Part shown: positions 1 through 64,000 of the stretch, piece after piece | How the letters are laid out: each line of letters begins with the position of its first letter | Numbering within the stretch: the stretch's first letter is position 1 | Sequence record: OR083247.1 | Strand: one strand, 5' to 3' | DNA: 64,000 nt | From: Escherichia phage Bf23 | Made by a program: the position numbers and the translations under genes | The notes under the pieces: generated by a model | The model's input: the letters and a program-made list of their open reading frames with translations, nothing else | What the model was told of the DNA's origin: nothing | Databases searched by the model: none

Positions 1-122
1 GCTCACTGCCTCCGGCGAAAATACTTAGTCTGCTAACCGCCACACCCGTTATTATTACCATGCTAACTGTTTCACCCTGCAACCATTTTAATTGCAAGGT
101 GAAACAATTTCAACCTTAATTA

Positions 123-857
123 TTATGCGACTTTTAGTTTTTCAATATATTGTTGCGGGCTGCAACTATATTCTGCGCGTTCTTCCTCGGTCATACTTTC
201 CCAACATAATTGCAAGCGATCGGCTAGGAACTGATAATCATTATCATCGTCGAGCGATTCATCGATAAAGGTTTCACCTATCAATGTCACGCCGATTGAT
301 AGAATATCATTAATAGCTTGTGCGTCCAGCGTTTTAAACCCGTATGATGCCGCCGCCGATAGCACGCCCTTATGATCATCAATCATCGTGAAATCAGCGT
401 TTGGATATAGCTGTTTAAATAACTCAAAGTAATGGCTTTTATATATAGCATCTTTACTGTGGTATATTTCGCTAACTTTATCAGCCTCAAAATATTTGTG
501 TAGTGTGTCGCGGGAAAATACACGGATATTACTATCCCCACGCCCTCGCAGTCCTTGTTTGCGTAGGTAATAATAATCTGACTTACTCATCAGTCGAGCG
601 GTACAAATAATGTTTAACGTGTTAACGTCATTCATACATTGGCGCATATATGTAACAAGCGGCAATAGTGTGTCCTGCATTATTAAATCATGTTTACATG
701 CTTCATTCTTATATTTATTTAAATCTAAATTACCATCGTTATCAAAGCAAGGCGCTACGCGATGGAATGAGTTAACGATAGTGCCGTCCAGATCCCAGAT
801 CATGACGCGGGAAATATGCGGGAAATTACGGGTAATATTCGTTTTAACTTGATTCAT
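123..857 (-). CDS. dmp: 5'-deoxyribonucleotidase, HAD-like (T5 Dmp-like)
   Basis: 244-aa ORF; N-terminal HAD motif 'MIWDLDGTIVNS'; first gene of the pre-early block as in T5. Confidence 0.75.
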   Translation of the reverse strand: MNQVKTNITRNFPHISRVMIWDLDGTIVNSFHRVAPCFDNDGNLDLNKYKNEACKHDLIMQDTLLPLVTYMRQCMNDVNTLNIICTARLMSKSDYYYLRKQGLRGRGDSNIRVFSRDTLHKYFEADKVSEIYHSKDAIYKSHYFELFKQLYPNADFTMIDDHKGVLSAAASYGFKTLDAQAINDILSIGVTLIGETFIDESLDDDNDYQFLADRLQLCWESMTEEERAEYSCSPQQYIEKLKVA

Positions 858-931
858 TTTGTTACGTTCTCCATTAAAGGGATTAAATTAAATTAATCCA
901 GCCCACTGGATGGGCTGGGCTATTCCAGCTA

Positions 932-1327
932 TTAAAGACCATAAGCCAACGCATCAGCGATGACGGTAATATCTTCACCCGATACATCGGAACGGATGCC
1001 CGCGCATGTAAATACTTTTGCGCTCATTAGCTGATCATCAAGGCAAGCGGGACAAGGGGCAACTACTGCGAAAGCTAAACCTGATTTTACGGCATCGATG
1101 ATAATCGTTTCTTGTTTCACCGTGTCAATATAAACGCCTTTCGCCTTGATGCGGCTGGATAACTTGCCCGTGGTATAGGCGAAAGTAGTGATCTGTAGCG
1201 CCTCGTTAAACTCGATTAAATCATCGACAACGTGACCGGCCTCAACGTGATACCGCTCACCATTAGAATAAACTAGGACGATAGAAGACTGAGCGCGATC
1301 GAATGGAATACGGTTAGAAATAGCCAT
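932..1327 (-). CDS. hypothetical protein
   Basis: 131-aa ORF between dmp and A1, same strand, tight spacing. Confidence 0.4.
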   Translation of the reverse strand: MAISNRIPFDRAQSSIVLVYSNGERYHVEAGHVVDDLIEFNEALQITTFAYTTGKLSSRIKAKGVYIDTVKQETIIIDAVKSGLAFAVVAPCPACLDDQLMSAKVFTCAGIRSDVSGEDITVIADALAYGL

Positions 1328-1396
1328 GTTTATAACTCCAATTAATTTAATAAACTTTTATAGCGGCGGTATATTTCAACCGCCAACCTGATTTAT

Positions 1397-3061
1397 TTAC
1401 GCAAAAAATTTACCATTCTTAAAGTCAATCAAGGTGCGCTGACCGTTTGCATAGGTAATAACATGCGTTTGTGTCCAGCTTGACGCGCCAACGTTGTAAC
1501 CCATGTCCAGACTACCAGACACGCCAGCGGTGTATACGCCGCCGTAAATACTGGCGGTATGAGTGTGCCCCGTGTTCAGTTTACCCAATTTCTTAAATTG
1601 CTTCGGATTGCCACGGCTCCCGTTAATGCCATTGTGACCGTGTACGCCGCATTCAATGCCTGCAATCTTGAAAGATTGGTCAGTCGTTAGGAAAATGGCG
1701 TTAAACTCGCAACCTGCAACCTTGCGCAACGCATAATCTAGCACGTTGAAAGTATCGTCTTTTTCTGCAATAGCTCCATAAATCGCGGCATTAAGGCGGT
1801 GATATAGTTCGGCGTTGGCTGGATCGTCTTTGATGTTAGCATTACGATCATCCAGCCAACGGGATAGCGCCAGATCGTGGTTTGATTCTACGATGATCGT
1901 TTGAGAAAAATCGCGCTCCATTGATTCCAACACGCGACCGGTATCGATAAGATCATCCAGAACTTTATCACGTCCGGCGGCGTATTGTTTTGCTAGGAAT
2001 ACACCCGAAGCGCGATTGTGATGGTTGCGTGATGTAAAATCATGCACGTCATGGACAAATTGATATTTTGGTTTAAGAATATCAAGCAAGCTATTTTCGC
2101 CAGCCCATGACGCAGCGGCGCAATCATCATCCAGTTTTTCAGCGTGGACGTCGCCATATTGTAAACCTAAAACGTGCCCCGTTGTTTCATAGCATCCGGC
2201 GGGAGTAGCGCAAACATTCAGATCGTAAAAAACGCCGCTTTCGTCCATAGTTTCAAGCTGGCGCACAAAAAACTCACCGTCCTCGTCGAACTCGACAACA
2301 AGCGCACCGAAATTATGCAACGCTTCCGCTTTCTGTCCTGCTTTCTGCTGGATGTAGTTTTTTAGCGTTGCCGTGCCGGTTGAATACATACGGCGCACTA
2401 CTTCACCTTTTAAAGCTGGGACGCTCTCGGCGGTGATTTTAGCCGCTCCAATTGCCAGACCTTCAAGGTTGAGCGCGGTTGCAGTTTCAGCAAATCCAGA
2501 AAGCGGATAATCTGCGGTAGGTAAAACGTTAATTTCAGCCATGAAAGCAAAGCGGCGATTATTCAAAAACACGTTTTTATTGCAGATATATTTGTCAAAT
2601 GCGGAATCATATTTGATTCCTTCGGCGCCCTCGCCATTTTGAAAACCGTTTTTGTTATAAATAAACTTGCTAACCAGCAAATCAGCGCCGATATATTTAG
2701 CAAATTGCTCCAGTGAGGCTAAAAAGTTTTTATGCGGGAAAGTATTATTCTGAATCGACGTAATAATAAAGCGTTTACCCTGCTTTACTTCCCAGCTTTC
2801 AACCGTGCTAGAAACAATCCCCGCCGCTTCTGGGCGCTCATCGTTTTTAATGGCTTTTGCTACTTTCGCCGCTTTCGGTTTAGCTGGTTTATTTGCTTCC
2901 AACCAATCACAAATCGCGGTCGAGTGTTTTGTAGTATCATAGACCGCCTTTGATATATCGTCGCAGACTTCCAGTTTAGTGGCGCGCAGACGTTTACCAT
3001 AGAAATTAAAGTCAGCGGCCATTTTCAGGATAACGGTTTGTTTTTCTGCGGAAATAATCAT
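1397..3061 (-). CDS. A1: A1-like pre-early protein with calcineurin-like metallophosphoesterase motifs
   Basis: 554-aa ORF; motifs 'GDVHAE', 'GHTHT', 'VESNHD'; size and position match T5 A1. Confidence 0.7.
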   Translation of the reverse strand: MIISAEKQTVILKMAADFNFYGKRLRATKLEVCDDISKAVYDTTKHSTAICDWLEANKPAKPKAAKVAKAIKNDERPEAAGIVSSTVESWEVKQGKRFIITSIQNNTFPHKNFLASLEQFAKYIGADLLVSKFIYNKNGFQNGEGAEGIKYDSAFDKYICNKNVFLNNRRFAFMAEINVLPTADYPLSGFAETATALNLEGLAIGAAKITAESVPALKGEVVRRMYSTGTATLKNYIQQKAGQKAEALHNFGALVVEFDEDGEFFVRQLETMDESGVFYDLNVCATPAGCYETTGHVLGLQYGDVHAEKLDDDCAAASWAGENSLLDILKPKYQFVHDVHDFTSRNHHNRASGVFLAKQYAAGRDKVLDDLIDTGRVLESMERDFSQTIIVESNHDLALSRWLDDRNANIKDDPANAELYHRLNAAIYGAIAEKDDTFNVLDYALRKVAGCEFNAIFLTTDQSFKIAGIECGVHGHNGINGSRGNPKQFKKLGKLNTGHTHTASIYGGVYTAGVSGSLDMGYNVGASSWTQTHVITYANGQRTLIDFKNGKFFA

Positions 3062-3157
3062 AGTAATAAAGCTCCATTAAAGGGATTAAAAACGTTTGTT
3101 ATTGGCAAATATTGCCAAATATAACGCCTTGAATAATAGGCGTTATAATTTGCAACA

Positions 3158-3403
3158 TTAATTTAAAGGCATAAGGCTAGAACTAACACCACAAGCAACG
3201 GCGGCAATAAAACAAATCAGACCTAAACGCTTTGCCAATTTAGACTTACGCTTAAAATAATATGAATCTAAATCATTTTGAAAGTATGCAAATAATAATG
3301 AGGCCGCCATAATAAATAAGCCTAGAATTAACGATTCAGTGGGGTAAAAGATCATTTTAATAACTCCAGTCAAAGGGAAATTATAGTGGGGAATATTCCC
3401 CAC
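3158..3403 (-). CDS. small membrane protein
   Basis: 81-aa ORF with two hydrophobic segments. Confidence 0.35.
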   Translation of the reverse strand: MGNIPHYNFPLTGVIKMIFYPTESLILGLFIMAASLLFAYFQNDLDSYYFKRKSKLAKRLGLICFIAAVACGVSSSLMPLN

Positions 3404-3412
3404 TAATTAAAT

Positions 3413-3829
3413 TTATTCACCTGCGGCTTGTTTTACTTCATCGGCAACGCCTAACAGTTGCGCCACGGCGTCCAGCGTTTCTAACTTTGCGCTTTCCAGA
3501 CTTGCCAAATCGTCGGCGTCTTTGATAATGCCGGAATCAATAGCATGTTTAGCGATAACGCGTACATAATGAGCTTTGCGAATTGAACTACCGCCGCCAA
3601 CTTTGCGCGGCTTATCGCTTTTCTGATACGCTTTCGCGCTGGTCAATTTTGAGCGAACAGACACGGGAGAAGCCGCGCCAACTGTTTTAGCAATCTCTTT
3701 CAGGCCGTCGCTGTTGGCGAACTCCAAGCCGTTTTCGTTGATCAACTGTTGATACATGGTAACAGCCTGTTGGGTGTTTTCTTCATTCCAAGCAAATTTT
3801 GCGGATTTTTCGGTTTTAACGTTAGCCAT
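3413..3829 (-). CDS. putative A2-like pre-early DNA-binding protein
   Basis: 138-aa ORF directly upstream of A1 on the same strand; assignment by position and size only. Confidence 0.4.
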   Translation of the reverse strand: MANVKTEKSAKFAWNEENTQQAVTMYQQLINENGLEFANSDGLKEIAKTVGAASPVSVRSKLTSAKAYQKSDKPRKVGGGSSIRKAHYVRVIAKHAIDSGIIKDADDLASLESAKLETLDAVAQLLGVADEVKQAAGE

Positions 3830-3927
3830 GATTATAACTCCTATTGAATTAATTTAAGGGATAAGATTAACATAATGTTAATCGTTATATACCCCAAACT
3901 ACTGGGGTATATAAAGTTAACACTAAG

Positions 3928-4179
3928 TTATAAAACAGCTTCCCATTTTTCGTTGCGTTGAACAACCTTTACAACGTCGCCGGATTTAACGCGAACGCTA
4001 AAAACGGTTTTGCCGTTGTTACTACGTTCATTTTCAGCGTATACCGCGTCGATTGTATCAAACGGCATAAGCGCCACACCTTTAATGCGTTCGGTTTTTC
4101 CGGTTAATTCGTCCGTTTTAGTAACGAAAGGAATAAAAACGGATTGACCAATTTTAGGCGCGGTAATAACGTTTTTCAT
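3928..4179 (-). CDS. hypothetical protein
   Basis: 83-aa ORF, same-strand operon context. Confidence 0.4.
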   Translation of the reverse strand: MKNVITAPKIGQSVFIPFVTKTDELTGKTERIKGVALMPFDTIDAVYAENERSNNGKTVFSVRVKSGDVVKVVQRNEKWEAVL

Positions 4180-4406
4180 AGTATAAACTCCTAGTTATTT
4201 GGGGATTGTTCCGCATTACCTGCTAGAAAGTAGCAGGTAATAAGAAAAAATCCGCTCGCCAATATAATCAATTTAAAGAACTCCACTCAGGCCGCTATAT
4301 CCCAGTTAGGGGGCGGGACACATTATGGTAAGTGCCGACCGTCAAATTGTATCAAGTTATCGCTCTTATCGAACTGGGTACATCTTAAAGCCTATCGGCT
4401 AGGGTG

Positions 4407-4610
4407 TCAAACAATTTTTTGCAGTTTTTTATGATTTTCTTTCAGGTCAATCATAATATTTCGCCAGATCATTTCCAGACCTTGCTGGCGGCCTTTCTTG
4501 TACTGCGTGAATCTATATCTTACGGATTGTTGAGCTACTGTCAACAATTTTTTAGTAGTAACATCTAATTTTTTAGCTGGTTTACCAGTGATCAAAAGCG
4601 TTTGTTTCAT
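4407..4610 (-). CDS. hypothetical basic protein
   Basis: 67-aa lysine/arginine-rich ORF. Confidence 0.3.
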   Translation of the reverse strand: MKQTLLITGKPAKKLDVTTKKLLTVAQQSVRYRFTQYKKGRQQGLEMIWRNIMIDLKENHKKLQKIV

Positions 4611-5060
4611 ATCTGCGATTCCTTATATAATTGATAAGTTTACCGCCGATAGACTTTAAGATGTACCCAATTTTTAAAGAGCGTGGCGGTAAACTTCCCG
4701 CCGTGTAGTTCGTCATTGCCGCCCTACGAGATAAATAATAGGGGATTCCCAAAAATGGCGCAACCTTATTTTTGTAAAGAAACGTAAAGAAAGCAAATAC
4801 TCGCAAGGTGTCCGGCGATTGCCCAAGTTTAAAGGAAACGGGCGCACGAATACCATAAAACCCAGCAGGTTGGCAAGTAATTTTTTCATTTATATTTGCC
4901 TTACCCTACTTGACAAAATCTAAAAAGCTCGTGGTAGCGATAAACGAGGGTAGGCAATGCAATGGCCTGGCTAAAACTTTCATCGCGTTCTAGGGCGTTT
5001 TAGGCGCATTCTAGCCTTGTTGATAACTTATCCCCAGAAGCAAAAATGAAATTTTCCTAG

Positions 5061-5093
5061 TTATCCACTTGACTTTTATTTTCCAGTGGATAA
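5061..5093. repeat. inverted pair of DnaA-box-like 9-mers (TTATCCACT ... AGTGGATAA)
   Basis: read directly; near match to DnaA box TTATNCACA. Confidence 0.6.
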
Positions 5094-5376
5094 CTACTTA
5101 TTTTATGAAATAAATTAATTGACTTTTATTTGTTAGTATGCATCGGAAAGATAGCAGACTAATAATTGCTAGGATGATAATCATGCTGGTGGATTGTAAC
5201 GGCTTAAACTATCAGCGGACTATTAATCACGGAAAATCTCGTTAGCTAACTAACTATTTCATGATGTATAATATACATATAAATTAATGAGAAATAATAA
5301 TTATAATAAATAATAACTACAGTAAATAATAACTATAAGAAACTATCGGCCTAAGTGAGAACCACTATCATTTAAG

Positions 5377-5458
5377 TTATCCACAAGTTTATTAACAGCA
5401 CAAAATGATTTGACACGATAGGCGGCGATATAAAGACTTATCCACAGACTTATCCACA
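5377..5458 (+). promoter_or_regulatory. three direct perfect DnaA boxes TTATCCACA (5377, 5438, 5450)
   Basis: exact 9-mers read in sequence, inside a non-coding AT-rich region. Confidence 0.65.
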
Positions 5459-5468
5459 GGTTATCCTA

Positions 5469-5484
5469 CTGTATAAATATACAG
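5469..5484. repeat. 16-bp perfect palindrome CTGTATAAATATACAG (copy 1)
   Basis: identical palindrome recurs at 8956-8971. Confidence 0.7.
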
Positions 5485-5750
5485 GGTAAATGGGTAGTGT
5501 TAACAACTGCAATCAATTTTAAGCGGCCTAAAACGCTTTCTAACGAGCTAAATGCGGTGGGGTAATATTAAAGTAAAGCCTTCACCCGTCGCCCTGGTGG
5601 CTTCGCCGTGTTTTGCTCTTTACTATACCGCTGCGCGGTTAACATAAAAATAAGCGTTAGGCAAGGAAAATAAAAAGGTAAAATAATATTTGCCCCTAGA
5701 AAGAAAATACCTTTATCATTCACTCACCGATTAACGAGGGAGGCCAACAA

Positions 5751-6743
5751 ATGAGGCTATATAAACCAGATAACGCAACCGTCTTAAAAGGTGCGCTGCG
5801 TAACCTGCTGGACGGTAGCAGAACAACCAGCATTAAACACTTTGTTAACAAGGCCGAAGATATTCACCAAAACTTTTTTGATGATTTCGATGCCTATGAT
5901 ATGAGTAGTTTTTTACAACTGTATAAGCAAGGGGCAACGCTTGTTTTGTATAATCGAGATAATCACCTGCTTACTAGTAGGGGGCCGGATACCGATTTCA
6001 TAATTGTAAAAGGTAGCACAGTAAAAGCCTATGACACTGGAGCGGGCTTAGAAGTTTTTTCAATAGAAAACTATGAAGCCAACCCCAATGATCTTTATGA
6101 CGTTGAAAACTTTCTTGATTCATTTTGGCGTTATTTATCCGTTGGCTGGAATCGGTCAATTGGTGACGGGTATCGTCTGGCGGCTGTAATGACCTTTGAT
6201 GATGATGGCAATTTTTTGCTACCGTCGGAAGTATACCCATACGTATATGATGGGGATATAGAAAGCGCGGGCTTTTCTTTCTGGAAAGAGGGGAATCAGC
6301 CTATTGACAACACGGAAAAACATGCTGTAAATTCTAACACTCAAAGCGTTAATACTCAAATCACTGAAAACAAAGGAAAAAACACCATGACCAAGATCGC
6401 TAATATTGTTGCCGCTAATAAATCCGCTGTTGTAAACGCTGCAAAACTGGAAGCGGGTAAAATTGCACTGACTCAAATTACGAAAGTAGCGGCTAAAAAA
6501 GCGCCGTTCATGATCAAAGGCTATATTGATACGCCGATTGGTCGAGTAGTGATTGCCAACCTGCTTAGCGTAGCGGTTGACCAGTACGCCCCGAGTAACC
6601 AGAAAGCGAAAGCGGTAGCAGGGGCAGCTATGGAAGCGGCAATGCTAGAAATGGTGCAAAGTTTTAACATCGCTGAGATGATCGATGAAATGGTAAAAGG
6701 TATCGATATTTCTACTTTCACCGTTAACAACGAAAGCGAGTAA
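5751..6743 (+). CDS. hypothetical protein
   Basis: 330-aa ORF; RBS 'gaggga' upstream; Ala/Lys-rich C-terminal third. Confidence 0.5.
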   Translation: MRLYKPDNATVLKGALRNLLDGSRTTSIKHFVNKAEDIHQNFFDDFDAYDMSSFLQLYKQGATLVLYNRDNHLLTSRGPDTDFIIVKGSTVKAYDTGAGLEVFSIENYEANPNDLYDVENFLDSFWRYLSVGWNRSIGDGYRLAAVMTFDDDGNFLLPSEVYPYVYDGDIESAGFSFWKEGNQPIDNTEKHAVNSNTQSVNTQITENKGKNTMTKIANIVAANKSAVVNAAKLEAGKIALTQITKVAAKKAPFMIKGYIDTPIGRVVIANLLSVAVDQYAPSNQKAKAVAGAAMEAAMLEMVQSFNIAEMIDEMVKGIDISTFTVNNESE

Positions 6744-6808
6744 TAATATTAAGCGGGGATTGTTACCCCGCTTTAATGTTCCCTTGTTAATTAATAGGAG
6801 GCTAATTA

Positions 6809-7303
6809 ATGGCTGAAGAAAAATATGGCTTCTCACTGGGAGAAGTGAGCACGGCAAAACATGATATGATCATTTTGGTCGATTGCCATACTGGCTATTG
6901 CGGAGAAGGTTGGACGGAGGAACATTTTGTTCCAGCTGGCTGTAATCTGGACGCTTTCGCTCAGGAAATGGCTATTGATAATGCTTCTCGTTTTGGTAGC
7001 GATGGTTACGAAGACGAAGAAACTGGCGAATGGTATGAAAATGAAAACGTATATGCAAGCCTTTATCATTATCAGCTAAGTAAATCCGGCACATATGTAA
7101 ACGGCGGCGATCCTATTAATTCCGTCATGAAATTAATTATTAAATATGGCGGAGTAGAGATAGTTGGTAACAAAGCGGTAATATACGCAAACCGATTAAA
7201 ACAGCTTGTTTATATTCCTGATAGTACCCGATGGGATGAATATGCTGTTTTGCATGACGAATTGAAACGATGTTTCAATATTGAAACCTTACAAGTAGTC
7301 TAA
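6809..7303 (+). CDS. hypothetical protein
   Basis: 164-aa ORF with RBS 'aggagg'. Confidence 0.5.
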   Translation: MAEEKYGFSLGEVSTAKHDMIILVDCHTGYCGEGWTEEHFVPAGCNLDAFAQEMAIDNASRFGSDGYEDEETGEWYENENVYASLYHYQLSKSGTYVNGGDPINSVMKLIIKYGGVEIVGNKAVIYANRLKQLVYIPDSTRWDEYAVLHDELKRCFNIETLQVV

Positions 7304-7407
7304 TGTAAAGTTTTGTAAAGGTCGCCTTTTATGGTGGCCTTTTTTGTTATAATGCTTTTACACCAAAACGGTGGATTGAAAATTTCCCAAAAATTTGGAG
7401 GCTTAAA

Positions 7408-7638
7408 ATGGTTGCATATTCTTCTTCTGACGCTCTTTTCACTGGAAAAGGCTGGGTATCAAATCGCTGGATCATTCATGAAATGGTGCAAGAATACGGC
7501 ATTGCTAAAACTTACACTACCATCCAGGCGCTTTATGATAATGATCAAATTGATCAGCAAACGGCTGGTTTTTTGCTGGATACCCTGAAAGCGGAGCACT
7601 GTACTAAAAAACAAGCCGCCAAAATTGTTTTAATGTAA
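7408..7638 (+). CDS. hypothetical protein
   Basis: 76-aa ORF with RBS 'ggagg'; hairpin after stop. Confidence 0.45.
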   Translation: MVAYSSSDALFTGKGWVSNRWIIHEMVQEYGIAKTYTTIQALYDNDQIDQQTAGFLLDTLKAEHCTKKQAAKIVLM

Positions 7639-7836
7639 TTAATAACGGGGCGTTACTTTCGCCCCGCTAACTAGGAGAATGAAAATGGTTATTTTTCGAG
7701 CTATTCTAGCAGGTATCTTGGGCGCTATTTTATCCCTTTTTGCTATAGCTTTTGGCGTTCACGCGGTTACTATTGGTGCTGGCATTGCTGTATTTTCTTA
7801 TCTGCTGGGCTGCATGACTAGTAAAGGAGAATAAAA

Positions 7837-8049
7837 ATGATCCGCAACGTTTCTCTTGCACGTTCGAAAGGCTTTAAGCTGGTGGATGTTAACACGTTCG
7901 AGCGGGAAGATTGTAAAATCGAATATGTAGCACGTAATAAAAATGCCTTTCGTGTTACCGAGAAAAAATTCGATAAGCGGGGCAACGTGATAGCTGAAAC
8001 GGTTAAACATTTTGCCACCTTTTACGCTGCATTTCGTGGGGTACTATGA
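7837..8049 (+). CDS. hypothetical protein
   Basis: 70-aa ORF with RBS 'aaaggaga'. Confidence 0.4.
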   Translation: MIRNVSLARSKGFKLVDVNTFEREDCKIEYVARNKNAFRVTEKKFDKRGNVIAETVKHFATFYAAFRGVL

Positions 8050-8170
8050 AAAGCGTTATTGTTGTTATCCTTGCAATGGTTGGAGGTTTTACCGCCACCT
8101 TATTTAAGAATGACCCCCTTTTACTGGGGGTTTTTATGCTTTTATCTGGATACCTGATTGGGAGGTTATA

Positions 8171-8517
8171 AAATGGTTATTTATGAAGGCAACCGCTTTG
8201 TTACTAATTGCCGTCCGGCATTACTAGCAAACTACTTAAATCAGCTTTCCCCAGCTTATAAGGGCGTCATTAATATTTATGAAGGCAAGGCGCATTATAA
8301 AATTAATGCGGTCGTTGCCCGTGAACTAGCGTTTCAATTTTTGACCTTTGCATCTTGTGATATTCAGGTCATGGGTGAGGCGTTAATTGCAGAAAATGAA
8401 GATGATTTTATTAATATTTTTCGCAAAGTATGCACCGAGCGCCTGATAATGAAAGGCGCATATATTCAATCCACTGCGGATAGTATTGAAACAGCGTTTC
8501 GAAAGGTGGCACAATGA
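8171..8517 (+). CDS. hypothetical protein
   Basis: ORF-track start trimmed to ATG at 8171, preceded by RBS 'gggagg'. Confidence 0.45.
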
Positions 8518-8617
8518 AATTATATATTTTCGCGGGTAATGTTGAGGCTGCAAATGATTCCGCTGGTGGCGATAACGTTCGCCACTATTGGCAAAAATAT
8601 ATTTACTAGGCGTTATT

Positions 8618-8812
8618 ATGAGCAATAAAATTATTATAACTAAAACTACCACAATGGTTGACGTTTTTTATGTGCCCGATACGCTGGAAAACCGGCGAGC
8701 GGTCGAGCGGGGCGAATATGATAGCGTTATTTATGATGCCGATGGTTACTACCGGCATTTGGTCGATTCCTATGGGGAGGAGGAGAAGATCACGCATCAA
8801 TTACCGGACTGA
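8618..8812 (+). CDS. hypothetical protein
   Basis: ATG at 8618 (ORF track begins at an upstream TTG); terminator follows. Confidence 0.35.
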   Translation: MSNKIIITKTTTMVDVFYVPDTLENRRAVERGEYDSVIYDADGYYRHLVDSYGEEEKITHQLPD

Positions 8813-8818
8813 TAACAA

Positions 8819-8841
8819 GCGGGGAGCAGATCCCCGTTTTT
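8819..8841 (+). terminator. rho-independent terminator
   Basis: hairpin GCGGGGAGCAGATCCCCG followed by TTTTT. Confidence 0.6.
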
Positions 8842-8955
8842 CACGCCTCCAGTTAAATACCCCTTTGTTTTAGTATCCCCACCAAAATTAAACGCGTTAG
8901 AATGCGATTCAGGACGTTTTAGGCGTATATTAGAATTATTCACTACGTAGGAATA

Positions 8956-8971
8956 CTGTATAAATATACAG
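8956..8971. repeat. 16-bp palindrome CTGTATAAATATACAG (copy 2)
   Basis: exact duplicate of 5469-5484. Confidence 0.7.
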
Positions 8972-8993
8972 TAGAATAACTTGGGGATAAGTC

Positions 8994-9063
8994 TGTGGAT
9001 AACGCCTCAAAATGGCTGGGATTCTGTCAAGTCAAATCGTGCTGTTAATAAGTCTGTGGATAA
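8994..9063 (-). promoter_or_regulatory. two DnaA boxes in reverse orientation (TGTGGATAA at 8994 and 9055)
   Basis: exact reverse complement of TTATCCACA read twice. Confidence 0.6.
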
Positions 9064-9089
9064 CTTAAATAACAGTGTTTCTCACTTCC

Positions 9090-9275
9090 GTTTTTAAATG
9101 CGAATCATTATCATTCGCATTTCACTATCTAACCGATAATCATTCCACTTTTTAAATGAGATTGATTCTCATTTCACTTTCTAAATGCGAATTATTATCA
9201 TTCTCATTCCGCTTTTTAAATGAGAATGATTCTTATTATCATTCTCATTTAGCGCAGGGCAATTGCCCTGCGCTT
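9090..9275. repeat. family of four related palindromic hairpin units plus a perfect 24-bp palindrome AGCGCAGGGCAATTGCCCTGCGCT
   Basis: units of form TTTAAATG(C/A)GAAT...ATTC(G/T)CATT, each an inverted repeat. Confidence 0.6.
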
Positions 9276-9880
9276 TTGTGCAAATCCGACATTTGCTCCA
9301 AGGGTTACGTGCTGGCGTATATGTGCAAATCCGACAATTTTTGGTAGTGTGCAAATCCGACCCGAAAAATTTTTATAGTGTGCGAATCCGACAATGAATT
9401 TTCCTAAAAACTCCAGCAATCACGAACTGCGTTCGAATCCTGTGGGATATGTGCAAATCCGACACGGTTTTTCTAGGGTTAAGATGTGCGAATCCGACAA
9501 GATTTTTGTGACTTCGATGGGAGGGTGTGTGATTGTATAGGTTTGAGGGGAAGATGAGAGAGCGAGAAAAATTTGAGGGGATAGAAGGATGTGGGCGCAG
9601 GATTGGTGCGGAGCACCTGATTTGCGGGGATTTTGGGGAAGAGTTGAGATAATTTGGGAAGATTTGAGATAGGTGCAGAAAAAGTAAAATTTTATTAGCA
9701 AAATGGGGCAAAATAGCTTGACAAGTGAAAATTCTTGTGGATCTAAAAACTCAGGCAATCACGGGCCTTCGGCCCGAAATAATGCTGCTATTTTCAGGAG
9801 AGTAAGAGTTCCTAAAAACTTAGGCGTTTGTGCAAATCCGACCAGTTTTTAAACTCTTGTCAGTGTGCAAATCCGACAGT
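9276..9880 (+). repeat. array of nine direct copies of 14-bp motif TGTGC(A/G)AATCCGAC, irregular spacing
   Basis: copies near 9278, 9323, 9349, 9379, 9451, 9486, 9829, 9864 and one more; a tenth lies at 11654 inside a CDS. Confidence 0.7.
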
Positions 9881-10341
9881 AATTTCTGGAAATGTGTTTT
9901 CAAAAAATGTCTTCTAGAAATAACCGCCCTCCCTATAACCGCCCTGTATTAACCGCCTATTGCTAGAGTTTCTAGGAACATGAAAACCGCCTGGGTTAAC
10001 TAGAGTTTTCCTAGAAACTTAGGAGTCTAGAAGAAAGTGTTGTGCCATCCTAGCAGATGAGCGGCAACAGGTGTATCATCTTGAACACAGATATTGCCAT
10101 TAAAAATATTTAAATAATATAAAGAAAAAGAGACCCCCAATTTCATGAGAGTCTCTCAGGGGGCGCGTGATTAATTACGTGAGTACTCATGCCGTCATAC
10201 CGCTGTTGCTAGGCCGCAAGCTATACGAGACATTCGTGTAATAATCATCGCCCCTAGAGTTAATCAACTAGAGTAGTTGTTAATCTATGAGATTATTATA
10301 ACATGTTTGGGTATGAGAATGCAAGAACTTTTTGTTAACTT

Positions 10342-11055
10342 TTATTCCTCCTTCTTGGATTTGAGTTTGATACCTAAGGATGCGAAGTAGATATAAGTTG
10401 CTAAATAGGAAGCAGTGGATCCTGTATCATCGTAATCCATAGTTCCACGAGCTGCTCTAGTATACTCCGGAGCGTAGTTTAATATCGTGTAACTTGGCAT
10501 TCCTAGCGACTTACATAGTTCTTTAAATGTATCCTCGTACTTGTGGCACATGAAATGCACAGCATTTTCTAGGGGCGTTAACTCTAGATCTTTATGGAGA
10601 GCTACTGTCAAACTCGCTAACATCGTGCCAATCCCACGATAAACTTCATCTTTAACTAGAGTTGGTTTCTCTTTTTCTAGTGGAGGAAGGTGGGCATATT
10701 TGCCATGTTTGAAAGGGATAAGATCTTCGCTAGCTAATGCTTCTTTAAATGATGCTTCCTTAAATCTTGGGAGATCTTCATCGATTAGGATATGAATCGC
10801 ATTAGAGGAGAAACCCTTTGCTTCAGGATCTAAAGCTTTCAATGCTTTATTCACCTCTACGTATGAGCCTGACCAAACAACTTGTTTTGCATCACGATCA
10901 TATTTGATCTTACCCTTATCCCACTTAGCAGGATAATGATCCCCTAAAAACATTACTGCATATTTTTCTTCATCAGTTAGCTGGGAAAGACTCTTTTGTG
11001 TAGCACCACGCGCTAACTGAATGAGACGTTTTAATTTTTCAGCTTCTTTAATCAT
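10342..11055 (-). CDS. hypothetical protein
   Basis: 237-aa ORF, first gene of the minus-strand early block. Confidence 0.5.
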   Translation of the reverse strand: MIKEAEKLKRLIQLARGATQKSLSQLTDEEKYAVMFLGDHYPAKWDKGKIKYDRDAKQVVWSGSYVEVNKALKALDPEAKGFSSNAIHILIDEDLPRFKEASFKEALASEDLIPFKHGKYAHLPPLEKEKPTLVKDEVYRGIGTMLASLTVALHKDLELTPLENAVHFMCHKYEDTFKELCKSLGMPSYTILNYAPEYTRAARGTMDYDDTGSTASYLATYIYFASLGIKLKSKKEE

Positions 11056-11399
11056 ACATCAGACGCTTGCTCCCCTGTTTCTTTCTTTTCTGGCTTAGGT
11101 TTTCTTGCAATCTCTGCAAAGGTTCCTTTGGTTCTTTCTTTAGCTGGAAGATCTACTTTATACCACAGGATTCCTAATTGTTGCGCTAAATGAGCTATAT
11201 TCTTTGGTGTTATACTTGGAATATCTTCCCTAGCAGAGACTATAGATATTATATCAAATAACTCTCCTATTTTTGGCTTATTAGTAGTTATTAGAATATA
11301 TTCTAATGTTTCTATTTCTACATTTTCATCTTTATAGTAAAGACTAAGAGTAATTAAATCGTCACCAGCAGAAGTTATTTTTGTTTTACCAAATATCAT
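11052..11399 (-). CDS. hypothetical protein
   Basis: 115-aa ORF overlapping its neighbour by 4 nt. Confidence 0.45.
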   Translation of the reverse strand: MIFGKTKITSAGDDLITLSLYYKDENVEIETLEYILITTNKPKIGELFDIISIVSAREDIPSITPKNIAHLAQQLGILWYKVDLPAKERTKGTFAEIARKPKPEKKETGEQASDV

Positions 11400-12007
11400 T
11401 AACTACCCCTCTTATCTTCATTAAGAGCAGCTCCCAACGCCTCAAGGATAGTATCATTTATACTCCCAGGCCTAAGATTATTAAAGTGAGTAACATAGAT
11501 GGGACTTCTAAAACCTTCAGCATCCACAGGCGCTACGCTTTTCATATCAGATTCAAAAGCTTCTTGAGTATGTTTCAACTGTACAGAAGGCCCATAATCT
11601 TCACCAACTCGATAGGACTGATTAGACGACAGCGTACCACCACATGGAACATTGTGCAAATCCGACGTTATTTTAGGATTATTATTTAACAGTGCAATAC
11701 CACTTTTTGACCATGGATCACTAACATGAGTACTAGGACGGTTCACTTCAGTCTTCATGAGTTTATAACCAGCATCTATTAATGCATTAATAAGGTTATC
11801 AGCGGGAATACGAGCCTTGCCAAAAATCTTACGAGCGTTGTTGAGCCTACCTTCAAAGTCTTTACATGCTTTAATACTAGTGTGTGCAAAGGTTAGCTTC
11901 ATAGATTTGAACTGTACAGTGGCAGTTAAATCTTTAAAGCTATAATCCCACGTATTCAATTCGTGATCTGGTACTACTTGAATAGATTGTTGTGCGTATA
12001 AAGTCAT
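11399..12007 (-). CDS. hypothetical protein
   Basis: 202-aa ORF; contains one copy of the 14-bp repeat. Confidence 0.45.
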   Translation of the reverse strand: MTLYAQQSIQVVPDHELNTWDYSFKDLTATVQFKSMKLTFAHTSIKACKDFEGRLNNARKIFGKARIPADNLINALIDAGYKLMKTEVNRPSTHVSDPWSKSGIALLNNNPKITSDLHNVPCGGTLSSNQSYRVGEDYGPSVQLKHTQEAFESDMKSVAPVDAEGFRSPIYVTHFNNLRPGSINDTILEALGAALNEDKRGS

Positions 12008-12192
12008 TATTTATTCTCCAGTTTGTCTAACAGCTTATGAGCTGCTAGATTATATTGTTTAAGTTCACGATTAAGGATTTGGTTCTCACACTTTAGTTCT
12101 AGGTTCTCCTTGTTAAGGAGATGGCAGATTAGTAGAAGTGCTAGTATAACTAGCAGAGAACCTACGAGCATTAAAAGAAAAAGAGTTTCCAT
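12007..12192 (-). CDS. small single-pass membrane protein
   Basis: 61-aa ORF with hydrophobic N-terminus. Confidence 0.4.
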   Translation of the reverse strand: METLFLLMLVGSLLVILALLLICHLLNKENLELKCENQILNRELKQYNLAAHKLLDKLENK

Positions 12193-12425
12193 TATTTAAT
12201 TCCCATGTAACGTTTGAGATACGTGATGAAGTCTTCTGTTGTATGTTCTACGCTACCCTGAACCACAAACAACTTTAAAGCCTCACGCTGTAATTTAAGA
12301 GCAGCTAACTCACCGCGTAATTTCGTTATATCTTCCGCTAGTTCTTTAGCTCTGCGCATAATAGCAAACGATACAAATGTTACAATAAATAACATAACTG
12401 CTAAAATAATTACTATGATCTCCAT
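12192..12425 (-). CDS. small single-pass membrane protein
   Basis: 77-aa ORF with hydrophobic N-terminus then coiled-coil. Confidence 0.4.
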   Translation of the reverse strand: MEIIVIILAVMLFIVTFVSFAIMRRAKELAEDITKLRGELAALKLQREALKLFVVQGSVEHTTEDFITYLKRYMGIK

Positions 12426-12703
12426 ATTAACATCCAGCTCTTATCGTATATTTGGGCATGTTCTACTAATTCATTTATCGATGTAGAATTATCGTAGATA
12501 CCCTCTAGTAAACGTTTTCTGTCAAATTTATCAACCAAATACTCCGCGCCATTTATCACTACCCTATACAGCTCTGGAACTAAGGGGTGTTTGTTTGGTA
12601 TTGGGCGACTACCTAAGTCTATTTCATTATATCCCCACGTTGTTTTAAATAGTTTGTTACTAAGTGCTGCTAGTGGGTTTGACCATACAATATAGCTACT
12701 CAC
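12413..12703 (-). CDS. hypothetical protein
   Basis: 96-aa ORF. Confidence 0.4.
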   Translation of the reverse strand: MSSYIVWSNPLAALSNKLFKTTWGYNEIDLGSRPIPNKHPLVPELYRVVINGAEYLVDKFDRKRLLEGIYDNSTSINELVEHAQIYDKSWMLIWRS

Positions 12704-13142
12704 TATTTATCTCCATTCTTAGCTTTGAAAACTTATTATACCAAACTATATGATTATAGTCAAGTACAAATTTATGGTAACATGCTGGTACGGTATAAGT
12801 TCCATAATCCGTGACACGCTGCACAACCTTGTGTGCGCACAGTCGACATCCATGCCCTTCTAAATGAGATCTAGCAGTTTGCCAGTAATAACCATCATGG
12901 TCTGGACAATAGATCTCAACTTGCTGTTGCATTGTCTTATAATTTACACGCTCATACCCGAAGAAAGCTCCATGAGCTGCAACAGCTTTCTTGATAAATA
13001 TAAGGTTTAGTGCTTCTTGCTGGAAGTCGGGATGTAGTTGCTTAATCTTAGTTCTATTAATAGACCCATCCGATTTTACGAATCTATTTATAGGGAAGTT
13101 GTTAGCTTCCTCGATTAATAATTCATTTACTTTCTCTCTCAT
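12696..13142 (-). CDS. hypothetical Cys/His-rich protein (possible zinc-binding)
   Basis: start trimmed to internal Met to avoid 100-nt overlap; motifs 'HLEGHGCRLCAH', 'CPDHDG'. Confidence 0.4.
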   Translation of the reverse strand: MREKVNELLIEEANNFPINRFVKSDGSINRTKIKQLHPDFQQEALNLIFIKKAVAAHGAFFGYERVNYKTMQQQVEIYCPDHDGYYWQTARSHLEGHGCRLCAHKVVQRVTDYGTYTVPACYHKFVLDYNHIVWYNKFSKLRMEINSE

Positions 13143-13143
13143 A

Positions 13144-13347
13144 TTAGATACTCTCACAACTAAGGTGGAAACATTCGTAAGCATCTCCAGTAAACTCTTT
13201 ATCTTGTAGTATACACTTAGCCTGGTCTTCCGGTACTCCAGCATCTAATAATTGTTGTTTACTTGGCTTTTCAGCAAATACCTTTACAAAATACTCACCA
13301 TCCTGATTATACTCATTTATATCTCTAGTAAGGACATATACTTGCAT
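13144..13347 (-). CDS. hypothetical acidic protein
   Basis: 67-aa ORF. Confidence 0.4.
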   Translation of the reverse strand: MQVYVLTRDINEYNQDGEYFVKVFAEKPSKQQLLDAGVPEDQAKCILQDKEFTGDAYECFHLSCESI

Positions 13348-13403
13348 TTGAAGTTCCTTGAAAACATAAAAGGCCAGAACAACTAAGTCCTGGCCTCCTA
13401 AAA

Positions 13404-13775
13404 TTAATGAAGTTGTTTACCACTTCTTAACATAGTGGCCGTTTCCATAAGACCTAGCGTAGCATCACGCTTATTGATCTGTTTACCAAGTTCATCAGTA
13501 CGTTTACTGATGTAAGCATTAATAGCCATATTCATAGCTGTAGCGAGATCTTCTTTGGTTATCTCTTCATCGTCTAAAGCTAATTTAGCCAAAGAATCAA
13601 ATGTGCTAGAGAGTCCTATAAGATCTGATGTTTCTCCCGCCAAAATAGGATTAATATTATCTACTGTTACTTCTAGCATGGAGTTGACAATATCTTCACC
13701 GTCTATTAGACCAGTTTCAATATTACTCTCCCACTCCTTCATCTGCTCCAATAATGGATTTTTCTTTTCTGTCAT
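13404..13775 (-). CDS. hypothetical protein
   Basis: start trimmed to Met preceded by RBS 'aggaa'. Confidence 0.4.
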   Translation of the reverse strand: MTEKKNPLLEQMKEWESNIETGLIDGEDIVNSMLEVTVDNINPILAGETSDLIGLSSTFDSLAKLALDDEEITKEDLATAMNMAINAYISKRTDELGKQINKRDATLGLMETATMLRSGKQLH

Positions 13776-14184
13776 GGTAGAGGTTTCCTGTGTCAGTCGG
13801 TAAGAAGGATGATTGCGTTTTAGGTGGATGTTGCTTAGCAATCCAGTTAAGAATCAGCACGCGACTAGGAACAATATCGGTGTTATACCAAAAATCGTGA
13901 ACCCATTGACGAGCATCTTCAAACTTACCAAATTTATATGCTTTCTTAAACAATTCAAATCCAAAACAATCTGGTGTAAAGTCTACTTCGCGATATTGAA
14001 TTACTTTAGAACCAGTTAGGTCTTGGATCGCTGCATTAATTTCTGTATGCGAGAATTTTGTTTCATGAAACTTATTAAAGAATCGGTAGTTGAAGCGTCC
14101 GTTCGTTTCGACAAACAACTGGATGAAAAGATCGTTAAATTGGTTATCAAACCAGTAATTCTGTAGTTGTTGTAGTGCTGTCAT
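13723..14184 (-). CDS. hypothetical protein
   Basis: 153-aa ORF. Confidence 0.45.
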   Translation of the reverse strand: MTALQQLQNYWFDNQFNDLFIQLFVETNGRFNYRFFNKFHETKFSHTEINAAIQDLTGSKVIQYREVDFTPDCFGFELFKKAYKFGKFEDARQWVHDFWYNTDIVPSRVLILNWIAKQHPPKTQSSFLPTDTGNLYHDRKEKSIIGADEGVGE

Positions 14185-14381
14185 TTACGAACCCCGTTAA
14201 TCGCCATAATGATGCCTTCGTACATAAAGGGAAGTAACCCAGAAGTATAGAATATATTTTCTGTTATTCCTAGATGTCGAAAAAGTATATTAAATAATGC
14301 TGTTAGAAATACAATCTGAGGCAGTAATACAAAATACTCAGTTACAATCTTTGGTGCCTGATAAACAAGACGTTTTACCAT
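14181..14381 (-). CDS. small membrane protein
   Basis: 66-aa hydrophobic ORF. Confidence 0.35.
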   Translation of the reverse strand: MVKRLVYQAPKIVTEYFVLLPQIVFLTALFNILFRHLGITENIFYTSGLLPFMYEGIIMAINGVRK

Positions 14382-14480
14382 TGTTTTTAAGTCTCCTTAT
14401 TACTTTGGCCTGCTCCACAATAATGAAAACTGCGAGCACTAATAGTGCTATTAGTCCCGCAGTAACTGGTACTAGATCAA

Positions 14481-14825
14481 TCATGGGAGACGCCATACAT
14501 AATTAGCTGTCTGTAGAACTTCAGAAACACCATCATGTTGCATCACTACAGACGTTGGAGAGTAACTATCCGCCAGTTCTGTACGAACCATCTCACGTTC
14601 TTCTCCGGTATTGATATTTTTAACAATCACTTTCATATTAAGGGGCGTTAATACAGAAAGTGGTTTCCAAGAGTCCTCAATTTCAATCCCTACCTTTTTC
14701 TCGATTACCATGAGAACTTCTAGTGTATCATCTGGAATACTAATATTATTATTTACAAACTGTAACAGCTCATGCAAAGTATTTAATTCGTTAAAATTAA
14801 GTTTCATCTTTAAGAATATCCTCAA
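14481..14825 (-). CDS. hypothetical protein
   Basis: 114-aa ORF. Confidence 0.45.
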   Translation of the reverse strand: MRIFLKMKLNFNELNTLHELLQFVNNNISIPDDTLEVLMVIEKKVGIEIEDSWKPLSVLTPLNMKVIVKNINTGEEREMVRTELADSYSPTSVVMQHDGVSEVLQTANYVWRLP

Positions 14826-15039
14826 TCATATCACAGGACTGTTGCAATTCGTCAGCAATGCGCTTAACATCGGTTTTCGTCACTTTACCGATTAACATCA
14901 CCAGTAACATAGAAAGTATAATAAGTGGGACTGGGATAACAAATAGTGCTACCTTAGCTATATTCTTTGGTGCCCATGTGTGATACTTAGTAACTAGAAC
15001 TCCTACCACGATTAGATAAAACGCTAGAATAAACATCAT
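14797..15039 (-). CDS. small membrane protein
   Basis: 80-aa ORF with two hydrophobic segments. Confidence 0.4.
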   Translation of the reverse strand: MMFILAFYLIVVGVLVTKYHTWAPKNIAKVALFVIPVPLIILSMLLVMLIGKVTKTDVKRIADELQQSCDMIEDILKDET

Positions 15040-15317
15040 TTTTTAATCTCCGTGATTATCTGTGTACGCATTACTTTAGCAGGTAATTTATTATTCCCAA
15101 CTATTGCTTCTATATTATTTAATTTTTCCTTAAGAATATCCGAGCGTCTCTGGGCTATTTCAATATCTTGCTCTTGCTCTAGCAAGCGGTGGTGTAGCCC
15201 ATCATTAGTAATGAGCATACTTTCCATGTTTTTTCGTGCGTTTACAATCCCAATAACTCCACCAATCGCTACTAGCGTAGTAAGAACTAGTAACCCAATA
15301 AGAATTTCAATCAACAT
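15036..15317 (-). CDS. small membrane protein
   Basis: 93-aa ORF, N-terminal TM then coiled-coil. Confidence 0.4.
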   Translation of the reverse strand: MLIEILIGLLVLTTLVAIGGVIGIVNARKNMESMLITNDGLHHRLLEQEQDIEIAQRRSDILKEKLNNIEAIVGNNKLPAKVMRTQIITEIKK

Positions 15318-15480
15318 TAAATGTCCTTACATTTTTCATTGTTTGGAACTAGTTTACACATCTCCACATTTAACTCGTGGATAGAATTGTCTAGTTCTGC
15401 TAAACGTGTGTGAAGAGAAACTGTACTATAAATTAACACTCCTACAAGGAATGATAGTATTGAAATTGATACTCTTTCCA

Positions 15481-15750
15481 TTATTTCTTACCTTTCAGTT
15501 GCTTAACTTCACGCTCAAAAGATGCCGCACGACGTTCAGCAGTTGCCTGATGCTCTTTAGCAAAACGTGCTTCTTGTTTTGCAAGGTTGAACGCCATAGC
15601 ATTCTTGTTAAGAGAATCGTACATCTTTTTCATTGCCGGAATAGACATCTTCATGAGCTGTCCCTCAAAACCCTGCATATCGAGGAGAATTGCCAGAACG
15701 TTAGCCATTTCATTTTTAGTCATGTTTTCCATTATAATTTCCTCTCTCAT
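15481..15750 (-). CDS. hypothetical protein
   Basis: 89-aa ORF with RBS; early promoter immediately upstream. Confidence 0.5.
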   Translation of the reverse strand: MREEIIMENMTKNEMANVLAILLDMQGFEGQLMKMSIPAMKKMYDSLNKNAMAFNLAKQEARFAKEHQATAERRAASFEREVKQLKGKK

Positions 15751-15764
15751 TAATTTATGAACTT

Positions 15765-15793
15765 ATTATACAGAATTTTAAGGCTTAAAGCAA
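15765..15793 (-). promoter_or_regulatory. T5-type early promoter (-35 TTGCTT, 17 bp, -10 TATAAT) with conserved AT-rich leader
   Basis: hexamers read as reverse complement on the plus strand. Confidence 0.6.
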
Positions 15794-15810
15794 CTGAATT
15801 TTTTAATTAC

Positions 15811-16242
15811 TTACCAATCGTTAACAACACCAGAGAACTCAGAAGCAAAAACTTTCTCAAATTTTTCTGCAATTTCAGGATGATCTTTACAGATTAACTC
15901 AATACATGCTTCTGGAGCCATTCCTTCGTCTTCAGGATCACCATAATACTTGTCCCAAAGATCATCAGGGATGATGTGCTCTGCCAAATCTTGGAAGGAG
16001 ATTAGCTGATAACGTTCTGCTTCCTCAGGGATAAGGATTTCACAAAGATCTTTGTCTATATCACTGCGGTAATCAGCAATTAGCAAGGCATTGCAAGCAT
16101 GACACTCCCAAACCATCAAGCGTTCAGAAATAGGATTAGACTTATCCTGAACGTAGGACTGAAACAGGGTTCGGAAAGTAGCTTTAACTTGTTCAAACTT
16201 ATCTGCTGCTGCAAAAACTAGAGCTTTATCAACTTTGTTCAT
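15811..16242 (-). CDS. hypothetical acidic protein
   Basis: 143-aa ORF. Confidence 0.5.
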   Translation of the reverse strand: MNKVDKALVFAAADKFEQVKATFRTLFQSYVQDKSNPISERLMVWECHACNALLIADYRSDIDKDLCEILIPEEAERYQLISFQDLAEHIIPDDLWDKYYGDPEDEGMAPEACIELICKDHPEIAEKFEKVFASEFSGVVNDW

Positions 16243-16272
16243 TTTTATTCCTTCTCATCAATTTATAAAGTA

Positions 16273-16301
16273 ATTATACAGAAACTTAGGCATTTTAGCA
16301 A
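16273..16301 (-). promoter_or_regulatory. T5-type early promoter (-35 TTGCTA, 17 bp, -10 TATAAT)
   Basis: same cassette as other early promoters. Confidence 0.6.
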
Positions 16302-16409
16302 ATAAAACTTTTAATTAAAATGCCTAATCCTATACCGATAGCAATACAAATGATTATAAGTATTGCTATTACTTGTATTACTCGTTTAATAATAGCCTCA
16401 GCTATATAC

Positions 16410-16931
16410 TTAGACATTTAACATCCAGCTAGTTTTATCGTGGGAAGTATACCTACCACTCATGATGTCTTCCAGGCGTACTGGTGATTTTGCATACTCT
16501 ACACAAACGTTAATATAACGGTGGTCTCCCATTAACTCAAAGTGAGTATGCCCGTGTAAGTTCTTCTTGCCCCTTAACTCTTCTGGGTGTACTGGAGCAT
16601 GGGAAAGCCAAAAGTTTTTATACTTAACTAGGGATTGTACATTATCTACTACTCCTACTAAGTCTTTGAAAGATAATCCTTCTCGCTCTAAATCGTGGTT
16701 CCCCAAAACTAATGTAGTTCTAACATTACTAAAGAGTTTTTCGAACTTCTCCAAACCATTTCTAGATACAAATGCATCTCCTAAAATATAAAATACTGTA
16801 CGCTTATCTTTCATGGATGTAATAGTATCCATAATAAATTCATCATGCTCTTCCATAGTAGAGAAGATTGGTCTGAATTTAGTAATATTTGCATGTCCTA
16901 AGTGGAGATCGCTCCAAAAGCAGACTTTCAT
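16410..16931 (-). CDS. calcineurin-like metallophosphoesterase
   Basis: 173-aa ORF; motifs 'DLHLGH', 'GNHD', 'GHTH'. Confidence 0.6.
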   Translation of the reverse strand: MKVCFWSDLHLGHANITKFRPIFSTMEEHDEFIMDTITSMKDKRTVFYILGDAFVSRNGLEKFEKLFSNVRTTLVLGNHDLEREGLSFKDLVGVVDNVQSLVKYKNFWLSHAPVHPEELRGKKNLHGHTHFELMGDHRYINVCVEYAKSPVRLEDIMSGRYTSHDKTSWMLNV

Positions 16932-17806
16932 TAAAGAATCCTCTGTACACCACAGCTATCTTCTCGAAGCGTGGTAAATGTTGTGATTTTCCCAGTTTCA
17001 TCATTAACCTGCGCAATCGTCAACTGCCCGTTGAAAACACCGCCAGTATCAAGATAAACACGGTTTTTATAAAGAAGCGGGTAAGGTACTCCAGTATGTC
17101 CGTGAAACACGAAATCTACTCCTTTAACTTCTGGCACTTCTACCATGTATTTTTCTTTAAATCCTGCATAACGCTGGAAATAGGGGTGTTCCTCACCATT
17201 TTTAGACAAGTGGAAGCCTATTTCTTGGATTACATCTCGATCCCATAAGTATGGTTCCACATGGTATCCAGGATGGTCATGTGGGTCTTCCTTAGCTGCT
17301 TCTACTTGTGCAATAAGGTTATCCCATACTGGGGTTTCTACTTCGTTACCACATTCTTTGTACGTAAAAGGTACACCACCATGAACAACACCGTATTTCT
17401 TGCCACGATGCAGCACAGTCAGAAATACTGGAAGTTTTTCAGCCATGTCTTCGGCAATATTTTTAATGGTATCTGCGTCTAGCTCATTCATAGCCCACAT
17501 ACCGCCATTATACATCCAGTTAGCCCAATCTCCTACAATCATAAATTGGTCATGATTACCACGTACACTGATAAAGCGTGGATTGTATAAGAATTTAGCT
17601 AGAACCTGTAGATTCTGAGTGCCTCGGTCAATTAAATCCCCTACACATACAACGCAATCTTTCTTGCCGTTATACCCAGCTAATTTCAACGCATCTTCTA
17701 GCAAATCGTTGCATCCATGAATATCACCAACAAAGAATAAGTTAACATCATCAGGTACTACTAGTGTTTTATGCACATTAAATTCTTTTTTCATAATTAT
17801 TCCCAA
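16931..17806 (-). CDS. serine/threonine protein phosphatase (PPP family)
   Basis: 291-aa ORF; motifs 'GDIHGC', 'GDLIDRG', 'GNHD'. Confidence 0.7.
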   Translation of the reverse strand: MGIIMKKEFNVHKTLVVPDDVNLFFVGDIHGCNDLLEDALKLAGYNGKKDCVVCVGDLIDRGTQNLQVLAKFLYNPRFISVRGNHDQFMIVGDWANWMYNGGMWAMNELDADTIKNIAEDMAEKLPVFLTVLHRGKKYGVVHGGVPFTYKECGNEVETPVWDNLIAQVEAAKEDPHDHPGYHVEPYLWDRDVIQEIGFHLSKNGEEHPYFQRYAGFKEKYMVEVPEVKGVDFVFHGHTGVPYPLLYKNRVYLDTGGVFNGQLTIAQVNDETGKITTFTTLREDSCGVQRIL

Positions 17807-18042
17807 ATAACATTTAAAATAGTTGTACCATAGTTATTAGATAGTTTGAGAGTATAACCCTCTTTATAAATGGCTTTTATGGCCTCATAACTAATTTCAT
17901 CACGGTTAAACTGCACATAAGAACCCCCACATTCTACAGAAGATATAATCCGTCTTTTAACGTATCTATACGGTTTCTTTCTGCTCTTGAGAAGAGCAGC
18001 TCTATTAACCCTAGCTAAATGTTTTGCTTGCTCTGCTAACAT
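17797..18042 (-). CDS. hypothetical protein
   Basis: 81-aa ORF. Confidence 0.4.
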   Translation of the reverse strand: MLAEQAKHLARVNRAALLKSRKKPYRYVKRRIISSVECGGSYVQFNRDEISYEAIKAIYKEGYTLKLSNNYGTTILNVIWE

Positions 18043-18046
18043 TTAA

Positions 18047-18424
18047 TTATCTCCAATGGTTGGTATGTTTTTCAGCCTCTTCATCATTAGGCTCAAATAC
18101 TACGTGGCAATCTACAGCTTCCCAAAAGGCTTCACGGATTAAGGAGTTTTTAGCTGAGATATCTAACTCTTCCCATTCCTCCAAAGTCTCTAAGTCTGTA
18201 TCAACTTCGGTATCACAGCCAACCAAACCCAGAGACACAACAAGAGTAAGACGATCTTCACGTTCTTCGGGATAAACCTCAGCATATTCCCAAGCAGCTT
18301 CTTCAACATAATATTGTTGTTCCTTTTCTGGAAGTGACTTATACTTTTCTTCTGTAATACCCATCTCAACAGCGCGAGTACCACAAACTACGTTATTATT
18401 AATAATTAGATATGCATAGTTCAT
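18047..18424 (-). CDS. hypothetical acidic protein
   Basis: 125-aa Glu/Asp-rich ORF. Confidence 0.45.
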   Translation of the reverse strand: MNYAYLIINNNVVCGTRAVEMGITEEKYKSLPEKEQQYYVEEAAWEYAEVYPEEREDRLTLVVSLGLVGCDTEVDTDLETLEEWEELDISAKNSLIREAFWEAVDCHVVFEPNDEEAEKHTNHWR

Positions 18425-18481
18425 TGGAATACCCCTATTTCTTGTAGTGCGTAGATAGCCTTCTCATCAATTTATATAAGT

Positions 18482-18510
18482 ATTATACCAAAATTTTTAG
18501 CAAAAAGCAA
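18482..18510 (-). promoter_or_regulatory. T5-type early promoter (-35 TTGCTT, -10 TATAAT)
   Basis: conserved cassette. Confidence 0.6.
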
Positions 18511-18520
18511 GTAAAATAAA

Positions 18521-18548
18521 AGCCTGATCCGCTAAGATCAGGCTTGGT
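18521..18548 (-). terminator. rho-independent terminator
   Basis: hairpin AGCCTGATC...GATCAGGCT with U-run on the minus strand. Confidence 0.55.
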
Positions 18549-18551
18549 TTA

Positions 18552-18842
18552 TTAATCCTCTGGATTATCATCCAGGAAATTTTTAATAGCTTCGTGCATA
18601 GTTTCTTTACGAAGCTGACGTCCAATCAAAATATGATTAGCTTCTACTCGACCATTAGGTAAGCGATCCGCCAGAACTACTACGGGAACTTGGCGTACAC
18701 CAAATTTCTGCATTAATTCTGTATTATCAGTCTCTTTATGGATTTCCAAATTATAGTCATTGACTACTTTATCAAATACTGGCTCAAACATTTTGCAAGG
18801 ATTGCAAGTAGAACCTTTCAATAGATATACTAATTTACTCAT
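18552..18842 (-). CDS. thioredoxin-like protein
   Basis: 96-aa ORF; active-site-like 'CNPCKM' and downstream pattern resembling E. coli thioredoxin 'CGPCKM'. Confidence 0.55.
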   Translation of the reverse strand: MSKLVYLLKGSTCNPCKMFEPVFDKVVNDYNLEIHKETDNTELMQKFGVRQVPVVVLADRLPNGRVEANHILIGRQLRKETMHEAIKNFLDDNPED

Positions 18843-19266
18843 AGTTATTAATGGCCTCTAAGAAGTTTTTCATAGTTTTTACGGTTGCGGTGCTCAGATC
18901 AAGATTTACACCCAAACACTCGGTTAATGCTTCCTGATAAGGAGCCTTTAATCTGCCTTCTGGGACTTCTACCTTCTTATATTCTTTATTTTTGACCTTT
19001 TTAATCATAGTCTCTAGTACAAGAAGCGGTAATTTAGCACCTTCAATATCAGTACCCAAAAGTTCAGTTAAAATTTTATTAAGATCAAGACGAGTTAACT
19101 TTTTGCCCTTAGACATAGATGCACCTACCTTTGTATCAATAGATTTTTCCGCTTTCTTTTCGAGCTTTTTGTACTCAGGAGAGTCATGATCACGGAGTGC
19201 AATGTTTAGCTCGTAATGTGGTATACGAAAATGTTCCGCCATTTGAGTGTAGAAACGATCAGACAT
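18835..19266 (-). CDS. hypothetical protein
   Basis: 143-aa ORF. Confidence 0.45.
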   Translation of the reverse strand: MSDRFYTQMAEHFRIPHYELNIALRDHDSPEYKKLEKKAEKSIDTKVGASMSKGKKLTRLDLNKILTELLGTDIEGAKLPLLVLETMIKKVKNKEYKKVEVPEGRLKAPYQEALTECLGVNLDLSTATVKTMKNFLEAINNYE

Positions 19267-19341
19267 AATATATACCTCTCTTAACTAATTTATGTATATA
19301 TTATATAATAACTAGGGCTAAAAGTCAACTACTTTTTTATC

Positions 19342-19758
19342 TTAATCTACTGCATGTATAAATCTTTTCCTAACTAGATACATAGTTATTGGATAAATTG
19401 AGTACATAAGTATAGGGGAGAAAAGGGTGAAATACGCTGTAACTCCCCCAGCTAACATCAAAGGTATTAATGCTAGAGTAAGGGCCATAAGAATCATACC
19501 GAATGAAACAGCCAAAGCTATGGATATAGGATTCTCTAGTTCCATCCATAACCAACAATATTTCGTATCTCTATGGCAATTGCATTTACAAACGCCGAAT
19601 GAACCCATAATTATATACTCTAGTCCGTGAATAACCTTTATTAATAAGCTATTTCGGGTAGTTAATGCAATGATAGTAAAGACTATCATTAAAACGAATA
19701 CTACTAGACTTATTTTCCAGATACCTAGCAGCATCATAGTGAATAGTTCTGCAAACAT
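19342..19758 (-). CDS. membrane protein
   Basis: 138-aa ORF with 3-4 predicted TM segments. Confidence 0.45.
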   Translation of the reverse strand: MFAELFTMMLLGIWKISLVVFVLMIVFTIIALTTRNSLLIKVIHGLEYIIMGSFGVCKCNCHRDTKYCWLWMELENPISIALAVSFGMILMALTLALIPLMLAGGVTAYFTLFSPILMYSIYPITMYLVRKRFIHAVD

Positions 19759-19802
19759 GGCTTTCTCCTATCTTCAAAAAATTATTAAAGCCCCCTTTGC
19801 CT

Positions 19803-19826
19803 AAAAAGGCGGGAGTATTCCCGCCT
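19803..19826 (-). terminator. rho-independent terminator
   Basis: hairpin GGCGGGAGTATTCCCGCC with U-run on the minus strand. Confidence 0.6.
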
Positions 19827-19836
19827 AAGTTATTAA

Positions 19837-20250
19837 TTAAACTAGTTCGACATGACCGCCATCATAGGTACCACGTTTTATTTCATCGTGATAGTCTCCC
19901 GAAGCATTCCAATCAGCACCAAAACGAAGTTTAATGCCTAGCTCTTTACCAGCTTGTTCAAAAGCCTTTTTAACTGCCCAAAATGCTTCTAAGTCATTCC
20001 AATCAATTTTGCCATTAATATATGGAGCAAAATCAATAGCATCCCCAGTAATATGTTTGCTTTTACTAGGATCTTTTAGAAATGAAGTACCATTAGCAAT
20101 GTTCTGGGCACTTTGTGCTACTGTACGAATACCTTGCACGATTGTGAAATCATACGGAGATAGTTCTAAAGCCCTACGAGCTACTTTTTGTAGTTCGGGC
20201 TTAACGGTAGCTAATTGTTTTTCGCTATTTTTACCAAATTTAAAACTCAT
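19837..20250 (-). CDS. lys: endolysin, L-alanyl-D-glutamate peptidase (M15-like)
   Basis: 137-aa ORF, the size of T5 endolysin; motifs 'HITGDAIDF' and 'DGGHVE'. Confidence 0.65.
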   Translation of the reverse strand: MSFKFGKNSEKQLATVKPELQKVARRALELSPYDFTIVQGIRTVAQSAQNIANGTSFLKDPSKSKHITGDAIDFAPYINGKIDWNDLEAFWAVKKAFEQAGKELGIKLRFGADWNASGDYHDEIKRGTYDGGHVELV

Positions 20251-20957
20251 ATTGACCTACCTAAAGACCTCTGTTGTGGGGAACAGAGCTTTGCTAAATA
20301 TTCCTTGAACTGTTCAGAATCAGCTGTATCTACCGGATTATCTTTCCAAGCAATACCAATGTACCCAGCATAGATATTTTTTAGATTGAAGTATGGACAA
20401 GTGTATATGTAATTAAAAGTAACGTTTTTAAACGCAGGTATATTTAACCCCATATATTTATTTACTCTTACACTTAAATCCGATGCGTAGTTAAAGCCCT
20501 CTAAATGACGTCTGTATAATTCAGACGTTTTATTTACCGCTTTATCGGCCAAGTCAGCCCTATCTAATTGCGCATTACTTTCCCATGCAATAATATTGGA
20601 ATAATCATTGATAGCATCTGGTTTATACTTGACTACAAAAACAGCATCTGCACCCGTCTGAGAGAAGAGAACCATGCTCTTTTCCCTCGCCACATTAGGG
20701 AAGTTATCTATCCTCTGGGTTTGTAAATCCTGTAAAACTGCAGACGTGGAAAAAGTCTTTAAGAATGACATCACTTCACTAGTATTACTAACAAATAAGA
20801 AAATAATGACAGCAACTAAGATAGTTAGCAGACGTTTAAGAAGCGATGCTGGGTCTTTCGCTTCTTGGAGCAGTACTGTTAATAATTGTAAGAACTTTTC
20901 CAATTTGTAACCTCCTCTAACCAGTACCATTATACTAATTTTGGAGGAAGATTTCAA
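20247..20957 (-). CDS. putative holin / lysis membrane protein
   Basis: 236-aa ORF directly upstream of endolysin with one strong TM segment. Confidence 0.45.
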   Translation of the reverse strand: MKSSSKISIMVLVRGGYKLEKFLQLLTVLLQEAKDPASLLKRLLTILVAVIIFLFVSNTSEVMSFLKTFSTSAVLQDLQTQRIDNFPNVAREKSMVLFSQTGADAVFVVKYKPDAINDYSNIIAWESNAQLDRADLADKAVNKTSELYRRHLEGFNYASDLSVRVNKYMGLNIPAFKNVTFNYIYTCPYFNLKNIYAGYIGIAWKDNPVDTADSEQFKEYLAKLCSPQQRSLGRSI

Positions 20958-21059
20958 TGGGTTTTTAAATGTTACACTTGGAGCACAAAATTATGTCGTT
21001 GTCAAGAAGAATTTTAGATAAAAGAAAAGCCAGGGTACTTAACCCTGGCTTAAAATTAC

Positions 21060-21659
21060 TTACTCTTCGTTGTGCTCCTCGGATTGAGGTAACTGCGCTT
21101 TATTATATTGCTCAGATCGATATTTTGCCAAGATTTCAATACGCTTATGAATTTCCTTGCTATCTAGATAGATATTTTTGTTGTCTTTTACCATCTCGTC
21201 GATTTCATCTATTGAGAAGAACGGATAGTAGACATCTAGCATCATATCTTCTACGAACTTGTTGTAAGATTCATAGGCTTTCTTGATTTCTTGACCTTTC
21301 TCACAGAACCCGCCAGAGAACGTGTGTCCCATTAGCGTAGCATGTGGATGTACTACCCATCCATGACAAGATAGGAAAATTGTGCAGTAAGCAGAAGCAC
21401 TAGGACCAATCAGGTGTCCTATAACTGTTCCACGGCAATTAGCAATTAAGTTAGATAACTGTGCAGCGGTATCAACATAGCCACCAGGGCCATTAATCAT
21501 CAGATTAATTTCGTCGTCCTCATTTGCCTGCATAAGTACCATTGATAAATCACGGTATTCATCCGGCGGACCAAGTTCTTCATCAAAGAAAAAGGTATAC
21601 TCGTTAGATTGGCGAATGGAGTGAAACAGGTTAGTCTTTTCTTCTTTTTTATTAGTCAT
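21060..21659 (-). CDS. ClpP-like serine protease
   Basis: 199-aa ORF; 'MINGPGGYVDTAAQL', 'GPSASAYCTIF' resemble ClpP. Confidence 0.5.
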   Translation of the reverse strand: MTNKKEEKTNLFHSIRQSNEYTFFFDEELGPPDEYRDLSMVLMQANEDDEINLMINGPGGYVDTAAQLSNLIANCRGTVIGHLIGPSASAYCTIFLSCHGWVVHPHATLMGHTFSGGFCEKGQEIKKAYESYNKFVEDMMLDVYYPFFSIDEIDEMVKDNKNIYLDSKEIHKRIEILAKYRSEQYNKAQLPQSEEHNEE

Positions 21660-21671
21660 AGCGATCCTTGA

Positions 21672-22424
21672 TTATCCAACTAGTGGTTCTAGCTCTAAGT
21701 CACAGAAGTTATACACTTCTAGTTTAAGGTTATTGATACCATCGAATTTATTAACTAATTCGTGAGTAATATATTTTGCAGGAATACCACTTTCAGATGG
21801 ATGATCTGATTTAATAGTGAACTTCTGCTCAGCGGGCACTACATTTACTAGTAAAGAATCCATATCTAAATGGTTTGTTTCTCTGAGTAACTCTCCTTCA
21901 TTGGGGAATCTCACATCTGTTATTACGGCGACATCTGGGTCGTCTTTAGCGATGGATTGCTCCAGAATTATGAGCCAAATGCGTTCATGTACCAGCTGCC
22001 TTCCTAGCTCTGTTCCTACGAGCTGTAACATTTTTCTCGGAGAAATAAATAAACTATAAAGTCCGTCTTCTTTATTCTCTGAGATAAGTTGTTGAGGATT
22101 AAGATATTTTTCCTCAAAAATCGGCCAAACGTACGAGAAGTCTTCAAACTTATCGATACCGTATTTAAACCATACGTCTCTAGCTCGCTCCAATTGAGAT
22201 TGTGTGACCGTAAACCATTGGTCAATCTCTTTCCCCCTGCGCTCTCCTAGAAACTCTGGAGTTACACCGAGGATTACGGATGCAAGTTCATAAACAGGCT
22301 TAGCAAAACTATAACGACGGGCTAAATACATTGGATACGTGTCATTACACCAATCGATAATTAATTTTGCAACGGTATCTTTTCCCGAACCAGCTTCACC
22401 ATGTAAACCGACTAATACTGACAT
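21672..22424 (-). CDS. dnk: deoxynucleoside monophosphate kinase
   Basis: 250-aa ORF; Walker A 'GEAGSGKDT'; size matches T5 dNMP kinase. Confidence 0.6.
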   Translation of the reverse strand: MSVLVGLHGEAGSGKDTVAKLIIDWCNDTYPMYLARRYSFAKPVYELASVILGVTPEFLGERRGKEIDQWFTVTQSQLERARDVWFKYGIDKFEDFSYVWPIFEEKYLNPQQLISENKEDGLYSLFISPRKMLQLVGTELGRQLVHERIWLIILEQSIAKDDPDVAVITDVRFPNEGELLRETNHLDMDSLLVNVVPAEQKFTIKSDHPSESGIPAKYITHELVNKFDGINNLKLEVYNFCDLELEPLVG

Positions 22425-22777
22425 TAATCTTTCCTATTGTTAATTGGTGGATAATATACTAAACAACGTTTTTCTTGTAAATCTTGGCGATAGAAGCAAA
22501 CCATACTAGTCAGTCGTGAAATAAAGGAATATTCTGCCTCACGGCATTTTGCCAACATATTCCAATCTTTATATGGTACAACAACTACTACGCCATCTTC
22601 GCCATTTGTAGCTAATTTCTTTTCGAATTTGAAATCAAAGCTACAAGGCTGAAGTCCTTTAGGCCAATCCACATGGGCTTGCTTTAACTCATGTGACGGC
22701 TCTGGTACTACCGTTTCTGCACAGCCTGTGATTGTGATTGTGGCTGCGAGCAGTATTCCAAGTTTCCAGTTAAACAT
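22424..22777 (-). CDS. putative lipoprotein
   Basis: 117-aa ORF; signal peptide with lipobox-like 'ITGCAE'. Confidence 0.45.
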   Translation of the reverse strand: MFNWKLGILLAATITITGCAETVVPEPSHELKQAHVDWPKGLQPCSFDFKFEKKLATNGEDGVVVVVPYKDWNMLAKCREAEYSFISRLTSMVCFYRQDLQEKRCLVYYPPINNRKD

Positions 22778-23151
22778 GCTAATCTTTCCTCGAACTCCTT
22801 ACTCTGCTTTTTAGCAATTAATGTAACCAATCCAGGCTTTGCAGCTATAATATCTTGACGACTAAGTGCTTTATCAAGCTGGGAGATCTTCTTATCAAGA
22901 TCTTGTTGAGAAATATTATGGAAAGTGAAATATTGATTCATACGTGTTTCACGTTGTTCACTTTCAACTTTAATCTTGTTTAAGGAAGTTTCTAGAGTAG
23001 AGATCTTTTTAGTAGCTACTGCAAGATCACCTGCTAGAGTCTCAACCTTATTAACTAAGTGATAAGCACCGAATCCGATGCCTATCGCTAGACCTGCTCC
23101 CAGGATATACCACTTACCTTGCCATAGGGAACTAATAAAGTTTTTTATCAT
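22708..23151 (-). CDS. membrane-anchored coiled-coil protein
   Basis: 147-aa ORF; N-terminal TM segment. Confidence 0.4.
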   Translation of the reverse strand: MIKNFISSLWQGKWYILGAGLAIGIGFGAYHLVNKVETLAGDLAVATKKISTLETSLNKIKVESEQRETRMNQYFTFHNISQQDLDKKISQLDKALSRQDIIAAKPGLVTLIAKKQSKEFEERLACLTGNLEYCSQPQSQSQAVQKR

Positions 23152-23846
23152 CTTTTCATATTCCTGAATGATGTAACCGTATCAAATCCATGTGCTGCTA
23201 GGCGGTCTTTATCTGATACAGTAATCATATCAGGCTCACCAGTTCCTAGTACACCGAAGATATACTGTTCGAGAACTTGATGCAAACGATATAAGTTGCT
23301 TTCAATTTCCTGCCACGGAATACCTGACTGATGGAAACGAATGTTAGTCTGAATCACGAAGTTACGAACATCATCGTTATCGTTCTTCTTGATACCTTTC
23401 ACATATGCAATCGGTACACGCAGTTCGGACAAGATACGTTCTGCTTTAGGTTTTGCTTCAACGAGCAAATCACGCATTGTTTCACGAACATCTCCACGAC
23501 TCTTATCCATTAAGTAGGAGCGAGCATGCAACCCCATCTCTTCCATTTTATCGAACATAGTGTCGAGGTCGAACGTTTTAAAGCTAAACGCTGGATGCCA
23601 GCAGTATAACTCGTGTAACCAGTAAACTTCACCTGCAACAAACAGTGGGTTTACAAAGTATTCGAAGTCGCCACGGAAAGATAGTGAACCCTCACGAAAT
23701 ACTTGGCGAGTATGCACAATGTTCTTTTCTGCATCATCAGTTACCTTAACCAGTAACTCTTCAGTTTTACGCTCCCAAACACGATCGGGGTCAAACAAAC
23801 TATTCTGCAAATCATACACATCTGCAAATTTAGAAATGATTCTCAT
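23148..23846 (-). CDS. hypothetical protein
   Basis: 232-aa ORF. Confidence 0.5.
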   Translation of the reverse strand: MRIISKFADVYDLQNSLFDPDRVWERKTEELLVKVTDDAEKNIVHTRQVFREGSLSFRGDFEYFVNPLFVAGEVYWLHELYCWHPAFSFKTFDLDTMFDKMEEMGLHARSYLMDKSRGDVRETMRDLLVEAKPKAERILSELRVPIAYVKGIKKNDNDDVRNFVIQTNIRFHQSGIPWQEIESNLYRLHQVLEQYIFGVLGTGEPDMITVSDKDRLAAHGFDTVTSFRNMKR

Positions 23847-23877
23847 ATTTAATCCTCTTGCCTCAATCTATGAATAT

Positions 23878-23906
23878 ATTATACAAAAGTTTGGGCATCT
23901 ATGCAA
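23878..23906 (-). promoter_or_regulatory. T5-type early promoter (-35 TTGCAT, -10 TATAAT)
   Basis: conserved cassette. Confidence 0.55.
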
Positions 23907-23926
23907 CTAAAATTTTATTACAAAAA

Positions 23927-23957
23927 TAGCCCAGTCGCAAAAGTGCAGGCTGGGCTT
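23927..23957 (-). terminator. rho-independent terminator
   Basis: hairpin AGCCCAG...CTGGGCT with U-run on the minus strand. Confidence 0.5.
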
Positions 23958-24000
23958 TGTCATTATTTGCTTTTGCTAGTAAGTTGACTTAGTGTCAATC

Positions 24001-24381
24001 TTATGTAATATTAGTTTCTCTAGCTTTGCGTAGTACCCCTGCATTTCTCCATAACTTAATATCGTCTACTGTTTCTTTATAAGGAGCTATGGTAAAACCT
24101 AGTGGGCCAGCACTAAATAATCCTAAGAATCCTATTGCACGCATATAGAATAAACATTCTTCGCCTGTCATTTCTTCAACTGCTTTTCTTTGTTTTTCGT
24201 TTTCAAACCCGTGCTCCTTGTTGTCTATACGAAGGTGTTTAATGAACCATTCAGCAGAATATTCATCTAAGTGTCTAAGTATAGCTACTGCATATCCAGC
24301 GCCAATTAAAAACCAGGTGGTAACAAGAATTAGTACTATAGTCATATCATCTCCAGTTAAGGTCAGCGACCAACTCACCAC
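24001..24381 (-). CDS. membrane protein
   Basis: 126-aa ORF with TM segments. Confidence 0.4.
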   Translation of the reverse strand: MVSWSLTLTGDDMTIVLILVTTWFLIGAGYAVAILRHLDEYSAEWFIKHLRIDNKEHGFENEKQRKAVEEMTGEECLFYMRAIGFLGLFSAGPLGFTIAPYKETVDDIKLWRNAGVLRKARETNIT

Positions 24382-24455
24382 TTACCGCACTAAGGGGCAC
24401 GACTCCCTTATCCGTAACAGTTGCAGGTGACGCAACTCGGTCCTACGCGAGTTCT

Positions 24456-24740
24456 TTAAGTATTCTGCATTTCTGCTCTAAATTTTTTCATATTACGAGT
24501 TTTTCGGTAATAGAAAAATACAGATGTTGGGCCTAGAAGAATGTCTATAATAAATATTGCAGATCTAGCACATCTGAGCAACGTTTTATCGTCAAGAGGT
24601 GCTAGGTCTGATGGACGTGTTTTATGTACAACATATAAGATCACATCTTTGTTCTTAGAGATATACAGATCATCAATCAAGCTGTAAATAGCAACTATAG
24701 ACCCAATGACGAACCAAAGAGCAAATGGAGAGATAATCAT
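24456..24740 (-). CDS. membrane protein
   Basis: 94-aa ORF. Confidence 0.4.
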   Translation of the reverse strand: MIISPFALWFVIGSIVAIYSLIDDLYISKNKDVILYVVHKTRPSDLAPLDDKTLLRCARSAIFIIDILLGPTSVFFYYRKTRNMKKFRAEMQNT

Positions 24741-25033
24741 TTCAGATCCTTTTCATTAACTAGAATATTTGTAAATAATGGAGTATTCCCTAAGCACATG
24801 GTAGGCCCAAAGGTTTGCATAGCTACCCACAACTGCATAGTAATCATACCATCCTTAATCTCTGGATCTTTATACTCCTCAATACGTTTTTTAGCAAAGG
24901 CAACTACATCTGGATTATTTTTATTTTCCTGAATATAGTCATGCCAAAATTGTGTATTCTCACTACGCAGGAATGTTAAGACGTCCTTAGTTGCTGGAAT
25001 CTGCACTGTGCTATTGATGTTTAGCTTTTTCAC
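24737..25033 (-). CDS. hypothetical protein
   Basis: 98-aa ORF. Confidence 0.4.
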   Translation of the reverse strand: MKKLNINSTVQIPATKDVLTFLRSENTQFWHDYIQENKNNPDVVAFAKKRIEEYKDPEIKDGMITMQLWVAMQTFGPTMCLGNTPLFTNILVNEKDLK

Positions 25034-25430
25034 GTTCTTCTCTCCGACGTTTGCATTCTTTCATCATATGAGCTGCTACAACTTCATGGTAGTAGTCATT
25101 AATGTTATCTTCTGGCAAGAAATGCTTAATAGTCTCTAGCTGACAAATAACTCGATGAAGATGGTTATTTGGTAGACACAATTTTATACCTGCAACAAAT
25201 CCAGAGAAGCCTGGAACACTGAACATGGGTTGGGCTTCTACTCTGCCTTCAGAGTTGATATTAAGCTCAATTGAGATACCCATTTTCATGCTATAAAGCT
25301 GGCAATATTCTCCATTACCAGACCTTGACCAAACAGTGAAGTCCTCATCAATTTGATCTTGGATTTCTGTAATTGCAAATTTAATTCTAGGATCTAAATT
25401 ATTCATCTTCACCTTCAAAGTCGCAATCAT
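25011..25430 (-). CDS. hypothetical protein
   Basis: 139-aa ORF. Confidence 0.45.
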   Translation of the reverse strand: MIATLKVKMNNLDPRIKFAITEIQDQIDEDFTVWSRSGNGEYCQLYSMKMGISIELNINSEGRVEAQPMFSVPGFSGFVAGIKLCLPNNHLHRVICQLETIKHFLPEDNINDYYHEVVAAHMMKECKRRREEREKAKHQ

Positions 25431-25698
25431 AACGACAAGTAAAAGAACTAGAGCTATTAGTACGTTGAGTAGTTATCTCACCACGTTTGCTAACAGTAAC
25501 AGCCGGAGTAGAGAAGTTTTTATTAGTATATATTTCTACTTTGCCATTACGTTCTTTAACATCACGCACTTTACCATATTCAGTAATGATGCCATTTTGT
25601 TGGACTTTAACATTACCGTTTTTCATAAAAACTTTGGTAGATGCTAGAGAACTGAAACTAACTGCCGAAACCATCAGTGCAATAATAAACTTATTCAT
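25399..25698 (-). CDS. secreted protein
   Basis: start trimmed to Met opening signal peptide 'MNKFIIALMVSAVSFSSLAS'. Confidence 0.4.
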   Translation of the reverse strand: MNKFIIALMVSAVSFSSLASTKVFMKNGNVKVQQNGIITEYGKVRDVKERNGKVEIYTNKNFSTPAVTVSKRGEITTQRTNSSSSFTCRYDCDFEGEDE

Positions 25699-25972
25699 CA
25701 GTATCTTCCTCACTACAGTCACGGCATACATCATAATCATTGAAGGAATGTTCATGAGCTTCACACCACCAAGAACAAGAATCACAGAGGAATATTTCGG
25801 TTTTCTCAAGTGCTTGGCCTAAAAGATCATCAGCTTCCTCAGCAGTAATCTTCAATCCACATACATCTGCCACACGTTCTTTAATTAAGCGACCTGCCTC
25901 ATGATAAGACATACAGGTTCCAACAACACTATGCTCGACAACGTGAATAGCACAGTCTAGACGAGTTTTCAT
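25691..25972 (-). CDS. Cys-rich hypothetical protein
   Basis: 93-aa ORF; early promoter upstream. Confidence 0.45.
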   Translation of the reverse strand: MKTRLDCAIHVVEHSVVGTCMSYHEAGRLIKERVADVCGLKITAEEADDLLGQALEKTEIFLCDSCSWWCEAHEHSFNDYDVCRDCSEEDTDE

Positions 25973-26001
25973 TTCAAACCTCTCTCATCAATTTATAAAT
26001 A

Positions 26002-26030
26002 TATTATAACAAGAAAAGAGAGGTTTAGCA
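26002..26030 (-). promoter_or_regulatory. T5-type early promoter (-35 TTGCTA, -10 TATAAT)
   Basis: conserved cassette. Confidence 0.6.
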
Positions 26031-26048
26031 AATGAATTATTTCAGAAA

Positions 26049-26396
26049 TTAGTCGTAGCACCACCATAATCCACGCTTACGCATGTCATGATCGCGATTA
26101 TAGTCGTAATTTTCTGGATCTTTCATCACGCGGTGGAGTTCTTGACGATTCCCTTGACGAACCATTTTATTAGAATGCCACTTAACATTCTTACTAACAG
26201 AATTCCAGCTATAACCATCCTTTTTCTCATTACGAATGGTTGCTTCTTCCATTTCCTGTTCTACCTCATCCCAGGATTTAGCATAAGTAACACGAATCCA
26301 GTAGCCACTTGCTTTGAGGAAAGTATATCCCTGGGTGTAAGTAGCTTTAGACTTCCACCACTGATCACCAGATTGTTTACGATAAGTACGGCTCAT
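26049..26396 (-). CDS. Trp-rich hypothetical protein
   Basis: 115-aa ORF. Confidence 0.45.
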   Translation of the reverse strand: MSRTYRKQSGDQWWKSKATYTQGYTFLKASGYWIRVTYAKSWDEVEQEMEEATIRNEKKDGYSWNSVSKNVKWHSNKMVRQGNRQELHRVMKDPENYDYNRDHDMRKRGLWWCYD

Positions 26397-26477
26397 ATTA
26401 CCTCCATTAAGTCTTTTAAATTAACCTAATGTGGATGAATTTTATTATACATAAATTATTTACCTGTATGCAGAAAA

Positions 26478-26512
26478 ACCCCAGACTACTTATTCAATAG
26501 CTGGGGTTTGTT
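26478..26512 (-). terminator. rho-independent terminator
   Basis: hairpin CCCCAG...CTGGGG with U-run on the minus strand. Confidence 0.55.
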
Positions 26513-26517
26513 ATTAA

Positions 26518-26832
26518 TCACAGATCGGGGCGTTCATCTTCGAAACAGCCTGAGCTAATTCCTTCTCCGAATCCTACAAAGCCATCAAATTCATCATTTG
26601 AAATATCCGTAATCATTGCTTCCATTTTCCTAATTTCCGAGGTTTTCATACCTGCTTTACTATTCTTAAAGTGTTTGCGAGGGTTCCCACACATCCAACA
26701 AGAACAGATGCAAGGAGTAGTAGTGATAATACCTAACCGTTTAGGGCTTTCTTCATGTGGGAAGACTGTCCAATACTTCTTGCGGTTGTTCTTTACACGT
26801 TGCCGGTGATGACGTCTTAATGCTCGATCCAC
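26518..26832 (-). CDS. Cys-rich (zinc-finger-like) protein
   Basis: 104-aa ORF; 'CICSCWMCGNP'. Confidence 0.4.
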   Translation of the reverse strand: MDRALRRHHRQRVKNNRKKYWTVFPHEESPKRLGIITTTPCICSCWMCGNPRKHFKNSKAGMKTSEIRKMEAMITDISNDEFDGFVGFGEGISSGCFEDERPDL

Positions 26833-26913
26833 ACATTTCTCCTAAAACTTGGGAGATAAATGGAGTTTGCTCGACTACCTTACGTAGTTCGTAGAAACCG
26901 TATCCAAGCCCCA

Positions 26914-27282
26914 TTACATCGCCTGAGTAAATGTACGACTAATAACGTCGTTCTGCTGTTCACGTGTCAGTGCGTTAAAGCGCACAGCATAACCAGAAAC
27001 ACGAATGGTTAACTGAGGGTATTTTTCAGGATGTTTCTGGGCATCCAAAAGCTGATCACGACTTAACACATTGACATTTAGGTGTTGACCACCTTCAATT
27101 TGAGGGGCGACCTCCACCTTGACTTCACGAAAGGATTCAGAGTCAAAGTGAGGTGTGATACCTTCTAGATCTTCAACTAGAACTTTTTGTTTAAGTTCAC
27201 CATCTTTAGAGTACAGTTGAATAATCTGATTATCATGAACAAGATTAATTACGCCAGACTTAAGATTTTGATATGCTTTCAT
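26914..27282 (-). CDS. grcA: GrcA-like autonomous glycyl-radical cofactor protein
   Basis: start trimmed to Met at 27282 (RBS 'aggaga'); the ORF-track N-terminus runs into tRNA-Met. '[10 protein letters not shown]' and '[20 protein letters not shown]' match E. coli GrcA (YfiD) as I recall it. Confidence 0.65.
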
Positions 27283-27299
27283 TAGCTCTCCTGTTTGGT

Positions 27300-27372
27300 A
27301 GTTAGTAGTGGATTTGAACCACTGTAGTCGCTCCGTATGAAGGAGGTGCATAACCACTCTGCCAACTAACTA
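27300..27372 (-). tRNA. tRNA-Met (anticodon CAT)
   Basis: hand-folded: perfect 7-bp acceptor AGTTAGT/ACTAACT, T-arm AGTGG-TTCAAAT-CCACT, loop TTCATAC; CCA not encoded. Confidence 0.6.
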
Positions 27373-27467
27373 TTATGTTTTACTAGACTAAGTAAGTATT
27401 CTTTGTACTCTTTAGACCAATTAGCTTTTTTAAACTTTCCTGGACGCATAGTCTTAATTCCTAGATT

Positions 27468-27544
27468 TGGTACTCCGGGAGGGATTTAAACCCCCGATCT
27501 CTCGGTTATCAGCCGAGTGCTTTAGATCGCTAAGCTACCGAAGT
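27468..27544 (-). tRNA. tRNA-Ile (anticodon GAT)
   Basis: hand-folded: acceptor ACTTCGG/CCGGAGT, anticodon stem CTCGG/CCGAG, loop CTGATAA, CCA encoded. Confidence 0.6.
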
Positions 27545-27545
27545 A

Positions 27546-27773
27546 TTAACATTTAATTGCAGAACGTTTACCATTTCTAGGCGCACCTGGAAGTCGTGCA
27601 CGTTCTGCCATTCTTCGCTTAATCTTTGAGATATTTTCTAGTGTTTGTTCTTCAGGCTTAATACCTGAAACACTACACCACTGATTACCATCCCATGCGG
27701 TAATGATCATAACACCATTACTCATGATCTTTTCTGTAAAAGTAATCCTCATTATAGCAACTCGTCTAAGCAA
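27546..27773 (-). CDS. hypothetical protein
   Basis: 75-aa ORF; start uncertain. Confidence 0.3.
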   Translation of the reverse strand: MLRRVAIMRITFTEKIMSNGVMIITAWDGNQWCSVSGIKPEEQTLENISKIKRRMAERARLPGAPRNGKRSAIKC

Positions 27774-28045
27774 GAGGTATAATGGAATTTAGCTTCTCCA
27801 GTCTTATCTATTTCTACCTCAGTTCGTGGTACTTGACGAACTACACCATGAATCATCTTATAGCGAACGCCTTTAGCTGGTTCATGATCTTTTGGAAATA
27901 CTTGTTTGACCGTTACTACTTTATACTCTTCACGCGGTGTTAATACAACTACTTGATCACCCTCTTTGATTTTCCAGGAAGATGGAAATTCATAGGTATA
28001 CCTTTGGCCACCAGTTTGGAATACTACAGAAAGATAACGTTTCAT
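27752..28045 (-). CDS. hypothetical protein
   Basis: 97-aa ORF with early promoter upstream. Confidence 0.45.
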   Translation of the reverse strand: MKRYLSVVFQTGGQRYTYEFPSSWKIKEGDQVVVLTPREEYKVVTVKQVFPKDHEPAKGVRYKMIHGVVRQVPRTEVEIDKTGEAKFHYTSCLDELL

Positions 28046-28076
28046 TTGGTTTCCCTCTCATTAATTTATATAAATA

Positions 28077-28105
28077 TTATAACAAGAAATAAGAGAGAAT
28101 GCAAA
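28077..28105 (-). promoter_or_regulatory. T5-type early promoter (-35 TTGCAT, -10 TATAAT)
   Basis: conserved cassette. Confidence 0.55.
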
Positions 28106-28119
28106 TGAATTTTTAAGTT

Positions 28120-28194
28120 TGGTGCTCCCACTAGGAATCGAACCCAGCTCAGATGCTTACAAGGCAACTGCATCGCCAACAATGCTTTAGGAGC
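28120..28194 (-). tRNA. tRNA-Thr (anticodon TGT)
   Basis: hand-folded: acceptor GCTCCTA/TGGGAGC, T-loop TTCGATT, loop CTTGTAA, CCA encoded. Confidence 0.55.
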
Positions 28195-28206
28195 GATAAT
28201 CCCATT

Positions 28207-28374
28207 ATTTCAATGGGATTTCTTTTTCAAATACAGGGGATTTATCTGACATTACTGTCATTGCCAACTGCTGAAGAAACTCGAAAGTTAGCTTTAAACG
28301 TTCTTCGCCTAATTCAACCTCAACGTATTTCTTTTGTTTGTCAACCTTTAATTTTAGGTTATCAGCCATCTTCG
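28207..28374 (-). CDS. small hypothetical protein
   Basis: about 55 codons read by hand beginning MADNLKLKV; not in the ORF track. Confidence 0.3.
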
Positions 28375-28583
28375 GATTCTCGTTGCTCAGCTACTGCTAG
28401 CCAGTCTGGTAAAAGAAACTTAGTACGAAACTCTTCATAAGATTCTTCTGGATAAAAGCTAAAACCTCCTTTCTCATCATTCAAGATAACAGAGCCGTCA
28501 GTTTGTTCATATGCTCGATATGTTTCTCCAATAATGATAACTCGCTTATCAGTACTTTTATTACGAAACTCAAAAACGTGCAT
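28362..28583 (-). CDS. hypothetical protein
   Basis: 73-aa ORF. Confidence 0.4.
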   Translation of the reverse strand: MHVFEFRNKSTDKRVIIIGETYRAYEQTDGSVILNDEKGGFSFYPEESYEEFRTKFLLPDWLAVAEQRESEDG

Positions 28584-28599
28584 AACGTTTCCTTAAAGT

Positions 28600-28675
28600 T
28601 GGAGCGGCTAGAGGGAATCGAACCCTACTCAGCGAGGCTTGGAAGGCCTGCGACACAACCCGTGTGCTTAACCGC
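28600..28675 (-). tRNA. tRNA, probably Gly (anticodon TCC)
   Basis: good acceptor GCGGTTA/TAGCCGC and T-loop TTCGATT; loop CTTCCAA; irregular D-arm. Confidence 0.45.
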
Positions 28676-28683
28676 TTATTGTT

Positions 28684-28759
28684 TGGCTGGAGAAGGAGGA
28701 GTCGAACCTACCATTAACGGAGTCAAAGGCCATTGTGTTAACCGTTACACTACTCTCCA
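28684..28759 (-). tRNA. tRNA-Gln (anticodon TTG)
   Basis: acceptor TGGAGAG/TTCTCCA, D-stem GTGT/ACAC, loop CTTTGAC; position 31-39 mismatched. Confidence 0.55.
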
Positions 28760-28765
28760 ATTATT

Positions 28766-28841
28766 TGGCTGGAGTGCCTGGGATCGAACCAGGAACCTTC
28801 GGAGTCAGAGGCCGACGATCTGCCAATTGATCTACACTCCA
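28766..28841 (-). tRNA. tRNA-Gln (anticodon CTG)
   Basis: perfect acceptor TGGAGTG/CACTCCA, T-arm CCTGG-TTCGATC-CCAGG, loop CTCTGAC. Confidence 0.55.
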
Positions 28842-28850
28842 AGAATGCTA

Positions 28851-29087
28851 TTAACTAGACACTGGTTCTGCTGGCTGAGATACGGCAGGCTGTTCTAATG
28901 TATCTGGTGCTGATACAGAGAAAAGAGCTTGTAATGCTGCAATATCACGCTCGTAAGTTTCAATACGAGTAGTAAGAGTATCTACCATCTGTTTATGATA
29001 GGCTAAGTTATTCTGAGATTCATCTCGAAGAGTTTGCAGTTCTGCAAGACGTGTTAACATAATTTCACTAATTAAAGCATTACTCAT
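28851..29087 (-). CDS. hypothetical coiled-coil protein
   Basis: 78-aa ORF. Confidence 0.4.
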   Translation of the reverse strand: MSNALISEIMLTRLAELQTLRDESQNNLAYHKQMVDTLTTRIETYERDIAALQALFSVSAPDTLEQPAVSQPAEPVSS

Positions 29088-37003: not shown

Positions 37004-37173
37004 TATTTCATCCCCAATGCTTGGTTAAAAGATTGTTCTGTCATAACTGCTGAGACTTTGGCGAAATCAAACTTTTTAGGGTTCGTAGTGATCTCAGCAA
37101 CGTTGGAAGTTTTAACAGTTTTCGTAGTACGAATACCGCGAGTGTTAACACCAATGACGATCAAGTTCTTCAT
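37003..37173 (-). CDS. small hypothetical protein
   Basis: about 56 codons, RBS 'aggggg', ATGA overlap with the upstream stop; read by hand. Confidence 0.35.
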   Translation of the reverse strand: MKNLIVIGVNTRGIRTTKTVKTSNVAEITTNPKKFDFAKVSAVMTEQSFNQALGMK

Positions 37174-37859
37174 AAACTACCCCCTTTCTGTACTATTGTG
37201 GCCCCCTCTTTCAAGAGGAATTCTTCTGCCTCTTCGGGGGAAATATTAAAGTATTCAGTAGATCCAGCAAATCCACTATAACCACAATTATGACTTTTAA
37301 AATACATATGTGCCTTCTTCTCTAAAGCAAGGGTTTCTGATTTAGAAGAGCTACCATATGTATAGTGGCCATAATACTTAGCTGTGGGATCCCCGGATGC
37401 AGTAATCAAATCCCTTAACCTACGAGCAGGAGAATTAGTAATTCCTATTTTTGTACCTAATGAACTAGTTATTATATAAAGTATCCCACCATCGCTCCAT
37501 ATATTGGAGCACTCAGGGCATCTATTACCCATATTTTTTATGGCACTAAAAGTGGTAATCCATACATGCCCCTTACTACAAGTAAGTTGTAGCTTAGAGT
37601 TATTATTTATATATTTGGTAATGGTGTAATATCCTAAACTACGCAAATATTCAGATACTTGTTCTTGAGTGTACCTAACATTTCCATAGCAGTAGGGACA
37701 ACCTCTTCCGTTCCTAATATTATTTAGGGTAGCATTAAAAACATGTCCATAGGTGCAACAGAACTGCATTTTAGTCCTAGTATTAGTATACTTATCATTA
37801 GTGAATAAGCCTCTACTAACTAGGTAACTCTCTACTTCTTCTTGTGTTAATTTTTTCAT
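37170..37859 (-). CDS. T5orf172-like domain protein with N-terminal Cys-rich zinc-finger repeats
   Basis: 229-aa ORF; 'GGILYIITSSLGTKIGITNSPARRL' shares the YxI...KIGxT...R motif of the T5orf172 paralogs. Confidence 0.5.
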   Translation of the reverse strand: MKKLTQEEVESYLVSRGLFTNDKYTNTRTKMQFCCTYGHVFNATLNNIRNGRGCPYCYGNVRYTQEQVSEYLRSLGYYTITKYINNNSKLQLTCSKGHVWITTFSAIKNMGNRCPECSNIWSDGGILYIITSSLGTKIGITNSPARRLRDLITASGDPTAKYYGHYTYGSSSKSETLALEKKAHMYFKSHNCGYSGFAGSTEYFNISPEEAEEFLLKEGATIVQKGGSL

Positions 37860-37870
37860 TTAATAAATTT

Positions 37871-38338
37871 TTAAGTTTTAGTGACAACAGGTTTATAAAA
37901 CGTATGTCCCTTAATCTTAGTTGTTTTCTTAAACTTCTTTGTCCAGTAAGGTTTATCTTTACCACTATGGAAGTATAAAGCTCCATGTGTAGGATCTTGT
38001 GGTAAATCAACGTAGTATATCACTCTAGCTAAATTCTTGGCGGTTTGCCAAGCCTCATCGGTTTTATCAACTTTTGGCCTCTTAGATACCCAAGAGAACT
38101 GGTTAGACTGATATACTACTTTACAGTAGGAATCTGGAAATTTGCCGGAGTTTACACGGTTTTTAGTAACATGTGCAATCGCCGTCATTCCCTTTATGCC
38201 CTCACCACGACTTTCGAAATAGATATTTTTAGCAATGCAATCTATTTCTTTTGCATCGTGCGATGCCTGACTACTAAAGCTGAAGGTAAGGGCAGCTACT
38301 AAAAGCAAAGCTGCCTTCATTCGTTTTACTCCTGCCAA
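37871..38338 (-). CDS. SleB-like cell-wall hydrolase with signal peptide
   Basis: 155-aa ORF; signal peptide 'MKAALLLVAALTFSFSSQA'; 'AIAHVTKNRVNSGKFP' resembles SleB/Hydrolase_2. Confidence 0.5.
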   Translation of the reverse strand: MAGVKRMKAALLLVAALTFSFSSQASHDAKEIDCIAKNIYFESRGEGIKGMTAIAHVTKNRVNSGKFPDSYCKVVYQSNQFSWVSKRPKVDKTDEAWQTAKNLARVIYYVDLPQDPTHGALYFHSGKDKPYWTKKFKKTTKIKGHTFYKPVVTKT

Positions 38339-38643
38339 TCGTATTCAATACGATTAGGGTTTTCTTTGTACCCCAAGTCAAGCAAATCATTACGCATAGT
38401 TTGCTTAGCTACGGGATTCGAGGTTACTAGTACCACTTTCTTTGGTCTCTGCCCAAATTCTAAGAGTAAACGAAGAATTTGATAACCTTCCATACCATCT
38501 ACAGCCAAATCGTTATCGAAATAAACAAAATGGCCAGTGGTATCAGTCTTATTCAGAAACTCAACAGCGGCTTCTGGGGTTCGAATGATAATGTCCATTC
38601 CGTGAAGATTACGCACATCATCAATCAAAATGTGAAAAGTCAT
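38326..38643 (-). CDS. hypothetical protein
   Basis: 105-aa ORF. Confidence 0.45.
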   Translation of the reverse strand: MTFHILIDDVRNLHGMDIIIRTPEAAVEFLNKTDTTGHFVYFDNDLAVDGMEGYQILRLLLEFGQRPKKVVLVTSNPVAKQTMRNDLLDLGYKENPNRIEYDWQE

Positions 38644-38673
38644 AATAGCCTCGTTTCATCAATTTAAAAATAT

Positions 38674-38702
38674 ATTATACAGAGAACTTAATAAATTAGC
38701 AA
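38674..38702 (-). promoter_or_regulatory. T5-type early promoter (-35 TTGCTA, -10 TATAAT)
   Basis: conserved cassette. Confidence 0.55.
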
Positions 38703-39085
38703 ATACATTTTTAAATTGTGAAACTAGTAAACCGATAAACAGCCTAGAGGCGCCACAGGCCATATCTTACGAGCCATGTACCTTTGATCTAGGGTTTGAA
38801 TCATCAACGAATACTTTGCATCTTTTAGCTTTAGAAGTTTAGAAGTTTGAGTTCTTTAAACTTTTCAGCTTTCATACTTAAATGTTGATCTTTGAAGTTG
38901 TGTCGGTAATATCAACGACTCTTTGTTTTTACGTGTCAGATTAAATGTCTGATGTAATAAACATAATCTCCAATAGATTATACTTTATAGTATGGTTAGC
39001 GGTCTTATTTAACCTCGTATTTCAACCGCTGCTGCGAGGTAAGATGCTTGGGCTTTCGTCTACCGATTTACTAGCTTTTAAATTA

Positions 39086-39724
39086 TTACTCTACTTCAAT
39101 GAAAGTAGAGGCGTTAGACTCGGACAGAACAAAATCAACATTTGTTGCAAAGTCCTGGTATTCCTCGTCATGCTGTTTAATCAGCTTCTCCAGTTCCAGC
39201 GGATCAATCAAGAATGGAGTATTCTTGAGTTCCAACAGGTTGAGCTGCATTTTAACTTCATCTTCGGAAGTTTTCTTATCGCGGGTAGCCATGCTATCCT
39301 GCAAACGCTCATATTTAGCATCAAACTGTGCTTTCTGCGTATTAAACTTAACCGTAGCGGCATGGAACTGCTTACGCATATTAGCCAGCAACTGAGCTTT
39401 AAGCTCCATAGAACGTTTAGCTTCAATTGCTTCTGCAACAGTCATTTTACGAGAACCAATCTCAACGATTGTTTCCGCATTGCTCTTAATCAAAGCAGCT
39501 TTGATTCGGTCACGCTGGGACATCATATCCAGCAGAGACTGGAAATCTGTCTTAATACGATTAGACAGATCTTCTACTTCGATTGCAGCGCCAACTACAA
39601 CCTGGTTTTTATCCTTACCCTCACCAACAGCGATCAGAAGCTGTTGTTCAGTAGCTTTACGGATTTTAGCTTCCAGAGATTTGATGGTTGCCAGAGCACG
39701 AGTTTTAGAAATACGAGTGGTCAT
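39086..39724 (-). CDS. coiled-coil protein
   Basis: 212-aa ORF with RBS, co-oriented with neighbours. Confidence 0.5.
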   Translation of the reverse strand: MTTRISKTRALATIKSLEAKIRKATEQQLLIAVGEGKDKNQVVVGAAIEVEDLSNRIKTDFQSLLDMMSQRDRIKAALIKSNAETIVEIGSRKMTVAEAIEAKRSMELKAQLLANMRKQFHAATVKFNTQKAQFDAKYERLQDSMATRDKKTSEDEVKMQLNLLELKNTPFLIDPLELEKLIKQHDEEYQDFATNVDFVLSESNASTFIEVE

Positions 39725-39776
39725 TGTTTCTTCCTTATATGAAGTTTAAGATTTGAATTTATTTAAAGTTGGCCTA

Positions 39777-39959
39777 TTACAGACCCATTGCCAGTAAGGT
39801 ACGCAGAACAGTATCTTTACTGTTATCAATTTTAGGGTTAGCACGATTTAGCAGATCAAAGATTTTCTGGACACCTGATTGACGTTCAACCATACGACGG
39901 ATACCCAGATTACGAGTAGCTTTCTTACCATTTTTACGAACATTTTTAGATACTGGCAT
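39777..39959 (-). CDS. small basic protein
   Basis: 60-aa Lys/Arg-rich ORF. Confidence 0.4.
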   Translation of the reverse strand: MPVSKNVRKNGKKATRNLGIRRMVERQSGVQKIFDLLNRANPKIDNSKDTVLRTLLAMGL

Positions 39960-39999
39960 ATTTGTTTTCCTTTTATTGTTTTCTCAAATTTATGAATAT

Positions 40000-40028
40000 A
40001 TTATACAGAATTTTGGAGCCGGAAGCAA
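40000..40028 (-). promoter_or_regulatory. T5-type early promoter (-35 TTGCTT, -10 TATAAT)
   Basis: conserved cassette. Confidence 0.55.
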
Positions 40029-40029
40029 A

Positions 40030-40731
40030 TCAAATTTTCATTTTTTCGATCATAGCTGCAACACAATAGCTCTCAACTAAGGCATCAAATGCTGGGTCGT
40101 GCTTAACCGGATAGATTCCATAACGAATGGTGTCCATCTTCTCCATCTTAGCTTTTGCCCAGCTAATCCCCTCTGCTTCTAGGTCTTTGTAACTATAACC
40201 AGCCTGCATCCAGAGATTGCGGAGAGATCGAACATTACCCAAATTCCAGAATTTCCACGGAATTATTTCCTCATGGGTTCCAGCATGAAACGTATTTGCA
40301 GAATAGATAGTCATATCAAATTCTGGGCCATTACCGTAGTATAGAGCATTTTCACCTAGAGCCAACTCCATAATGTTTTTAGCCATAGAATAAGCTGCAT
40401 AGTTAGAGCCGAGCTTATTAGTACAGTGATGTTTACCGTCTTGAAAAGCAATCAGCTTTGGATTGCATTCCTTCATAGCTTCCATAATATGTAGAGCTGA
40501 TGGGCTATTTTTAGCTTGATCCATCCAGAATGCTAGGGTAGATGCCGTAACTTTAGCTCCAGAATTAAGCTGATCTTGTACATCCAAAGTAACAAACACT
40601 AGATCAGGATCTTTATCAATTCCATGCATAGCCACAAAAGCGAAAGAAGGCATTACGATATGAGTAGTACCGCAATCTCCCGGAGTTCCTAGAGATTCAA
40701 TATCTAACATACCAAATGGTTTTACTTTCAT
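40030..40731 (-). CDS. putative DnaQ-like 3'-5' exonuclease
   Basis: 233-aa ORF; Exo I-like 'MLDIESLGT' and Exo III-like 'HDPAFDA'; weak assignment. Confidence 0.4.
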   Translation of the reverse strand: MKVKPFGMLDIESLGTPGDCGTTHIVMPSFAFVAMHGIDKDPDLVFVTLDVQDQLNSGAKVTASTLAFWMDQAKNSPSALHIMEAMKECNPKLIAFQDGKHHCTNKLGSNYAAYSMAKNIMELALGENALYYGNGPEFDMTIYSANTFHAGTHEEIIPWKFWNLGNVRSLRNLWMQAGYSYKDLEAEGISWAKAKMEKMDTIRYGIYPVKHDPAFDALVESYCVAAMIEKMKI

Positions 40732-40759
40732 AACTTATCCTTTATTGTGTAGAAAACTA

Positions 40760-40996
40760 TTAAAGAGCTGTCTCTTTAATAGACTCCCACTTCTTGGGGT
40801 CTTTAAAACCAGGAAGCATATCTTCACTAACATCCCAGTTTTCTTCCATAGAAAAGTCTGGCCATTCATTCCAGCTACCTTCTAGCTCTTCATAACAGGT
40901 ATCCATTACCTCATGACTAGAAAGTCGTGTATAATCTCTAGCGGACTTATGAGTGCTAGCACGGTTAAAATCATTCTTTGCTACAAAATTACGCAT
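40760..40996 (-). CDS. hypothetical protein
   Basis: 78-aa ORF. Confidence 0.4.
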   Translation of the reverse strand: MRNFVAKNDFNRASTHKSARDYTRLSSHEVMDTCYEELEGSWNEWPDFSMEENWDVSEDMLPGFKDPKKWESIKETAL

Positions 40997-41037
40997 AGTT
41001 TCTCCGAACTAAGAGGGGCTTTCGCCCCTCTTATCTA

Positions 41038-41553
41038 TTACTTCGCTTTACGTTTACGAGCTGGTTTAGCAGATTTACGAGCAGAATCACCCGTGAACTT
41101 AATGCCTACACCGTAACACAGAGCACGAACATTATCTTTACTATACTCTACGCCAAAGATATTTGGCTTAACAGAACCAAACTGTCCACGAGTATCACGC
41201 AATACATCTGCCGTTGGTTTGCGTTTCTGGTTAACTGCTTTCTCGTAATCTTTCATGGCCATGCCATTACGAGGGAACAATTCTGCTCCAGCATTGAAAC
41301 TCAGTGTTACTGGAACAGATTTGTGACCATAACCCTGTACATAGGTCACAAGGCGGGCTACAGAACGAGTAGCATTCTTAGCCTTCGGCTTTTGACGAAT
41401 CGGAGCCGGATGATTCAGTGCCTGTGCAGCTTGAGCATCAGTAGGGTGCTTGCGCAGGTGGCGTTCCAGACGAGCTTTGCGGTTAGCCTCAGTCTGCGGG
41501 AAAGTTTTAACTGTAGTAGCTGCTTGAGTTTTTGCGTTTTTCTGCTTAGCCAT
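41038..41553 (-). CDS. basic hypothetical protein
   Basis: 171-aa Lys/Arg/Ala-rich ORF. Confidence 0.45.
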   Translation of the reverse strand: MAKQKNAKTQAATTVKTFPQTEANRKARLERHLRKHPTDAQAAQALNHPAPIRQKPKAKNATRSVARLVTYVQGYGHKSVPVTLSFNAGAELFPRNGMAMKDYEKAVNQKRKPTADVLRDTRGQFGSVKPNIFGVEYSKDNVRALCYGVGIKFTGDSARKSAKPARKRKAK

Positions 41554-41591
41554 TATTTGTTTTCCTTTTTGTTTATCAATTTATGAAGTAT

Positions 41592-41620
41592 ATTATACGA
41601 GAATTTGAAGCGTTTAGCAA
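41592..41620 (-). promoter_or_regulatory. T5-type early promoter (-35 TTGCTA, -10 TATAAT)
   Basis: conserved cassette. Confidence 0.55.
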
Positions 41621-41636
41621 ATGAATTTTTTAAAAA

Positions 41637-41915
41637 TTATCTGCCGACCAGCTTAGCTTGTTCTTCATCAGAAACGTATTGATATGCACCCTTGTTATAC
41701 GCCGGAGCAGTACACATTTTCTTACGCTCAATCTCTTCTTGAGCTTTTCTTTCGCGTTCAGCTAATTCTTCATCCAGATAAACTAAACGTTGTTCTGGAG
41801 GAGGTGGAAGACGTGTTTCTGGCTCACCAATATTAGCCTTTCTTATTTGACGAGGTGATTGTGCACGTTTTCTCAACGGTTTAAATCCTAATGAATTTGA
41901 GTTATAAATTCGCAT
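41637..41915 (-). CDS. hypothetical protein
   Basis: 92-aa ORF. Confidence 0.4.
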   Translation of the reverse strand: MRIYNSNSLGFKPLRKRAQSPRQIRKANIGEPETRLPPPPEQRLVYLDEELAERERKAQEEIERKKMCTAPAYNKGAYQYVSDEEQAKLVGR

Positions 41916-41991
41916 AAAGCCCTCCTCACTTTCAATATGAATATTATACTAAATTAGAGGGCTTTAAGCAAGAAGATTTTTAATTTATTTA

Positions 41992-42468
41992 TCACATCTC
42001 AGCAAGTTCTTGCTCAGTAATAACTGTATTACATAGTGCATCTACAGCTTCATTACCACTAATTCCTGAGTGCCCTTTTACCTTAATAAAAGTAGGATTA
42101 GTATTGTGGAAGTTAATGTATTGCTGAGTTAATTTAAATGCTTCTTGCCAAAGCTCTAGATTAAGAGGGATTTCACCATCTGCTTTCTTCCAGCCTTTCC
42201 TCTGCCAAGAAAACATCCAACTTTCCATACCATTTTTGCAATAAGCAGAATCAGTATAGATAACAATTGGTCTATTATCTTTTTTAACTGACCAACGTAG
42301 AGCCTCTACAATAGCCGTGAGTTCCATCTCATTATTTGTAGTTTTAGGACTATATCCAGATTTAGAACCTAGACGATCGTCGTTATCATCATAGACAATA
42401 AAACCCCAAGCACCTAAACCCGGATTGCCTTTACATGCACCATCTGTATATATATGAAATGTACTCAT
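41992..42468 (-). CDS. rnh: ribonuclease H
   Basis: 158-aa ORF; 'IYTDGACKGNPG', 'TNNEMELTAIVEAL', 'IYTDSAY' are RNase HI hallmarks. Confidence 0.7.
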   Translation of the reverse strand: MSTFHIYTDGACKGNPGLGAWGFIVYDDNDDRLGSKSGYSPKTTNNEMELTAIVEALRWSVKKDNRPIVIYTDSAYCKNGMESWMFSWQRKGWKKADGEIPLNLELWQEAFKLTQQYINFHNTNPTFIKVKGHSGISGNEAVDALCNTVITEQELAEM

Positions 42469-43010
42469 CTATTAAGTTCCTCTAATGTAGGATAATAGTT
42501 ATTATAAAATGTTTCTTCTACAGCATCTTTACCATGTAACTCATGTCGCAAGGTATTTGCTTTTAATACGGCGTTCTCTAAATCTAGATATTCGAATATT
42601 CCACCATAAATATTCTTACCCTCACAATTTATTATCTGTACTTGCCACTTTTGTAGCTGTTTATTCCAATGTACTCCTAAGTACCCTGATTTGCTAGAGG
42701 CAGTGCAGTTTCTATTATTAATTTGACTAGTAGATTCTCTTAAATTTTTCCATCTATTATCTGACCGTATACGATTTATATGATCTACTAAGTCAGGAAT
42801 ACTTCCTGTCATATACAGAAATGCCAGTCTATGGGCTAGATAATCTACCTTATCTATTTTTATAGTTATATAACCATCTTTTCTTAAATAGCCAGCAACT
42901 GCTCCGGCTTTACCTCCCCTACCTCTACTTATTTTATTAGTAAATATTCCAGTATCGGGATCATAATTTAGAAGTTCTTTTAATCTCTCTAGTGTCGGTT
43001 GTTTACTCAT
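42465..43010 (-). CDS. HNH endonuclease-like protein
   Basis: 181-aa ORF; 'DHINRIRSDNRWKNL' HNH-like plus AP2-like 'YLGVHWNKQLQKWQV'. Confidence 0.5.
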   Translation of the reverse strand: MSKQPTLERLKELLNYDPDTGIFTNKISRGRGGKAGAVAGYLRKDGYITIKIDKVDYLAHRLAFLYMTGSIPDLVDHINRIRSDNRWKNLRESTSQINNRNCTASSKSGYLGVHWNKQLQKWQVQIINCEGKNIYGGIFEYLDLENAVLKANTLRHELHGKDAVEETFYNNYYPTLEELNR

Positions 43011-43386
43011 CCAACCATCCTATGTCTATACTAAGTAATGCTTTTATTCCTGTAATACCTGTACCATAAGTATTATATCGAATAGCACTTCTGCTCTTTA
43101 CTTCAAGTATATTTTCATGCTCTGTATTTTCTAGAATTTCTGTAGATATACCTAAATATCCTGATTGATCTTCCTCGTCCCAACCCATATCTTCTAGAAG
43201 ATTTAGACGTAATTCTACCTTCTCATCTCCATTGCCTACAGAGTAGTAGTCTTCTAAAGTCCTGAATTTAGAAGTGATAGAGTCTAGTATTAATAATATC
43301 TGTTCCTTAGTAATAGTTTCTTTATCGCCATGCAAGTAATTGGAGTAATTCAGAAGGGCTTGTTCTAATTCAATTTCTTTACTCAT
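43003..43386 (-). CDS. hypothetical protein
   Basis: 127-aa ORF. Confidence 0.4.
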   Translation of the reverse strand: MSKEIELEQALLNYSNYLHGDKETITKEQILLILDSITSKFRTLEDYYSVGNGDEKVELRLNLLEDMGWDEEDQSGYLGISTEILENTEHENILEVKSRSAIRYNTYGTGITGIKALLSIDIGWLDE

Positions 43387-43485
43387 TTTATTATCCTTTT
43401 GTACTTATTGAGTATATTATACTTAAAATTTCACTAAATAAGCAAATGAAATTTTAAATATAATAGCCCCGAAGGGCTATTTAAT

Positions 43486-44325
43486 TTAAGAGGACATTTT
43501 AGCTTTAAGAGCTGGATGAGGATCATACCCCTCTAAATGGAATGACCAAGCTGCTGTATTATTTTCTAATAAATCGTAAAGATCTACAAACTCTGGCATT
43601 ACTAGAGTTGGCAGAGGGCGTGGCTTGCGTTTTACCTGTTCTTCTACCTGTTCCATGTGGTCATTATAGATATGAGTATCACCGCCACTAAAGATAAGAT
43701 AACGAGGTTTTAATCCTGTCAGTTTTGCTAATATATGCGTTAATAAAGCATAACTAGCAATATTGAAAGGTAAACCGAGGAAACAATCCACAGAACGTTG
43801 TGTCCATTTAAGATCTAGGTATCCATCGTTACTTACATAGCACTGGAAGCCGTAGTGACAGGGTGGTAATGCCATTTTATCAAGTTCAGCTACGTTCCAT
43901 GCAGAAACTAGATGTCTGCGGCCATGAGGATTATTCTTGAGTCCTTCAATAAGTTCTAGAATCTGATCTCGCCCACCAAAGTTGCGCCACTGTTTACCAT
44001 ATACTGGTCCTAGATTACCCTTATCATACCCCATACTTATAGCTTGGTCTTCATAATTTGGAGTCCAGATGGTCCACTGTCCTTCGTCACGACCAAATGT
44101 GAATACACGTAGATCATGGAGATTTGTGGAACCAGACAAGAACCATAAGAGTTCTCCTACTACTGATTTCCAGGCCAGGCGTTTAGTAGTTACAGCCGGG
44201 AATCCCTCACGTAGGTCGAACTTAGCATAGGAATCAAAAATCGAAACTGTGCCCGTTCCTGTACGATCGTTACGTGGTTCACCTAGTAAAATTACATCTG
44301 TCAAAATTTTTAAGTATTGTTGCAT
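43486..44325 (-). CDS. thyA: thymidylate synthase
   Basis: 279-aa ORF; 'RNDRTGTGT', 'LPPCH', 'GDTHIY'. Confidence 0.8.
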   Translation of the reverse strand: MQQYLKILTDVILLGEPRNDRTGTGTVSIFDSYAKFDLREGFPAVTTKRLAWKSVVGELLWFLSGSTNLHDLRVFTFGRDEGQWTIWTPNYEDQAISMGYDKGNLGPVYGKQWRNFGGRDQILELIEGLKNNPHGRRHLVSAWNVAELDKMALPPCHYGFQCYVSNDGYLDLKWTQRSVDCFLGLPFNIASYALLTHILAKLTGLKPRYLIFSGGDTHIYNDHMEQVEEQVKRKPRPLPTLVMPEFVDLYDLLENNTAAWSFHLEGYDPHPALKAKMSS

Positions 44326-44858
44326 TAATAAGTAACCAATTCCTGTACAAATCGCAGGCTGTTATCACTGTTTGCGCCAGTTGCGTAAACTAAACGAGTA
44401 GATTCATAGTTGTAATCTAGAATCGTATTATCCAGATGTACATCTGCCTCTAGTTTTTGATCACTAAAGATTGTGGATACAAAAGCACTTTCAATATGTC
44501 CATGAATATACATTTCTAGAAGAAGGTTAGCCCCACCTAGAACTACTGTCTGCTGATCTTTCAGAAATGTAGGTAAAGCATCCCCAATCTTAGAAATTGG
44601 AGTGTAAATATCATGTGTAATATCGTCTGGCAGTGGACGATCAGCACGAATAAATAGGTCAGAAGCTCCAATCATACGTTCTCTAACGGCGTATGGAAGA
44701 GCTAAATAAGTACCCGCACCAATGATGATGTTATCTGGATTCAACACGTCCAGTTGAGAATAGAAAGCATCTAGTTCTTCTTTGAAGGAACCCCATGGAA
44801 GTTTACCGCGGAGGCCGAACTCCCCATTCGGCCCAACTGCATACATTGCTGTAATCAT
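44325..44858 (-). CDS. frd: dihydrofolate reductase
   Basis: 177-aa ORF adjacent to thyA; DHFR-like N-terminus. Confidence 0.6.
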   Translation of the reverse strand: MITAMYAVGPNGEFGLRGKLPWGSFKEELDAFYSQLDVLNPDNIIIGAGTYLALPYAVRERMIGASDLFIRADRPLPDDITHDIYTPISKIGDALPTFLKDQQTVVLGGANLLLEMYIHGHIESAFVSTIFSDQKLEADVHLDNTILDYNYESTRLVYATGANSDNSLRFVQELVTY

Positions 44859-46000
44859 AAGAAATCTCCAAATTCATTACCTAGATCTTTCAGAGTATCA
44901 GCAGAGGTCTCAGTTACCTGACCTACACGGTAAGCTGCACCAATCTGGATTTCTTGCGGAGCAGGCTGTAGAGAAGTAGTATCCAACCAGTTCATGATCC
45001 ATGGAATAGGGTTTTTGGTGATTACTGGTAAGTGACTAGGCCATTCTACACCGATGTGCATAAATGCATTACGCCCCACAAAGTACAGATATTCTTCTAG
45101 AAGTTCTGCATTCAAGCCAATCAGACTACGACCTTTGAAAATGAAATGACCCCATTCAATTTCAGTTTTCAGAGTTTTCAGGAGCTGTGCTGGTGCTTTA
45201 GCCACTGCTTCATCTACCAGATCTTTGTCAAACTGCTGGAACATAATCTGGATGATTGCTTTAGACATCTGAGTGTGCAGAGCTTCATCTTTAGCGATTA
45301 ATTGCAGATTTTTAGCAATACCTTGCAGAATATCGTTCTCTGCTAATGCAAAGGTACATGCAAAGGATGCGTAAAACTGCATTGCTTCCAGACCATAGAT
45401 CGCAAAGTAAGCGTCTAATAGCTTAGCCTGAGTTTCACGTTTAACCTCAGGGAACTCAGTTTCTGGATATGTATTGTCGCCACGATGATCGCGTACTGCG
45501 ATGAAATACTGACCTAACTGGTACAGTTCATCGAATAGTTCAACAGAATCAGCGATGCGTGCGAATGCTTCTTGGTTTTTGGTTACAGAATCAATAAATT
45601 CTGCTGGATCAGTCAGAACATTACGAATAATATTGCTATAAGCACGACTATGCAGGTCTTCAAAATAGCTCCACTGTTTGAGCATACCTTCCAGTTCTGG
45701 ACGACTTACAAGCGGCATAATAGCTGCTTCAGGGGCACGACTGATAAAGGAATCAGTTTGAGTCTGCCATGCTAAGTTCAGGAGTGTGATTTCCTGGATT
45801 TCACGTGGGAGATTGGGCCATTGTTTCTTATCTGCTTCCAGACTGATTTCAGTTTCAGTCCAAAATTGAGAGCGTTGCAGAAGTGCCAGACGTTCTAGTT
45901 CTGGATGTGCTACACGTACATAATCTGCGATACCTAGAGAATCGCCCAGGAAAAGATCAGCGTTAGTATGATCCCAATTCAGGTTTAGTAAAGTAGTCAT
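44855..46000 (-). CDS. nrdB: ribonucleotide reductase class Ia, beta subunit
   Basis: 381-aa ORF; 'AEFIDSV', 'KDEALH' di-iron/tyrosyl-radical-type motifs. Confidence 0.75.
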   Translation of the reverse strand: MTTLLNLNWDHTNADLFLGDSLGIADYVRVAHPELERLALLQRSQFWTETEISLEADKKQWPNLPREIQEITLLNLAWQTQTDSFISRAPEAAIMPLVSRPELEGMLKQWSYFEDLHSRAYSNIIRNVLTDPAEFIDSVTKNQEAFARIADSVELFDELYQLGQYFIAVRDHRGDNTYPETEFPEVKRETQAKLLDAYFAIYGLEAMQFYASFACTFALAENDILQGIAKNLQLIAKDEALHTQMSKAIIQIMFQQFDKDLVDEAVAKAPAQLLKTLKTEIEWGHFIFKGRSLIGLNAELLEEYLYFVGRNAFMHIGVEWPSHLPVITKNPIPWIMNWLDTTSLQPAPQEIQIGAAYRVGQVTETSADTLKDLGNEFGDFL

Positions 46001-46031
46001 TGATTTTCCTCTTTCTCACTATTTCAGGAAT

Positions 46032-46060
46032 ATTATAGCAAATCAGGTAGCGATTAGCAA
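46032..46060 (-). promoter_or_regulatory. T5-type early promoter upstream of nrdB
   Basis: conserved cassette; palindromic hairpin at 46081-46098 between nrdA and nrdB. Confidence 0.5.
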
Positions 46061-46107
46061 GTAAAATTTCAAAGAAAAAGGAGACCCGAAGATCTCCTTG
46101 TTTTTTA

Positions 46108-48438
46108 TTATAACTGGCAACCACCCGAAGCACAACCCGCTGCTTCTTCACCAGCCCCACCACCATTTGCAGTGTTGAAGTTTGCGTAGTACCAAGTCTT
46201 CCAACCATATTTAACAGCAGTCATGAAATCACGAACTACTACCGGGCCAGGAATGATTTCATTCTCAAACTTGGTGTAGTCATAGTACATATTAGTACTG
46301 ATAGACTGGCTGAAGAATTTCTGCATAGTTGCTACCCATTTGATCCATTCAATACGATCTACATCATAAGCCAGTTTATAGCTCATTAACGTTTCCCAGT
46401 CGGTTGCACCTGGAGCAATTGCAATTACTTTATTCACTGCACTACCCTTGATAGATACAATCTTACGAGGTGGTTCAATAGAGTTAGTAACCCCTAACAG
46501 AACGGAAGAACTTTCTCCCGGCATCTGCGCAGTCAGAACAGAATTACGCATACCGTACTTCAGAATGTCTGCACGCAGAGATTCCCAATCCATTTCTAGA
46601 CCTACGGATACCAACTCATCAACAGTTTTCTTATACGTGTCGATTACCAGGATTCCTTTGGATGGTTTAGTACGATTAAACCATTCACATGCACCTTGCT
46701 CTTTGGCTAGACGTACAGAGGCTTTATGCAGGAAGTAGGACAATTTTTCAGCTTCACGATGAATCCAGTTACGAGCCTCAATACCTTCATAAGCCAGACC
46801 TTCTGCTGCCATTGCACCTGCTGCGTTCATAAGGCCAATACCAACGTTACGACGTTTCTTAGCTGTATATTCCATGGTCGGGAACGGATAGTCCTGAATT
46901 TCAATAATTGTATCAACGAATTTCAGGAGGATGTAGCAGGTTTTTTCCCACTCAGCCAGAGATTCCATGCGTCCAAGTACAACACCACCTAAGTTACACA
47001 GAGATACTTCACCAATATCCTCCGGCTTCATTTGATCAAGTTGTTCTTTTGTTTTATACAGTTCCGTGATATGATGGAACGGGCGTGTAGGTTGAGTAAT
47101 TTCAACACAAAGGTTTGTCATACGGATCGGATCAAGGAAGTTACCGTGACGATTAGATTCCCCGATGTGGTGAGCATACATACGTCCTGTTTCCATTCGG
47201 ATACGTAGCCAAGTATCTAGGATTTCTTTTGCAGAGACTTTAGGAGCTGCTGGAACTGTTTTTCCTTCGTGGTCGATCTTTGTAAGAGATGCCACACGTT
47301 TCTCCGCTGCCACATAGATTTCTTCAAATTTAGCCTCGTCATCACTATAAAACGCTTCATGAACTTCTGGAGCATAGAAGTATGACATTAGCGTAATATC
47401 TTCATTTTTCAGATAACGTTTTAACAAAAGATTGTTGAAGCTCAGAGAATAATCCATCTTATCGATTTTATTCTCATCTGTAGCACGTTGTTGCTTAACC
47501 TGCATCAATTGAATGATTTCAGGGTCAAAGTATGGATAAGACACTGTAGCAGAACCACCACGAGTTTGCTGAGTATTGGCCTTTACTGAGCGGTCAATGT
47601 GTCGATAATATGGCAGTTTTCCGGAATGCGGGAATGCCCCATTTCGCACCGGATCAGCAATTGATCGGCTTTCAAGATGATACCCGATTCCCGCTCTGGC
47701 TGCGACCATTTTGAAGACGATGTGCTCGGCGGTGTCGATTGAATCCAACGTGTCAGTGGAATCCACGAGGCAGCAACTAGCAAATCCACGGTCACTAGAG
47801 CGCAGACCAACCAGTGGCGGCGTAGGAACGTTGATTTTGTGGAGCGACATTGCGTTGTAGAGGTCGATTGCATCTAGAATTGTCCAGTTAGGTTGAGATA
47901 ACATCGCCATTGCCATACCCATGTAGGCAAACTGCGGAGTTTCATAAATTTCACCAGTGGCTATGTTGCGGCGGGAATACTTATCAAAGAACTGCTTCAG
48001 TCCACCACTAGTAAAAAGACGGTCACGATCATGGTCGATAACCTGATTCAGAGCTTCAAATTGCTCATCGGTAATCCATGCACTCATGTCTTCCCATGCA
48101 CCTACGCTAACCATGTGGTCATGGAAGAAGCGCAGAGAAGGTGGTTCGAAAGAATCATAAAGGCGTTTACGCATTTGCGCAAGACGTAATTCCTTTGCTG
48201 GCACATCGTATGCTGGGTTATCTTTGATAAGACTTTCAGCAGCCTTAATTAATGCGTCCATCAGAGTGTCGGAATCTACAACCCCTTTAGGCAGAGTTTT
48301 TTGAGCAGCCATAGTAATGGCTGACCAACTTACATCAACTGTTTTGCAACCATACTCTGCCCAACCATTGAGTTTTTCAGGAGCAAAGTCTTCTACAGTA
48401 CCGTCACGTTTAATTACTTTTTCAATGCGATGGCTCAT
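46108..48438 (-). CDS. nrdA: ribonucleotide reductase class Ia, alpha subunit
   Basis: start trimmed to 'MSHRIEKVIKRDG' (ATP-cone-like) with RBS 'aaggaaag'; catalytic-cysteine context 'CNLGGV'. Confidence 0.8.
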   Translation of the reverse strand: MSHRIEKVIKRDGTVEDFAPEKLNGWAEYGCKTVDVSWSAITMAAQKTLPKGVVDSDTLMDALIKAAESLIKDNPAYDVPAKELRLAQMRKRLYDSFEPPSLRFFHDHMVSVGAWEDMSAWITDEQFEALNQVIDHDRDRLFTSGGLKQFFDKYSRRNIATGEIYETPQFAYMGMAMAMLSQPNWTILDAIDLYNAMSLHKINVPTPPLVGLRSSDRGFASCCLVDSTDTLDSIDTAEHIVFKMVAARAGIGYHLESRSIADPVRNGAFPHSGKLPYYRHIDRSVKANTQQTRGGSATVSYPYFDPEIIQLMQVKQQRATDENKIDKMDYSLSFNNLLLKRYLKNEDITLMSYFYAPEVHEAFYSDDEAKFEEIYVAAEKRVASLTKIDHEGKTVPAAPKVSAKEILDTWLRIRMETGRMYAHHIGESNRHGNFLDPIRMTNLCVEITQPTRPFHHITELYKTKEQLDQMKPEDIGEVSLCNLGGVVLGRMESLAEWEKTCYILLKFVDTIIEIQDYPFPTMEYTAKKRRNVGIGLMNAAGAMAAEGLAYEGIEARNWIHREAEKLSYFLHKASVRLAKEQGACEWFNRTKPSKGILVIDTYKKTVDELVSVGLEMDWESLRADILKYGMRNSVLTAQMPGESSSVLLGVTNSIEPPRKIVSIKGSAVNKVIAIAPGATDWETLMSYKLAYDVDRIEWIKWVATMQKFFSQSISTNMYYDYTKFENEIIPGPVVVRDFMTAVKYGWKTWYYANFNTANGGGAGEEAAGCASGGCQL

Positions 48439-48559
48439 TTGGCTTTCCTTTTTATAGTTATCAGGATTTAAGGAATATTCTACTTTATTATCGGTCATTA
48501 GGCAAATAAAATTTTCTGATAGAAAAGGCCCGAGTATTTTCATACCCAGGCCCTGTATA

Positions 48560-48802
48560 TTACCAGTCTAGCTTTTTAGCTTGTTCAATTACTTTAGCTC
48601 TAGCTACTTCTTTTAATAGAATATCTATAGAGGTGCTCAGCTCGTTATAATTGAATGGTTTATTTGGATTTGAGGTTACAATTTTCCACGCTAGGGTTGT
48701 CTTAGGACTTTCTTCCCCTTCCTTACGTGTAATCATATTAGCAGCACTCAGTGAAGTACGATGTATTTTAGTTTTACGGCTCAGATGAACGACGTTTCCC
48801 AT
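48560..48802 (-). CDS. hypothetical protein
   Basis: start trimmed to Met with RBS 'aaggtg' to avoid overlap with phoH. Confidence 0.4.
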   Translation of the reverse strand: MGNVVHLSRKTKIHRTSLSAANMITRKEGEESPKTTLAWKIVTSNPNKPFNYNELSTSIDILLKEVARAKVIEQAKKLDW

Positions 48803-48803
48803 A

Positions 48804-49565
48804 TTACACCTTCCCCATGTCTTTAAAAATATCATAGAATGCTTTAGACTCAACAGAACGAACGTTATCAATCAATTCGATCATTGAGAAGGGGGCATTT
48901 TCGTATTTCTCATAGACTTCCATAAGTAGTGCTAGACCTGAGTCACCTTTAATGTCTTTCTGAGCTATATCTCCGCAGATAATTAAACGGCAGTCTTGCC
49001 CTACACGAGTTAGGAGACAAATCATTGCCTCAACGGAAATATTCTGAGCTTCATCGACAATTACATAGGAGTTGTTGAAAGTTCTGCCACGAGCATGTTC
49101 GACAGCCAAAAATTTAATTTTCTGACGTTCGACATATCCTTTATATGCATGATCGCCGATGGCCCATTTCATACCATCAGCTATTGGCTCTAACCAAGGC
49201 TCTAGCTTTTCCGCTAGATCACCAGGAAGCATACCAAGAGACTTACCTAGAGGTTCATTAGGACGTACGAGGATCACTTGCTCAATATCTGAGTGAATGT
49301 CTACGAGTTCCTGAGCTGCAAGAACAGACGGGATAAAGGTTTTACCAGTACCTGGCTCACCAATACCCACAGTCACTGTGTTGTTCTTGATCATATTGAT
49401 ATATGATTTTTGCTCGCGGTTTTTACCTACTAGGGATTTAGCAACTGGGTTAGCGTAATCATTAGAAAAATCAGCCTGAATTACGTTATTCTCATATTTG
49501 TTGCCACGCTTTCTTGAACCATTGCGGTTCTCTCTTTTTTGACGTGCTTTTCCCATAAATAACAC
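48804..49565 (-). CDS. phoH: PhoH-like ATPase
   Basis: 253-aa ORF; Walker A 'GEPGTGKTF', Walker B 'VIVDEAQN'. Confidence 0.7.
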   Translation of the reverse strand: MLFMGKARQKRENRNGSRKRGNKYENNVIQADFSNDYANPVAKSLVGKNREQKSYINMIKNNTVTVGIGEPGTGKTFIPSVLAAQELVDIHSDIEQVILVRPNEPLGKSLGMLPGDLAEKLEPWLEPIADGMKWAIGDHAYKGYVERQKIKFLAVEHARGRTFNNSYVIVDEAQNISVEAMICLLTRVGQDCRLIICGDIAQKDIKGDSGLALLMEVYEKYENAPFSMIELIDNVRSVESKAFYDIFKDMGKV

Positions 49566-49629
49566 TCCTATAGTGTACTTCGCTAACAGAGGATCAACAA
49601 AAAGATCTTGTTTATCAACTTACAAATAT

Positions 49630-49658
49630 ATTATACCAATATATACAGTAAAAAGCAA
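49630..49658 (-). promoter_or_regulatory. T5-type early promoter upstream of phoH
   Basis: conserved cassette. Confidence 0.55.
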
Positions 49659-49850
49659 CTACAATTTTAAATAAGCCTATGATATTGCATTTAAATAAAA
49701 AATTTGCTTGCTTTTAACGTGAGATGTGTGATACTAGATAATCATTTTATATCGCGTGCACGAGTGCGTGATTATACAATTTTTAATAGAGATTGGCAAA
49801 TAAAATTTTTTGACTCAGATCATGTTACAGAACTTTATAGTAAAATATTG

Positions 49851-49879
49851 TTGACATCCGCCCTCGAATGAGTTATAAT
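49851..49879 (+). promoter_or_regulatory. consensus sigma-70 promoter TTGACA-17-TATAAT upstream of nrdD
   Basis: exact consensus hexamers with 17-bp spacer. Confidence 0.65.
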
Positions 49880-49908
49880 AGTAGTCTTAGTTAGAGAAGG
49901 AGAGTATA

Positions 49909-51783
49909 ATGAATCGTAATGAAGAACTAAAGTATAAAGAAATGCAGGCGTTAATTAGAAACTGCAAAGAGATTATCGAAGGATCAGCAGATGAAGAGCT
50001 GCTGTTTAATAATGCCAATAAACCCTCAGAACGTTTCCCTACACAAAGGGATATGCTTGCAGGGGAATTGAGTAAATATCTGATTCTAGAAGAAATGCCA
50101 ATTCAGATTCGAAATGCTCATATGATTGGAGATATTCATTTCCATGATGCTGATTACGCTGCTTTAGGTATGACTAACTGTTGTCTAGTAGCTCTGGAAG
50201 ATATGCTAAAAAATGGTATGAAAGTTGGTAATGCTGAAATTAGTACACCAAATTCTATTACTACTGCGGCTGCTATTACAGCTCAGATTATCACACAGGT
50301 TAGCTCCCATCAGTATGGCGGTACTTCTGTAGACCGATTAGATGAAGTATTGGCTCCTTATGTTCGTAAGTCTTATGATAAGAATCATGCGTTTGCAAAA
50401 CGTTGGACTAAGGATGAAGCCAAAGCATCAGTAATGGCTACTGAGATGACTGAAAAAGAAGTCTATGATGCTTGTCAGGGTCTAGAGTATGAAATCAATA
50501 CGATGTTCAATTCTAATGGTCAGAGTCCATTTATTACCTTTGGTTTTGGTCTAGGAACTTCTTGGGAAGCACGTCTAGTACAGAAAGCAATACTGAAAGT
50601 ACGTATGGATGGCCTAGGCATCAATAAACGTACAGCTATCTTTCCGAAACTGGTGTTTGTTCTGCGTGATGGCGTAAATATGAAGCCAGGAGATGTTAAT
50701 TATGACATCAAGAAGTTAGCTATGAAATGTACTGCTGAACGTATGTATCCCGACTATATCAGCTACGATAAGGTTGTGGAAGTTACTGGTGACTATAAAG
50801 TTTCTATGGGCTGCCGTTCATTCCTGGCTGCTACAGAGGATGGTGAAACTGCCGGTCGTAATAACTTAGGTGTTGTTTCTGTAAACTTGCCTAGAATTGC
50901 TATCGAAGCTGAAGGGAATATTGATCTATTCTTTGATTTGCTTGAGCTACGTGTGGATACAGCGTTAAAAGCATTGGAGTGGAGAGTTGATCGCTTAAAA
51001 TACATTCAAGCTAAAGCTGCGCCTATCCTCTATATGTCAGGAGCCTTTGGATTACGCTTAGGGCCTGATGAATATGTATTCGATCATTTCTATAACCGTG
51101 CTTCTGTATCTCTGGGGTATATTGGTTGCCATGAAATGCTACAGTTCATGTTTGGCAAAGATGTAGATACAATGTCTGAGACCTGCATCAAGTTTGTTCA
51201 GCGTGTGCTGCAGTACATGCGGGATAGGGTCGATCAGAAGAAGGAAGAGACTAAGTTAGGTTATAGCCTGTATGCTACACCATCAGAGTCCCTATGTGAT
51301 CGCTTTTGTCGTCTAGACCGTGAATATTTCCCGGAGCATGAAGATATTCTGTCCAAAGGATACTACACTAACTCTCACCACCTTGATGTGGAACGTAAAG
51401 TTGCTCCTAACGTGAAATTTGATTATGAATCTAACTTTACTCCGATTGCTTCTGGTGGATGTATCTCTTATGTAGAACTACCAGATATGAAACGATTCCC
51501 GGATGCACTGGAATGGGTTATTAATTATGCTGCTAGTAAGGTTCATTACTTCGGTATTAATACTCCAGTGGATTCCTGTGGTAAATGTGGATTCTTAGGT
51601 GAAACAGTAGCATCCGAAGATGGATTCAAGTGCCCTATCTGTGGTAATCATGACCCTGAAACTCTTGAAGTAACTCGTCGAGTTTGTGGGTATCTTGGAA
51701 ATCCAGGTGCTCGTCCGTTTAACCCAGGAAAACAACATGAGGTTATGGGCAGGGTGAAACATCAGGATATTCGAGCTAAATAA
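49909..51783 (+). CDS. nrdD: anaerobic ribonucleoside-triphosphate reductase
   Basis: 624-aa ORF; C-terminal zinc ribbon 'CGKCGF...CPICG' and glycyl-radical motif 'RVCGYLG'. Confidence 0.8.
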   Translation: MNRNEELKYKEMQALIRNCKEIIEGSADEELLFNNANKPSERFPTQRDMLAGELSKYLILEEMPIQIRNAHMIGDIHFHDADYAALGMTNCCLVALEDMLKNGMKVGNAEISTPNSITTAAAITAQIITQVSSHQYGGTSVDRLDEVLAPYVRKSYDKNHAFAKRWTKDEAKASVMATEMTEKEVYDACQGLEYEINTMFNSNGQSPFITFGFGLGTSWEARLVQKAILKVRMDGLGINKRTAIFPKLVFVLRDGVNMKPGDVNYDIKKLAMKCTAERMYPDYISYDKVVEVTGDYKVSMGCRSFLAATEDGETAGRNNLGVVSVNLPRIAIEAEGNIDLFFDLLELRVDTALKALEWRVDRLKYIQAKAAPILYMSGAFGLRLGPDEYVFDHFYNRASVSLGYIGCHEMLQFMFGKDVDTMSETCIKFVQRVLQYMRDRVDQKKEETKLGYSLYATPSESLCDRFCRLDREYFPEHEDILSKGYYTNSHHLDVERKVAPNVKFDYESNFTPIASGGCISYVELPDMKRFPDALEWVINYAASKVHYFGINTPVDSCGKCGFLGETVASEDGFKCPICGNHDPETLEVTRRVCGYLGNPGARPFNPGKQHEVMGRVKHQDIRAK

Positions 51784-51790
51784 GCTAAAC

Positions 51791-51823
51791 AGCCAGGTTG
51801 CTAGTCGACCTGGCTTTTATTTT
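51791..51823 (+). terminator. rho-independent terminator after nrdD
   Basis: hairpin AGCCAGGT...ACCTGGCT followed by a T-run. Confidence 0.6.
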
Positions 51824-51825
51824 AT

Positions 51826-51854
51826 TTGCTTTCAGCTAAAAATATATGTATAAT
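51826..51854 (+). promoter_or_regulatory. T5-type early promoter (TTGCTT-17-TATAAT)
   Basis: conserved cassette plus leader 'agatttataaatttgagaggag'. Confidence 0.65.
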
Positions 51855-51882
51855 AGATTTATAAATTTGAGAGGAGAAAGAT

Positions 51883-52164
51883 ATGAGCGAATTGCTTCCG
51901 AAAGTAGATATTTCTCATCTTGGAGAGCCTAGTGAAGAACGTAAGGCTCTTGATTGGCTAGGTTACTTTGATTATCGTCGTGTTGTTGCAACATGGAATG
52001 ATAAGAAAGTTAAGAAGTTTCGGGTACATTATGTAGGTAAAGACAAGTGGCTCTGGATTGATTATGAAGAATCGAAGGGGTCTACTAAGGCTGTGAAAAT
52101 TTATTGTATGTATGGGTATTATTATGCTCACTGTGATAAGAATGAATTTACAGTACAGAACTAA
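51883..52164 (+). CDS. hypothetical protein
   Basis: 93-aa ORF with RBS 'gaggag'. Confidence 0.5.
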   Translation: MSELLPKVDISHLGEPSEERKALDWLGYFDYRRVVATWNDKKVKKFRVHYVGKDKWLWIDYEESKGSTKAVKIYCMYGYYYAHCDKNEFTVQN

Positions 52165-52173
52165 GGAACAAGA

Positions 52174-52377
52174 ATGAAAAACGTAAAACATCTTAAATAT
52201 CGCTTAATCTATAATGGACGTATGGAAACTGAAGAGCTAGCTCAATTAGCTATTAACTCTAATGAGGTTATGGTGCGTGCGCTAGCAATTGAAAAGTTGC
52301 GGGCTTCTTATGAAAGTCGTATTATGGAACTAGAGGAGAAACTTTATGGCATTCTCGAAGCCGATGCTACCCGATAA
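52174..52377 (+). CDS. hypothetical protein
   Basis: 67-aa ORF. Confidence 0.4.
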   Translation: MKNVKHLKYRLIYNGRMETEELAQLAINSNEVMVRALAIEKLRASYESRIMELEEKLYGILEADATR

Positions 52378-52567
52378 TGGCTTAAATGCTGCGCTGGAAA
52401 ATGCATTGATGCAGCAGTGGGAGGCTGGATATAAGGATGGGGTTGAATCTTGTGCGAAAATAATGGATATAATGGCTAATTCTGTAGTTGGGAAAGCCCA
52501 TCCAGAAGTATCTGATATACTCCATAACCTTAGTAAAAACTTCAGAGAGCAGGTGAAAAATGCGTAG
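52346..52567 (+). CDS. hypothetical protein
   Basis: 73-aa ORF. Confidence 0.4.
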   Translation: MAFSKPMLPDNGLNAALENALMQQWEAGYKDGVESCAKIMDIMANSVVGKAHPEVSDILHNLSKNFREQVKNA

Positions 52568-53396
52568 ATTAATTATTATTAGTGGTGCAGGTTTGAGTGT
52601 TGAAAGTGGTGTACGAGCCTTCCGTACTGATACTGCTAGTGGTAAAGCATTGTGGGATGATTATGACTTAGAAGAGGTATGTAATATTCATGCCTTTCGT
52701 GGTAATTTTTATCATAAAACCCACACGTTTTACAACAAACGTCGTGAAGAGTTAGAAACTGTTGAACCCAATCTTGCACACCTGCGTATTGGTGAATGGT
52801 ATAAGAAATATCCGGGTCAAGTAGTAAACTTAACTACCAACGTTGATGACCTTATTGAGCGTGCTGGCGTTCCACATAGTGACATTCTGCACATTCATGG
52901 GTATTTAAAAGAGATTGTTGTAGCTGATAGCTACAATAGTAGCAATAAACGAGTTATTGATGTTGGGTATAACTCTATTGACCCAGATGATTATAAATGG
53001 GTTAAACCTAATGTAGTCTTCTTCGGAGAACATGCTCCAGCATATGCAGAAATGTACAATGTTTTTGATGGTATTACCAGTCAAGATATGATCATTGTGG
53101 TTGGTTGCTCTAACCAAGTAATTAACTTCTACTGGGAATTATTCCCTGTTCTTAATCTGACTGCTGCAAAACTTATGGTAGTTAACTACTACGATAGTGC
53201 CTTAGCGGCGGAACCAGGCTATCAAGGTATGACTCGTAGTGATATGTACCAACTGGAAGATCGTGGTATTCCTTACTGGAGTAAAGGTGCGGTAGATGCT
53301 TTCAGTGACCCTGGTTTTATTGCTCGTGTGGAAGCTCATCTAGAGGGTAGGCCTTATGTGCCGGAGAGAAGGGGAAACAGATATGTCCATAGTTAA
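52560..53396 (+). CDS. Sir2-like NAD-dependent deacetylase / NADase family protein
   Basis: 278-aa ORF; N-terminal 'IISGAGLSVESGVRAFRTD' matches the sirtuin NAD-binding motif GAGIS-ESG-IP-FR. Confidence 0.55.
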   Translation: MRRLIIISGAGLSVESGVRAFRTDTASGKALWDDYDLEEVCNIHAFRGNFYHKTHTFYNKRREELETVEPNLAHLRIGEWYKKYPGQVVNLTTNVDDLIERAGVPHSDILHIHGYLKEIVVADSYNSSNKRVIDVGYNSIDPDDYKWVKPNVVFFGEHAPAYAEMYNVFDGITSQDMIIVVGCSNQVINFYWELFPVLNLTAAKLMVVNYYDSALAAEPGYQGMTRSDMYQLEDRGIPYWSKGAVDAFSDPGFIARVEAHLEGRPYVPERRGNRYVHS

Positions 53397-53565
53397 ATCT
53401 GTATATACACATCCCGATGATATATTTGTATGGGCGGATGGTAGTTGGTGCTATCGATGTGAGCTATGGGAAATGGACTATAAATCCGATGACTATGGTG
53501 TCATATATGTTGATACAGTTGAGTATGATACGTTCTTAGAAAGGGACAAAAATGAAAATAAGTAA
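53383..53565 (+). CDS. hypothetical protein
   Basis: start trimmed to Met with RBS 'gagaagggga'. Confidence 0.35.
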   Translation: MSIVKSVYTHPDDIFVWADGSWCYRCELWEMDYKSDDYGVIYVDTVEYDTFLERDKNENK

Positions 53566-54058
53566 TACTCCAATTATTTTTCTAGATATTGATGGGGTGC
53601 TCAACTCGAGCATCTCCCATCACCATGCACCTGATGATGAAAAGATTTTCTTTGGAAGTGACTGGGTCTTTAAACCGCTTCTCAAGGCTTTTCAGGACTT
53701 TATTCGTCCTTCTCCAATAATGATTGTTGGGGTATCTTCATGGTTCTCTGTTAGGAATGAGGTGGAGAACGTTCAGATTATGACCGGATTAGATCTTATC
53801 GATCGTTTTCTTGGTACAACGGATTTTACTGGTGGTGGATTATCTAGAGGTAATTCTGTTCTTCGCTTCGTTGAAAAGCATAAGCTCAAACATTGGTGTG
53901 TGCTGGATGACGCTGGTGCTATGATGTACCAGTATCCAACGGTTATAGTCAACGGTAGAACTGGAATAAATCTTCAAGATTTAAGAGCTGTTAGCTATAT
54001 GCTAGAATTTAGCCCAGATCTTGAAATGTGTAAATCCTTACAACAATTTAAGGTGTAA
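53552..54058 (+). CDS. HAD-like phosphatase
   Basis: 168-aa ORF; N-terminal 'IIFLDIDGVLNS' HAD motif I, C-terminal 'VLDD'. Confidence 0.5.
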   Translation: MKISNTPIIFLDIDGVLNSSISHHHAPDDEKIFFGSDWVFKPLLKAFQDFIRPSPIMIVGVSSWFSVRNEVENVQIMTGLDLIDRFLGTTDFTGGGLSRGNSVLRFVEKHKLKHWCVLDDAGAMMYQYPTVIVNGRTGINLQDLRAVSYMLEFSPDLEMCKSLQQFKV

Positions 54059-54060
54059 AT

Positions 54061-54489
54061 ATGTTCAATAATGTATTCTCTAAAGAAGCTAACCCAATTT
54101 TGGTTAATTTTTGGCGTACTCTTCCAGCCAACCTGTACAATGAGGCTATTAATGCTCTGAAAATATGGTGTGAGAATAATGAAATCTCCTTTGCTTTTAA
54201 GGGTGAGATTGAAGAAGCTCCCTGTATTGGTTTAATTGTGCAGGTAGAGGATGGTTTGGAAGAGATTGTCGGCTGGAAAGAGTTGGATGAAATGGGGTTG
54301 GTTTTTGCATTAAACTATAAGCTATTTATGCCCAATAAACACCGTATTGTTGTTAACTATAAAACCAGTGAATCTCCGGGCTTTCAAGTTAATGAACATT
54401 ACGGTTGGTCTTACTCACCGGAAGAAGTAAATGATGGTATCCAAAAACTTCGTCGTTTTGGTTATCAAATTCCGGGTTTAACCGCCTAA
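54061..54489 (+). CDS. hypothetical protein, paralog A of a tandem pair
   Basis: 142-aa ORF; shares 'PCIG', 'E(L/M)xxMGL(V/I)xALN(Y/F)xLF' and C-terminal 'PGL' with 54499-54891. Confidence 0.5.
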   Translation: MFNNVFSKEANPILVNFWRTLPANLYNEAINALKIWCENNEISFAFKGEIEEAPCIGLIVQVEDGLEEIVGWKELDEMGLVFALNYKLFMPNKHRIVVNYKTSESPGFQVNEHYGWSYSPEEVNDGIQKLRRFGYQIPGLTA

Positions 54490-54498
54490 GGGGGCACA

Positions 54499-54891
54499 AT
54501 GGAACAAGTATATTGGCGTCAGATTGATCCTAGTTTGGTGAAGCGTGCGGAGAAGCTGCTACAACGTTGGTTGGGGGTAAGACAAGCCTCCTTCACTTTT
54601 CCGGAGCAGCAAATAGACGATCCCTGTATTGGTGTTTTCCTATCAGGCTACGCTAGGGAATGGGAATTGGATTGGAATGAGTTGTCTGCTATGGGTTTAA
54701 TTGTTGCACTAAATTTCTCTTTGTTCCATCCACGTGGTTTGGCCCTATGTCGTGTGCCTGATGACGGTTGTTCGCCCCATCTTTTACAGGTGGAAGATGA
54801 TATTTGGGAGTACACTCCAGATATTCTCAAAGAAGCTAAAGAACAGTTAAACCATGTTGGGATCTATGTTCCAGGCTTGAATGATGAATGA
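54499..54891 (+). CDS. hypothetical protein, paralog B of a tandem pair
   Basis: 130-aa ORF with RBS 'aaggggg'; paralogous to 54061-54489. Confidence 0.5.
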   Translation: MEQVYWRQIDPSLVKRAEKLLQRWLGVRQASFTFPEQQIDDPCIGVFLSGYAREWELDWNELSAMGLIVALNFSLFHPRGLALCRVPDDGCSPHLLQVEDDIWEYTPDILKEAKEQLNHVGIYVPGLNDE

Positions 54892-55508
54892 TTTTTATTA
54901 GCTGAACTCTGATTACCGAGTCATTTTGGCTCGGTTTTCTCTGTGCTTAAAGACACTGATAGCACCTTTGGGAAAAATTTACTTGCATGATGCCCAAAAT
55001 CTTGATATAATATTTATATTGAATTGAGAGACATTAGTAAAAATTGATTTTGCTAATTTTTCTTGTTTACAATCCGCGATACGGAACAGTTAGGCTGCCC
55101 CATTAAGGGTTGTTTTAACTATTACTAGTGTTTATATTGCATTAGTTAATCTTCAATTAAGTGATCTGTGTACCCTGAATTCGGAAAGGTAAATCCAAAC
55201 CGTGCATATTTAGCTCGTTATATAGGCAGAGTTTTATATGGGGGTGCGAACGAAAAGAGCAGCGAATGGCGGCACGTACAGTAGTCACCTACCAATAGGA
55301 TAGTGAGGACAAATAGAATCGGCTTAGCGGCCAATGACCTAGGTTCTATTCTGTATATGAGCGAAGAGAGCACAGCACTGAGATATGATAACTTATTCAT
55401 ATTGTTTGATGATAATTGATGTTTACGTAAATAGTAGTAATAGTTGTTCTATTCTTTCTGAATAGTCCTAAAGAAAAGATTTCGATTAACCAACATAGGA
55501 GTATTGTT

Positions 55509-64000: not shown

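Follow-up and report, generated by a model that had tools for sequence, protein, structure and literature searches.

DnaA-box inverted repeats around a pre-early gene cassette of a T5-like phage carry putative LexA operators

The first-step-transfer (FST) DNA of phage T5, which makes up the 8% of the genome that enters the cell first, is associated with 131-bp repeats whose DnaA boxes are paired 3 bp apart (Davison 2020, bioRxiv 10.1101/866236). The paired boxes were reported in 1987 (Heusterspreute et al.) and analysed by Davison (2015, 2020), and the repeats are described as IRC-spacer-IRD and IRD'-spacer-IRC' (Heusterspreute et al. 1987; Wang et al. 2005; Davison 2015; Davison 2020). Davison proposed that they form part of the injection stop signal, and DRE2, a repeat with an ortholog in the DNA analysed here, contains the calculated FST shear point of T5 (Figure 3 legend, 10.1101/866236). 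The mechanism of the second transfer step, for which A1 and A2 are needed, is described as poorly understood in papers of 2023 and 2026. The T5 origins are reported to lie near the genome centre, with the replication genes still outside the cell at the FST stage (Davison, 10.1101/866236). In the published T5 accounts the terminal palindrome is no more than that, or else a possible site of A1 cleavage, and LexA, SOS, Fur and promoters are unmentioned in them.

We analysed a 64-kb stretch of Escherichia phage Bf23 DNA (OR083247.1; 64,000 nt, "the window"). Its best match is Escherichia phage vB_Eco_mar004NP2 (91.8% identity) and 532 phage records match in all, which identifies the window, as judged from these matches, as that of a T5-like phage (Demerecviridae), as the initial annotation had guessed, with a Tequintavirus-like terminal repeat. 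The two DnaA-box clusters of the left end are the arms of a single 147-nt inverted repeat, 76% complementary (Table 1). Like the T5 repeats, they lie in non-coding FST DNA on both sides of a variable pre-early cassette, they form an inverted pair homologous to the T5 arms (147 nt here, 131 bp in T5), and each holds two DnaA/DnaA* pairs 3 bp apart (5377/5389 and 5438/5450 in the proximal arm, 9055/9043 and 8994/8982 in the distal arm); none of the open reading frames of at least 50 aa listed for the window overlaps either arm. With the same position, a repeat length of ~131–147 bp, the same pairing and 77–81% nucleotide identity to the T5 arms, the window element is an ortholog of IRC-spacer-IRD / IRD'-spacer-IRC' without structural difference, and on this sequence evidence the core motif cluster is one already known, published as the T5-family DnaA-box inverted repeats. 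That the element already stands in the literature had escaped the initial annotation. In T5 itself, the distal arm falls within the annotated injection stop signal (iss; misc_feature 9140-10149).

Table 1. Features of the left end of the window, in window coordinates
Feature	Position	Strand	Details
Left terminal repeat = first-step-transfer (FST) DNA	1 to about 10,000		
"Repeat Region 1" DnaA-like boxes, head-to-head pair	within 5018..5096		TTATCAACA (5018, -), TTATCCCCA (5028, +)
"Repeat Region 1" inverted pair	within 5018..5096		TTATCCACT at 5061 (+) and 5085 (-), within 15-nt inverted repeat 5058-5072 / 5082-5096
Proximal arm, non-coding	5353..5499	+	T5 IRC-spacer-IRD ("Repeat Region 2") ortholog; BLAST to T5 6098-6237, 81% identity
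Outer DnaA pair, proximal arm	5377..5397	+	TTATCCACA (5377-5385), agt, TTATTAACA (5389-5397)
Inner DnaA array, proximal arm	5438..5469	+	TTATCCACA (5438), gac, TTATCCACA (5450), gg, weak TTATCCTAC (5461-5469)
Putative LexA operator (SOS box), proximal	5467..5486	.	TACTGTATAAATATACAGGG; HI 4.91, below about 12/18 genuine E. coli operators; conserved family-wide
Conserved inner-flank block (IRB-like)	5523..5578	+	CCTAAAACG..TCTAACG..GGTGGGG
Variable pre-early gene cassette	5751..8812	+	gene 011 homologue (DUF7566, 5751-6743), 164-aa ORF, small ORFs
Intrinsic terminator of cassette operon	8820..8841	+	CGGGGAgcagaTCCCCG then TTTTT; T5 homologue annotated 9275-9296
Inverted partner of inner-flank block	8862..8927	-	partial third copy at 4975-5010
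Distal arm, non-coding	8941..9087	-	T5 IRD'-spacer-IRC' ortholog; BLAST to T5 9411-9542, 77% identity
Putative LexA operator (SOS box), distal	8954..8973	.	TACTGTATAAATATACAGTA; 19/20 positions fit consensus TACTGTATATATATACAGTA; HI 0.97
Inner DnaA array, distal arm	8971..9002	-	weak TTATTCTAC (8971-8979), TTATCCCCA (8982-8990), TTATCCACA (8994-9002)
Outer DnaA pair, distal arm	9043..9063	-	TTATTAACA (9043-9051), TTATCCACA (9055-9063)
Six Fur-box-like palindromes (DRE repeats)	9097..9243	.	directly outside distal arm

The exact box TTATCCACA occurs at 5377, 5438 and 5450 on the plus strand and at 8994 and 9055 on the minus strand, against 0.76 occurrences expected in the window; none of 100 shuffles reached five, and all five are confined to two patches of ~90 bp. 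The cluster coordinates of the initial annotation are thus borne out, well above chance; its inverted near-consensus pair at 5061/5085 consists of TTATCCACT within a short inverted repeat. What it had missed are the degenerate boxes TTATTAACA (5389, and 9043 on the minus strand) and TTATCCCCA (8982, minus strand), which fill out the known layout of pairs 3 bp apart, the head-to-head pair of Repeat Region 1, and a third, weak box at a distance of one more helical turn (TTATCCTAC, 5461; TTATTCTAC, 8971, minus strand). In the proximal inner array, start-to-start spacings are 12 and 11 bp, and the last box overlaps the putative LexA box by 3 nt.

An alignment of 68 unique arms (48 loci) showed the boxes and the operator to be 94–96% conserved, as against 65–78% for the spacer and flanks, with indels absent from the stretch that joins box a to the operator and with the most conserved columns in the proximal inner DnaA array. 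Boxes 1 and b fit TTWTNCACA in 54 and 49 of the 68 arms. Substitutions, counted as unique arms and not as independent events, pile up at the consensus-degenerate positions 5 (84) and 3 (25), together with a recurrent C6A (76), while positions 1, 2 and 4 are nearly invariant (4, 1 and 8). The 9-mers match the consensus, vary at positions that the protein tolerates and are under purifying selection as DnaA boxes, in line with the original reading; DnaA probably binds them. The palindrome and the three-box array are retained in fixed register from Escherichia to Vibrio and Proteus phages, and the association of the motifs survives even in relatives that can no longer be aligned (Vibrio SJ1, Skimmer and D149; Proteus Stubb). 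The proximal arms of Vibrio SJ1 and Proteus Stubb are degenerate or without DnaA boxes.

When the module pattern was searched for in IMG/VR, it matched only T5-like contigs of 95–123 kb. In 596 Gb of bacterial genomes (185,579 species genomes), the same pattern yielded only two mis-binned T5-like fragments and one chance match, and BLAST of the 59-bp core found no match in 5,426 E. coli genomes or 72,556 plasmids. Given this lack of matches in bacterial genomes and plasmids, the module does not appear to have been visibly borrowed from a host regulatory region.

The duplicated 16-bp palindrome CTGTATAAATATACAG, placed correctly by the initial annotation at 5469 and 8956, has an expected count of 0.04. 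Its likeness to a LexA/SOS box had gone unnoticed there. Extended to 20 bp, the palindrome closely resembles TACTGTATATATATACAGTA and has a low heterology index (HI; lower values are closer to consensus), which we computed with a symmetrised matrix from only 18 genuine operators (sequences from PMC3009722 Table 4), so that our values should not be set against published HI numbers. On this scale the distal copy lies below all 18 genuine E. coli operators (range 1.84–12.2), outscoring umuD, sbmC, istR2, recA and sulA, while the next best 20-mer of the window stands at 10.47. Across the family, the HI is 0.97–3.99 in 34 unique distal arms, with a median of 4.91 in proximal arms, where the LexA box is weakened (ACAA) in several phages. 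Observed substitutions depart less from the LexA matrix than random ones do (mean HI change 1.87 versus 2.65), which, with seven variants and P about 0.06, is only suggestive. The operator centre flips between AAAT and ATTT without single-step intermediates.

We take the palindrome to be, on its match to consensus, a near-perfect LexA operator that LexA probably binds, and this point is apparently new: our literature search for T5 together with LexA, SOS or Fur box returned no paper drawing such a link. TyrR and CRP-type sites were rejected as readings of the palindrome, since their half-site spacing presumably does not suit it. The distal copy shares with SOS boxes of Gammaproteobacteria the CTGT-N8-ACAG arrangement with an AT-rich centre, at 19 of 20 consensus positions. 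Unlike ordinary SOS boxes, the phage copies have no demonstrable promoter overlap, belong to a strictly lytic phage, are fused to a DnaA array and come as two per terminal repeat, in inverted arms. Coliphage 186 (tum), GIL01 (with gp7) and CTXphi (rstA) likewise use host LexA through a canonical operator, but there the operator governs a defined lysogeny or induction promoter, whereas here it would sit in the non-coding DNA of a virulent phage, putatively tied to entry.

The putative operators point inward at the cassette, the content and orientation of which vary by lineage. The segment from arm to arm measures 1.8 to 4.2 kb among relatives, with genes gained and lost, and the Klebsiella-phage and My1 lineages carry the cassette in inverted orientation with respect to A1/A2 and the early genes. 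These observations strengthen the earlier notion of an inverted-repeat-bounded cassette; that it marks an ancient insertion is not supported, as the arms are family-wide and their host-factor motifs would have been lost from an insertion scar. A Pfam scan of A1, A2 and six cassette ORFs returned DUF families only, with no recombinase domain among the eight, and orientation differs only between lineages, so that the segment does not resemble a programmed invertible one of the Hin/Gin/Cin type. The distal arm lies between the terminator of the cassette, just upstream, and the Fur-like array. Fur-box-like sites number seven in the window against 0.47 expected, and the T5, Klebsiella, My1 and Vibrio lineages all keep the array beside the distal arm. 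With permissive E-values, an Rfam scan over 4300-10600 gave nothing near gathering scores; its weak PrrF and rliI matches lie in the DRE repeats.

What might such an element do? LexA boxes are normally operators, and both of these face a cassette that the arms flank in either orientation, the distal one directly 3' of the operon terminator, so the arms might be transcriptional operators or roadblocks at the cassette borders, repressing weak inward promoters or blocking read-through from the very strong pre-early promoters with no direct role in transfer. Weak promoter-like hexamers do overlap the box on the minus strand (5503-5476, TTAACA-16-TATATT; 8964-8935, TTTATA-18-AATAAT), but no properly spaced -35/-10 pair is conserved across the arms, the 5503-5476 candidate is absent in T5, and the invariant spacer TTGACA lacks a -10 partner at 16–18 bp. 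The characterised gene-011 promoter lies ~200 bp downstream of the operator (T5 6411-6489), and our promoter scan hardly exceeded shuffles (27 sites versus 18.4 +/- 5). We consider this explanation somewhat unlikely and, as the arms hold no conserved sigma-70 promoter, did not adopt an operator of a promoter as the best reading. The conserved palindrome could also be read by a phage protein, a point that bears against LexA: A2, annotated as DNA-binding, could bind it or A1 could cut it, as in Davison's "restriction enzyme" model, in which the palindromes are candidate A1 cleavage sites, and the likeness to LexA would then be coincidental or competitive. Both proteins are required for the second transfer step, which speaks for such a target. 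Against it, A1 and A2 have no Pfam domain indicating sequence specificity, the variants observed (CTGG, CCAG and centre flips) occur in genuine LexA operators, and a 19/20 match to the host consensus, above every genuine operator tested, is unlikely to be a coincidence; we regard a phage-protein target as improbable.

Homologous arms could, alternatively, serve as a recombination substrate or cassette boundary that allows inversion and exchange, with the host-factor motifs incidental. The inversions and size changes described above fit this, as do the flips of the operator centre, but homology by itself gives no reason for conservation to peak exactly at DnaA and LexA consensus positions next to a drifting spacer, or for the motifs to remain in relatives whose arms no longer align; nor do the eight scanned ORFs, without a recombinase domain, or the presence of both orientations only between lineages and not within one, favour an account that we find hard to credit. 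The clustering and phasing of the boxes, which recall oriC and plasmid origins, and an AT-rich stretch (5260-5340) adjoining the proximal arm could suggest a replication origin, or else a sink for DnaA that would disturb initiation in the host. Indeed, oriC, datA, DARS and plasmid origins (P1 oriR, F, RK2) show the same high-affinity boxes seeding an in-phase array to a weak site at 11–12 bp. In contrast to those arrays, the phage element has no DNA-unwinding element, IHF site or GATC cluster (neither arm contains the IHF consensus WATCAANNNNTTR or a GATC) and forms a mirror-image pair kilobases apart, and the AT-rich stretch is much shorter in T5, which does not fit a DnaA-dependent origin. 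The central T5 origins and the absence of replication genes from the cell at the FST stage also speak against this, and titrating DnaA has no obvious use for a lytic phage whose host loses its DNA within minutes. The titration and replication roles entertained in the initial annotation are therefore not supported, and we hold them to be very improbable.

The motifs' identity, strength, geometry and conservation, and their restriction to the T5-like family, are shown by the sequences compared and searched; as a tentative best explanation of these properties, we suggest that the arms may serve as a non-coding landing pad where host proteins control two-step DNA transfer. Each arm would offer two outer DnaA boxes separated by 3 bp, a spacer of ~40 bp, then two inner boxes and a weak third at one-turn spacing, with a high-affinity LexA operator in register that shares 3 nt with the weak box. 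On entry of the FST DNA, host DnaA and LexA, and possibly Fur, would load onto these sites and assemble there into a stable nucleoprotein complex, at the inner edge of the DNA that has yet to enter. Such a complex could be part of a brake or anchor holding transfer at 8%, perhaps as a tether or as a block to pull-in by RNA polymerase or diffusion, until the pre-early proteins A1 and A2 lift it. A role as a transfer control element, already put forward in the initial annotation, agrees with the published hypothesis of a putative injection stop signal (Davison, 10.1101/866236).

That the sites are linked to the injection stop itself is possible, and we put it forward with more doubt than the landing pad. 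Several points run against a brake: the proteins would be bound to DNA already inside the cell, yet would have to halt entry of the rest; the proximal arm lies 3.5 kb before the stop point; and there are the weakening of the proximal LexA boxes and the decay of the proximal arm in Vibrio SJ1 and Proteus Stubb. T5 plates on recA laboratory strains, which rules out LexA cleavage as an obligatory release step. The most elaborate form of the idea, in which the FST border would be a composite pad for three host regulators, all of them abundant and conserved, with DnaA arrays and a consensus-strength LexA operator in each arm, a Fur-box array at the calculated stop point, and the stop built from host repressors on the incoming DNA, seems unlikely.

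LexA and DnaA sites would account for a non-coding block being better conserved than anything else in a region that is otherwise hypervariable. For annotation, it is of value that the arms can enclose the accessory pre-early cassette in either orientation. So far the stop has a single molecular hypothesis, which invokes DnaA, an essential protein that is hard to remove; LexA and Fur, unlike DnaA, are dispensable, and mutants exist, so that they would offer a genetic handle on the T5 stop along with the exact bases to mutate. If the composite reading with three regulators is true, the 60-year-old injection stop would be tuned in strength or duration by the state of the host, through SOS, iron and DnaA-ATP.

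The two DnaA-box clusters are the arms of a single 147-nt inverted repeat, whose halves (here the proximal and distal arms) are 76% complementary and flank a plus-strand ORF block. The exact box TTATCCACA is matched five times where 0.76 matches are expected, a count reached in 0 of 100 dinucleotide shuffles, and two copies of the palindrome CTGTATAAATATACAG are present where chance predicts 0.04. All of the positions reported in the initial annotation, for the boxes, the palindrome copies and the inverted near-consensus pair, hold, and the pattern is genuine and far from random. The arms are non-coding, with no ORF of at least 50 aa overlapping either of them.

Positions of the features in the window and of their counterparts in related phages
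Feature	Window	T5 and relatives
Proximal arm	5353-5499	
Distal arm	8941-9087	T5 9411-9542, within annotated iss 9140-10149
Exact box TTATCCACA	5377, 5438, 5450 (+); 8994, 9055 (-)	
Near-consensus box TTATCCACT, within a 15-nt inverted repeat	5061 (+); 5085 (-)	
Palindrome CTGTATAAATATACAG	5469; 8956	
Centre-switching LexA box	5469-5484; 8956-8971	orthologous arms
Inner-flank block, both arms	5523-5578; 8862-8927 (rc)	
Inner-flank block, partial third copy beside head-to-head DnaA* boxes 5018 and 5028	4975-5010 (rc)	
AT-rich insertion	5260-5340	mostly missing from T5
ORF block; inverted cassette in relatives	5751-8812	L005 9846-12061; L003 10370-12838
Gene-011 promoter	~5690-5719	T5 6411-6489 (mapped)
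Cassette terminator hairpin	8820-8836	annotated in T5 homologue
Fur-box-like array	9097-9243	L002 (T5) 9552-9715; L005 8903-8991; L003 8518-8635; L004 9183-9238
Fur-box-like sequence in dmp	230-248	L002 (T5) 231-249
GC-rich palindrome	9251-9272	near T5 9748-9749
DRD repeats	9267-9499; 9819-9885	

The region matches 532 phage records, every one of them T5-like (Demerecviridae; top match Escherichia phage vB_Eco_mar004NP2, 91.8% identity), and its gene order from position 1 (dmp, A1, A2, small ORFs) is that of T5. The direct terminal repeat takes up the first ~10 kb in annotated relatives (1-10020 in Kenya-K18; 1-10219 in T5, where the left terminal repeat ‘comprises first-step-transfer DNA’), and the arms therefore lie within first-step-transfer (FST) DNA, the portion (8% of the genome) that is injected ahead of the pause. 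Three non-coding repeat regions have been described in the T5 left terminal repeat (Davison, preprint ‘Phage T5 two-step injection’, 10.1101/866236), including a 131-bp inverted pair in which IRC-spacer-IRD forms Repeat Region 2 and IRD'-spacer-IRC' forms Repeat Region 3. The T5 DnaA and near-consensus DnaA* boxes occur without exception as pairs 3 bp apart, with eight in each FST region, are kept across 25 T5-like phages and were originally noted in 1987 (10.1101/866236); the abundance of repeats, palindromes and DnaA boxes in the region was restated by 2023 and June 2026 papers. The window arms are 77-81% identical to the T5 arms, the distal one of which falls in the annotated injection stop signal (iss). 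Because the arms match these published repeats, the core finding is a correct rediscovery: the DnaA-box reading of the initial annotation was right, but the inverted-repeat element is already known, and the suggested transfer control role matches the standing published hypothesis that membrane-bound DnaA captures the boxes, whereupon injection stops (10.1101/866236). Directly left of the proximal arm, the window also has a very AT-rich insertion of ~80 nt; in T5, the interval between Repeat Regions 1 and 2 instead contains an HNH endonuclease gene (hegG) together with a strong promoter directed leftward.

For comparison, the adjacent A2 protein, and not the motif itself, served as the anchor for gathering loci (43 from IMG/VR, to which T5, Kenya-K18, one Klebsiella phage, Pectobacterium phage My1 and one Vibrio phage were added). 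Two inverted arms, separated by 1.8-4.2 kb, are present wherever the flank of a locus extends far enough, except in Vibrio SJ1, which has the distal arm only. An alignment of 68 unique arms shows a single fixed layout, AAG-(box 1)-nnn-(box 2)-spacer-(box a)-GAC-(box b)-GG-(box c), with an invariant TTGACA in the spacer. In the inner array (boxes a-c, spaced 12 and 11 bp start to start), the weak box c, TTATCCTAC, overlaps the palindrome TACTGTATAAATATACAG(TA), sharing 3 nt with the operator described below. Boxes 1, b and c reach majority fractions of 0.94, 0.95 and 0.96, respectively, and the palindrome core 0.95, against 0.72 in the spacer and 0.65-0.78 in the flanks. Differences within boxes 1, 2, a and b (counted over unique arms, not independent events) fall at position 5 (84) and position 3 (25), both degenerate in the DnaA consensus TTWTNCACA, and in a recurrent C6A variant (76), while positions 1, 2 and 4 are almost invariant (4, 1 and 8); at box a, TTATCCACA, TTTTACACA and TTTTGCACA swap among arms. 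Such variation would be expected if selection preserved DnaA binding. Conservation is centred on DnaA and LexA consensus positions at fixed spacing.

The 16-bp palindrome is a predicted LexA operator. Its distal copy, flanks included, is TACTGTATAAATATACAGTA (8954-8973; the proximal counterpart is 5467-5486), one position off the LexA consensus TACTGTATATATATACAGTA as quoted in PMC8072944. We scored candidates with the Berg-von Hippel heterology index (HI; lower is closer to consensus), using symmetrised counts from 18 genuine E. coli operators (PMC3009722 Table 4). The distal box has an HI of 0.97, lower than all 18 genuine operators, the best of which are istR2 (1.84) and umuD/sbmC (2.00; 1.98 and 2.17, respectively, on leave-one-out); the proximal box TACTGTATAAATATACAGGG, at 4.91, is better than ~12 of the 18, and the next best 20-mer across the 64-kb window scores 10.47. 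Values range from 0.97 to 3.99 (median 0.97) for 34 unique distal arms and from 0.97 to 8.07 (median 4.91) for 32 unique proximal arms. The operator variants seen in relatives (CTGG, CCAG and centre flips between AAAT and ATTT) are found in genuine operators or are matrix-neutral, and the seven observed single substitutions have a mean HI change of 1.87, compared with 2.65 over the full set of 60 possible changes; with P ~0.06, this only hints at substitutions milder for LexA. The AAAT/ATTT switch at the box centre is seen both from phage to phage and from arm to arm, with no single-step intermediates, and the window's two copies read alike on the plus strand despite the inversion of the arms, which suggests 4-bp centre flipping or gene conversion between arms.

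DnaA boxes and a LexA-like box stay together even in relatives whose arms are no longer alignable. Vibrio phage SJ1 has two consensus DnaA boxes 3 bp apart and a weak box, then the operator (distal LexA-like box, HI 3.45); in Vibrio phage Skimmer, TTATCCACAaccTTATCCACC lies 7 nt ahead of one LexA-like box (HI 2.58) and TTATCCACA is directly fused to a second (HI 7.82). Consensus DnaA boxes stand beside two of the three LexA-like boxes of Vibrio phage D149 (HI 4.91, 5.6 and 8.44), and a pair of LexA-like boxes in Proteus phage Stubb (HI 2.58 and 6.99) brackets the cassette. Davison considered the palindromes possible A1 cleavage sites, and the words LexA, SOS and promoter do not occur in that text (10.1101/866236). 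No paper in the searchable literature links T5 or T5-like phages to LexA, and within it our reading of the palindrome appears to be new.

A degenerate pattern of the fused module, made up of box b, box c and the half-sites of the operator, matched 58 stretches among 2.9 million viral contigs; the 31 contigs that carry them are all 95-123 kb, the size of T5-like genomes. Applied to bacterial and archaeal genomes (596 Gb), the same pattern found three matches. Two are MAG contigs of 2-3 kb with a complete T5-type arm (CALJZR010000013.1, ‘uncultured bacterium’, and RZZU01000077.1, ‘Clostridia bacterium’), which are almost certainly pieces of T5-like phages binned wrongly; the third, without boxes, is a chance match. 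BLAST with the 59-bp core against 5,426 complete E. coli genomes and 72,556 plasmids gave no match. The module is limited to the T5-like phage family, at the borders of the FST cassette, with its distal copy in the annotated iss.

A conserved block, CCTAAAACG..TCTAACG..GGTGGGG, recurs in the inner flank of each arm; in it, ~10-bp periodic CT(A/G)(A/T)AACG units are followed by TTTAATTTTGGTGGGG, and it has no Rfam match. The cassette terminator, a hairpin plus TTTTT, precedes the distal arm, and the gene-011 promoter maps ~200 bp from the operator. Directly outside the distal arm are six palindromes with at most three mismatches to the Fur-box palindrome AATGATAATnATTATCATT (7-1-7 core TGATAATnATTATCA, the classical GATAATGATAATCATTATC shifted by 3 nt), and the DRE repeats are arrays of such palindromes (e.g. 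AATGCGAATCATTATCATT). The window has seven sites at this threshold vs 0.47 expected, a statistic that overstates independence since array copies repeat one another within the genome. More weight rests on conservation between lineages: arrays of this kind also border the distal arm in T5, Klebsiella, My1 and Vibrio phages, with a single mismatch in the Vibrio site AATGATAATCATTCTCATT. The calculated T5 FST shear point lies in DRE2, part of this array, in a text that mentions neither Fur nor iron (Davison, 10.1101/866236), and the searchable literature holds no report of a Fur box in T5. Another Fur-box-like sequence, ACTGATAATCATTATCATC (2 mismatches), lies within the dmp coding region ~230 bp from the genome end; it is kept in T5, and Klebsiella-type loci have sites at similar positions. 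A perfect 22-bp GC-rich palindrome, GCGCAGGGCAATTGCCCTGCGC, separates the Fur-like array from the first DRD repeat, and in T5 the major 7.9% single-strand interruption is annotated nearby. The DRD repeats of the T5 literature, at least eight direct copies of the ~15-nt TGTGCAAATCCGACA, lie past the DRE array, before the terminal repeat ends.

The cassette of variable pre-early genes between the arms is 1.8-4.2 kb long among relatives. In all Tequintavirus/Epseptimavirus-type loci, a gene 011 homologue (DUF7566) and a 164-aa gene lie on the strand opposite A2; in Klebsiella-type (L005, L043-45) and My1-type (L003, L046-48) loci both genes, with their order kept, lie on the A2 strand. Past the distal arm, the early genes of both groups still run in the A2 direction, so the inverted part is the segment between the arms, which supports the ‘inverted-repeat-bounded cassette’ of the initial annotation. 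No recombinase was detected by domain search of eight cassette and neighbouring ORFs, and both orientations are seen only between lineages, and we therefore read this as rare homologous inversion, not a programmed switch.

How might these elements work together? Host DnaA and LexA would load onto the arm sites once FST DNA enters, and the complex, possibly lengthened by Fur on the adjacent array, would help to hold transfer at 8%, perhaps by tethering, as Davison proposes for membrane-associated DnaA, until A1 and A2 release it. Judging from the motifs, binding of DnaA and LexA to the arms is quite probable, whereas a braking action of the complex is a tentative proposal: the proximal arm lies well away from the stop point, some lineages can dispense with it or have it in degenerate form, and proteins bound in the cytoplasm are not an obvious stop to entry. 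T5 grows on recA strains, and LexA cleavage is therefore not a required release step. Taken as a whole, a host-protein landing pad contributing to two-step transfer has, in our judgement, nearly an even chance of being correct.

The other explanations are not mutually exclusive with this one. The arms could be a transcriptional operator or roadblock, which we consider unlikely, as they show no conserved promoter geometry. That they are mainly a recombination boundary is improbable, since this would leave the motif-focused conservation unexplained, and we give equally little weight to the palindrome as a phage-protein target, which would not explain a better-than-natural match to the host LexA consensus. 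Least probable is a replication origin or DnaA sink: the arms lack an IHF site, GATC and a conserved unwinding element, and T5 biology as summarised by Davison (10.1101/866236) disfavours it. Neither the titration nor the replication role raised initially is supported; nor is an ancient insertion. To the known element, our analysis adds the predicted LexA-operator identity of the palindrome and its fusion to the DnaA array, together with the neighbouring Fur-like array and the documented inversion of the cassette, and these additions make the old question of T5 DNA transfer easier to test.

Follow-up and report, generated by a model that had tools for sequence, protein, structure and literature searches.

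At the level of sequence, the AT-rich repeat units between positions 9090 and 9250 of this phage read as Fur operators in tandem, each a 19-bp box of the 7-1-7 type, with the consensus AATGAGAATCATTCTCATT. The units are the counterpart of the phage T5 injection stop signal (iss) repeats with nick 1, and we think it probable, if by no means certain, that they form an operator array that is loaded by Fur-Fe2+ beside DnaA and that would contribute to the end of the first-step-transfer (FST) DNA or to the boundary of the terminal repeat. The feature itself is already known, having been described in T5 from 1987 onward. What appears to be new is the reading of its units as Fur boxes. They are not described as such in the Davison 2020 preprint, and no literature linking Fur with T5, Tequintavirus or lytic phages was found in a search that did not extend to older subscription papers.

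The window (the whole stretch of 64,000 nucleotides that was analysed) is the left end of a T5-like phage, and the region under study shares 88-93% identity with the genomes of many Tequintavirus and related phages. Aligned column by column with positions 9468-9668 of T5 (AY587007), the stretch 9090-9275 shows 91% aligned identity. On this homologous stretch the T5 record carries annotations for direct repeat C copies 1-4, palindromes E-J and a 'major single-stranded nick 1, 7.9%'. In a further record, AY543070, positions 9140-10149 are labelled 'injection stop signal (iss)', with the interruption on the minus strand. Downstream of the pre-early genes, which are a dmp-like gene, A1 ('DNA transfer protein') and A2 ('DNA binding protein'), comes the long non-coding stretch that holds the array, at the right end of the left terminal repeat. 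Its direct repeats C and palindromes E-J come in the same order as in T5, with the IRD'/IRC' DnaA boxes on one side and direct repeats D on the other. Genome position, element order and flanks are all common to this phage and the T5 iss or 'Repeat Region 3' (Heusterspreute 1987, Wang 2005, Davison 2015/2020). By homology, the stretch is thereby identified as the orthologue of T5 'Repeat Region 3' (direct repeats C and E, palindromes E-J), situated in non-coding DNA of the terminal repeat where the FST DNA has its distal end. The right end of that repeat is predicted at 9743, about 470 bp to the right of the palindrome that closes the array, by transfer of the T5 LTR end (AY587007 position 10139). 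Plasmid sequences searched with the region gave no match.

An earlier note on this DNA had offered DNA-transfer stop signals as one candidate role for these repeats. That proposal agrees with the T5 annotation, since the stretch is, as judged by alignment, the homologue of the region annotated as the injection stop signal. In T5, the stop function has been given to the region from map position (the shear point) and conservation, not from dissection. In a comparison of 25 T5-like phages, Davison described 'Repeat Region 3', placed the calculated FST shear point inside the last unit (9618 in T5), and held that the function of the repeats cannot be guessed. That shear point falls within the T5 homologue of what is called unit 4 below. 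The present phage differs from T5 in having one (half) unit fewer, seen as a 17-nt gap in the alignment, and in its last palindrome, a perfect 24-mer here but annotated as 17 bp in AY587007, so that the nick consensus is found on both strands here.

The sequence TAAATG(C/A)GA starts four units, at 9095, 9153, 9182 and 9217, and one further copy only occurs elsewhere on the plus strand of the 64 kb. Unit 1 (9095-9123) contains overlapping Fur-like 19-mers at 9097-9115 and 9103-9121, scores 29.9 bits and agrees with 17 of the 19 bases of the extended Fur consensus, AATGATAATCATTATCATT; its inverted-repeat arms (9096-9108 and 9110-9122) are 13 nt long and 92% complementary. Unit 2 (9153-9175) is a 19-bp palindrome-like element with a Fur-like 19-mer at 9155-9173 (AATGAGATTGATTCTCATT, 29.5 bits). 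Unit 3 (9182-9210; 28.1 bits) has Fur-like 19-mers at 9184-9202 and 9190-9208 and is a poor hairpin. Unit 4 (9217-9251; 30.1 bits) corresponds to T5 direct repeat C copy 4, or palindrome I. It holds three overlapping Fur-like 19-mers, starting at 9219, 9225 and 9231, and its 14-nt arms (9217-9230 and 9238-9251) are 100% complementary in this phage. The description in the earlier note of a four-unit family followed by a 24-bp palindrome stands, but the claim that each unit is an inverted repeat does not extend to unit 3, where the potential is weak (-2.2 kcal/mol, z = -0.8). The family was also incomplete. Two degenerate units accompany it: unit 0 (AATAACAGTGTTTCTCACT, 9068-9086), which is Fur-like, lies 29 bp before unit 1 and is present in all sampled T5-like arrays, and a half unit (ACCGATAATCATTCCACTT, 9132-9150) that scores 4.5 bits, at a place where T5 and relatives have fuller units. 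The window thus has four strong and two weak sites, and relatives have 3 to 8. Around the units is a larger ordered block, in which two DnaA boxes (8994 and 9055) precede them and six GTGCRAATCCGAC repeats (9278-9498) follow.

Several lines of evidence connect the units with Fur. The classical 19-bp Fur consensus, GATAATGATAATCATTATC, has been read as two overlapping 7-1-7 repeats (PMC11353095). Thirteen positions in the 64 kb match it at 14 or more of 19 bases, and five of these are in 9094-9246. In the long units, boxes overlap with a 6-bp offset, which is also the arrangement of the classical Fur box. Against the extended consensus, the unit consensus AATGAGAATCATTCTCATT agrees at 17 of 19 positions, the only differences being at two symmetric positions where the units prefer G/C and Fur has T/A. 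The core is common to both (TGATAAT-N-ATTATCA in bacterial Fur operators, TGAGAAT-C-ATTCTCA in the units). To see the units in relatives, 29 distinct T5-like arrays were extracted, each with 3 to 8 strong sites over 182 to 359 bp. The array search was anchored in unit 0; a degenerate unit pattern run on viral contigs gave mostly unrelated contigs. This unit consensus, with its 17/19 agreement to extended Fur, is that of the 47 distinct sites from these arrays, and at both deviating positions the second-choice bases are the Fur bases. The preferred spacings between sites are 35, 29 and 23 bp.

The likeness extends to host operators. A symmetric matrix made from 18 phage units only was scanned on 66 kb of E. 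coli K-12 (606-632 kb and 150-190 kb). In the first segment, its four best hits are in the fepD|entS, fepB|entC (twice) and fepA|fes intergenic regions; in the second, the top match lies 54 bp upstream of the fhuA start codon. The fepD-entS, fepB-entC, fepA-fes and fhuA promoters are all Fur-controlled, and fhuA encodes the T5 receptor. In the converse scan, a matrix from host sites chosen by the classical consensus ranks the phage units at the top of the window. An exact 21-mer, AAATGAGAATCATTCTCATTT, is found in 107 bacterial species of many phyla, with about 0.14 expected by chance. The ten nearest genes downstream of the bacterial copies include those for two FUR-family regulators, FeoB, a TonB-dependent receptor, rubrerythrin and two solute-binding proteins, which we read as iron-type. 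An Rfam search of the region gave nothing above the gathering threshold. A weak match to PrrF (31.5 against a threshold of 90) rests on the 5' segment of the model, AAAUGAuAAUuaUUAUuAU, and unit 2 aligns there. PrrF is a Fur-regulated small RNA, and we take AAAUGAuAAUuaUUAUuAU to be the prrF Fur box. As RNA identities for the region, PrrF and rliI were both rejected; the matches are explained by 'Fur box plus hairpin'.

Unlike bacterial Fur operators, the units follow one another in tandem, 3-8 sites at a time, and the phage DNA that holds them is non-coding. A promoter scan of the units found no convincing promoter overlapped by them (the best promoter-like matches reach 9/12). No gene lies downstream, and the setting is not the usual one for an operator. 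A Fur-like site also occurs at position 230, inside the dmp-like gene; it is without conservation in Pantoea and Vibrio relatives and was treated as not significant.

The units also look like hairpins, and pairing and protein recognition can be told apart by how the sequence varies. As single-stranded DNA, 9085-9285 folds at -40.5 kcal/mol, compared with -14.3 ± 2.9 in shuffles (z = -9.0). Good hairpins are formed by units 1 (-8.5 kcal/mol), 2 (-5.7) and 4 (-11.1) and by the final palindrome (-13.4), and not by unit 3. Among 22 variants of the extended helix of unit 1, 76.8% of cells are paired (77.2% in shuffles) and the covariation score is 0.081 (shuffle mean 0.082). The invariant columns of that alignment are the Fur-like core. 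Many units in the T5-like arrays are 'half' units without the partner arm, non-palindromic, yet they persist, and the number of copies ranges from 3 to 8. The idea of cruciforms, put forward in the earlier note, was not upheld for the AT-rich units: covariation in unit 1 stays at the level of shuffles, neither unit 3 nor the half units can fold into hairpins, and what is conserved is a 19-bp sequence equal to the Fur-box consensus. From these patterns we read the AT-rich units as protein sites and not primarily as hairpins. Their palindromic look would come from two conserved half-sites, as in a site that binds a dimer, and not from selection for pairing.

The final palindrome is a different matter. 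The perfect 24-bp palindrome AGCGCAGGGCAATTGCCCTGCGCT at 9251-9274, T5 palindrome J, is a GC-rich stem-loop followed by TTTT on the plus strand. No other perfect palindrome in the 64 kb is as long, and 12-nt arms arose in only 1 of 100 first-order Markov simulations. Across 14 Demerecviridae variants CCTGCGCT is invariant. Some relatives have altered forms, e.g., AGCGCAGAGCAATTGCTCTGCGCT in one and GCGGGGGCAATTGCCCCCCGC in another, and the loop is enlarged in three. Double (compensatory) changes are seen in 3 stem pairs where 0.4 are expected (2/500 shuffles). Klebsiella, Serratia and Pantoea relatives have no palindrome and keep only CCTGCGCT. Among the relatives that have it, the terminal GC-rich palindrome behaves like a conserved stem-loop. 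It is a separate element, and the only one here that behaves so. We read it as a terminator-type stem-loop that overlaps a nick motif. A terminator scan left it uncalled; the run of T after the stem is TTTT (TTAT in some relatives), fewer than five.

The nick motif is carried by the right arm of this palindrome. The recognition sequence occupies 9266-9274 on the minus strand, where CCCTGCGCT of the plus strand reads 5'-A/GCGCAGGG, and is the homologue of T5 nick 1. In T5, nick 1 is on the minus strand between the A and GCGC of AGCGCAGG, and nicks 1 and 2 are both annotated on CCCTGCGC. Within the window CCCTGCGCT occurs only at 9266-9274 and 22235-22243, the homologues of these two nicks. The major-nick consensus is 5'-R/GCGCRGG-3', and nickless mutants are viable (PMC3517423). 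The exact consensus is found on the minus strand at the position homologous to nick 1, and a virion nick is predicted on that strand between 9274 and 9273 (nick 1, 7.9%). Because the palindrome is perfect, the motif is also present on the plus strand at 9251-9259. A nicking site had likewise been among the earlier suggestions for this cluster, and it agrees with the T5 annotation: the last palindrome overlaps the annotated T5 nick 1, and its right arm has the nick consensus on the minus strand.

On the upstream side of the array, a pair of DnaA boxes lies 61 bp apart inside the repeat ATAAGTCTGTGGATAAC. The first is TTATCCACA at 8994-9002 (minus strand), and the second (9055-9063, minus strand) is directly upstream of unit 0. 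This pair corresponds to the IRD'/IRC' DnaA boxes described for T5. Perfect DnaA boxes number 5 in the 64 kb, with 0.56 expected, and all are in FST non-coding DNA. On the other side, the six direct repeats GTGCRAATCCGAC (9278-9498, plus strand), which are T5 direct repeat D, are iteron-like and in a single orientation. Nine copies are found where 0.07 are expected, the further ones at 9830, 9865 and 11654. The order of DnaA boxes, AT-rich region and iterons is that of an iteron-type origin. The layout, in which putative sites for host factors alternate with repeats of a single direction beside a DNA processing site, recalls such origins and also lambda cosB, where IHF site I1 stands among the terminase R sites; the resemblance to both is one of analogy only, without sequence relation.

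Arrays of this kind are not uniform in the T5-like phages, nor are they confined to them. In Pantoea phage AAS21, whose A2 is 51% identical, the order is kept: a DnaA box, unit 0, 7-8 units, CCTGCGCT and direct repeat D. In the Vibrio T5-like phages and in Serratia phage Kamaji this position is taken by different repeats, with at most one Fur-like site, and the DnaA boxes are kept. It follows that Fur is not universal in the two-step transfer of the family. Arrays of the same type are found in unrelated myoviruses of 136-150 kb, including Phapecoctavirus, Certrevirus and others, and hundreds of further records match. For example, Escherichia phage anhysbys (Phapecoctavirus) has 4 units with 29-bp spacing, and Cronobacter phage CR3 (Certrevirus) also has 4. 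In the myovirus Escherichia phage BME3, two Fur-like boxes are in a 342-bp direct terminal repeat, and CAACAAATAG iterons start right after. Other viral contigs have 3-5 tandem boxes, next to sequence that we read as strongly promoter-like. Rfam gave no match for the conserved segment that precedes the myovirus arrays. A2 homologues were confined to records of Demerecviridae size, and none was found in records of the 136-150 kb class. The same units in unrelated myoviruses, with no A2 homologue found in records of that class, point to a host rather than a phage factor, and a shared host protein is the simplest common denominator of the arrays. A phage-encoded Fur homologue was considered as the binder and rejected for the FST region, where no encoded FUR-family protein was found.

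Other explanations of the region deserve consideration. The array may be part of a packaging or terminus module, in which Fur would be an accessory protein, by analogy with IHF at lambda cosB, that aids terminase on the D repeats for a cut about 470 bp away. This is unlikely, although a fair amount agrees with it: the array is inside the terminal repeat and near its right end, the 6+2 one-directional iteron-like repeats directly after it straddle the predicted repeat end, BME3 combines two Fur-like boxes with iterons at a terminal repeat, and variation in copy number is typical of accessory-site arrays. The presence of other repeats in the Vibrio and Serratia relatives speaks against such a module. 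That the region is an iteron-type origin comparable to plasmid oriV, P1 oriR or F ori2, with the AT-rich units serving for unwinding and the Fur likeness secondary or architectural, we regard as quite unlikely. The two consensus DnaA boxes, a G+C content of 27% in the 161-bp stretch 9090-9250 compared with 39% in the window, and the nine GTGCRAATCCGAC repeats that follow all fit an origin, and a resemblance to oriC was noted by Davison. The anhysbys and CR3 arrays, moreover, are just downstream of sequences we read as promoter-like and upstream of lineage-specific repeats. T5 origins, in contrast, have been mapped near the genome center, with replication genes outside the FST DNA (Davison). 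No initiator gene is adjacent, and a plain unwinding element needs no 19-bp consensus identical to bacterial Fur operators. Highly unlikely, in our estimate, is a role for DNA structure itself, with cruciforms or hairpins that stall translocation through the tail or a membrane channel or are recognised by a nickase or the packaging machinery. The folding of the single strand far beyond shuffles, the good hairpins of units 1, 2 and 4 and the final palindrome, and a final stem that is kept by compensatory changes and tolerates loop expansion are what such a role would lead one to expect. The helix of unit 1, with its lack of covariation, and the non-hairpin unit 3 and half units are not, and the one specific sequence that is conserved is common to bacterial Fur operators. 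T5 virion DNA, being linear and nicked, lacks the supercoiling by which cruciforms would be extruded. The nick motif is also kept in relatives without the final palindrome.

Proteins other than host Fur, or other uses of Fur, can be weighed in the same way. The units could be operators for a phage protein, e.g., a dimeric A2 needed to resume transfer, with the likeness to Fur coincidental. The FST DNA contains the gene for A2, whose annotation is that of a DNA-binding protein; according to the literature, second-step transfer depends on A1 and A2; and a dimer would fit sites that are palindromic and repeated. Coincidence does not account for so specific a match to Fur operators, though, and the same units occur in the 136-150 kb myoviruses; with no A2 homologue found in records of that size class, A2 was rejected as a general binder, and the chances of this explanation are very small. 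Equally improbable is a regulatory use, either a Fur decoy whose titration derepresses host iron uptake or a Fur-controlled phage promoter or small RNA ending at the final palindrome. The number of boxes, as many as 8 in each of the two repeats of a genome, would suit a decoy. Weak promoter-like hexamers exist within the units, the final palindrome with TTTT could end a plus-strand transcript, the weak PrrF match covers 'Fur box plus body plus terminator', and arrays lie beside strong promoter-like sequences, as we read them, in other viral contigs. As to the small RNA, promoter matches are 9/12 at best, the Rfam score of 31.5 falls well short of the gathering threshold of 90, and the putative RNA body would consist only of boxes and vary from 182 to 359 bp in length. 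As to the decoy, the literature has half of the host DNA degraded within 4 minutes and host expression shut off by T5, leaving little to gain. With the host DNA destroyed by T5 within minutes, derepression of host genes through such a decoy is judged unlikely.

In the loading of the array by Fur and DnaA, the reading that we prefer, Fur-Fe2+ dimers already present in the host would bind once the array enters the cell. DnaA would bind next to Fur at the two adjacent DnaA boxes, and the two proteins could build a host nucleoprotein complex on the FST segment that enters last. The likeliest role of such a complex would be to hold or mark the FST end, i.e., the injection stop signal, or to organise the nearby boundary of the terminal repeat. 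One consideration goes against a stop by Fur: a cytoplasmic protein would bind DNA that has already entered, yet it must halt the DNA behind. The fur gene is, moreover, not known as a host factor that T5 needs for plating.

A broader interpretation is offered tentatively, and we consider it possible rather than probable. The iss repeats may be functional arrays of host Fur sites, of a kind that large virulent phages of enterobacteria, though unrelated, have set into non-coding DNA within or beside the terminal repeats, with Fur and DnaA recruited as architectural or sensor proteins for DNA entry or end processing. Fur would then be the missing host component of the T5 pause in two-step injection. 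The phages that this would cover are the T5-like siphoviruses, Phapecoctavirus, Justusliebigvirus, Vequintavirinae and the sources of the other viral contigs.

The halt of T5 after injection of 8% of its DNA has been a question since the 1960s. Reading the units as consensus Fur operators beside DnaA boxes turns a set of descriptive repeats into a concrete and cheaply testable hypothesis on the pause in T5 DNA entry. If Fur does not bind the array, the finding is that of an orthologue of a long-annotated T5 feature. If Fur does bind, lytic phages would for a first time be seen to draw the iron repressor to non-coding DNA close to the ends of the genome, and they would apparently have done so more than once.

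Tandem arrays of Fur-like units, AT-rich repeats that resemble Fur boxes and are present in Bf23 at 9095-9251, also occur in unrelated myoviruses. For example, both Escherichia phage anhysbys and Cronobacter phage CR3, myoviruses of ~149 kb, carry four tandem units with a spacing of 29 bp (1487-1600 of anhysbys locus L123 and 1500-1615 of CR3 locus L124). The two arrays lie between convergent genes within a long non-coding region, with promoter-like sequences directly upstream and lineage-specific direct repeats downstream. The anhysbys array has matches in 638 phage records overall. A GC-rich segment, acatacag.agagga..gccaccccacggcg.aaaggcggggctaac, is conserved in both phages 3' of a promoter-like sequence and 5' of the array (L123 1270-1350 and L124 1280-1370); it has no match in Rfam. 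Arrays have also been detected in IMG/VR viral contigs. One contig of 359 kb has five units 3' of a promoter-like sequence (L005 8339-8450), and another has GCTGAATGAGAATCATTCTCATTTGGAAAA as a tandem array of three perfect 30-bp copies (L036 1810-1890). Just downstream of the latter, two sequences resemble strong sigma-70 promoters.

Fur-like boxes are found within a terminal repeat in Escherichia phage BME3 (Justusliebigvirus; locus L260). The direct terminal repeat of this phage, 342 bp as defined by PhageTerm, holds boxes at 53-77 and 248-266, and further boxes occur at 1159 and 1217. Four CAACAAATAG iterons begin directly after the repeat. The right end of the BME3 record seems to hold an additional copy of the repeat region.

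When E. coli K-12 was scanned with a symmetric matrix built from 18 phage units, ATTGAGAATCATTCTGAAT in the map-rpsB intergenic region (L128 39582, K-12 position 189581) ranked second in the region scanned. It is not known to be a Fur site. Within the dmp-like gene, ~230 bp in from the left end of the window, GATAATCATTATCATC (227-251) strongly matches the classical Fur consensus. Because this match is retained in close relatives and not in the Pantoea or Vibrio relatives, it is probably a coding coincidence.

The T5 nick motif occurs a second time in the window at 22235-22243, as CCCTGCGCT (A/GCGCAGGG on the - strand). Its context is identical to that of the 'major nick 2, 18.3%' annotated in T5, a site within the T5 dnk gene. 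Perfect DnaA boxes number five in the 64-kb window (0.56 expected by chance), with three of them on the - strand and the other two on the +, and every one falls within the two non-coding regions of the first-step-transfer DNA (5377-5458 and 8994-9063), in agreement with Davison's description of IRC/IRD and IRD'/IRC'. The second-longest palindrome of the window, the perfect 22-bp TAGTGGGGAATATTCCCCACTA (3384-3405), is at the start of an 81-aa ORF adjoining A2. GTGCRAATCCGAC occurs nine times, always on the + strand (9278-9498, 9830, 9865 and 11654), and these copies flank the predicted terminal-repeat end (~9743) on both sides, the lone copy at 11654 being amid early genes. Just inside that predicted end (9542-9675) are short purine-rich repeats: TTTGAGGGGA twice, TTGAGATAA and TTTGAGATAGG. 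A cluster of TTTGAGGGA / TTTGAGATAA after the anhysbys array (L123 ~1818-1860) resembles them.

The Fur-like array itself varies among T5-like phages. Many relatives have an extra box of perfect consensus ~357 bp upstream of unit 1 (e.g., L004 3159, L019 6369, L049 12925 and other T5-like loci); this box is absent from the Bf23 window. In distant T5-like phages the array is replaced by other repeats (L130 5360-5590, L126 ~1150-1260, L131 4020-4050). Vibrio phage 70E35-1 (L130) has five copies of the AT-rich repeat TATTATTGTA..TATTGTA.GACAAA, and the repeat of Serratia phage Kamaji (L126), AATAACGTAAGGTGAYTAATGATT, is also present once in Pantoea AAS21. DnaA boxes and repeats like direct repeat D, the T5 one-directional repeats downstream of the final palindrome, are retained in all these distant phages.

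Follow-up and report, generated by a model that had tools for sequence, protein, structure and literature searches.

The array of short direct repeats at 9277–9877 of the 64-kb window (the whole stretch of DNA that was analysed) is, judged from its sequence, almost certainly direct repeat D (DRD) of T5-like phages, which lies in non-coding Repeat Region 3, the injection-stop region. DRD is probably a DNA-level cis element consisting of an array of protein-binding sites. Entry of T5 DNA stops after ~8% of the genome and then restarts, a question open since the 1960s, and a report from 2026 (PMC13250531) still describes the stop and restart of injection as poorly understood. DRD is among the most conserved non-coding elements at the place where T5 injection stops. 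The sequence feature is already known, and the comparative constraints on it across lineages are new. The function that we tentatively favour for it is that of a possible loading array for the pre-early protein A2.

Identity and copy number of the repeat

An exact search of the window revealed eight + strand copies of the 14-base motif TGTGCRAATCCGAC in the array, starting at 9277, 9322, 9348, 9379, 9450, 9485, 9829, and 9864, with start-to-start spacings of 45, 26, 31, 71, 35, 344, and 35. A ninth match in the window, also on the + strand, is located at 11653–11666 within a minus-strand ORF. In 100 dinucleotide-preserving shuffles of the 64-kb window 0.00 exact matches were expected against the nine observed, and the motif is thus not at chance level. 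No further copies were found in the window when 2 mismatches were allowed; at 3 mismatches the extra matches were weak, scattered, and close to chance level. The first-pass annotation had described nine copies in the array and a tenth inside a CDS. The repeats are real and the outlying copy does lie in a reading frame (ORF 11399–12007, - strand), whereas the exact search puts the count at eight plus one.

Copy 1 (TGTGCAAATCCGAC) occupies 9277–9290 on the + strand, starts 3 nt past the CCTGCGC nick consensus, and is homologous to copy 1 of the T5 record AY587007.1. Copies 2 (9322–9335), 3 (9348–9361), and 4 (9379–9392, a G variant, TGTGCGAATCCGAC), all on the + strand, are exact matches with T5 homology. 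Copy 5 (9450–9463, +) changes its position by 10 bp between lineages, giving spacings of either 71+35 or 81+25, and copy 6 (9485–9498, +), again a G variant, is the last one within the terminal repeat. Copy 7 (9829–9842, +) is the first outside the terminal repeat, at +85 from the boundary, and is followed by copy 8 (9864–9877, +) at +120. The outlying copy at 11653–11666 (+) is the equivalent of T5 direct repeat D copy 10 and is antisense in the homolog of ORF019.

In the T5 record AY587007.1 the copies of direct repeat D have been annotated since 2005 as copy 1 to copy 10, and the pattern given at first pass, when run on this record, matches exactly the ten annotated DRD features. Davison has named DRD in a 2020 preprint (10.1101/866236), in which the author's own model gives these repeats no function. 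Record position 10139 is the end of the left terminal repeat of T5, which encloses copies 1–6; copies 7–9 are just beyond it, and copy 10 is inside ORF019. The right terminal repeat carries copies 1–6 only. The expectation that the array should be duplicated if it lies in the terminal repeat therefore holds in T5 for copies 1–6, whereas copies 7–10 are unique. The window shares with T5 the identical 14-mer, its strand, the order of the copies, and the outlying copy in the ORF019 homolog, and the likeness extends to the flanks with palindrome J and its nick, the G-rich tract, and the LTR end. As in T5, the array is found 3' of the DnaA-box inverted repeats and palindrome J and straddles the end of the left repeat. 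The spacings in T5 are 46, 26, 31, 81, 25, 344, and 35, so that copy 5 of the window is shifted by 10 bp relative to T5, and T5 copy 9 (TGTGCAAATCCGAT, 137 nt after copy 8) is absent from the window.

The ORF that contains the outlying copy (11399–12007, - strand, 202 aa) is the homolog of T5 ORF019, with 86% amino-acid identity. The copy overlies the conserved peptide SD(L/M)HNVPCGG, and no variation is seen at the synonymous sites of TCG, GAT, and CAC among 17 homologs (62–86% identity), in contrast to neighbouring codons. Because the peptide is conserved and the 14-nt segment of the motif ranks only 94th of 610 for conservation, coding constraint explains most of the conservation of this copy. 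Extra selection on the DNA motif in the ORF019 homolog is possible on this pattern of synonymous sites.

Nick, G-rich tract and terminal-repeat boundary

The first bases of the window align with T5 base 1, and the window is accordingly the leftmost 64 kb of a T5-like genome, starting at its physical left end; the pre-early genes dmp, A1, and A2 are present in it, as is usual. A database search with the region gave matches to 447 T5-like phage records, the best at ~92% identity, in agreement with the T5-like assignment made at first pass. The repeat region had also been described as non-coding, and the interval of ~8870–10340 indeed has no long ORF and lies between convergent pre-early (+) and early (-) genes. 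The rightward genes end in a hairpin with a T-run at 8820–8842 (+) and the leftward genes in a terminator at 10128–10157 (-). Since the zone is without long ORFs, bounded by terminators, and placed between convergent genes, a role of DRD at the DNA level is likely.

Immediately before the array, a perfect GC-rich palindrome (AGCGCAGGGCAATTGCCCTGCGCT, T5 palindrome J) at 9251–9274 (+) contains CCTGCGC and is followed by TTTT. By homology to the T5 annotation, the major 7.9% single-strand nick maps between 9273 and 9274; the GCGC of the annotated T5 7.9% interruption lies within the right arm of palindrome J, and the nick is on the - strand. Three candidate roles of the array were rejected. DRD is not the determinant of major nicks, as the next CCTGCGC in the window, at 22236 (~18.5% of a ~120-kb genome), is without DRD. 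A promoter array was dismissed on the grounds that promoter-like matches were weak (just 9/12) and none fell within DRD copies. A known RNA family, and with it a role at the RNA level, was discarded at a best Rfam score of 31.5 bits against a gathering threshold of 90; this best match (9144–9280) reaches just 4 nt into DRD copy 1.

The two DRD clusters are separated by a C-poor tract at 9500–9742 (+) with many G runs and a GC skew of +0.5 to +0.78, which ends in GGGGCAAAATAGCTTGACAAGTGAAAATTCTTGTGGATC. A G-rich tract is common to Pectobacterium phage My1, the Klebsiella-type locus L113, Vibrio phages phi 3 and Bennett, and Proteus phage Stubb. The tract contains many GGG and GGGG runs and makes up the last ~240 nt of the terminal repeat, so that the + strand 3' end at the right terminus of the virion DNA would be G-rich. 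The right boundary of the left terminal repeat (..TGTGGATC on its left, TAAAAACTC on its right) is placed at 9743/9744 by homology to the T5 LTR end and by comparison with seven genomes. Seven genomes contain both repeats, and the right-hand end of each record, a position for which the method is mostly unstated, maps to the equivalent of window position 9743. Six of them are T5-like genomes with DRD at -468 to -257 and at +85, +120, and (+257) from the record right end; in My1, the seventh, DRD is found at -499 to -366 and at +245 to +429. The BF23 paper has reported a 9743-bp DTR obtained by PhageTerm, the same figure as the boundary in the window. The first-pass suggestion of a link to the first-step-transfer pause or the terminal-repeat boundary is therefore sound as far as proximity to the nick (9273/9274) and the boundary (9743) is concerned.

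A second motif, CTAAAAACTC(C/A)(A/G)GCAATCAC, had been described as interleaved with the first. It is real, but only two full copies are present in the window, CTAAAAACTCCAGCAATCAC at 9404–9423 (+) and CTAAAAACTCAGGCAATCAC at 9743–9762 (+), the latter starting at the last base of the terminal repeat. The shorter form TTCCTA(A/G)AAACT occurs at 9401, 9809, and 10008. In addition, 20 nt beyond the terminal-repeat boundary, on its right side, there is a hairpin with a UUCG-type loop (GGGCCTTCGGCCC) at 9763–9776, which does not vary among 18 aligned T5-like sequences, is not followed by a T-run on either strand, and has no Rfam match.

Several other elements are found next to the array. The palindrome TACTGTATAAATATACAGTA at 8954–8973 is T5 palindrome D and abuts the DnaA boxes. 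It is one position off the E. coli SOS-box consensus TACTG(TA)5CAGTA, for which shuffles predict 0.02 matches. An SOS-box-like copy with 3 mismatches occurs at 5467–5486 in the inverted partner region, and CTGT-N8-ACAG palindromes are found at the equivalent place in L113, phi 3, Bennett, and Stubb. Repeated 7-1-7 palindromes (TGCGAATCATTCGCA, TGAGAATGATTCTCA; T5 direct repeats C/E) are present at 9096–9251 and are kept in My1, L113, and Stubb. They resemble, with symmetric mismatches, the Fur-box core TGATAATNATTATCA, and could be candidate sites for a dimeric protein. Beyond the array, the motif AACCGCCCT is repeated 2–3 times at 9923–9960 (ATAACCGCCCTCCCTATAACCGCCCTGTATTAACCGCC), and it is also found near the array in My1 (L074, 2536–2570), in the Klebsiella-type L113 (10763–10810), and in Stubb (L126, 12098–12110); from these occurrences it looks like another conserved element. 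Exact DnaA boxes (TGTGGATAA) number five against 0.56 expected, all in two inverted-repeat regions; by exact search the only sites in the window are at 8994–9002 and 9055–9063 and, on the - strand, at 5377, 5438, and 5450. Every exact box is paired, at 3 bp, with a variant box (GGGGATAA, TGTTAATAA). These boxes match the description given by Davison (10.1101/866236), and the Vibrio and Proteus phages have such boxes too. The same preprint makes no mention of LexA or SOS.

Conservation in close and distant relatives

About 40 T5-like loci were examined in a scan of IMG/VR. In approximately 30 of these the spacings 46, 26, 31, 71/81, 35/25, ~343, and 35 recur in full or in part, and the remainder have divergent spacings. 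Typical arrays of the Tequintavirus/Epseptimavirus type have all copies on one strand, spaced by 45/46, 26, and 31, then by 71+35 or 81+25, and further by 342–344, 35, and often 137. The distance from copy 4 to copy 6 is 106 in the arrays that keep copies 4–6, with the exception of locus L109 (107). In most loci that reach far enough, the ORF019 homolog holds a final copy at a further distance of 1.7–2.6 kb. Insertions or missing or extra copies are seen in a minority (e.g., L084, L114, L035, and L038), and the more distant lineages have spacings of their own. Alignment showed that the entire region is highly conserved among close relatives, and for this reason close relatives alone cannot single out the motif as the selected unit.

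The motif is also present in distant relatives, so that the conservation in related phages on which the first-pass proposal depended is observed at both ranges. The T5-, Klebsiella-, Pectobacterium-, and Vibrio-phage lineages all retain the core GTGCAAATCCGA(C/T), invariably on a single strand. In a set of 60 copies taken from six genomes, the information content is 1.2–2.0 bits at every one of positions 1–12 of the core, and the flanks are nearly without information apart from a mild T-richness 6–8 nt downstream. Pectobacterium phage My1, whose A1 is 66% identical, has 6+4 copies of AGTGCAAATCCGA(C/T), and the counts in Klebsiella-type phages are 5+3 or 5+6. Vibrio phage phi 3 (A1 34%) carries GGTGCAAAACCGAT at least 12 times, in many cases as a 17-bp tandem repeat, and Vibrio phage Bennett (A1 31%) has about nine, more degenerate, copies. 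Metagenomic Demerecviridae-like contigs contain copies in 15-bp tandem. Because copies can be as close as 13–17 bp, the footprint on each must be small. Proteus phage Stubb has one degenerate copy (TGTGCGTAATCGAC) and no array. A scan of IMG/VR with a two-copy pattern found arrays only in Demerecviridae-like contigs encoding A1, A2, and dmp.

The position of the array relative to its landmarks is conserved as well. The first copy lies 1–4 nt after YGCGC in five of the six lineages, Stubb included, and no other positional feature is retained so widely. On this comparison it is the nick at the first-step-transfer end, with its hairpin, that anchors the array, and not the boundary of the repeat. 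The G-rich tract ending at the terminal-repeat boundary (~9743) interrupts the array in most lineages. The annotated repeat end of phi 3, at 7769, falls inside the array and does not fit a picture of the boundary lying between clusters. In the same genome (L125) a 107-bp segment is duplicated at 99% identity at this annotated end (7635–7848), a duplication that could be an assembly artefact, and a separate array of ~7 copies of AAAATGCTAGAAGTGA occupies 8270–8460, the place of the right DRD cluster of T5-like phages. The terminal repeat predicted by PhageTerm for Stubb (L126) ends exactly after CTGCGC (11410–11415), the homolog of the T5 7.9% nick, and a boundary-like sequence, GGGG..TTGACAAAAATTTACGGGGG, is found ~750 bp past 11415. 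The annotated repeat end at 11415 fits the picture no better than that of phi 3 and may, from this coincidence, be the nick read as a terminus. Overall, the invariance of the 13-nt core across subfamilies, the anchoring to the nick and hairpin, the frequent bracketing of the boundary, and the co-occurrence with A1/A2 are comparative constraints that make DRD a direct experimental target, contained in one 600-bp fragment.

Possible functions and comparison with known repeat systems

Studies of T5 have established that A1 and A2 are required for second-step transfer by a mechanism that is unexplained (10.1101/866236; PMC13250531), and A2 is described in the same literature as a DNA-binding pre-early protein. 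The 13-nt asymmetric core GTGCRAAWCCGA(C/T) is a probable site for one molecule of a sequence-specific DNA-binding protein conserved in the Demerecviridae, for which A2 would be the best phage-encoded candidate. The binding-site array proposed at first pass is a reasonable, though putative, reading. We tentatively favour, as a possibility suggested by the arrangement of the sequences, that DRD is a loading array on which A2, with A1, restarts second-step transfer. The array starts 3 nt past the 7.9% nick and hairpin, the putative end of the first-step-transfer DNA, and all copies are oriented along the direction of DNA entry, so that the DRD sites would be the first to emerge when transfer resumes. 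A2 (with A1), expressed from the DNA already injected, would load on successive copies, and this loading would capture or ratchet the stalled DNA and restart the transfer of the remaining 92% of the genome. The copies past the repeat boundary and the copy in ORF019 would extend the loading zone. That DRD is the missing cis element of the two-step transfer of T5, worked by an A2 plus A1 ratchet, and possibly a single module for both entry and terminus formation, is a wider proposal that we hold to be rather unlikely.

Properties of A2 itself bear on this favoured reading. The PHROG label of A2 is DNA-binding, tblastn found the protein to be restricted to the Demerecviridae, and a helix-turn-helix-like stretch (S..SVR.KL) is invariant in six of six lineages. 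The AF2 model has a pLDDT of 82.5, with helix-turn-helix-like helices at 41–50 and 55–64 of pLDDT ~90. A Foldseek search of the model against the PDB gave no match below E=1, and searches of the A2 sequence against the PDB and against Pfam gave no match; given that no significant structural relative was found, the case for A2 as a sequence-specific helix-turn-helix protein is at most suggestive. As A2 and DRD have the same family-wide distribution, distribution cannot identify the binder, and the array is not obligatory, since Stubb has a conserved A2 and one degenerate copy. Also counting against A2 as the ligand of the array, the split around the end of the terminal repeat has no explanation in the loading model, and the 13-nt site is constant while phage proteins diverge to 30–40% identity, as would be expected for the site of a host protein.

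The split would be accounted for if the DRD clusters were sites for the terminase small subunit, or for an accessory factor, that position the cut at the right end of the repeat, which by a last-in-first-out rule would be packaged first. Such a role is doubtful, although the record right end falls in the gap between the clusters in each of the seven genomes with both repeats, the split is also seen in Klebsiella-type phages (5+3, 5+6) and, by homology, in Bennett, and both T5 and My1 have the G-rich tract and GGGGCAAAA..TTGACAA.TGAAAA before the cut and AAAAAC after it. Repeats on both sides of a cut would also resemble P1 pac and SPP1 pacL/pacR. However, the distance from cluster to boundary varies widely between lineages (~-80 to -500), the nearest copies lie 85–470 bp from a repeat end that most records give without stating how it was obtained, and there is no DRD at the left boundary of the repeat. 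A terminase site would be expected wherever a homologous terminase and the same type of terminus occur; phi 3 has no right cluster, Stubb has no array, and its single copy lies ~750 bp from the boundary-like sequence. The packaging direction of T5 is itself inferred, and a literature search on terminase recognition or packaging direction in T5 found nothing specific.

Phages of Escherichia, Salmonella, Klebsiella, Pectobacterium, and Vibrio have divergent proteins but a constant site, which could also mean that DRD is bound by a conserved protein of the gamma-proteobacterial host, either DnaA at low affinity with a second factor or another host protein, and forms one cluster of host-factor sites with the neighbouring DnaA and LexA-type boxes. 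The co-conservation of the DnaA boxes and the SOS-box-like palindrome would be a parallel. We consider a host protein quite unlikely. The first nine bases of the motif (TGTGCAAAT, or GGTGCAAAA in Vibrio phages) match, as reverse complement, 8/9 of the relaxed DnaA box, and this half is oriented as are the true boxes at 8994 and 9055; but the 3' half, CCGA(C/T), is at 1.5–2.0 bits as conserved as the DnaA-like half, which a 9-bp DnaA site cannot explain. The spacings of DRD (13–46 bp) differ from the 11-bp phasing of oriC low-affinity arrays, and arrays are confined in the IMG/VR scan to Demerecviridae contigs. We know of no convincing match of the 13-mer to host regulator motifs (CRP, Cra, PurR, FadR, IHF, Fis, and sigma factors). 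A plain cluster of DnaA boxes was rejected, as DRD gives ATTTGCACA or ATTCGCACA, 8/9 or 7/9 to the relaxed consensus TT(A/T)TNCACA (10.1101/866236). An iteron-like element of replication or recombination, acting in duplication of the repeat from concatemers, in circularisation, or in cleavage by A1/A2, is very unlikely. Clustered short repeats in the same orientation would resemble iterons, and a site-specific nick in the - strand directly adjoins the first copy. In the restriction-site model of Davison, A1/A2 are postulated to cleave both repeats at a site on the right of the stop signal (10.1101/866236). The same preprint places the reported T5 origins near the centre of the genome, the other candidate major-nick site (22236) is without DRD, the tract between the DRD clusters is G-rich and not AT-rich, and there is no adjacent initiator-like gene, the neighbouring ORFs having no Pfam match and belonging to PHROGs of unknown function.

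Repeated protein-binding elements beside a terminase cut occur in several phages, including the hexamer clusters of P1 pac, the pacL/pacC/pacR sites of SPP1, and the R sites of lambda cosB. The T5-like phages are similar in that the repeat end sits in a gap between two DRD clusters. They differ in that the clusters are 85–470 bp from the cut, the right cluster is missing in some lineages, a terminase role is putative, and T5 has exact 10-kb terminal repeats in place of cos or headful ends. In T7, the short-repeat arrays SRL and SRR adjoin the 160-bp terminal repetition, and their function is unclear. T7 offers the likeness of short direct repeat arrays beside an exact direct terminal repeat in a virulent phage, with an unrelated sequence, another unit length, and another phage family as the differences. 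Iterons and the DnaA-box array of oriC share with DRD asymmetric sites in the same orientation, plausibly each bound by a monomer, and the 5' half of DRD matches the DnaA box at 8/9 positions; DnaA recognition does not account for the equally conserved 3' half. Unlike these systems, DRD has neither an adjacent initiator gene nor an AT-rich unwinding element, and its copies are irregularly spaced.

Follow-up and report, generated by a model that had tools for sequence, protein, structure and literature searches.

Three metallophosphoesterase genes in the left 64 kb of a T5-like genome belong to three separate clades

Two adjacent genes for calcineurin-like phosphoesterases in the early region of a T5-like phage, together with a third such enzyme encoded by the pre-early gene A1, raise the question of whether the three act as one system. 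The stretch of DNA analysed (the window) comes from a Tequintavirus (T5-like) genome, has a DNA identity of 92-96% to many records, and is the left 64 kb of the phage. A first-pass annotation had counted three such enzymes in it and took them to suggest that host phosphorylation or nucleotide signalling is manipulated in layers. All window ORFs of at least 60 aa (n=192) were scanned for the combined GNH[DE], DxH and GHxH pattern, and only 3 of the 192 carried it: the adjacent pair (ORF1 and ORF2) and A1. All three belong to the metallophosphoesterase superfamily, which upheld the count. A fourth ORF with a GNHD motif (49909-51783) is NrdD and not a metallophosphoesterase. The adjacent pair is present on the minus strand where it had been placed, with metallophosphoesterase motifs in both members. 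Metal-ligand residues, whose loss on alignment had been named as a possible refutation, were found to be kept; they are invariant in the homologues of ORF1 and A1, and those of ORF2 align with lambda NinI. The three genes are T5.034, T5.035 and A1, whose annotation in T5 is long-standing and dates back to the publication of the T5 genome. They are already known biology and carry little weight as a discovery; the useful yield of the analysis lies in corrections.

ORF1 (16410..16931, minus strand) is the orthologue of T5.034 (97% identical), which is annotated 'phosphoesterase', and encodes a compact binuclear metallophosphoesterase of 173 aa. It matched Pfam Metallophos PF00149 at 29 bits (gathering score 21.5), which places it in the superfamily, and PHROG 547 'phosphoesterase' at 1.7e-54. 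In an alignment of 60 homologues with identity down to 37%, the motifs D8-x-H10, G51-D52, G77-N78-H79-D80, H111 and G127-H128-x-H130 were invariant, as were four family-specific residues (H13, P113, H115, and Y139). Superfamily members were the top fold matches of its AlphaFold2 model (pLDDT 96). A Foldseek search of the PDB returned Aq1665 of Aquifex aeolicus (1xm7; E 1.4e-9, TMq 0.71) and the P. putida ssDNA nuclease MPE (6nvo; 4.2e-5), followed by Mre11 and LpxH, and the cyclic-nucleotide phosphodiesterase Rv0805 was found among the distant fold neighbours. ORF1 shares the minimal single-domain fold and the five motifs with Aq1665 and P. putida MPE/PdeM, but differs from them in an invariant SHAPxHPxELRG segment which is specific to its own family. 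Judged by its predicted fold, ORF1 is best placed as a minimal metallophosphoesterase of the Aq1665/nuclease-MPE-like phosphodiesterase type. Its closest structures are nucleases and phosphodiesterases, not protein phosphatases, and its substrate would most likely be a nucleic acid or a nucleotide, cleaved at a phosphodiester bond.

More specific names for ORF1 did not hold. PdeM was its best NCBIfam match, although a weak one, and the model for the PdeM endonuclease of the ligase-associated DNA damage response (TIGR04123) gave 36.4 bits against a cut-off of 150. Neither a ligase nor an Lhr helicase of the PdeM repair cluster was found beside the gene, which lies among uncharacterised small ORFs and next to the gene of the NinI-like phosphatase. 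In several GenBank records the protein is labelled a Ser/Thr phosphatase. Its motif II reads LGDAFVS without DRG, and this label is unsupported because the arginine of GDxxDRG is missing. No PPP structure was among the top fold matches, and BLASTP between ORF1 and ORF2 gave a best E of 2.3. The Ser/Thr phosphatase label should therefore be dropped for ORF1.

ORF2 (16931..17794, minus strand) is the orthologue of T5.035 (~95% identical), which is annotated 'NinI-like Ser/Thr phosphatase', and encodes a lambda-phosphatase (NinI)-like member of the PPP family. It had been given as 16931-17806. The ORF is real, but its start has to be moved to the ATG at 17794, since the TTG at 17806 is only that of the mechanical longest ORF. 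The TAA stop of the upstream gene lies 2 nt ahead of this ATG, and a CDS of 864 nt is annotated at the ORF2 site in both T5 and oldekolle. With this start the protein has 287 aa, not 291. The PPP-family signature ascribed to it was borne out, with GDIHG, GDLIDRG, and GNHD all present. Matches to Pfam Metallophos (61.8 bits, gathering score 21.5) and to PHROG 246 'NinI-like' (4.8e-93) confirmed its superfamily and family, and lambda phosphatase (1g5b) was by far the best match at E 2.5e-34. The catalytic residues of lambda NinI aligned to D24, H26, D53, R57, N80, H81, H138, R186, and H233 of ORF2. With these signatures, two phosphate-binding arginines (R57 and R186) and the catalytic histidine (H81), ORF2 falls within the lambda-PP/PrpA/PrpB clade of the PPP family.

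The likeness of ORF2 to lambda-PP (NinI, 1g5b) and E. coli PrpA and PrpB amounts to 39% identity over the aligned core and takes in GDxHG, GDxxDRG, GNH[DE], the metal ligands, both arginines and the histidine. However, lambda-PP has 221 aa whereas ORF2 has ~65 extra residues, found in insertions of ~25 and ~21 aa which flank the WxR motif and in a C-terminal tail of 19 aa. The setting also differs: the T5-like phage is virulent and ORF2 is part of an early operon, whereas the lambda-PP gene lies in the nin region of a temperate phage. ORF2 is best placed as a lambda-phosphatase-type, Mn2+-dependent phosphomonoesterase with the full PPP catalytic set, and early in infection it would most likely dephosphorylate proteins of the host or the phage that carry phosphate on Ser, Thr, Tyr or His. 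The cut-offs of the PrpA/PrpB equivalog models were missed (NF008516, 97.7 vs 326 bits; NF007425, 81.4 vs 332 bits), as were those for ApaH, whose models matched the N-terminal half only (NF001204, 58 vs 176 bits; TIGR00668, 34.8 vs 222.85 bits). Among the sub-threshold NCBIfam matches were these ApaH models and bacterial Pnkp (TIGR04075, 6.6e-10). The lambda-PP clade also takes in ApaH, an Np4N hydrolase, and the phosphatase domain of Pnkp. Because of this clade membership and the sub-threshold matches to both, 'protein phosphatase' is to be taken as the default reading of the ORF2 sequence only. A search of the literature turned up no biochemical results on T5.035.

The two genes lie in one transcription unit on the minus strand. 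The stop of ORF2 and the start of ORF1 overlap as TAATG at 16931. Upstream of ORF2 and within the same unit are a DUF7167 protein (18047-18424, minus strand; 125 aa, 27.6 bits) and the T5.036 orthologue (17797-18042, minus strand; 81 aa), in the same gene order as oldekolle gp118 and gp117. A probable early promoter was read at 18476..18511 (minus strand), with TTGCTT, a 17 nt spacer and TGgTATAAT. It was missed by the consensus scan because its -35 matches 3/6 positions only. T5 has an annotated promoter in the corresponding place ahead of T5.036, and the element at 18476..18511 probably drives the ORF2/ORF1 unit. It sits just downstream of a terminator-like hairpin (18520..18545, minus strand; 11-bp stem, then a T-run) which ends the upstream thioredoxin unit, and a rho-independent terminator is annotated at the equivalent site in T5. 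The last gene of the ORF2/ORF1 unit is a hydrophobic ORF of 40 aa (16295..16417, minus strand; oldekolle gp114) which shares 8 nt with the end of ORF1. The unit that follows has a sigma-70-like promoter at 16301-16273. An Rfam scan of 15000-19500 returned no RNA family.

The third gene, A1 (1397..3061, minus strand), encodes a protein of 554 aa in which a helical N-terminal region is followed by a beta-rich middle domain and, over residues ~296-554 (window 1400-2176, minus strand), by a C-terminal metallophosphoesterase domain. It is a member of the T5 A1 family (PHROG 1745, 1.8e-243 over residues 8-553), has 95% identity to proteins named A1, and is placed in the pre-early block beside dmp, a dmp-like ORF being found at 123-857. 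Searches of Pfam and NCBIfam, and phmmer and profile searches of the PDB, gave no meaningful match; therefore the earlier call of the same motif class in A1 was not to be taken for granted. The single PDB profile match, a dehydroquinase (E 0.003), arose by chance over the SNHD region. The call was nevertheless sustained. In an alignment of 55 homologues with identity down to 41%, D304/H306, H337-D338, S393-N394-H395-D396, H474, and H499/H501 were invariant, and in the AlphaFold2 model (pLDDT 90.6) a predicted beta-strand precedes each motif. Foldseek against BFVD, a library of viral models, gave matches to proteins named as metallophosphoesterases (E 1.8e-8 to 4.4e-5). Against the PDB nothing was significant for full-length A1 (best E 0.12), and metallophosphoesterases were the top-ranked entries; significance for the A1 fold was reached only with the viral model library. 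In hhalign the A1 family matched the actinophage Bxb1 gp47 family with a probability of 78.7% (E 1.7e-5, 183 columns); most of the listed members of the gp47 family are PF00149-positive. By its ordered, conserved metal-ligand motifs and its fold, A1 is thus a superfamily member, and its C-terminal part is predicted to be a binuclear metallophosphoesterase domain of the kind seen in actinophage gp47.

Published work already describes A1 as a putative metallophosphatase which drives the breakdown of host DNA. A1 alone was reported to be necessary and sufficient for degradation of the host chromosome (bioRxiv 10.64898/2026.04.02.716235), and for this reason it is regarded as a DNA-degradation factor rather than a signalling enzyme. 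Most likely A1 would itself act as a metal-dependent DNase and in this way destroy the chromosome of the host.

Beyond the BLASTP result for ORF1 and ORF2, family-level comparisons gave little to join the three proteins. In hhalign the A1 and ORF1 families matched with a probability of 21% over 32 columns, limited to single superfamily motifs, and the ORF1 and gp47 families with one of 5%, again in superfamily motifs only. HMM-versus-sequence cross-searches among the three families gave 9-14 bits in each direction, with no discrimination. The three proteins are not paralogues but belong to three separate clades, namely Aq1665/nuclease-MPE-like (ORF1), lambda-PP/PPP (ORF2), and gp47-like (A1). 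Their temporal classes also differ, A1 being pre-early and T5.034 and T5.035 early. In a CRISPRi-ART screen of T5, the knock-downs of T5.034 and T5.035 were 'Not Fit' (no fitness effect), while A1 and A2 were top-fit (PMC11879866, supplementary file 16). The dispensability on knock-down and the in vivo DNA degradation by A1 rest on the literature; the identities of the genes, the integrity of their motifs, the assignment to folds and clades and the layout of the operon come from the analysis itself.

The pair itself is also separable. A NinI-like gene without an adjacent phosphoesterase was found at the same site in Sugarlandvirus and in Vibrio T5-like phages, and the ORF1 type is carried by many Staphylococcus, Acinetobacter, and Bacillus phages. 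On balance, it is rather probable that these are three independent enzymes with only an ancient fold in common, ORF1 and ORF2 being dispensable accessory neighbours and not an obligate two-component system. ORF1 is translationally coupled to ORF2, and the two may be neighbours by chance in Tequintavirus-type genomes. Counting against independence, the TAATG coupling and the adjacency of ORF1 and ORF2, which is conserved across Tequintavirus, would also suit a functional partnership.

One such partnership would be the processing of nucleic-acid ends, in which ORF2 and ORF1 jointly repair or trim RNA or DNA at breaks, such as those in nicked DNA of the phage itself or in tRNAs cut by host anticodon nucleases. 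ORF2 would here be a Pnkp-like 2',3'-cyclic phosphodiesterase/3'-phosphatase or an ApaH-like Np4N hydrolase, and ORF1 the nuclease. In vitro, lambda-PP can act as a 2',3'-cyclic phosphodiesterase, and the sub-threshold matches of ORF2 to Pnkp and ApaH models point the same way, as do those to RNA-ligase-fused phosphatases (phrog_8238, 8.4e-12) and the presence of ApaH among its PDB matches (1.3e-9). ORF1 resembles Mre11 and the repair-cluster nucleases PdeM/MPE, and in an Acinetobacter T4-like phage an ORF1 homologue lies between gp47 and gp46 (SbcD/SbcC), inside the recombination nuclease operon. However, no ligase or kinase partner was found in the ORF2/ORF1 operon, the family matches of this kind are far under the curated cut-offs with lambda-PP by far the best, and the genes are dispensable on the laboratory host. 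Joint end-processing is considered unlikely.

A role of ORF1, ORF2 or both as host-range (counter-defence) accessories appears equally doubtful. The phosphatase would undo the work of a defence or stress kinase, while the small phosphodiesterase would break down a nucleotide used in immune signalling, or would silence defence genes through damage to host DNA, which has been reported for a mycobacteriophage metallophosphoesterase. On K-12-type hosts neither gene is required, although both are conserved in hundreds of T5-like genomes. Moreover, there are two ORF1 alleles, only ~52% identical, which are exchanged among closely related phages, as is typical of loci in an arms race. A precedent is mycobacteriophage Gp48, a metallophosphoesterase reported to be counter-defensive (PMC12287305), but ORF1 was rejected as kin of this Gp48/gp47 counter-defence enzyme, since its family shows no specific kinship to that of gp47 (the 5% in hhalign). 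PADLOC models gave no anti-defence or defence family matches. In the literature, no experimental link of T5.034, T5.035 or phage NinI-like phosphatases to defence or anti-defence was found, and neither HIDEN-SEQ nor a preprint on transposon mutagenesis had relevant data. A narrower proposal, that T5.034 and T5.035 jointly form a conditionally required counter-defence cassette, is a little less probable still. If true, the lambda-PP-like enzyme would strip off the phosphates added by a defence or stress kinase of the host, and the coupled mini-phosphodiesterase would break down an immune nucleotide or an RNA/DNA intermediate. Such a cassette would explain the dispensability in K-12, the retention in hundreds of T5-like phages and the swapping of ORF1 alleles.

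The layered programme originally proposed, in which all three enzymes would in concert rewire host protein phosphorylation or degrade nucleotide second messengers, can draw on the intact active sites of all three, on the co-transcription and translational coupling of ORF1 and ORF2 and on the place of Rv0805 among the distant fold neighbours of ORF1, but it is very improbable and was not supported, given three unrelated clades, an A1 that is essential, of another temporal class and tied to DNA degradation, an ORF1/ORF2 pair that is 'Not Fit' and occurs apart in related phages, and the absence of PADLOC or other defence-related family matches for all three. The three enzymes should be read apart and not as one system.

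For A1 taken on its own, a possible kinship with the host-DNA-damaging actinophage gp47/Gp48 enzymes offers a modest lead. Its C-terminal domain is colinear with the Bxb1 gp47 family over motifs II to V and the C-terminus, and by fold it matches a Streptomyces phage metallophosphoesterase. Destruction of host DNA has been reported for both A1 and the Gp48 of A10ZJ24. Homology of A1 to the gp47 family is moderately probable and not proven. The two differ in that A1 has ~295 extra N-terminal residues, HD instead of GD in motif II and SNHD as motif III, whereas motif I of the gp47 family is D-x-Q. Pfam PF00149 detects many members of the gp47 family but not A1, and Bxb1 gp47 itself is sub-threshold.

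A 1.9-kb query taken around ORF1 and ORF2 matched 438 phage records. The top matches, both Tequintavirus members of the Demerecviridae, were Escherichia phage ESCO40 (96.3%) and Salmonella phage oldekolle (95.4%). Phage T5 has the same gene content and order as the window, and its record (NC_005859) lists the orthologues of ORF1 and ORF2 as T5.034 "phosphoesterase" and T5.035 "NinI-like serine-threonine phosphatase", respectively. When the 192 ORFs of 60 aa or longer were scanned, the combined metallophosphoesterase motif pattern was found only in ORF1, ORF2, and the pre-early gene A1 (1397–3061, minus strand), which is located in the block at the left end of the window. A fourth ORF bearing GNHD was rejected because it is NrdD. 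The first-pass annotation was correct in reporting three calcineurin-like phosphoesterases, and the observation is more than chance. The three are known, annotated T5 genes.

The start of ORF2 had been placed at a TTG at 17806, but this is merely the longest mechanical ORF start. An ATG at 17794 begins 2 nt after the TAA of the upstream gene, and the counterpart is annotated as an 864-nt CDS in both T5 and oldekolle; therefore the ORF2 protein is 287 aa. The PPP-family signature proposed for it is real (GDIHG, GDLIDRG, and GNHD). ORF2 was matched by the λ phosphatase structure 1g5b (E 2.5e-34) and by PHROG 246 "NinI-like" (4.8e-93). In an alignment with λ NinI taken from NC_001416, residues D24, H26, D53, R57, N80, H81, H138, R186, and H233 are kept, and these align with the metal ligands, both phosphate-binding arginines, and the catalytic histidine of the λ enzyme. 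ORF2 is a member of the λ phosphatase clade. Two insertions, of ~25 and ~21 aa, flank the WxR motif and set ORF2 apart from the λ enzyme, as does a tail of 19 residues. Assignment as a PrpA, PrpB, or ApaH equivalog was ruled out by the NCBIfam cut-offs.

ORF1 (16410–16931, minus strand) encodes 173 aa with 97% identity to T5.034. Pfam Metallophos scored 29 bits on it, above the gathering score of 21.5, and PHROG 547 matched at 1.7e-54. In 60 homologues, down to 37% identity, D8, H10, G51-D52, G77-N78-H79-D80, H111, H128, and H130 are invariant and coincide exactly with the metallophosphoesterase ligands; H13, P113, H115, and Y139 are further, family-specific invariants. The fold closest to the predicted structure (pLDDT 96) is that of Aquifex Aq1665 (1xm7; E 1.4e-9, TMq 0.71), followed by MPE (6nvo; 4.2e-5), a Pseudomonas putida ssDNA endonuclease, and then by Mre11 proteins and LpxH. 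PdeM, the family to which MPE belongs, was also the top NCBIfam match, at 36 bits, far under the 150-bit cut-off. Unlike PPP enzymes, ORF1 is without the DRG arginine, and the Ser/Thr phosphatase labels that it carries in GenBank are therefore unsupported. By resemblance, ORF1 would be an enzyme of phosphodiesterase or nuclease type. Genes of this type occur widely among phages of Staphylococcus, Acinetobacter, Bacillus, and Vibrio. In the T4-like Acinetobacter phage Konradin, a 40%-identical homologue (L004, 3492–4103) lies between the recombination nuclease genes gp47 (SbcD-like) and gp46 (SbcC-like), a placement which hints weakly at a DNA-related function.

A1, which encodes 554 aa, was the least secure of the three calls, because searches of Pfam, NCBIfam, and the PDB (phmmer and profile) gave nothing useful. 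Three independent tests, a deep alignment, a modelled fold, and a profile-profile comparison, nevertheless place it in the metallophosphatase motif class. Across 55 homologues with identities as low as 41%, D304/H306, H337-D338, S393-N394-H395-D396, H474, and H499/H501 are invariant, and in the AlphaFold2 model (pLDDT 90.6) every motif comes after a β-strand. Foldseek gave no significant match in the PDB (best E 0.12). Among viral models it retrieved named metallophosphoesterases (E 1.8e-8 to 4.4e-5), one of them a Streptomyces phage enzyme of 254 aa (E 9.9e-7). Moreover, the A1 family profile aligned with that of the actinophage Bxb1 gp47 family over 183 columns (hhalign probability 78.7%, E 1.7e-5). 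The alignment of the catalytic domain (residues ~296–554; 1400–2176, minus strand) is colinear through motifs II to V, a GASSW/GxGNW segment, and the C-terminal GKF.

A1 has already been named a "predicted metallo-phosphatase" in the literature. A 2026 preprint shows it to be essential, conserved throughout Demerecviridae, and both necessary and sufficient for the degradation of chromosomal DNA in vivo (bioRxiv 10.64898/2026.04.02.716235). For A10ZJ24 Gp48, a member of the gp47-type family, both a phosphodiesterase activity and disruption of the host's genomic DNA have been reported (PMC12287305), the latter paralleling the role of A1. These likenesses hint that A1 and the actinophage enzymes belong to one family of phage nucleases directed against the host genome, and the profile and fold match between them is a by-product worth follow-up. 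Separately, metagenomic A1 homologues of ~45% identity (P0188, P0190, P0198, P0203, and P0204) have helix-turn-helix Pfam matches (PF13384, PF04218, and PF02796), suggesting that the N-terminal helical region (residues 1–60 in the model) may be a DNA-binding module.

ORF1 and ORF2 were rejected as paralogues (BLASTP E 2.3), and family profile comparisons among ORF1, ORF2, and A1 made contact at single motifs only. The ORF1–ORF2 adjacency is kept in Tequintavirus-type genomes without being obligatory. HildyBeyeler has a 95-aa ORF between the NinI-like gene and a small phosphoesterase of 196 aa (L007, 2501–3091) that is only ~52% identical to ORF1. In the more distant T5-like phages Uniso31 (Klebsiella Sugarlandvirus, L009) and D30 (Vibrio, L010), the NinI-like gene is retained at a syntenic site downstream of the thioredoxin gene, with no small phosphoesterase adjoining it. 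Two alleles of the small phosphoesterase, >93% and ~52% identical to the window copy, occur among T5-like phages and are distributed as a mosaic over genomes that are otherwise close.

In a T5 CRISPRi-ART screen, A1 and A2 were among the top-fit genes and T5.034 and T5.035 were scored "Not Fit" (PMC11879866, supplementary file 16); this makes the latter two dispensable on the laboratory host. The literature searched held no biochemistry or phenotype for either. On balance we favour, with rather better than even confidence, three independent jobs. A1 would be a metallonuclease degrading host DNA, T5.035 a λ-type phosphomonoesterase, probably acting on phosphoproteins, and T5.034 a small enzyme that cleaves phosphodiesters, with T5.035 and T5.034 as accessory genes. 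T5.034 and T5.035 could instead form an RNA/DNA end-healing pair or a counter-defence cassette, but the positive support for either extends no further than sub-threshold family hits. Layered manipulation of host phosphorylation or nucleotide signalling, as first proposed, draws on no more than such hits and is not upheld, since the three genes represent three separate clades within a very large superfamily and differ in timing and importance.

The pre-early block also holds a fourth phosphohydrolase, dmp (123–857, minus strand; phrog_415, 3.8e-56), the T5 5'-deoxyribonucleotidase, which has no Pfam match and belongs to a different superfamily from the other three. Recent preprints describe defences sensing m6dAMP set free when host DNA is degraded, and as a dNMP phosphatase dmp could be relevant to immune evasion.

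Around ORF1 and ORF2 (15000–19500), Rfam returned no family. A terminator-like hairpin (18545–18520, minus strand) ends the thioredoxin unit and is followed on the same strand by a promoter-like site read from the sequence (TTGCTT-17-TGgTATAAT); the equivalent position in T5 bears an annotated promoter. Downstream are five tightly packed genes. The first encodes a 125-aa acidic protein (18047–18424, minus strand; DUF7167, 27.6 bits) and is present in oldekolle and absent from the same site in T5. The second is the 81-aa T5.036 orthologue (17797–18042, minus strand), which carries the RefSeq label "major head protein" in several records. The label looks to have been transferred in error from a PHROG name, as the ORF is only 81 aa, lies in the early region, and has no Pfam match. 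ORF2 and ORF1 follow, the stop of the former overlapping the start of the latter in TAATG, and ORF1 in turn overlaps the last gene, a 40-aa hydrophobic ORF, by 8 nt.

Follow-up and report, generated by a model that had tools for sequence, protein, structure and literature searches.

A GrcA-type glycyl-radical protein of phage BF23, encoded next to its tRNA genes and probably a spare part for host pyruvate formate-lyase

BF23 is a T5-like phage (Tequintavirus). We analysed a stretch of 64,000 nucleotides of its DNA (record OR083247.1), which is referred to here as the window. Within it, a small gene encoding a protein similar to GrcA, the glycyl-radical protein of Escherichia coli also called YfiD, lies at the edge of a cluster of 20 tRNA genes on the minus strand (27296-34574, ARAGORN). 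The gene and the signals that surround it are the following.

26914..27282, minus strand: coding sequence of the GrcA-like protein (BF23 ORF trn 2.21; ortholog of T5.056), 122 aa, with the ATG at 27282 and the stop codon included
26992..26994, minus strand: codon GGT of Gly97, the predicted radical-bearing glycine in IRVSGYAV, aligned with PflB Gly734 and GrcA Gly102
27288..27292, minus strand: Shine-Dalgarno sequence AGGAG, 5 nt upstream of the ATG, read from the sequence; the RBS is annotated in AJ604530
27296..27371, minus strand: tRNA-Met(CAU), directly upstream of the GrcA-like gene (ARAGORN; Rfam tRNA, 51.5 bits; AJ604530)
28076..28105, minus strand: sigma-70 promoter-like site TTTGCA-18-TGnTATAAT, 10/12, coinciding with the annotated promoter P11 (AJ604530; T5 NC_005859)
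26518..26832, minus strand: trn 2.22, downstream co-oriented ORF of 104 aa with the Cys cluster CICSCWMCGNPRK, the last gene before the terminator (AJ604530)
26471..26509, minus strand: intrinsic terminator, a 14-bp hairpin followed by UUUUU ("ter2" in AJ604530), RNA fold -19 kcal/mol, z = -4.3

The mechanically called open reading frame is longer than the gene. It spans 26914-27357 on the minus strand and would yield 147 aa from a GTG at 27357. We rejected this start and take the ATG at 27282 as the right one because the upstream extension lies inside tRNA-Met. The ATG is preceded by the RBS and opens a conserved N-terminus, of which the first residues, MKAYQ, are common to the BF23 protein and to Vs.6 of phage T4. 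Moreover, AJ604530, a record of the BF23 tRNA gene region that is 100% identical to the window over the 1301 bases tested, carries exactly the same CDS and RBS under the label "ORF trn 2.21; putative formate acetyltransferase". The preliminary description, drawn up from the letters of the window, had already trimmed the frame to about 122 aa, in agreement with all these data.

The CCA end of tRNA-Met is separated from the ATG of the GrcA-like gene by 13 nt. This tight junction of tRNA and gene is not conserved, since in the T5-like phage VSe12, as in many further phages of this type, an additional small ORF lies between the two. P11 is the likely start of a transcript that would comprise trn2.19, trn2.19.1, tRNA-Ile, trn2.20, tRNA-Met, the GrcA-like gene and trn2.22. 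The product of trn 2.22 matches PHROG families of unknown function, phrog_4499 among them, and has no Pfam match. Its string CICSCWMC recalls the C-x3-C-x2-C pattern, and we considered whether the protein might be a miniature radical-SAM protein. This idea is unsupported, given that 104 aa are too few for the fold and that Pfam finds nothing. The region around the GrcA-like gene is a mosaic of small ORFs, tRNAs and homing endonucleases.

We compared the BF23 protein with the E. coli K-12 proteins encoded by grcA, pflB, pflA, nrdD and nrdG (sequences from NC_000913.3). With GrcA, BLASTP aligned no more than residues 51-122, which are 74% identical over an alignment of 74 aa (E 2e-39); with PflB it aligned the C-terminus to residues 700-760, at 80% over 61 aa and ungapped (E 7e-33). 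These are the two alignments that the preliminary description had proposed as a check of the likeness to GrcA, along with the warning that similarity confined to low-complexity segments would speak against it. The matching sequence is not low-complexity and the match is far beyond chance; likewise, both motif strings that had been quoted as common to the two proteins are exact in GrcA. Over the last 61 residues the three proteins are about equally distant from one another, with identities of 49/61 for BF23 and PflB, 48/61 for BF23 and GrcA, and 48/61 for GrcA and PflB, a degree of identity at which GrcA does rescue PflB. The BF23 domain thus differs from PflB at 12 of 61 residues and, at the 13 positions where PflB and GrcA disagree, it sides with PflB at four, with GrcA at three and with neither at six, a count that favours neither of the two as the source of the phage gene.

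Profile and structure searches point in the same direction. Pfam Gly_radical (E 3.9e-18) places residues 62-103 on profile positions 65-106 of 106, and Pfam finds no second domain in the protein; the glycyl-radical domain occupies approximately residues 62-122, that is, the C-terminal half. The best NCBIfam match is TIGR04365, GrcA (E 1.9e-35), and a phmmer search of PDB sequences returned YfiD (6OWR, 1.5e-30) and PFL (4e-27). Foldseek with an AF2 model gave the YfiD NMR structure and PFL as top matches, and the model superimposes on PFL with an rmsd of 2.9 A over 52 columns. The loop RVSGYAV is identical in the BF23 protein, GrcA, PflB and T4 Vs.6. It forms part of IRVSGYAV (residues 93-100), and the glycine previously singled out as the radical site in RVSGY is Gly97, which aligns with the radical glycines of both E. 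coli proteins. The BF23 protein contains no cysteine. Altogether, these sequence data support its assignment as a stand-alone glycyl-radical module of the GrcA/YfiD type.

The general plan of the protein agrees with this assignment. GrcA-type proteins have about 120-130 aa, a glycyl-radical domain and no catalytic barrel, and the BF23 protein (122 aa, compared with 127 aa for GrcA) shares this size and layout, the PFL-type loop with its radical glycine, a C-terminal domain that is nearly the same as the end of PFL, a 20-residue block identical to that of GrcA, and the architecture predicted by AF2. The N-terminal homology to GrcA is weak and recognisable (an M-x-x-x-Q start and a K/E-D/G turn), although the first 50 residues are too diverged for a BLASTP alignment. 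AF2 models residues 1-36 as an ordered beta-sheet (pLDDT ~90), whereas the N-terminal region of YfiD is disordered by NMR. We rejected a structural difference on this ground, since AF2 gives a likewise confident beta N-terminus for an enterobacterial GrcA used as control. The two genes also differ in their setting: grcA is expressed from an FNR/ArcA-regulated host promoter, whereas the BF23 gene is phage-encoded and would be read from the tRNA-cluster transcript.

On the other hand, the protein is clearly not a complete formate lyase. PFL is a ~760-aa enzyme with a ten-stranded barrel and the catalytic pair Cys418-Cys419, and the BF23 protein, free of cysteines, matches TIGR01255 over its last 62 positions only (86 bits against a cut-off of 994). 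It does share with the PflB C-terminal domain (~700-760; PDB 2PFL/1H16) the position of Gly734 and the C-terminal TQxM, but the catalytic barrel of 700 aa that contains Cys418/Cys419 is missing, and the protein can therefore be no formate acetyltransferase by itself. The scores against the GrcA families of NCBIfam are likewise below the equivalog cut-offs, with 121.9 bits for TIGR04365 (cut-off 170), 90.8 for GrcA2 (145) and 116.1 for GrcA3 (158), because the N-terminal half has diverged. The phage family phrog_1209 is, by comparison, matched over the full length (E 4.6e-48; residues 1-122 on profile positions 1-121 of 121). These profiles place the BF23 protein among the GrcA homologs of a separate phage subfamily, phrog_1209, and not among the NCBI "equivalogs".

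A characterised member of this subfamily is Y06I of T4, also called Vs.6 (120 aa), which is 52% identical over its full length and has the same MKAYQ start and the same loop. Both genomes carry nrdD. The two loci have no neighbouring genes in common, and the two domains stand at different distances from the host proteins: that of T4 matches GrcA at 59 of 61 residues, unlike the BF23/T5 domain. The T5-type protein would thus be a separate, older lineage of GrcA-type proteins, as its domain is equidistant from GrcA and PflB and that of T4 is nearly a copy of GrcA. In a rough neighbour-joining tree, too weak to tell a single capture from several, the T5-type proteins grouped with jumbo-phage proteins and not with T4.

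Searching 50,697 phage records by tblastn, we found the GrcA-like protein in 1582 of them. At least 90% identity was seen in 426 records, T5-likes of Escherichia, Salmonella, Shigella and other hosts; about 1000 T4-like records, T4 vs.6 (Y06I) included, match at ~52% identity, and phages of Vibrio and Aeromonas are also among the matches. The best 120 homologs in a collection of 5.8 billion proteins include proteins from ~350-kb jumbo-phage contigs and bacterial GrcA. All 120 keep RVSGY, Gly97 is invariant in a diverse alignment of 46 sequences, and the C-terminal 60 residues are almost invariant in homologs. The loss of the motif glycine in related phages, which the preliminary description had named as a possible refutation, is therefore not observed. 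Comparison of BF23, T5 and VSe12 gave a dN/dS of 0.02-0.04. In the C-terminal half dN is 0 at a dS of 0.26-0.51, and in the N-terminal half omega is ~0.05-0.07. The GrcA-like gene is a real and functional gene under strong purifying selection.

A second glycyl-radical protein is encoded in the window, in the position and with the RVCGYLG motif that had been described before:

49909..51783, plus strand: NrdD, class III (anaerobic) ribonucleotide reductase, a glycyl-radical enzyme (Pfam NRDD, 5.5e-172; motif RRVCGYLG)

This NrdD shares 54% identity with the E. coli enzyme, whose active-site motifs NC and MGC are matched by the same residues in the aligned positions of the phage protein. Its C-terminal region has a Cys4 cluster, CxxC...CxxC, just before the glycine loop. 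T5-type NrdD was found at 90% identity or more in 389 phage records, a number comparable to the 426 of the GrcA-like gene. Glycyl-radical proteins depend on activases, and in T4-likes nrdG adjoins nrdD. In T5-likes we found no such gene: tblastn with E. coli PflA and NrdG gave no homolog in the 64-kb window (best E 0.18) or in the complete genome of VSe12 (best E 1.8), and the VSe12 annotation names no activase. In T5-likes it would thus fall to the host to activate the two glycyl-radical proteins, and the GrcA-like protein, with its exact RVSGYAV peptide, would be a substrate of host PflA.

Phage proteins of this kind are already known, and the novelty implied by the preliminary description does not hold. 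T4 Y06I was characterised in 2001 as a GrcA-type spare part (Wagner et al., BBRC 285:456, pmid 11444864, as cited in PMC8683613), and the Gly_radical match of vs.6 was published in 2006 along with a speculation on nucleotide metabolism, based on the Gly_radical domain of NrdD (PMC1524935). Moreover, many T5-like records annotate the gene as GrcA or as a PFL fragment. The VSe12 ortholog bears the RefSeq name "autonomous glycyl radical cofactor GrcA", as do several GenBank/RefSeq records, and the T5 and BF23 records already flag the glycyl-radical domain, T5.056 being annotated as "putative acetyltransferase-related protein, IPR001150". Other orthologs are labelled "pyruvate formate-lyase", "acetyltransferase", "2-ketobutyrate formate-lyase", "ribonucleotide reductase subunit" or "hypothetical", and PHROGs lists phrog_1209 as of unknown function. 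The first, second and fourth of these ortholog labels are misnomers. The main text of the BF23 genome paper makes no mention of the gene, and in the literature searched we found no experiment on the T5/BF23 protein and no in vivo phage phenotype.

As to function, we consider it very likely that the BF23 protein is a spare part that repairs the oxygen-damaged pyruvate formate-lyase of the host, in the manner of YfiD and T4 Y06I. These two are the biochemically validated spare parts, and both restore oxygen-cleaved PFL (Wagner et al. 2001, in the account given in PMC8683613). YfiD binds oxygen-cleaved PFL with a KD of ~14 uM. Its N-terminal half helps in this binding and is needed for efficient activation; the new glycyl radical comes from the C-terminal domain. 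Activation by the PFL-activating enzyme (PFL-AE, or PflA) is efficient only when cleaved PFL is present; free YfiD is a poor substrate, with a KM of ~100 uM compared with 1.4 uM for PFL.

By analogy, once oxygen has cleaved activated PFL at Gly734, the phage protein would bind the cleaved enzyme and its C-terminal ~60 residues would replace the lost or displaced C-terminal glycyl-radical domain. Host PflA would then install a new radical on Gly97 of RVSGYAV, and PFL activity would return. As far as sequence can tell, the BF23 protein has every feature needed for a YfiD-type cycle, with the caveat that its N-terminal half bears only a weak resemblance to the corresponding part of E. coli GrcA. 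Soon after infection, T5-type phages shut off the host and break down its DNA, so that an infected cell cannot resynthesise PflB or GrcA. A phage copy, expressed from an early transcript of the tRNA region, might sustain the fermentative supply of acetyl-CoA and ATP, and of formate, during microaerobic infection. What we infer here is the role of host PflA, the docking on cleaved PflB and the gain for the phage.

The benefit for which such repair is selected could be more specific. The spare part would still act on host PFL, keeping it active through pulses of oxygen, and the advantage would lie in formate for the class III ribonucleotide reductase, so that the GrcA-like gene would work together with nrdD in the making of dNTPs at low oxygen. 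PFL is the formate source of the cell, and the NrdDs of E. coli, T4 and Lactococcus lactis use formate as electron donor (PMC4390871; for formate as the NrdD reductant also Mulliez 1995, as cited in PMC13450708). The identity of BF23 NrdD to the E. coli enzyme and its conserved NC and MGC residues suit such a chemistry, and a 2026 review notes that a formate-dependent class III enzyme may consume the formate made by PFL (PMC13450708). In addition, the lineages with a GrcA-like protein (T5-like, T4-like and ~350-kb jumbo phages) are also among the NrdD carriers, an overlap seen at the level of lineages among the matches listed. However, NrdD occurs in 2908 phage records and the GrcA-like protein in 1582, so that many phages have the reductase without the spare part. 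The two BF23 genes lie 23 kb apart on opposite strands and form no operon. Furthermore, formate is abundant in fermenting cells, and the acetyl-CoA and ATP gained through PFL could be the selected benefit instead. We therefore regard the coupling to formate as a tentative possibility, one that is rather doubtful on present evidence.

A mimic of the PFL domain could also act as a decoy or inhibitor that sequesters host PFL-AE or blocks PFL and so redirects the carbon flux of the host. The exact recognition loop of PFL-AE is present in the BF23 protein, and phages often encode mimics of host proteins. Nevertheless, conservation extends beyond the activase-binding loop to the whole 61-aa domain, which must fit the active site of PFL, and the T4 protein brings PFL activity back in vitro and does not inhibit it, according to PMC8683613. 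A decoy of the YfiD type would moreover be inefficient, because free YfiD is such a poor substrate of PFL-AE. A decoy role is thus quite improbable.

The preliminary description suggested that the protein may serve host PFL or the phage NrdD. The first part of this suggestion has the most support, through homology to T4 Y06I, a protein that has been tested biochemically; the second is not supported. As a spare part for the phage's own NrdD, the protein would stand in for the C-terminal glycyl-radical segment of that enzyme after cleavage by oxygen. In favour of it, the two genes share one genome, both proteins match Pfam Gly_radical and have G-Y after the radical glycine, and something of the kind was proposed for T4 vs.6 in 2006 (PMC1524935). 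Spare parts are known for formate lyases only (2026 review, PMC13450708), and the question of spare parts for other glycyl-radical enzymes is left open in reviews (PMC13450708 and PMC8683613). Nonetheless, BLASTP detects no similarity between the GrcA-like protein and BF23 NrdD (E 5.6). A C-terminal module of a class III reductase should resemble NrdD and have RVCGYLG and the Cys4 site, whereas the BF23 protein has the PFL-type loop RVSGYAV, no cysteine and a C-terminal domain 80% identical to PflB. Moreover, NrdD has an activase of its own, NrdG, and PFL-AE puts the radical on the peptide RVSGYAV and not on RVCGYLG (PMC13450708), a discrimination which suggests that each activase reads its own loop. 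Repair of the phage NrdD is, in our judgement, extremely improbable.

Finally, a non-functional fragment of host pflB or grcA, captured by the phage and carried passively in the tRNA region, would suit the mosaic character of this region and the 73.7% nucleotide similarity to E. coli pflB over the 3' half of the gene, but it has next to no probability left: the low dN/dS and a C-terminal half unchanged at a dS of up to 0.5 effectively refute it and mark the gene as functional, the frame is intact and has its RBS in hundreds of genomes, and the family is common to T4-like and jumbo phages (phrog_1209).

The value of these results lies in the correction of an inconsistent annotation and in the question of why virulent enterobacterial phages carry a part for the repair of PFL. 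The possible link through formate to the phage NrdD, and the dependence on host activases, add to this value. If the coupling to formate were true, host activases would have to install both radicals, since neither NrdG nor PflA was found in the T5-likes searched, and in the gut the phage would need the PFL / PflA / NrdG axis of its host to make DNA.

The catalytic subunit of class III ribonucleotide reductase, NrdD, is encoded by T5-like phages. In the BF23 window, the gene lies among the following features:

48804-49565, minus strand: PhoH-like ATPase, upstream of NrdD
49909-51783, plus strand: NrdD
52560-53396, plus strand: Sir2-family protein, downstream of NrdD
53552-54058, plus strand: HAD_SAK_2 domain protein, downstream of NrdD
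54061-54489 and 54499-54891, plus strand: two DUF7415 paralogs, downstream of NrdD

Unlike T4-like phages, in which nrdG adjoins nrdD, T5-like phages carry nrdD without nrdG. We found no NrdG activase in the window or in the complete T5-like genome of Salmonella phage VSe12, and likewise no PflA homolog in either. The only noteworthy radical-SAM-like C-x3-C-x2-C string in the window occurs in ORF trn2.22, which forms one transcription unit with the GrcA-like gene:

26518-26832, minus strand: ORF trn2.22 (104 aa), directly 3' of the GrcA-like gene

The N-terminus of its product is basic, and the protein also contains a Cys cluster (TPCICSCWMCGNPRKHF). It gave no match in a Pfam search and matches phrog_4499 and phrog_6828, both listed with unknown function. 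At 104 aa, this ORF is too short for an activase, and we rejected it as a candidate.

At its 5' side, the GrcA-like gene is closely linked to a tRNA gene. In both BF23 and T5, the GrcA-like ATG follows the encoded CCA end of tRNA-Met after a spacer of only 13 nt that contains a Shine-Dalgarno sequence (window 27283-27371, minus strand). Processing of the tRNA-Met 3' end would leave a GrcA-like mRNA with a very short leader. In contrast, VSe12 and many other T5-like phages carry about 260 bp of inserted DNA here, including an additional ORF. Further RNAs of the tRNA region are annotated in GenBank AJ604530:

about 28600-28675, 30039-30129, 29381-29741 and 30417-30588, minus strand: tRNA-Gly(UCC) and a second tRNA-Ser(GGA), together with several "stable RNAs of unknown function" (RNAIII, RNAI, tRNA-like RNA1, RNA 2H)

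Neither ARAGORN nor Rfam, at its gathering threshold, made a call at these positions.

Database records label orthologs of the 122-aa GrcA-like protein inconsistently, as pyruvate formate-lyase, 2-ketobutyrate formate-lyase, acetyltransferase, "ribonucleotide reductase subunit", glycine radical protein, GrcA or hypothetical. PHROGs lists its family, phrog_1209, as unknown function, even though the biochemistry of the T4 spare part Y06I was published in 2001 (Wagner et al., cited in PMC8683613). On the bacterial side, an enterobacterial GrcA variant (127-aa cluster P0113, 900 members) combines a GrcA-type N-terminus with 17 final residues (TKEQQQDVITRTFTQSM) that match PflB exactly and not K-12 GrcA, which suggests grcA-pflB recombination or gene conversion in some enterobacteria.

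In its C-terminal loop region (VTRRVCGYLG.P.ARPFN.GKQ), BF23 NrdD is almost the same as E. coli NrdD. The alignment of the 624-aa phage protein begins only at E. coli residue 113, and BF23 NrdD therefore lacks the N-terminal ATP-cone region present in the E. coli enzyme. This absence suggests that BF23 NrdD is not subject to dATP/ATP overall-activity regulation. Judging from gene content, with NrdD encoded and NrdG missing, the phage enzyme must presumably depend on host NrdG.

Follow-up and report, generated by a model that had tools for sequence, protein, structure and literature searches.

The cell-wall hydrolase Cwh of Aeromonas phage ASG01 combines a 23-residue signal peptide with a Hydrolase_2 domain and, when over-expressed from a T7 promoter, lyses E. 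coli alone, with no holin or other phage gene supplied (Li et al. 2024, PMC10975977). The C34A substitution abolishes lysis, R61A and C72A reduce it, and E42A reduces it significantly without abolishing it (PMC10975977). ASG01 Cwh, gp31 of phage pAh6-C and gp78 of Escherichia phage ST32, the last of which lies beside a holin and is annotated as an endolysin, are Chaseviridae Hydrolase_2 endolysins, each the sole annotated lysin of its phage. The homologues in Vequintavirinae/Certrevirus (CB7_83 and nomo_28) and in Pakpunavirus (CAb02 ORF33) are second wall hydrolases that stand beside a different endolysin. CB7_83, the rV5-type homologue of Certrevirus phage CB7, carries a signal peptide and was described as toxic in E. 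coli, 'data not shown' (PMC7344957). The wall hydrolase gp151 of PAK_P3 was proposed as the cause of the cell-wall precursor accumulation seen during infection (PMC4933390). Both the Vequintavirus and the Pakpunavirus copies have hydrophobic N-termini and are encoded in early/replication modules away from the lysis cassettes, the former adjoining rIIA/rIIB and the latter lying between ligase/dCMP deaminase and phosphohydrolase genes. The Pakpunavirus N-terminus, with a longer hydrophobic segment and no obvious cleavage site, is more anchor-like.

Holin-independent export through the Sec pathway is known from Lys44 of Oenococcus phage fOg44, which has a cleaved signal peptide, and from P1 Lyz and phage 21 R, which have SAR domains. 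All three serve their phages as main endolysin, with catalytic folds unrelated to that of the protein described below. Bacillus SleB, whose catalytic domain is represented in the PDB by 4F55 and 4FET, also bears an N-terminal signal peptide (PMC12331253).

The T5 member of the family has been in GenBank since 2005, and both the gene and its family assignment are already known. It is labelled 'sleb: spore cortex-lytic enzyme precursor' in AY587007, 'cell wall hydrolase homolog ... PF07486 ... COG3773' in AY692264 (T5p081) and 'endolysin' in NC_005859 (T5.083), under the protein accessions AAX12015.1, AAU05220.1 and YP_006911.1. The homologue in AKFV33 was listed together with lysozyme and holin in 2012 (PMC3326045), and in T5-like Salmonella phages Guzel et al. 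(2024) pointed to 'endolysins far from holin' that carry a SleB domain, and urged that they be tested (PMC11180984). Searchable full-text literature yielded annotations and remarks on the T5-type protein and no experimental study of it; a 2026 PNAS paper on T5 does not mention the gene. What we add here is incremental, namely a corrected start codon, a failed SleB equivalog test, a residue-for-residue mapping onto one mutagenised homologue, the export signal and cysteine pair found almost throughout the subfamily, and the near-core status of the gene in T5-like phages.

The window analysed here is a whole 64,000-nt stretch of Escherichia phage Bf23 (OR083247.1), a Tequintavirus-type genome (Demerecviridae). 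The 2 kb around sleB match 441 phage records, with 98% identity to Escherichia phage T5 and, over the full length, 93-94% identity to T5-like Salmonella phages. The hosts of close relatives are Escherichia and Salmonella. An intact minus-strand ORF at 37871..38338, with a mechanical start at TTG 38338, is by sequence the orthologue of T5 sleB (T5.083, T5p081, AAX12015). Three features define the gene and its 5′ end:

37871..38320, minus strand: CDS of a SleB-like (Hydrolase_2) pre-protein, 149 aa plus stop, supported by the ORF, Pfam PF07486 and identity to T5.
38329..38333, minus strand: Shine-Dalgarno sequence AGGAG, 8 nt before the ATG, read directly from the sequence.
38326..38643, minus strand: upstream gene, 105 aa, with a cREC_REC domain (Pfam PF20274, E 9.2e-15), orthologue of T5.084.

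The CDS shows 98% nucleotide identity to T5, and the identical 450-nt CDS is annotated in three independent T5 GenBank records. Translation most likely starts at the ATG at 38318-38320, giving a product of 149 aa. The AGGAG lies in the last codons of the upstream gene, whose TAA stop codon (38326-38328) lies between AGGAG and ATG. The TTG at 38338, from which the preliminary description had begun the reading frame, was rejected as the start, since no ribosome-binding site precedes it and it lies within the upstream gene; the ORF itself is real, and it is the 5′ end that needed revision. A chance match is excluded by the 98-100% identity to annotated T5 and T5-like genes together with purifying selection, seen as pairwise dN/dS values of 0.10-0.18 among this phage, T5, S113 and a Klebsiella T5-like phage.

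The preliminary description had proposed a SleB/Hydrolase_2-like wall hydrolase from the letters of the window, and the Pfam match, the PDB sequence matches and the fold of a predicted model all agree with this assignment. Residues 45-148 match Pfam PF07486 Hydrolase_2 with an E-value of 2.4e-25 and 89.5 bits against a cutoff of 27; the match is thus above the gathering threshold, and it covers the profile end to end (positions 1-100 of 100). The protein also matches PHROG 938 'endolysin' (E 4.7e-30). Sequence matches in the PDB are confined to 4F55 and 4FET, both SleB catalytic domains (E about 3e-8), whose YGESRGE aligns with YFESRGE of the phage protein, an instance of the motif Y-x-E-[SA]-R-G-E that the two share along with the catalytic-domain fold. 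An AlphaFold model built from 32 homologues has a pLDDT of 91.2 and a pTM of 0.82; in a Foldseek search of the PDB with this model, 4F55 and 4FET alone fall below E 1e-3, with TM scores of 0.71-0.80 normalised to the target. In a viral structure library, dozens of phage 'SleB/cell wall hydrolase' proteins match the model. Some of the matched SleB-fold domains are embedded in phage proteins of more than 1000 aa. By score, motif and fold, the sleB product belongs to the Hydrolase_2 family, with a lytic-transglycosylase fold of SleB/CwlJ type, from which we infer the kind of bond it would cleave. The residue most directly implicated in catalysis is encoded as follows:

38213..38215, minus strand: codon of Glu36, the predicted catalytic glutamate within YFESRGE, aligned with the SleB glutamate.

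The catalytic assignment of Glu36 is based on the SleB alignment and on published work (PMC12331253). Glu36 is invariant in all 32 homologues of our alignment and, like R55 and H139, in all of the best 151 representatives (at most 50% mutual identity to each other).

Kinship with Bacillus SleB proper is overstated by the name, because the catalytic domain alone is common to both. The TIGR02869 equivalog model gave 50.3 bits against a cutoff of 236.5, with profile positions 79-201 alone matched, and the protein was accordingly rejected as a SleB in the strict sense. The 149 aa hold one Pfam domain, with only 8 residues between the predicted cleavage site and Cys28; a peptidoglycan-binding domain is absent from the product, and no YpeB partner is found among the neighbours. 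The host forms no spores, and the muramic-delta-lactam required by Bacillus SleB is absent from E. coli murein, so the sleB product would have to act on a different substrate. A sporulation-related 'moron' was likewise rejected, the hosts being enterobacteria.

The N-terminus of the pre-protein is of the export type, and two cysteines in the mature part stand out in the alignments:

38264..38320, minus strand: signal peptide, residues 1-19 (MKAALLLVAALTFSFSSQA), by hydropathy and n-h-c layout.
38237..38239, minus strand: codon of Cys28, first partner of a predicted disulfide, by co-occurrence with Cys66.
38123..38125, minus strand: codon of Cys66, second partner of the predicted disulfide, invariant in the alignment of 32 homologues.

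Judged by rule-based inspection, the signal peptide opens with MK as its n-region, continues with a hydrophobic core of 13 residues (AALLLVAALTFSF) and ends in SSQA, followed by S20. Cleavage by signal peptidase I is predicted after Ala19, with S-Q-A at positions -3 to -1. Across 8 other T5-like sequences the -1 residue is always Ala and the -3 residue is Ser, Ala or Val, while the core is variable. The signal peptide named in the preliminary description is thereby borne out as Sec-type, on the strength of its n-h-c layout and the conserved small-x-Ala site. A lipoprotein was ruled out, as the N-terminus has no lipobox cysteine. Compared with phage S113, only 7 of 19 signal residues are identical, versus 119 of 130 residues in the mature part; such drift with preserved form is the pattern expected if the N-terminus is selected for its physical form alone. 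A hydrophobic N-terminus is present in 148 of the 151 best representatives, and Cys28 and Cys66 occur together in 150, the sole exception having neither. At the corresponding positions Bacillus SleB has Leu and Ser, respectively. The paired presence or loss of the two cysteines, together with the near-universal export signals, fits a periplasmic Cys28-Cys66 disulfide, and the sequence features make it likely that the product is indeed exported and cleaved.

The same residues allow a direct comparison with the mutagenised Aeromonas protein. pAh6-C gp31, the orthologue in a close relative of ASG01, carries all 11 residues at the published numbering, and aligned with it here are C28, E36, N54, R55, P62, C66, V68, V69 and S76, with an offset of 6. 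C28, E36 and C66-K-V-V of the sleB product thus correspond to C34, E42 and C72-G-V-V of pAh6-C gp31 (C-x7-E ... C-x-V-V). In its predicted signal peptide, cysteine pair and glutamate spacing, the sleB product appears to follow the exported Hydrolase_2 lysin pattern of ASG01 Cwh. Identity to the ASG01 type is about 32% over the N-terminal 82 residues, whereas the C-terminal half diverges; overall, the Chaseviridae endolysins (ASG01 Cwh, pAh6-C gp31 and ST32 gp78) are about 31-35% identical to the sleB product. They also differ from it in genetic context, the T5-type protein being a second hydrolase and not the sole annotated lysin. CB7_83, nomo_28 and CAb02 ORF33 are 36-41% identical to the sleB product, and their cysteines are placed differently. 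CB7 further resembles T5-like phages in encoding a T5-type M15 peptidase in addition to CB7_83, but its candidate holin overlaps the hydrolase gene, unlike the T5-type arrangement.

Within T5-like phages the gene is widespread, with orthologues in Tequintavirus and Epseptimavirus, and is under purifying selection. T5 sleB agrees with it in length and, the insertion described below aside, in its neighbours; only 4 residues differ between this protein and that of T5, and identical proteins occur in phages PNJ1902, EC100 and T5_ev219. Of the 1,278 phage records in which tblastn detects the protein, about 520 reach 60% identity or more; the M15 endolysin does so in 526, a practically equal number, which makes sleB nearly a core gene in T5-like phages. 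The family as a whole is very large: searching 1.84 billion representative proteins with a profile gave 33,908 clusters at E<=1e-3, of which 2,627 reach E<=1e-30, and the 151 representatives cited above are the best of these. Metagenomic copies, 41-48% identical, lie on phage contigs of 85-95 kb with RNase H, ThyX, phosphoesterase and dGTP-diphosphohydrolase-type genes as neighbours. A scan of bacterial genomes with one narrow peptide pattern gave only 24 loci, mostly in metagenome bins, and is little guide to cellular relatives.

The surroundings of sleB bear on when it is made and on whether it has a dedicated partner:

38674..38702, minus strand: sigma-70-like promoter candidate TTGCTA-17-TATAAT, from a consensus scan (10 of 12 matches).
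37175-37861, downstream of sleB: 687-bp insertion encoding a T5orf172/GIY-YIG-type homing-endonuclease-like protein.
42-49.5 kb, 4-11 kb upstream of sleB: genes for RNase H, thymidylate synthase, ribonucleotide reductase and PhoH.
27.3-34.6 kb, 3-10 kb downstream of sleB: 20 tRNA genes.

The stop codon of the cREC_REC gene abuts the ribosome-binding site of sleB, and the two genes are probably co-transcribed, with the candidate promoter probably driving the unit. This candidate occupies the position at which the T5 records place a putative early promoter, ahead of the homologous gene pair. The promoter and terminator scan found no enrichment (6 promoter-like sites versus 8.4 expected from shuffled sequence), so the promoter assignment rests mainly on the positional match to the T5 annotation. 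The earlier suggestion that the protein is made early agrees with the putative early promoters of the T5 GenBank records. The holin/endolysin pair, however, likewise lies in the early region (PMC3326045). The location of sleB had been described as a nucleotide-metabolism region; such genes do lie 4-11 kb upstream, but the immediate neighbours are of other kinds, namely the cREC_REC gene, the homing-endonuclease-like gene, DUF7616 and a YqeY-like gene. At the insertion site T5 has a 58-bp intergenic region that includes most of promoter P-D/E 33, which is replaced here. No gene stays next to sleB throughout T5, S113 and the Klebsiella, Serratia and metagenomic relatives, and a conserved partner or inhibitor gene was rejected for that reason. 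The ORFs adjacent to sleB include no membrane protein.

The lysis pair of the phage is encoded elsewhere in the window:

19837..20250, minus strand: canonical endolysin, an L-alanyl-D-glutamate peptidase (M15), matching PDB 2MXZ at E 6.6e-91 and Pfam Peptidase_M15_4.
20247..20957, minus strand: T-type holin adjoining the M15 endolysin (Pfam Phage_holin_T, E 2.8e-112).

The 2MXZ match agrees with the earlier identification of the M15-type endolysin, and the stated remoteness of sleB from this pair also holds, with about 18 kb in between (18,070 nt from the sleB start to the M15 endolysin start). A canonical holin-dependent endolysin was ruled out for the sleB product by its Sec-type signal peptide and the lack of an adjoining holin.

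The best explanation of these features, in which we place moderate confidence, is that the sleB product is an early, Sec-exported periplasmic enzyme that cleaves glycan strands and supplements lysis. Host RNA polymerase would transcribe sleB with the early genes, with the site ahead of the cREC_REC gene as its probable promoter, and translation would proceed from the strong ribosome-binding site. The signal peptide would direct the protein to the Sec translocon and be cut by signal peptidase I after Ala19, leaving in the periplasm a soluble, basic enzyme (about 15 kDa, pI about 9.7) in which the Cys28-Cys66 disulfide would form. From the periplasmic side, with no need of the holin, the enzyme would cut the glycan strands of ordinary host murein in an E36-dependent manner. 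It would thus not act as the main endolysin; adding a second bond specificity to that of the holin-dependent M15 peptidase, it would pre-weaken the sacculus and make lysis fast and complete. The behaviour of ASG01 Cwh and CB7_83 lends indirect support, by analogy, to a helper or back-up function in lysis. Such a function is speculative, as are the wall remodelling and superinfection exclusion that the preliminary description had also raised as roles. The chief weakness of the preferred account is that an active murein cleaver that is made early and exported freely should risk premature lysis, and the locus offers no explanation of how it would be restrained.

Only three other readings are serious rivals: a wall-remodelling effector, a back-up lysin and a SAR-type enzyme. 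An early periplasmic effector acting outside lysis, whose limited glycan cleavage loosens the sacculus and leads to swelling, a block of septation or a release of muropeptides that feeds host metabolism in the style of auxiliary metabolic genes, is a tentative alternative and distinctly the less probable. It would accord with the placement of such genes in early/replication modules and not in lysis cassettes in T5-like phages, Vequintavirus and Pakpunavirus, with the RNase H, ThyX and phosphoesterase genes around the metagenomic relatives, and with the proposal on precursor accumulation for PAK_P3 gp151 (PMC4933390), although gp151 is an analogue here and not an established homologue. Position says little on role, however, as the T5 holin and endolysin are also early (PMC3326045); the homologues that have been tested, CB7_83 and ASG01 Cwh, behave as lysins, and direct evidence for remodelling is absent for any phage. 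The lytic activity of ASG01 Cwh on its own (PMC10975977) could be read as the mark of a self-sufficient, holin-independent second endolysin that backs up a failing holin/M15 pathway, a reading also suggested by ST32 gp78 beside its holin and by the 'endolysin' labels of T5.083 in RefSeq and of PHROG 938. We regard it as doubtful: these labels are automatic and not experimental, essentially every T5-like genome keeps the full holin and M15 pair, and with an early promoter and a strong ribosome-binding site, a lysin that needs no helper would lyse cells before assembly. That problem of premature lysis would be solved if the N-terminus were an uncleaved signal-anchor that tethers the enzyme in an inactive state until the membrane is depolarised. 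Signal-type N-termini of Gram-negative phage lysins are often taken as SAR domains (PMC8223927), and the Pakpunavirus homologue, with its long hydrophobic segment, would suit such a tether. SAR domains are long, uncleaved and regulatory, whereas the sleB product has a 13-residue core, too short for a stable anchor, and a small-x-Ala cleavage site that is conserved in all its T5-like relatives, a combination typical of cleaved signal peptides; the N-terminal segment also contains no catalytic or regulatory residue, and a SAR-type enzyme is improbable.

Still less credence attaches to superinfection exclusion or competition, in which an altered wall would prevent later phages from injecting. The early and exported nature of the protein is all that speaks for it, and a loosened wall should favour incoming phages rather than hinder them. 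We know of no exclusion system that works by murein degradation, and T5 already blocks its receptor by means of the Llp lipoprotein. Least credible of all is a virion-associated entry hydrolase or an inactive relic. The SleB fold does occur inside phage proteins of more than 1000 aa that are probably virion parts, but the Sec signal peptide, the early transcription unit and the small size of the sleB product all fit poorly with such a function, and it is not among the four structural proteins identified in AKFV33; the invariant catalytic residues and low dN/dS oppose a relic. A broader and quite tentative proposal concerns the stand-alone SleB-fold enzymes, putatively Sec-exported and disulfide-bonded, which many unrelated virulent phages of Gram-negative hosts, among them T5-like, rV5-like and PAK_P1/KPP10-like phages, keep in early/replication modules besides a normal endolysin. 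They may form a distinct functional class of early periplasmic murein effectors, which would act well before lysis, for instance through sacculus remodelling or muropeptide release, under some restraint and would not be redundant endolysins.

Supplementary lysis by an early, exported glycan-strand cleaver thus remains the reading we prefer. Establishing the effect of the sleB product during T5 infection would sharpen our view of how lysis is controlled in a classic model phage. It would also help to put automatic annotation right, as RefSeq currently calls both T5 genes 'endolysin'. The cysteine pair and the export signal, finally, matter to those who produce such proteins as antibacterial enzymes.

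The features of the surroundings of sleB are as follows.

27296-34574, minus strand (all): tRNA gene cluster (20 genes) on the downstream side of sleB, at a distance of 3-10 kb
35527-36210, minus strand: free-standing HNH-type endonuclease gene with an N-terminal HTH domain, adjoining the tRNA cluster
37170-37859, minus strand: homing-endonuclease-like gene of the T5orf172/GIY-YIG type (229 aa), directly downstream of sleB
37175-37861: insertion carrying the T5orf172/GIY-YIG-type gene, from comparison with T5
38326-38643, minus strand: cREC_REC gene (cyclic-phosphate-processing receiver domain, 105 aa), directly upstream of sleB
38945-39742, plus strand: long ORF overlapping the following ORF on the opposite strand
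39086-39724, minus strand: long ORF overlapping the preceding ORF on the opposite strand
42465-43010, minus strand: free-standing HNH-type endonuclease gene, adjoining RNase H

The 229-aa T5orf172/GIY-YIG-type protein contains treble-clef zinc-finger and CapR-like N-terminal parts; the stop of its gene and the start of the DUF7616 gene overlap. The insertion that carries it replaces a 58-bp intergenic region of T5 that holds most of the annotated promoter P-D/E 33. In the T5-like phage S113, an HNH endonuclease is inserted just upstream of sleB, whereas the T5orf172/GIY-YIG-type gene lies downstream of it in the window. Because different endonuclease insertions flank sleB in the two phages, the locus seems to be a homing-endonuclease hot spot. 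The cREC_REC gene is probably co-transcribed with sleB; the two are not adjacent in Klebsiella and Serratia T5-like phages. According to the T5 record AY692264, the edge of the st0 deletion lies only ~250 bp past the sleB gene, and sleB is therefore located at the very border of the dispensable tRNA region, kept outside the deletion.

Several annotations in T5 and its relatives bear on these genes. In the T5 RefSeq record NC_005859 and in many T5-like records, automatic annotation gives the name 'endolysin' to the SleB-like protein as well as to the M15 peptidase. In other records the SleB-like protein goes under 'N-acetylmuramoyl-L-alanine amidase', a name that its fold does not suggest, or under 'hypothetical' or 'spore cortex-lytic enzyme precursor'. 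The T5 GenBank records also conflict over which of the two overlapping ORFs is the gene: the plus-strand ORF is gene T5p083 in AY692264, and the minus-strand ORF is a gene in AY587007 and NC_005859 (ORF080/T5.085). The RefSeq label of the latter, 'tail fiber protein', looks doubtful, since this early-region gene has no match in Pfam. The holin ORF (20247-20957, minus strand; 236 aa) has TTG as its mechanical start, and its Phage_holin_T profile match begins only at residue 21; the true start is therefore probably further downstream. An 'alternate transcript' is noted for the T5 holin in record AY509815.

Homologues of sleB are also present in Vequintavirus and Pakpunavirus (loci L007, 2402-2902, and L008, 2321-2881). 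The cysteine positions in both groups differ from the T5-type pair (Cys28/Cys66, a predicted disulfide), and the N-terminal hydrophobic segment of the Pakpunavirus homologue is longer than that of the T5-type protein and has no obvious cleavage site. Judged from these sequence differences, the disulfide pattern and export mode of SleB-like proteins may differ among phage groups.
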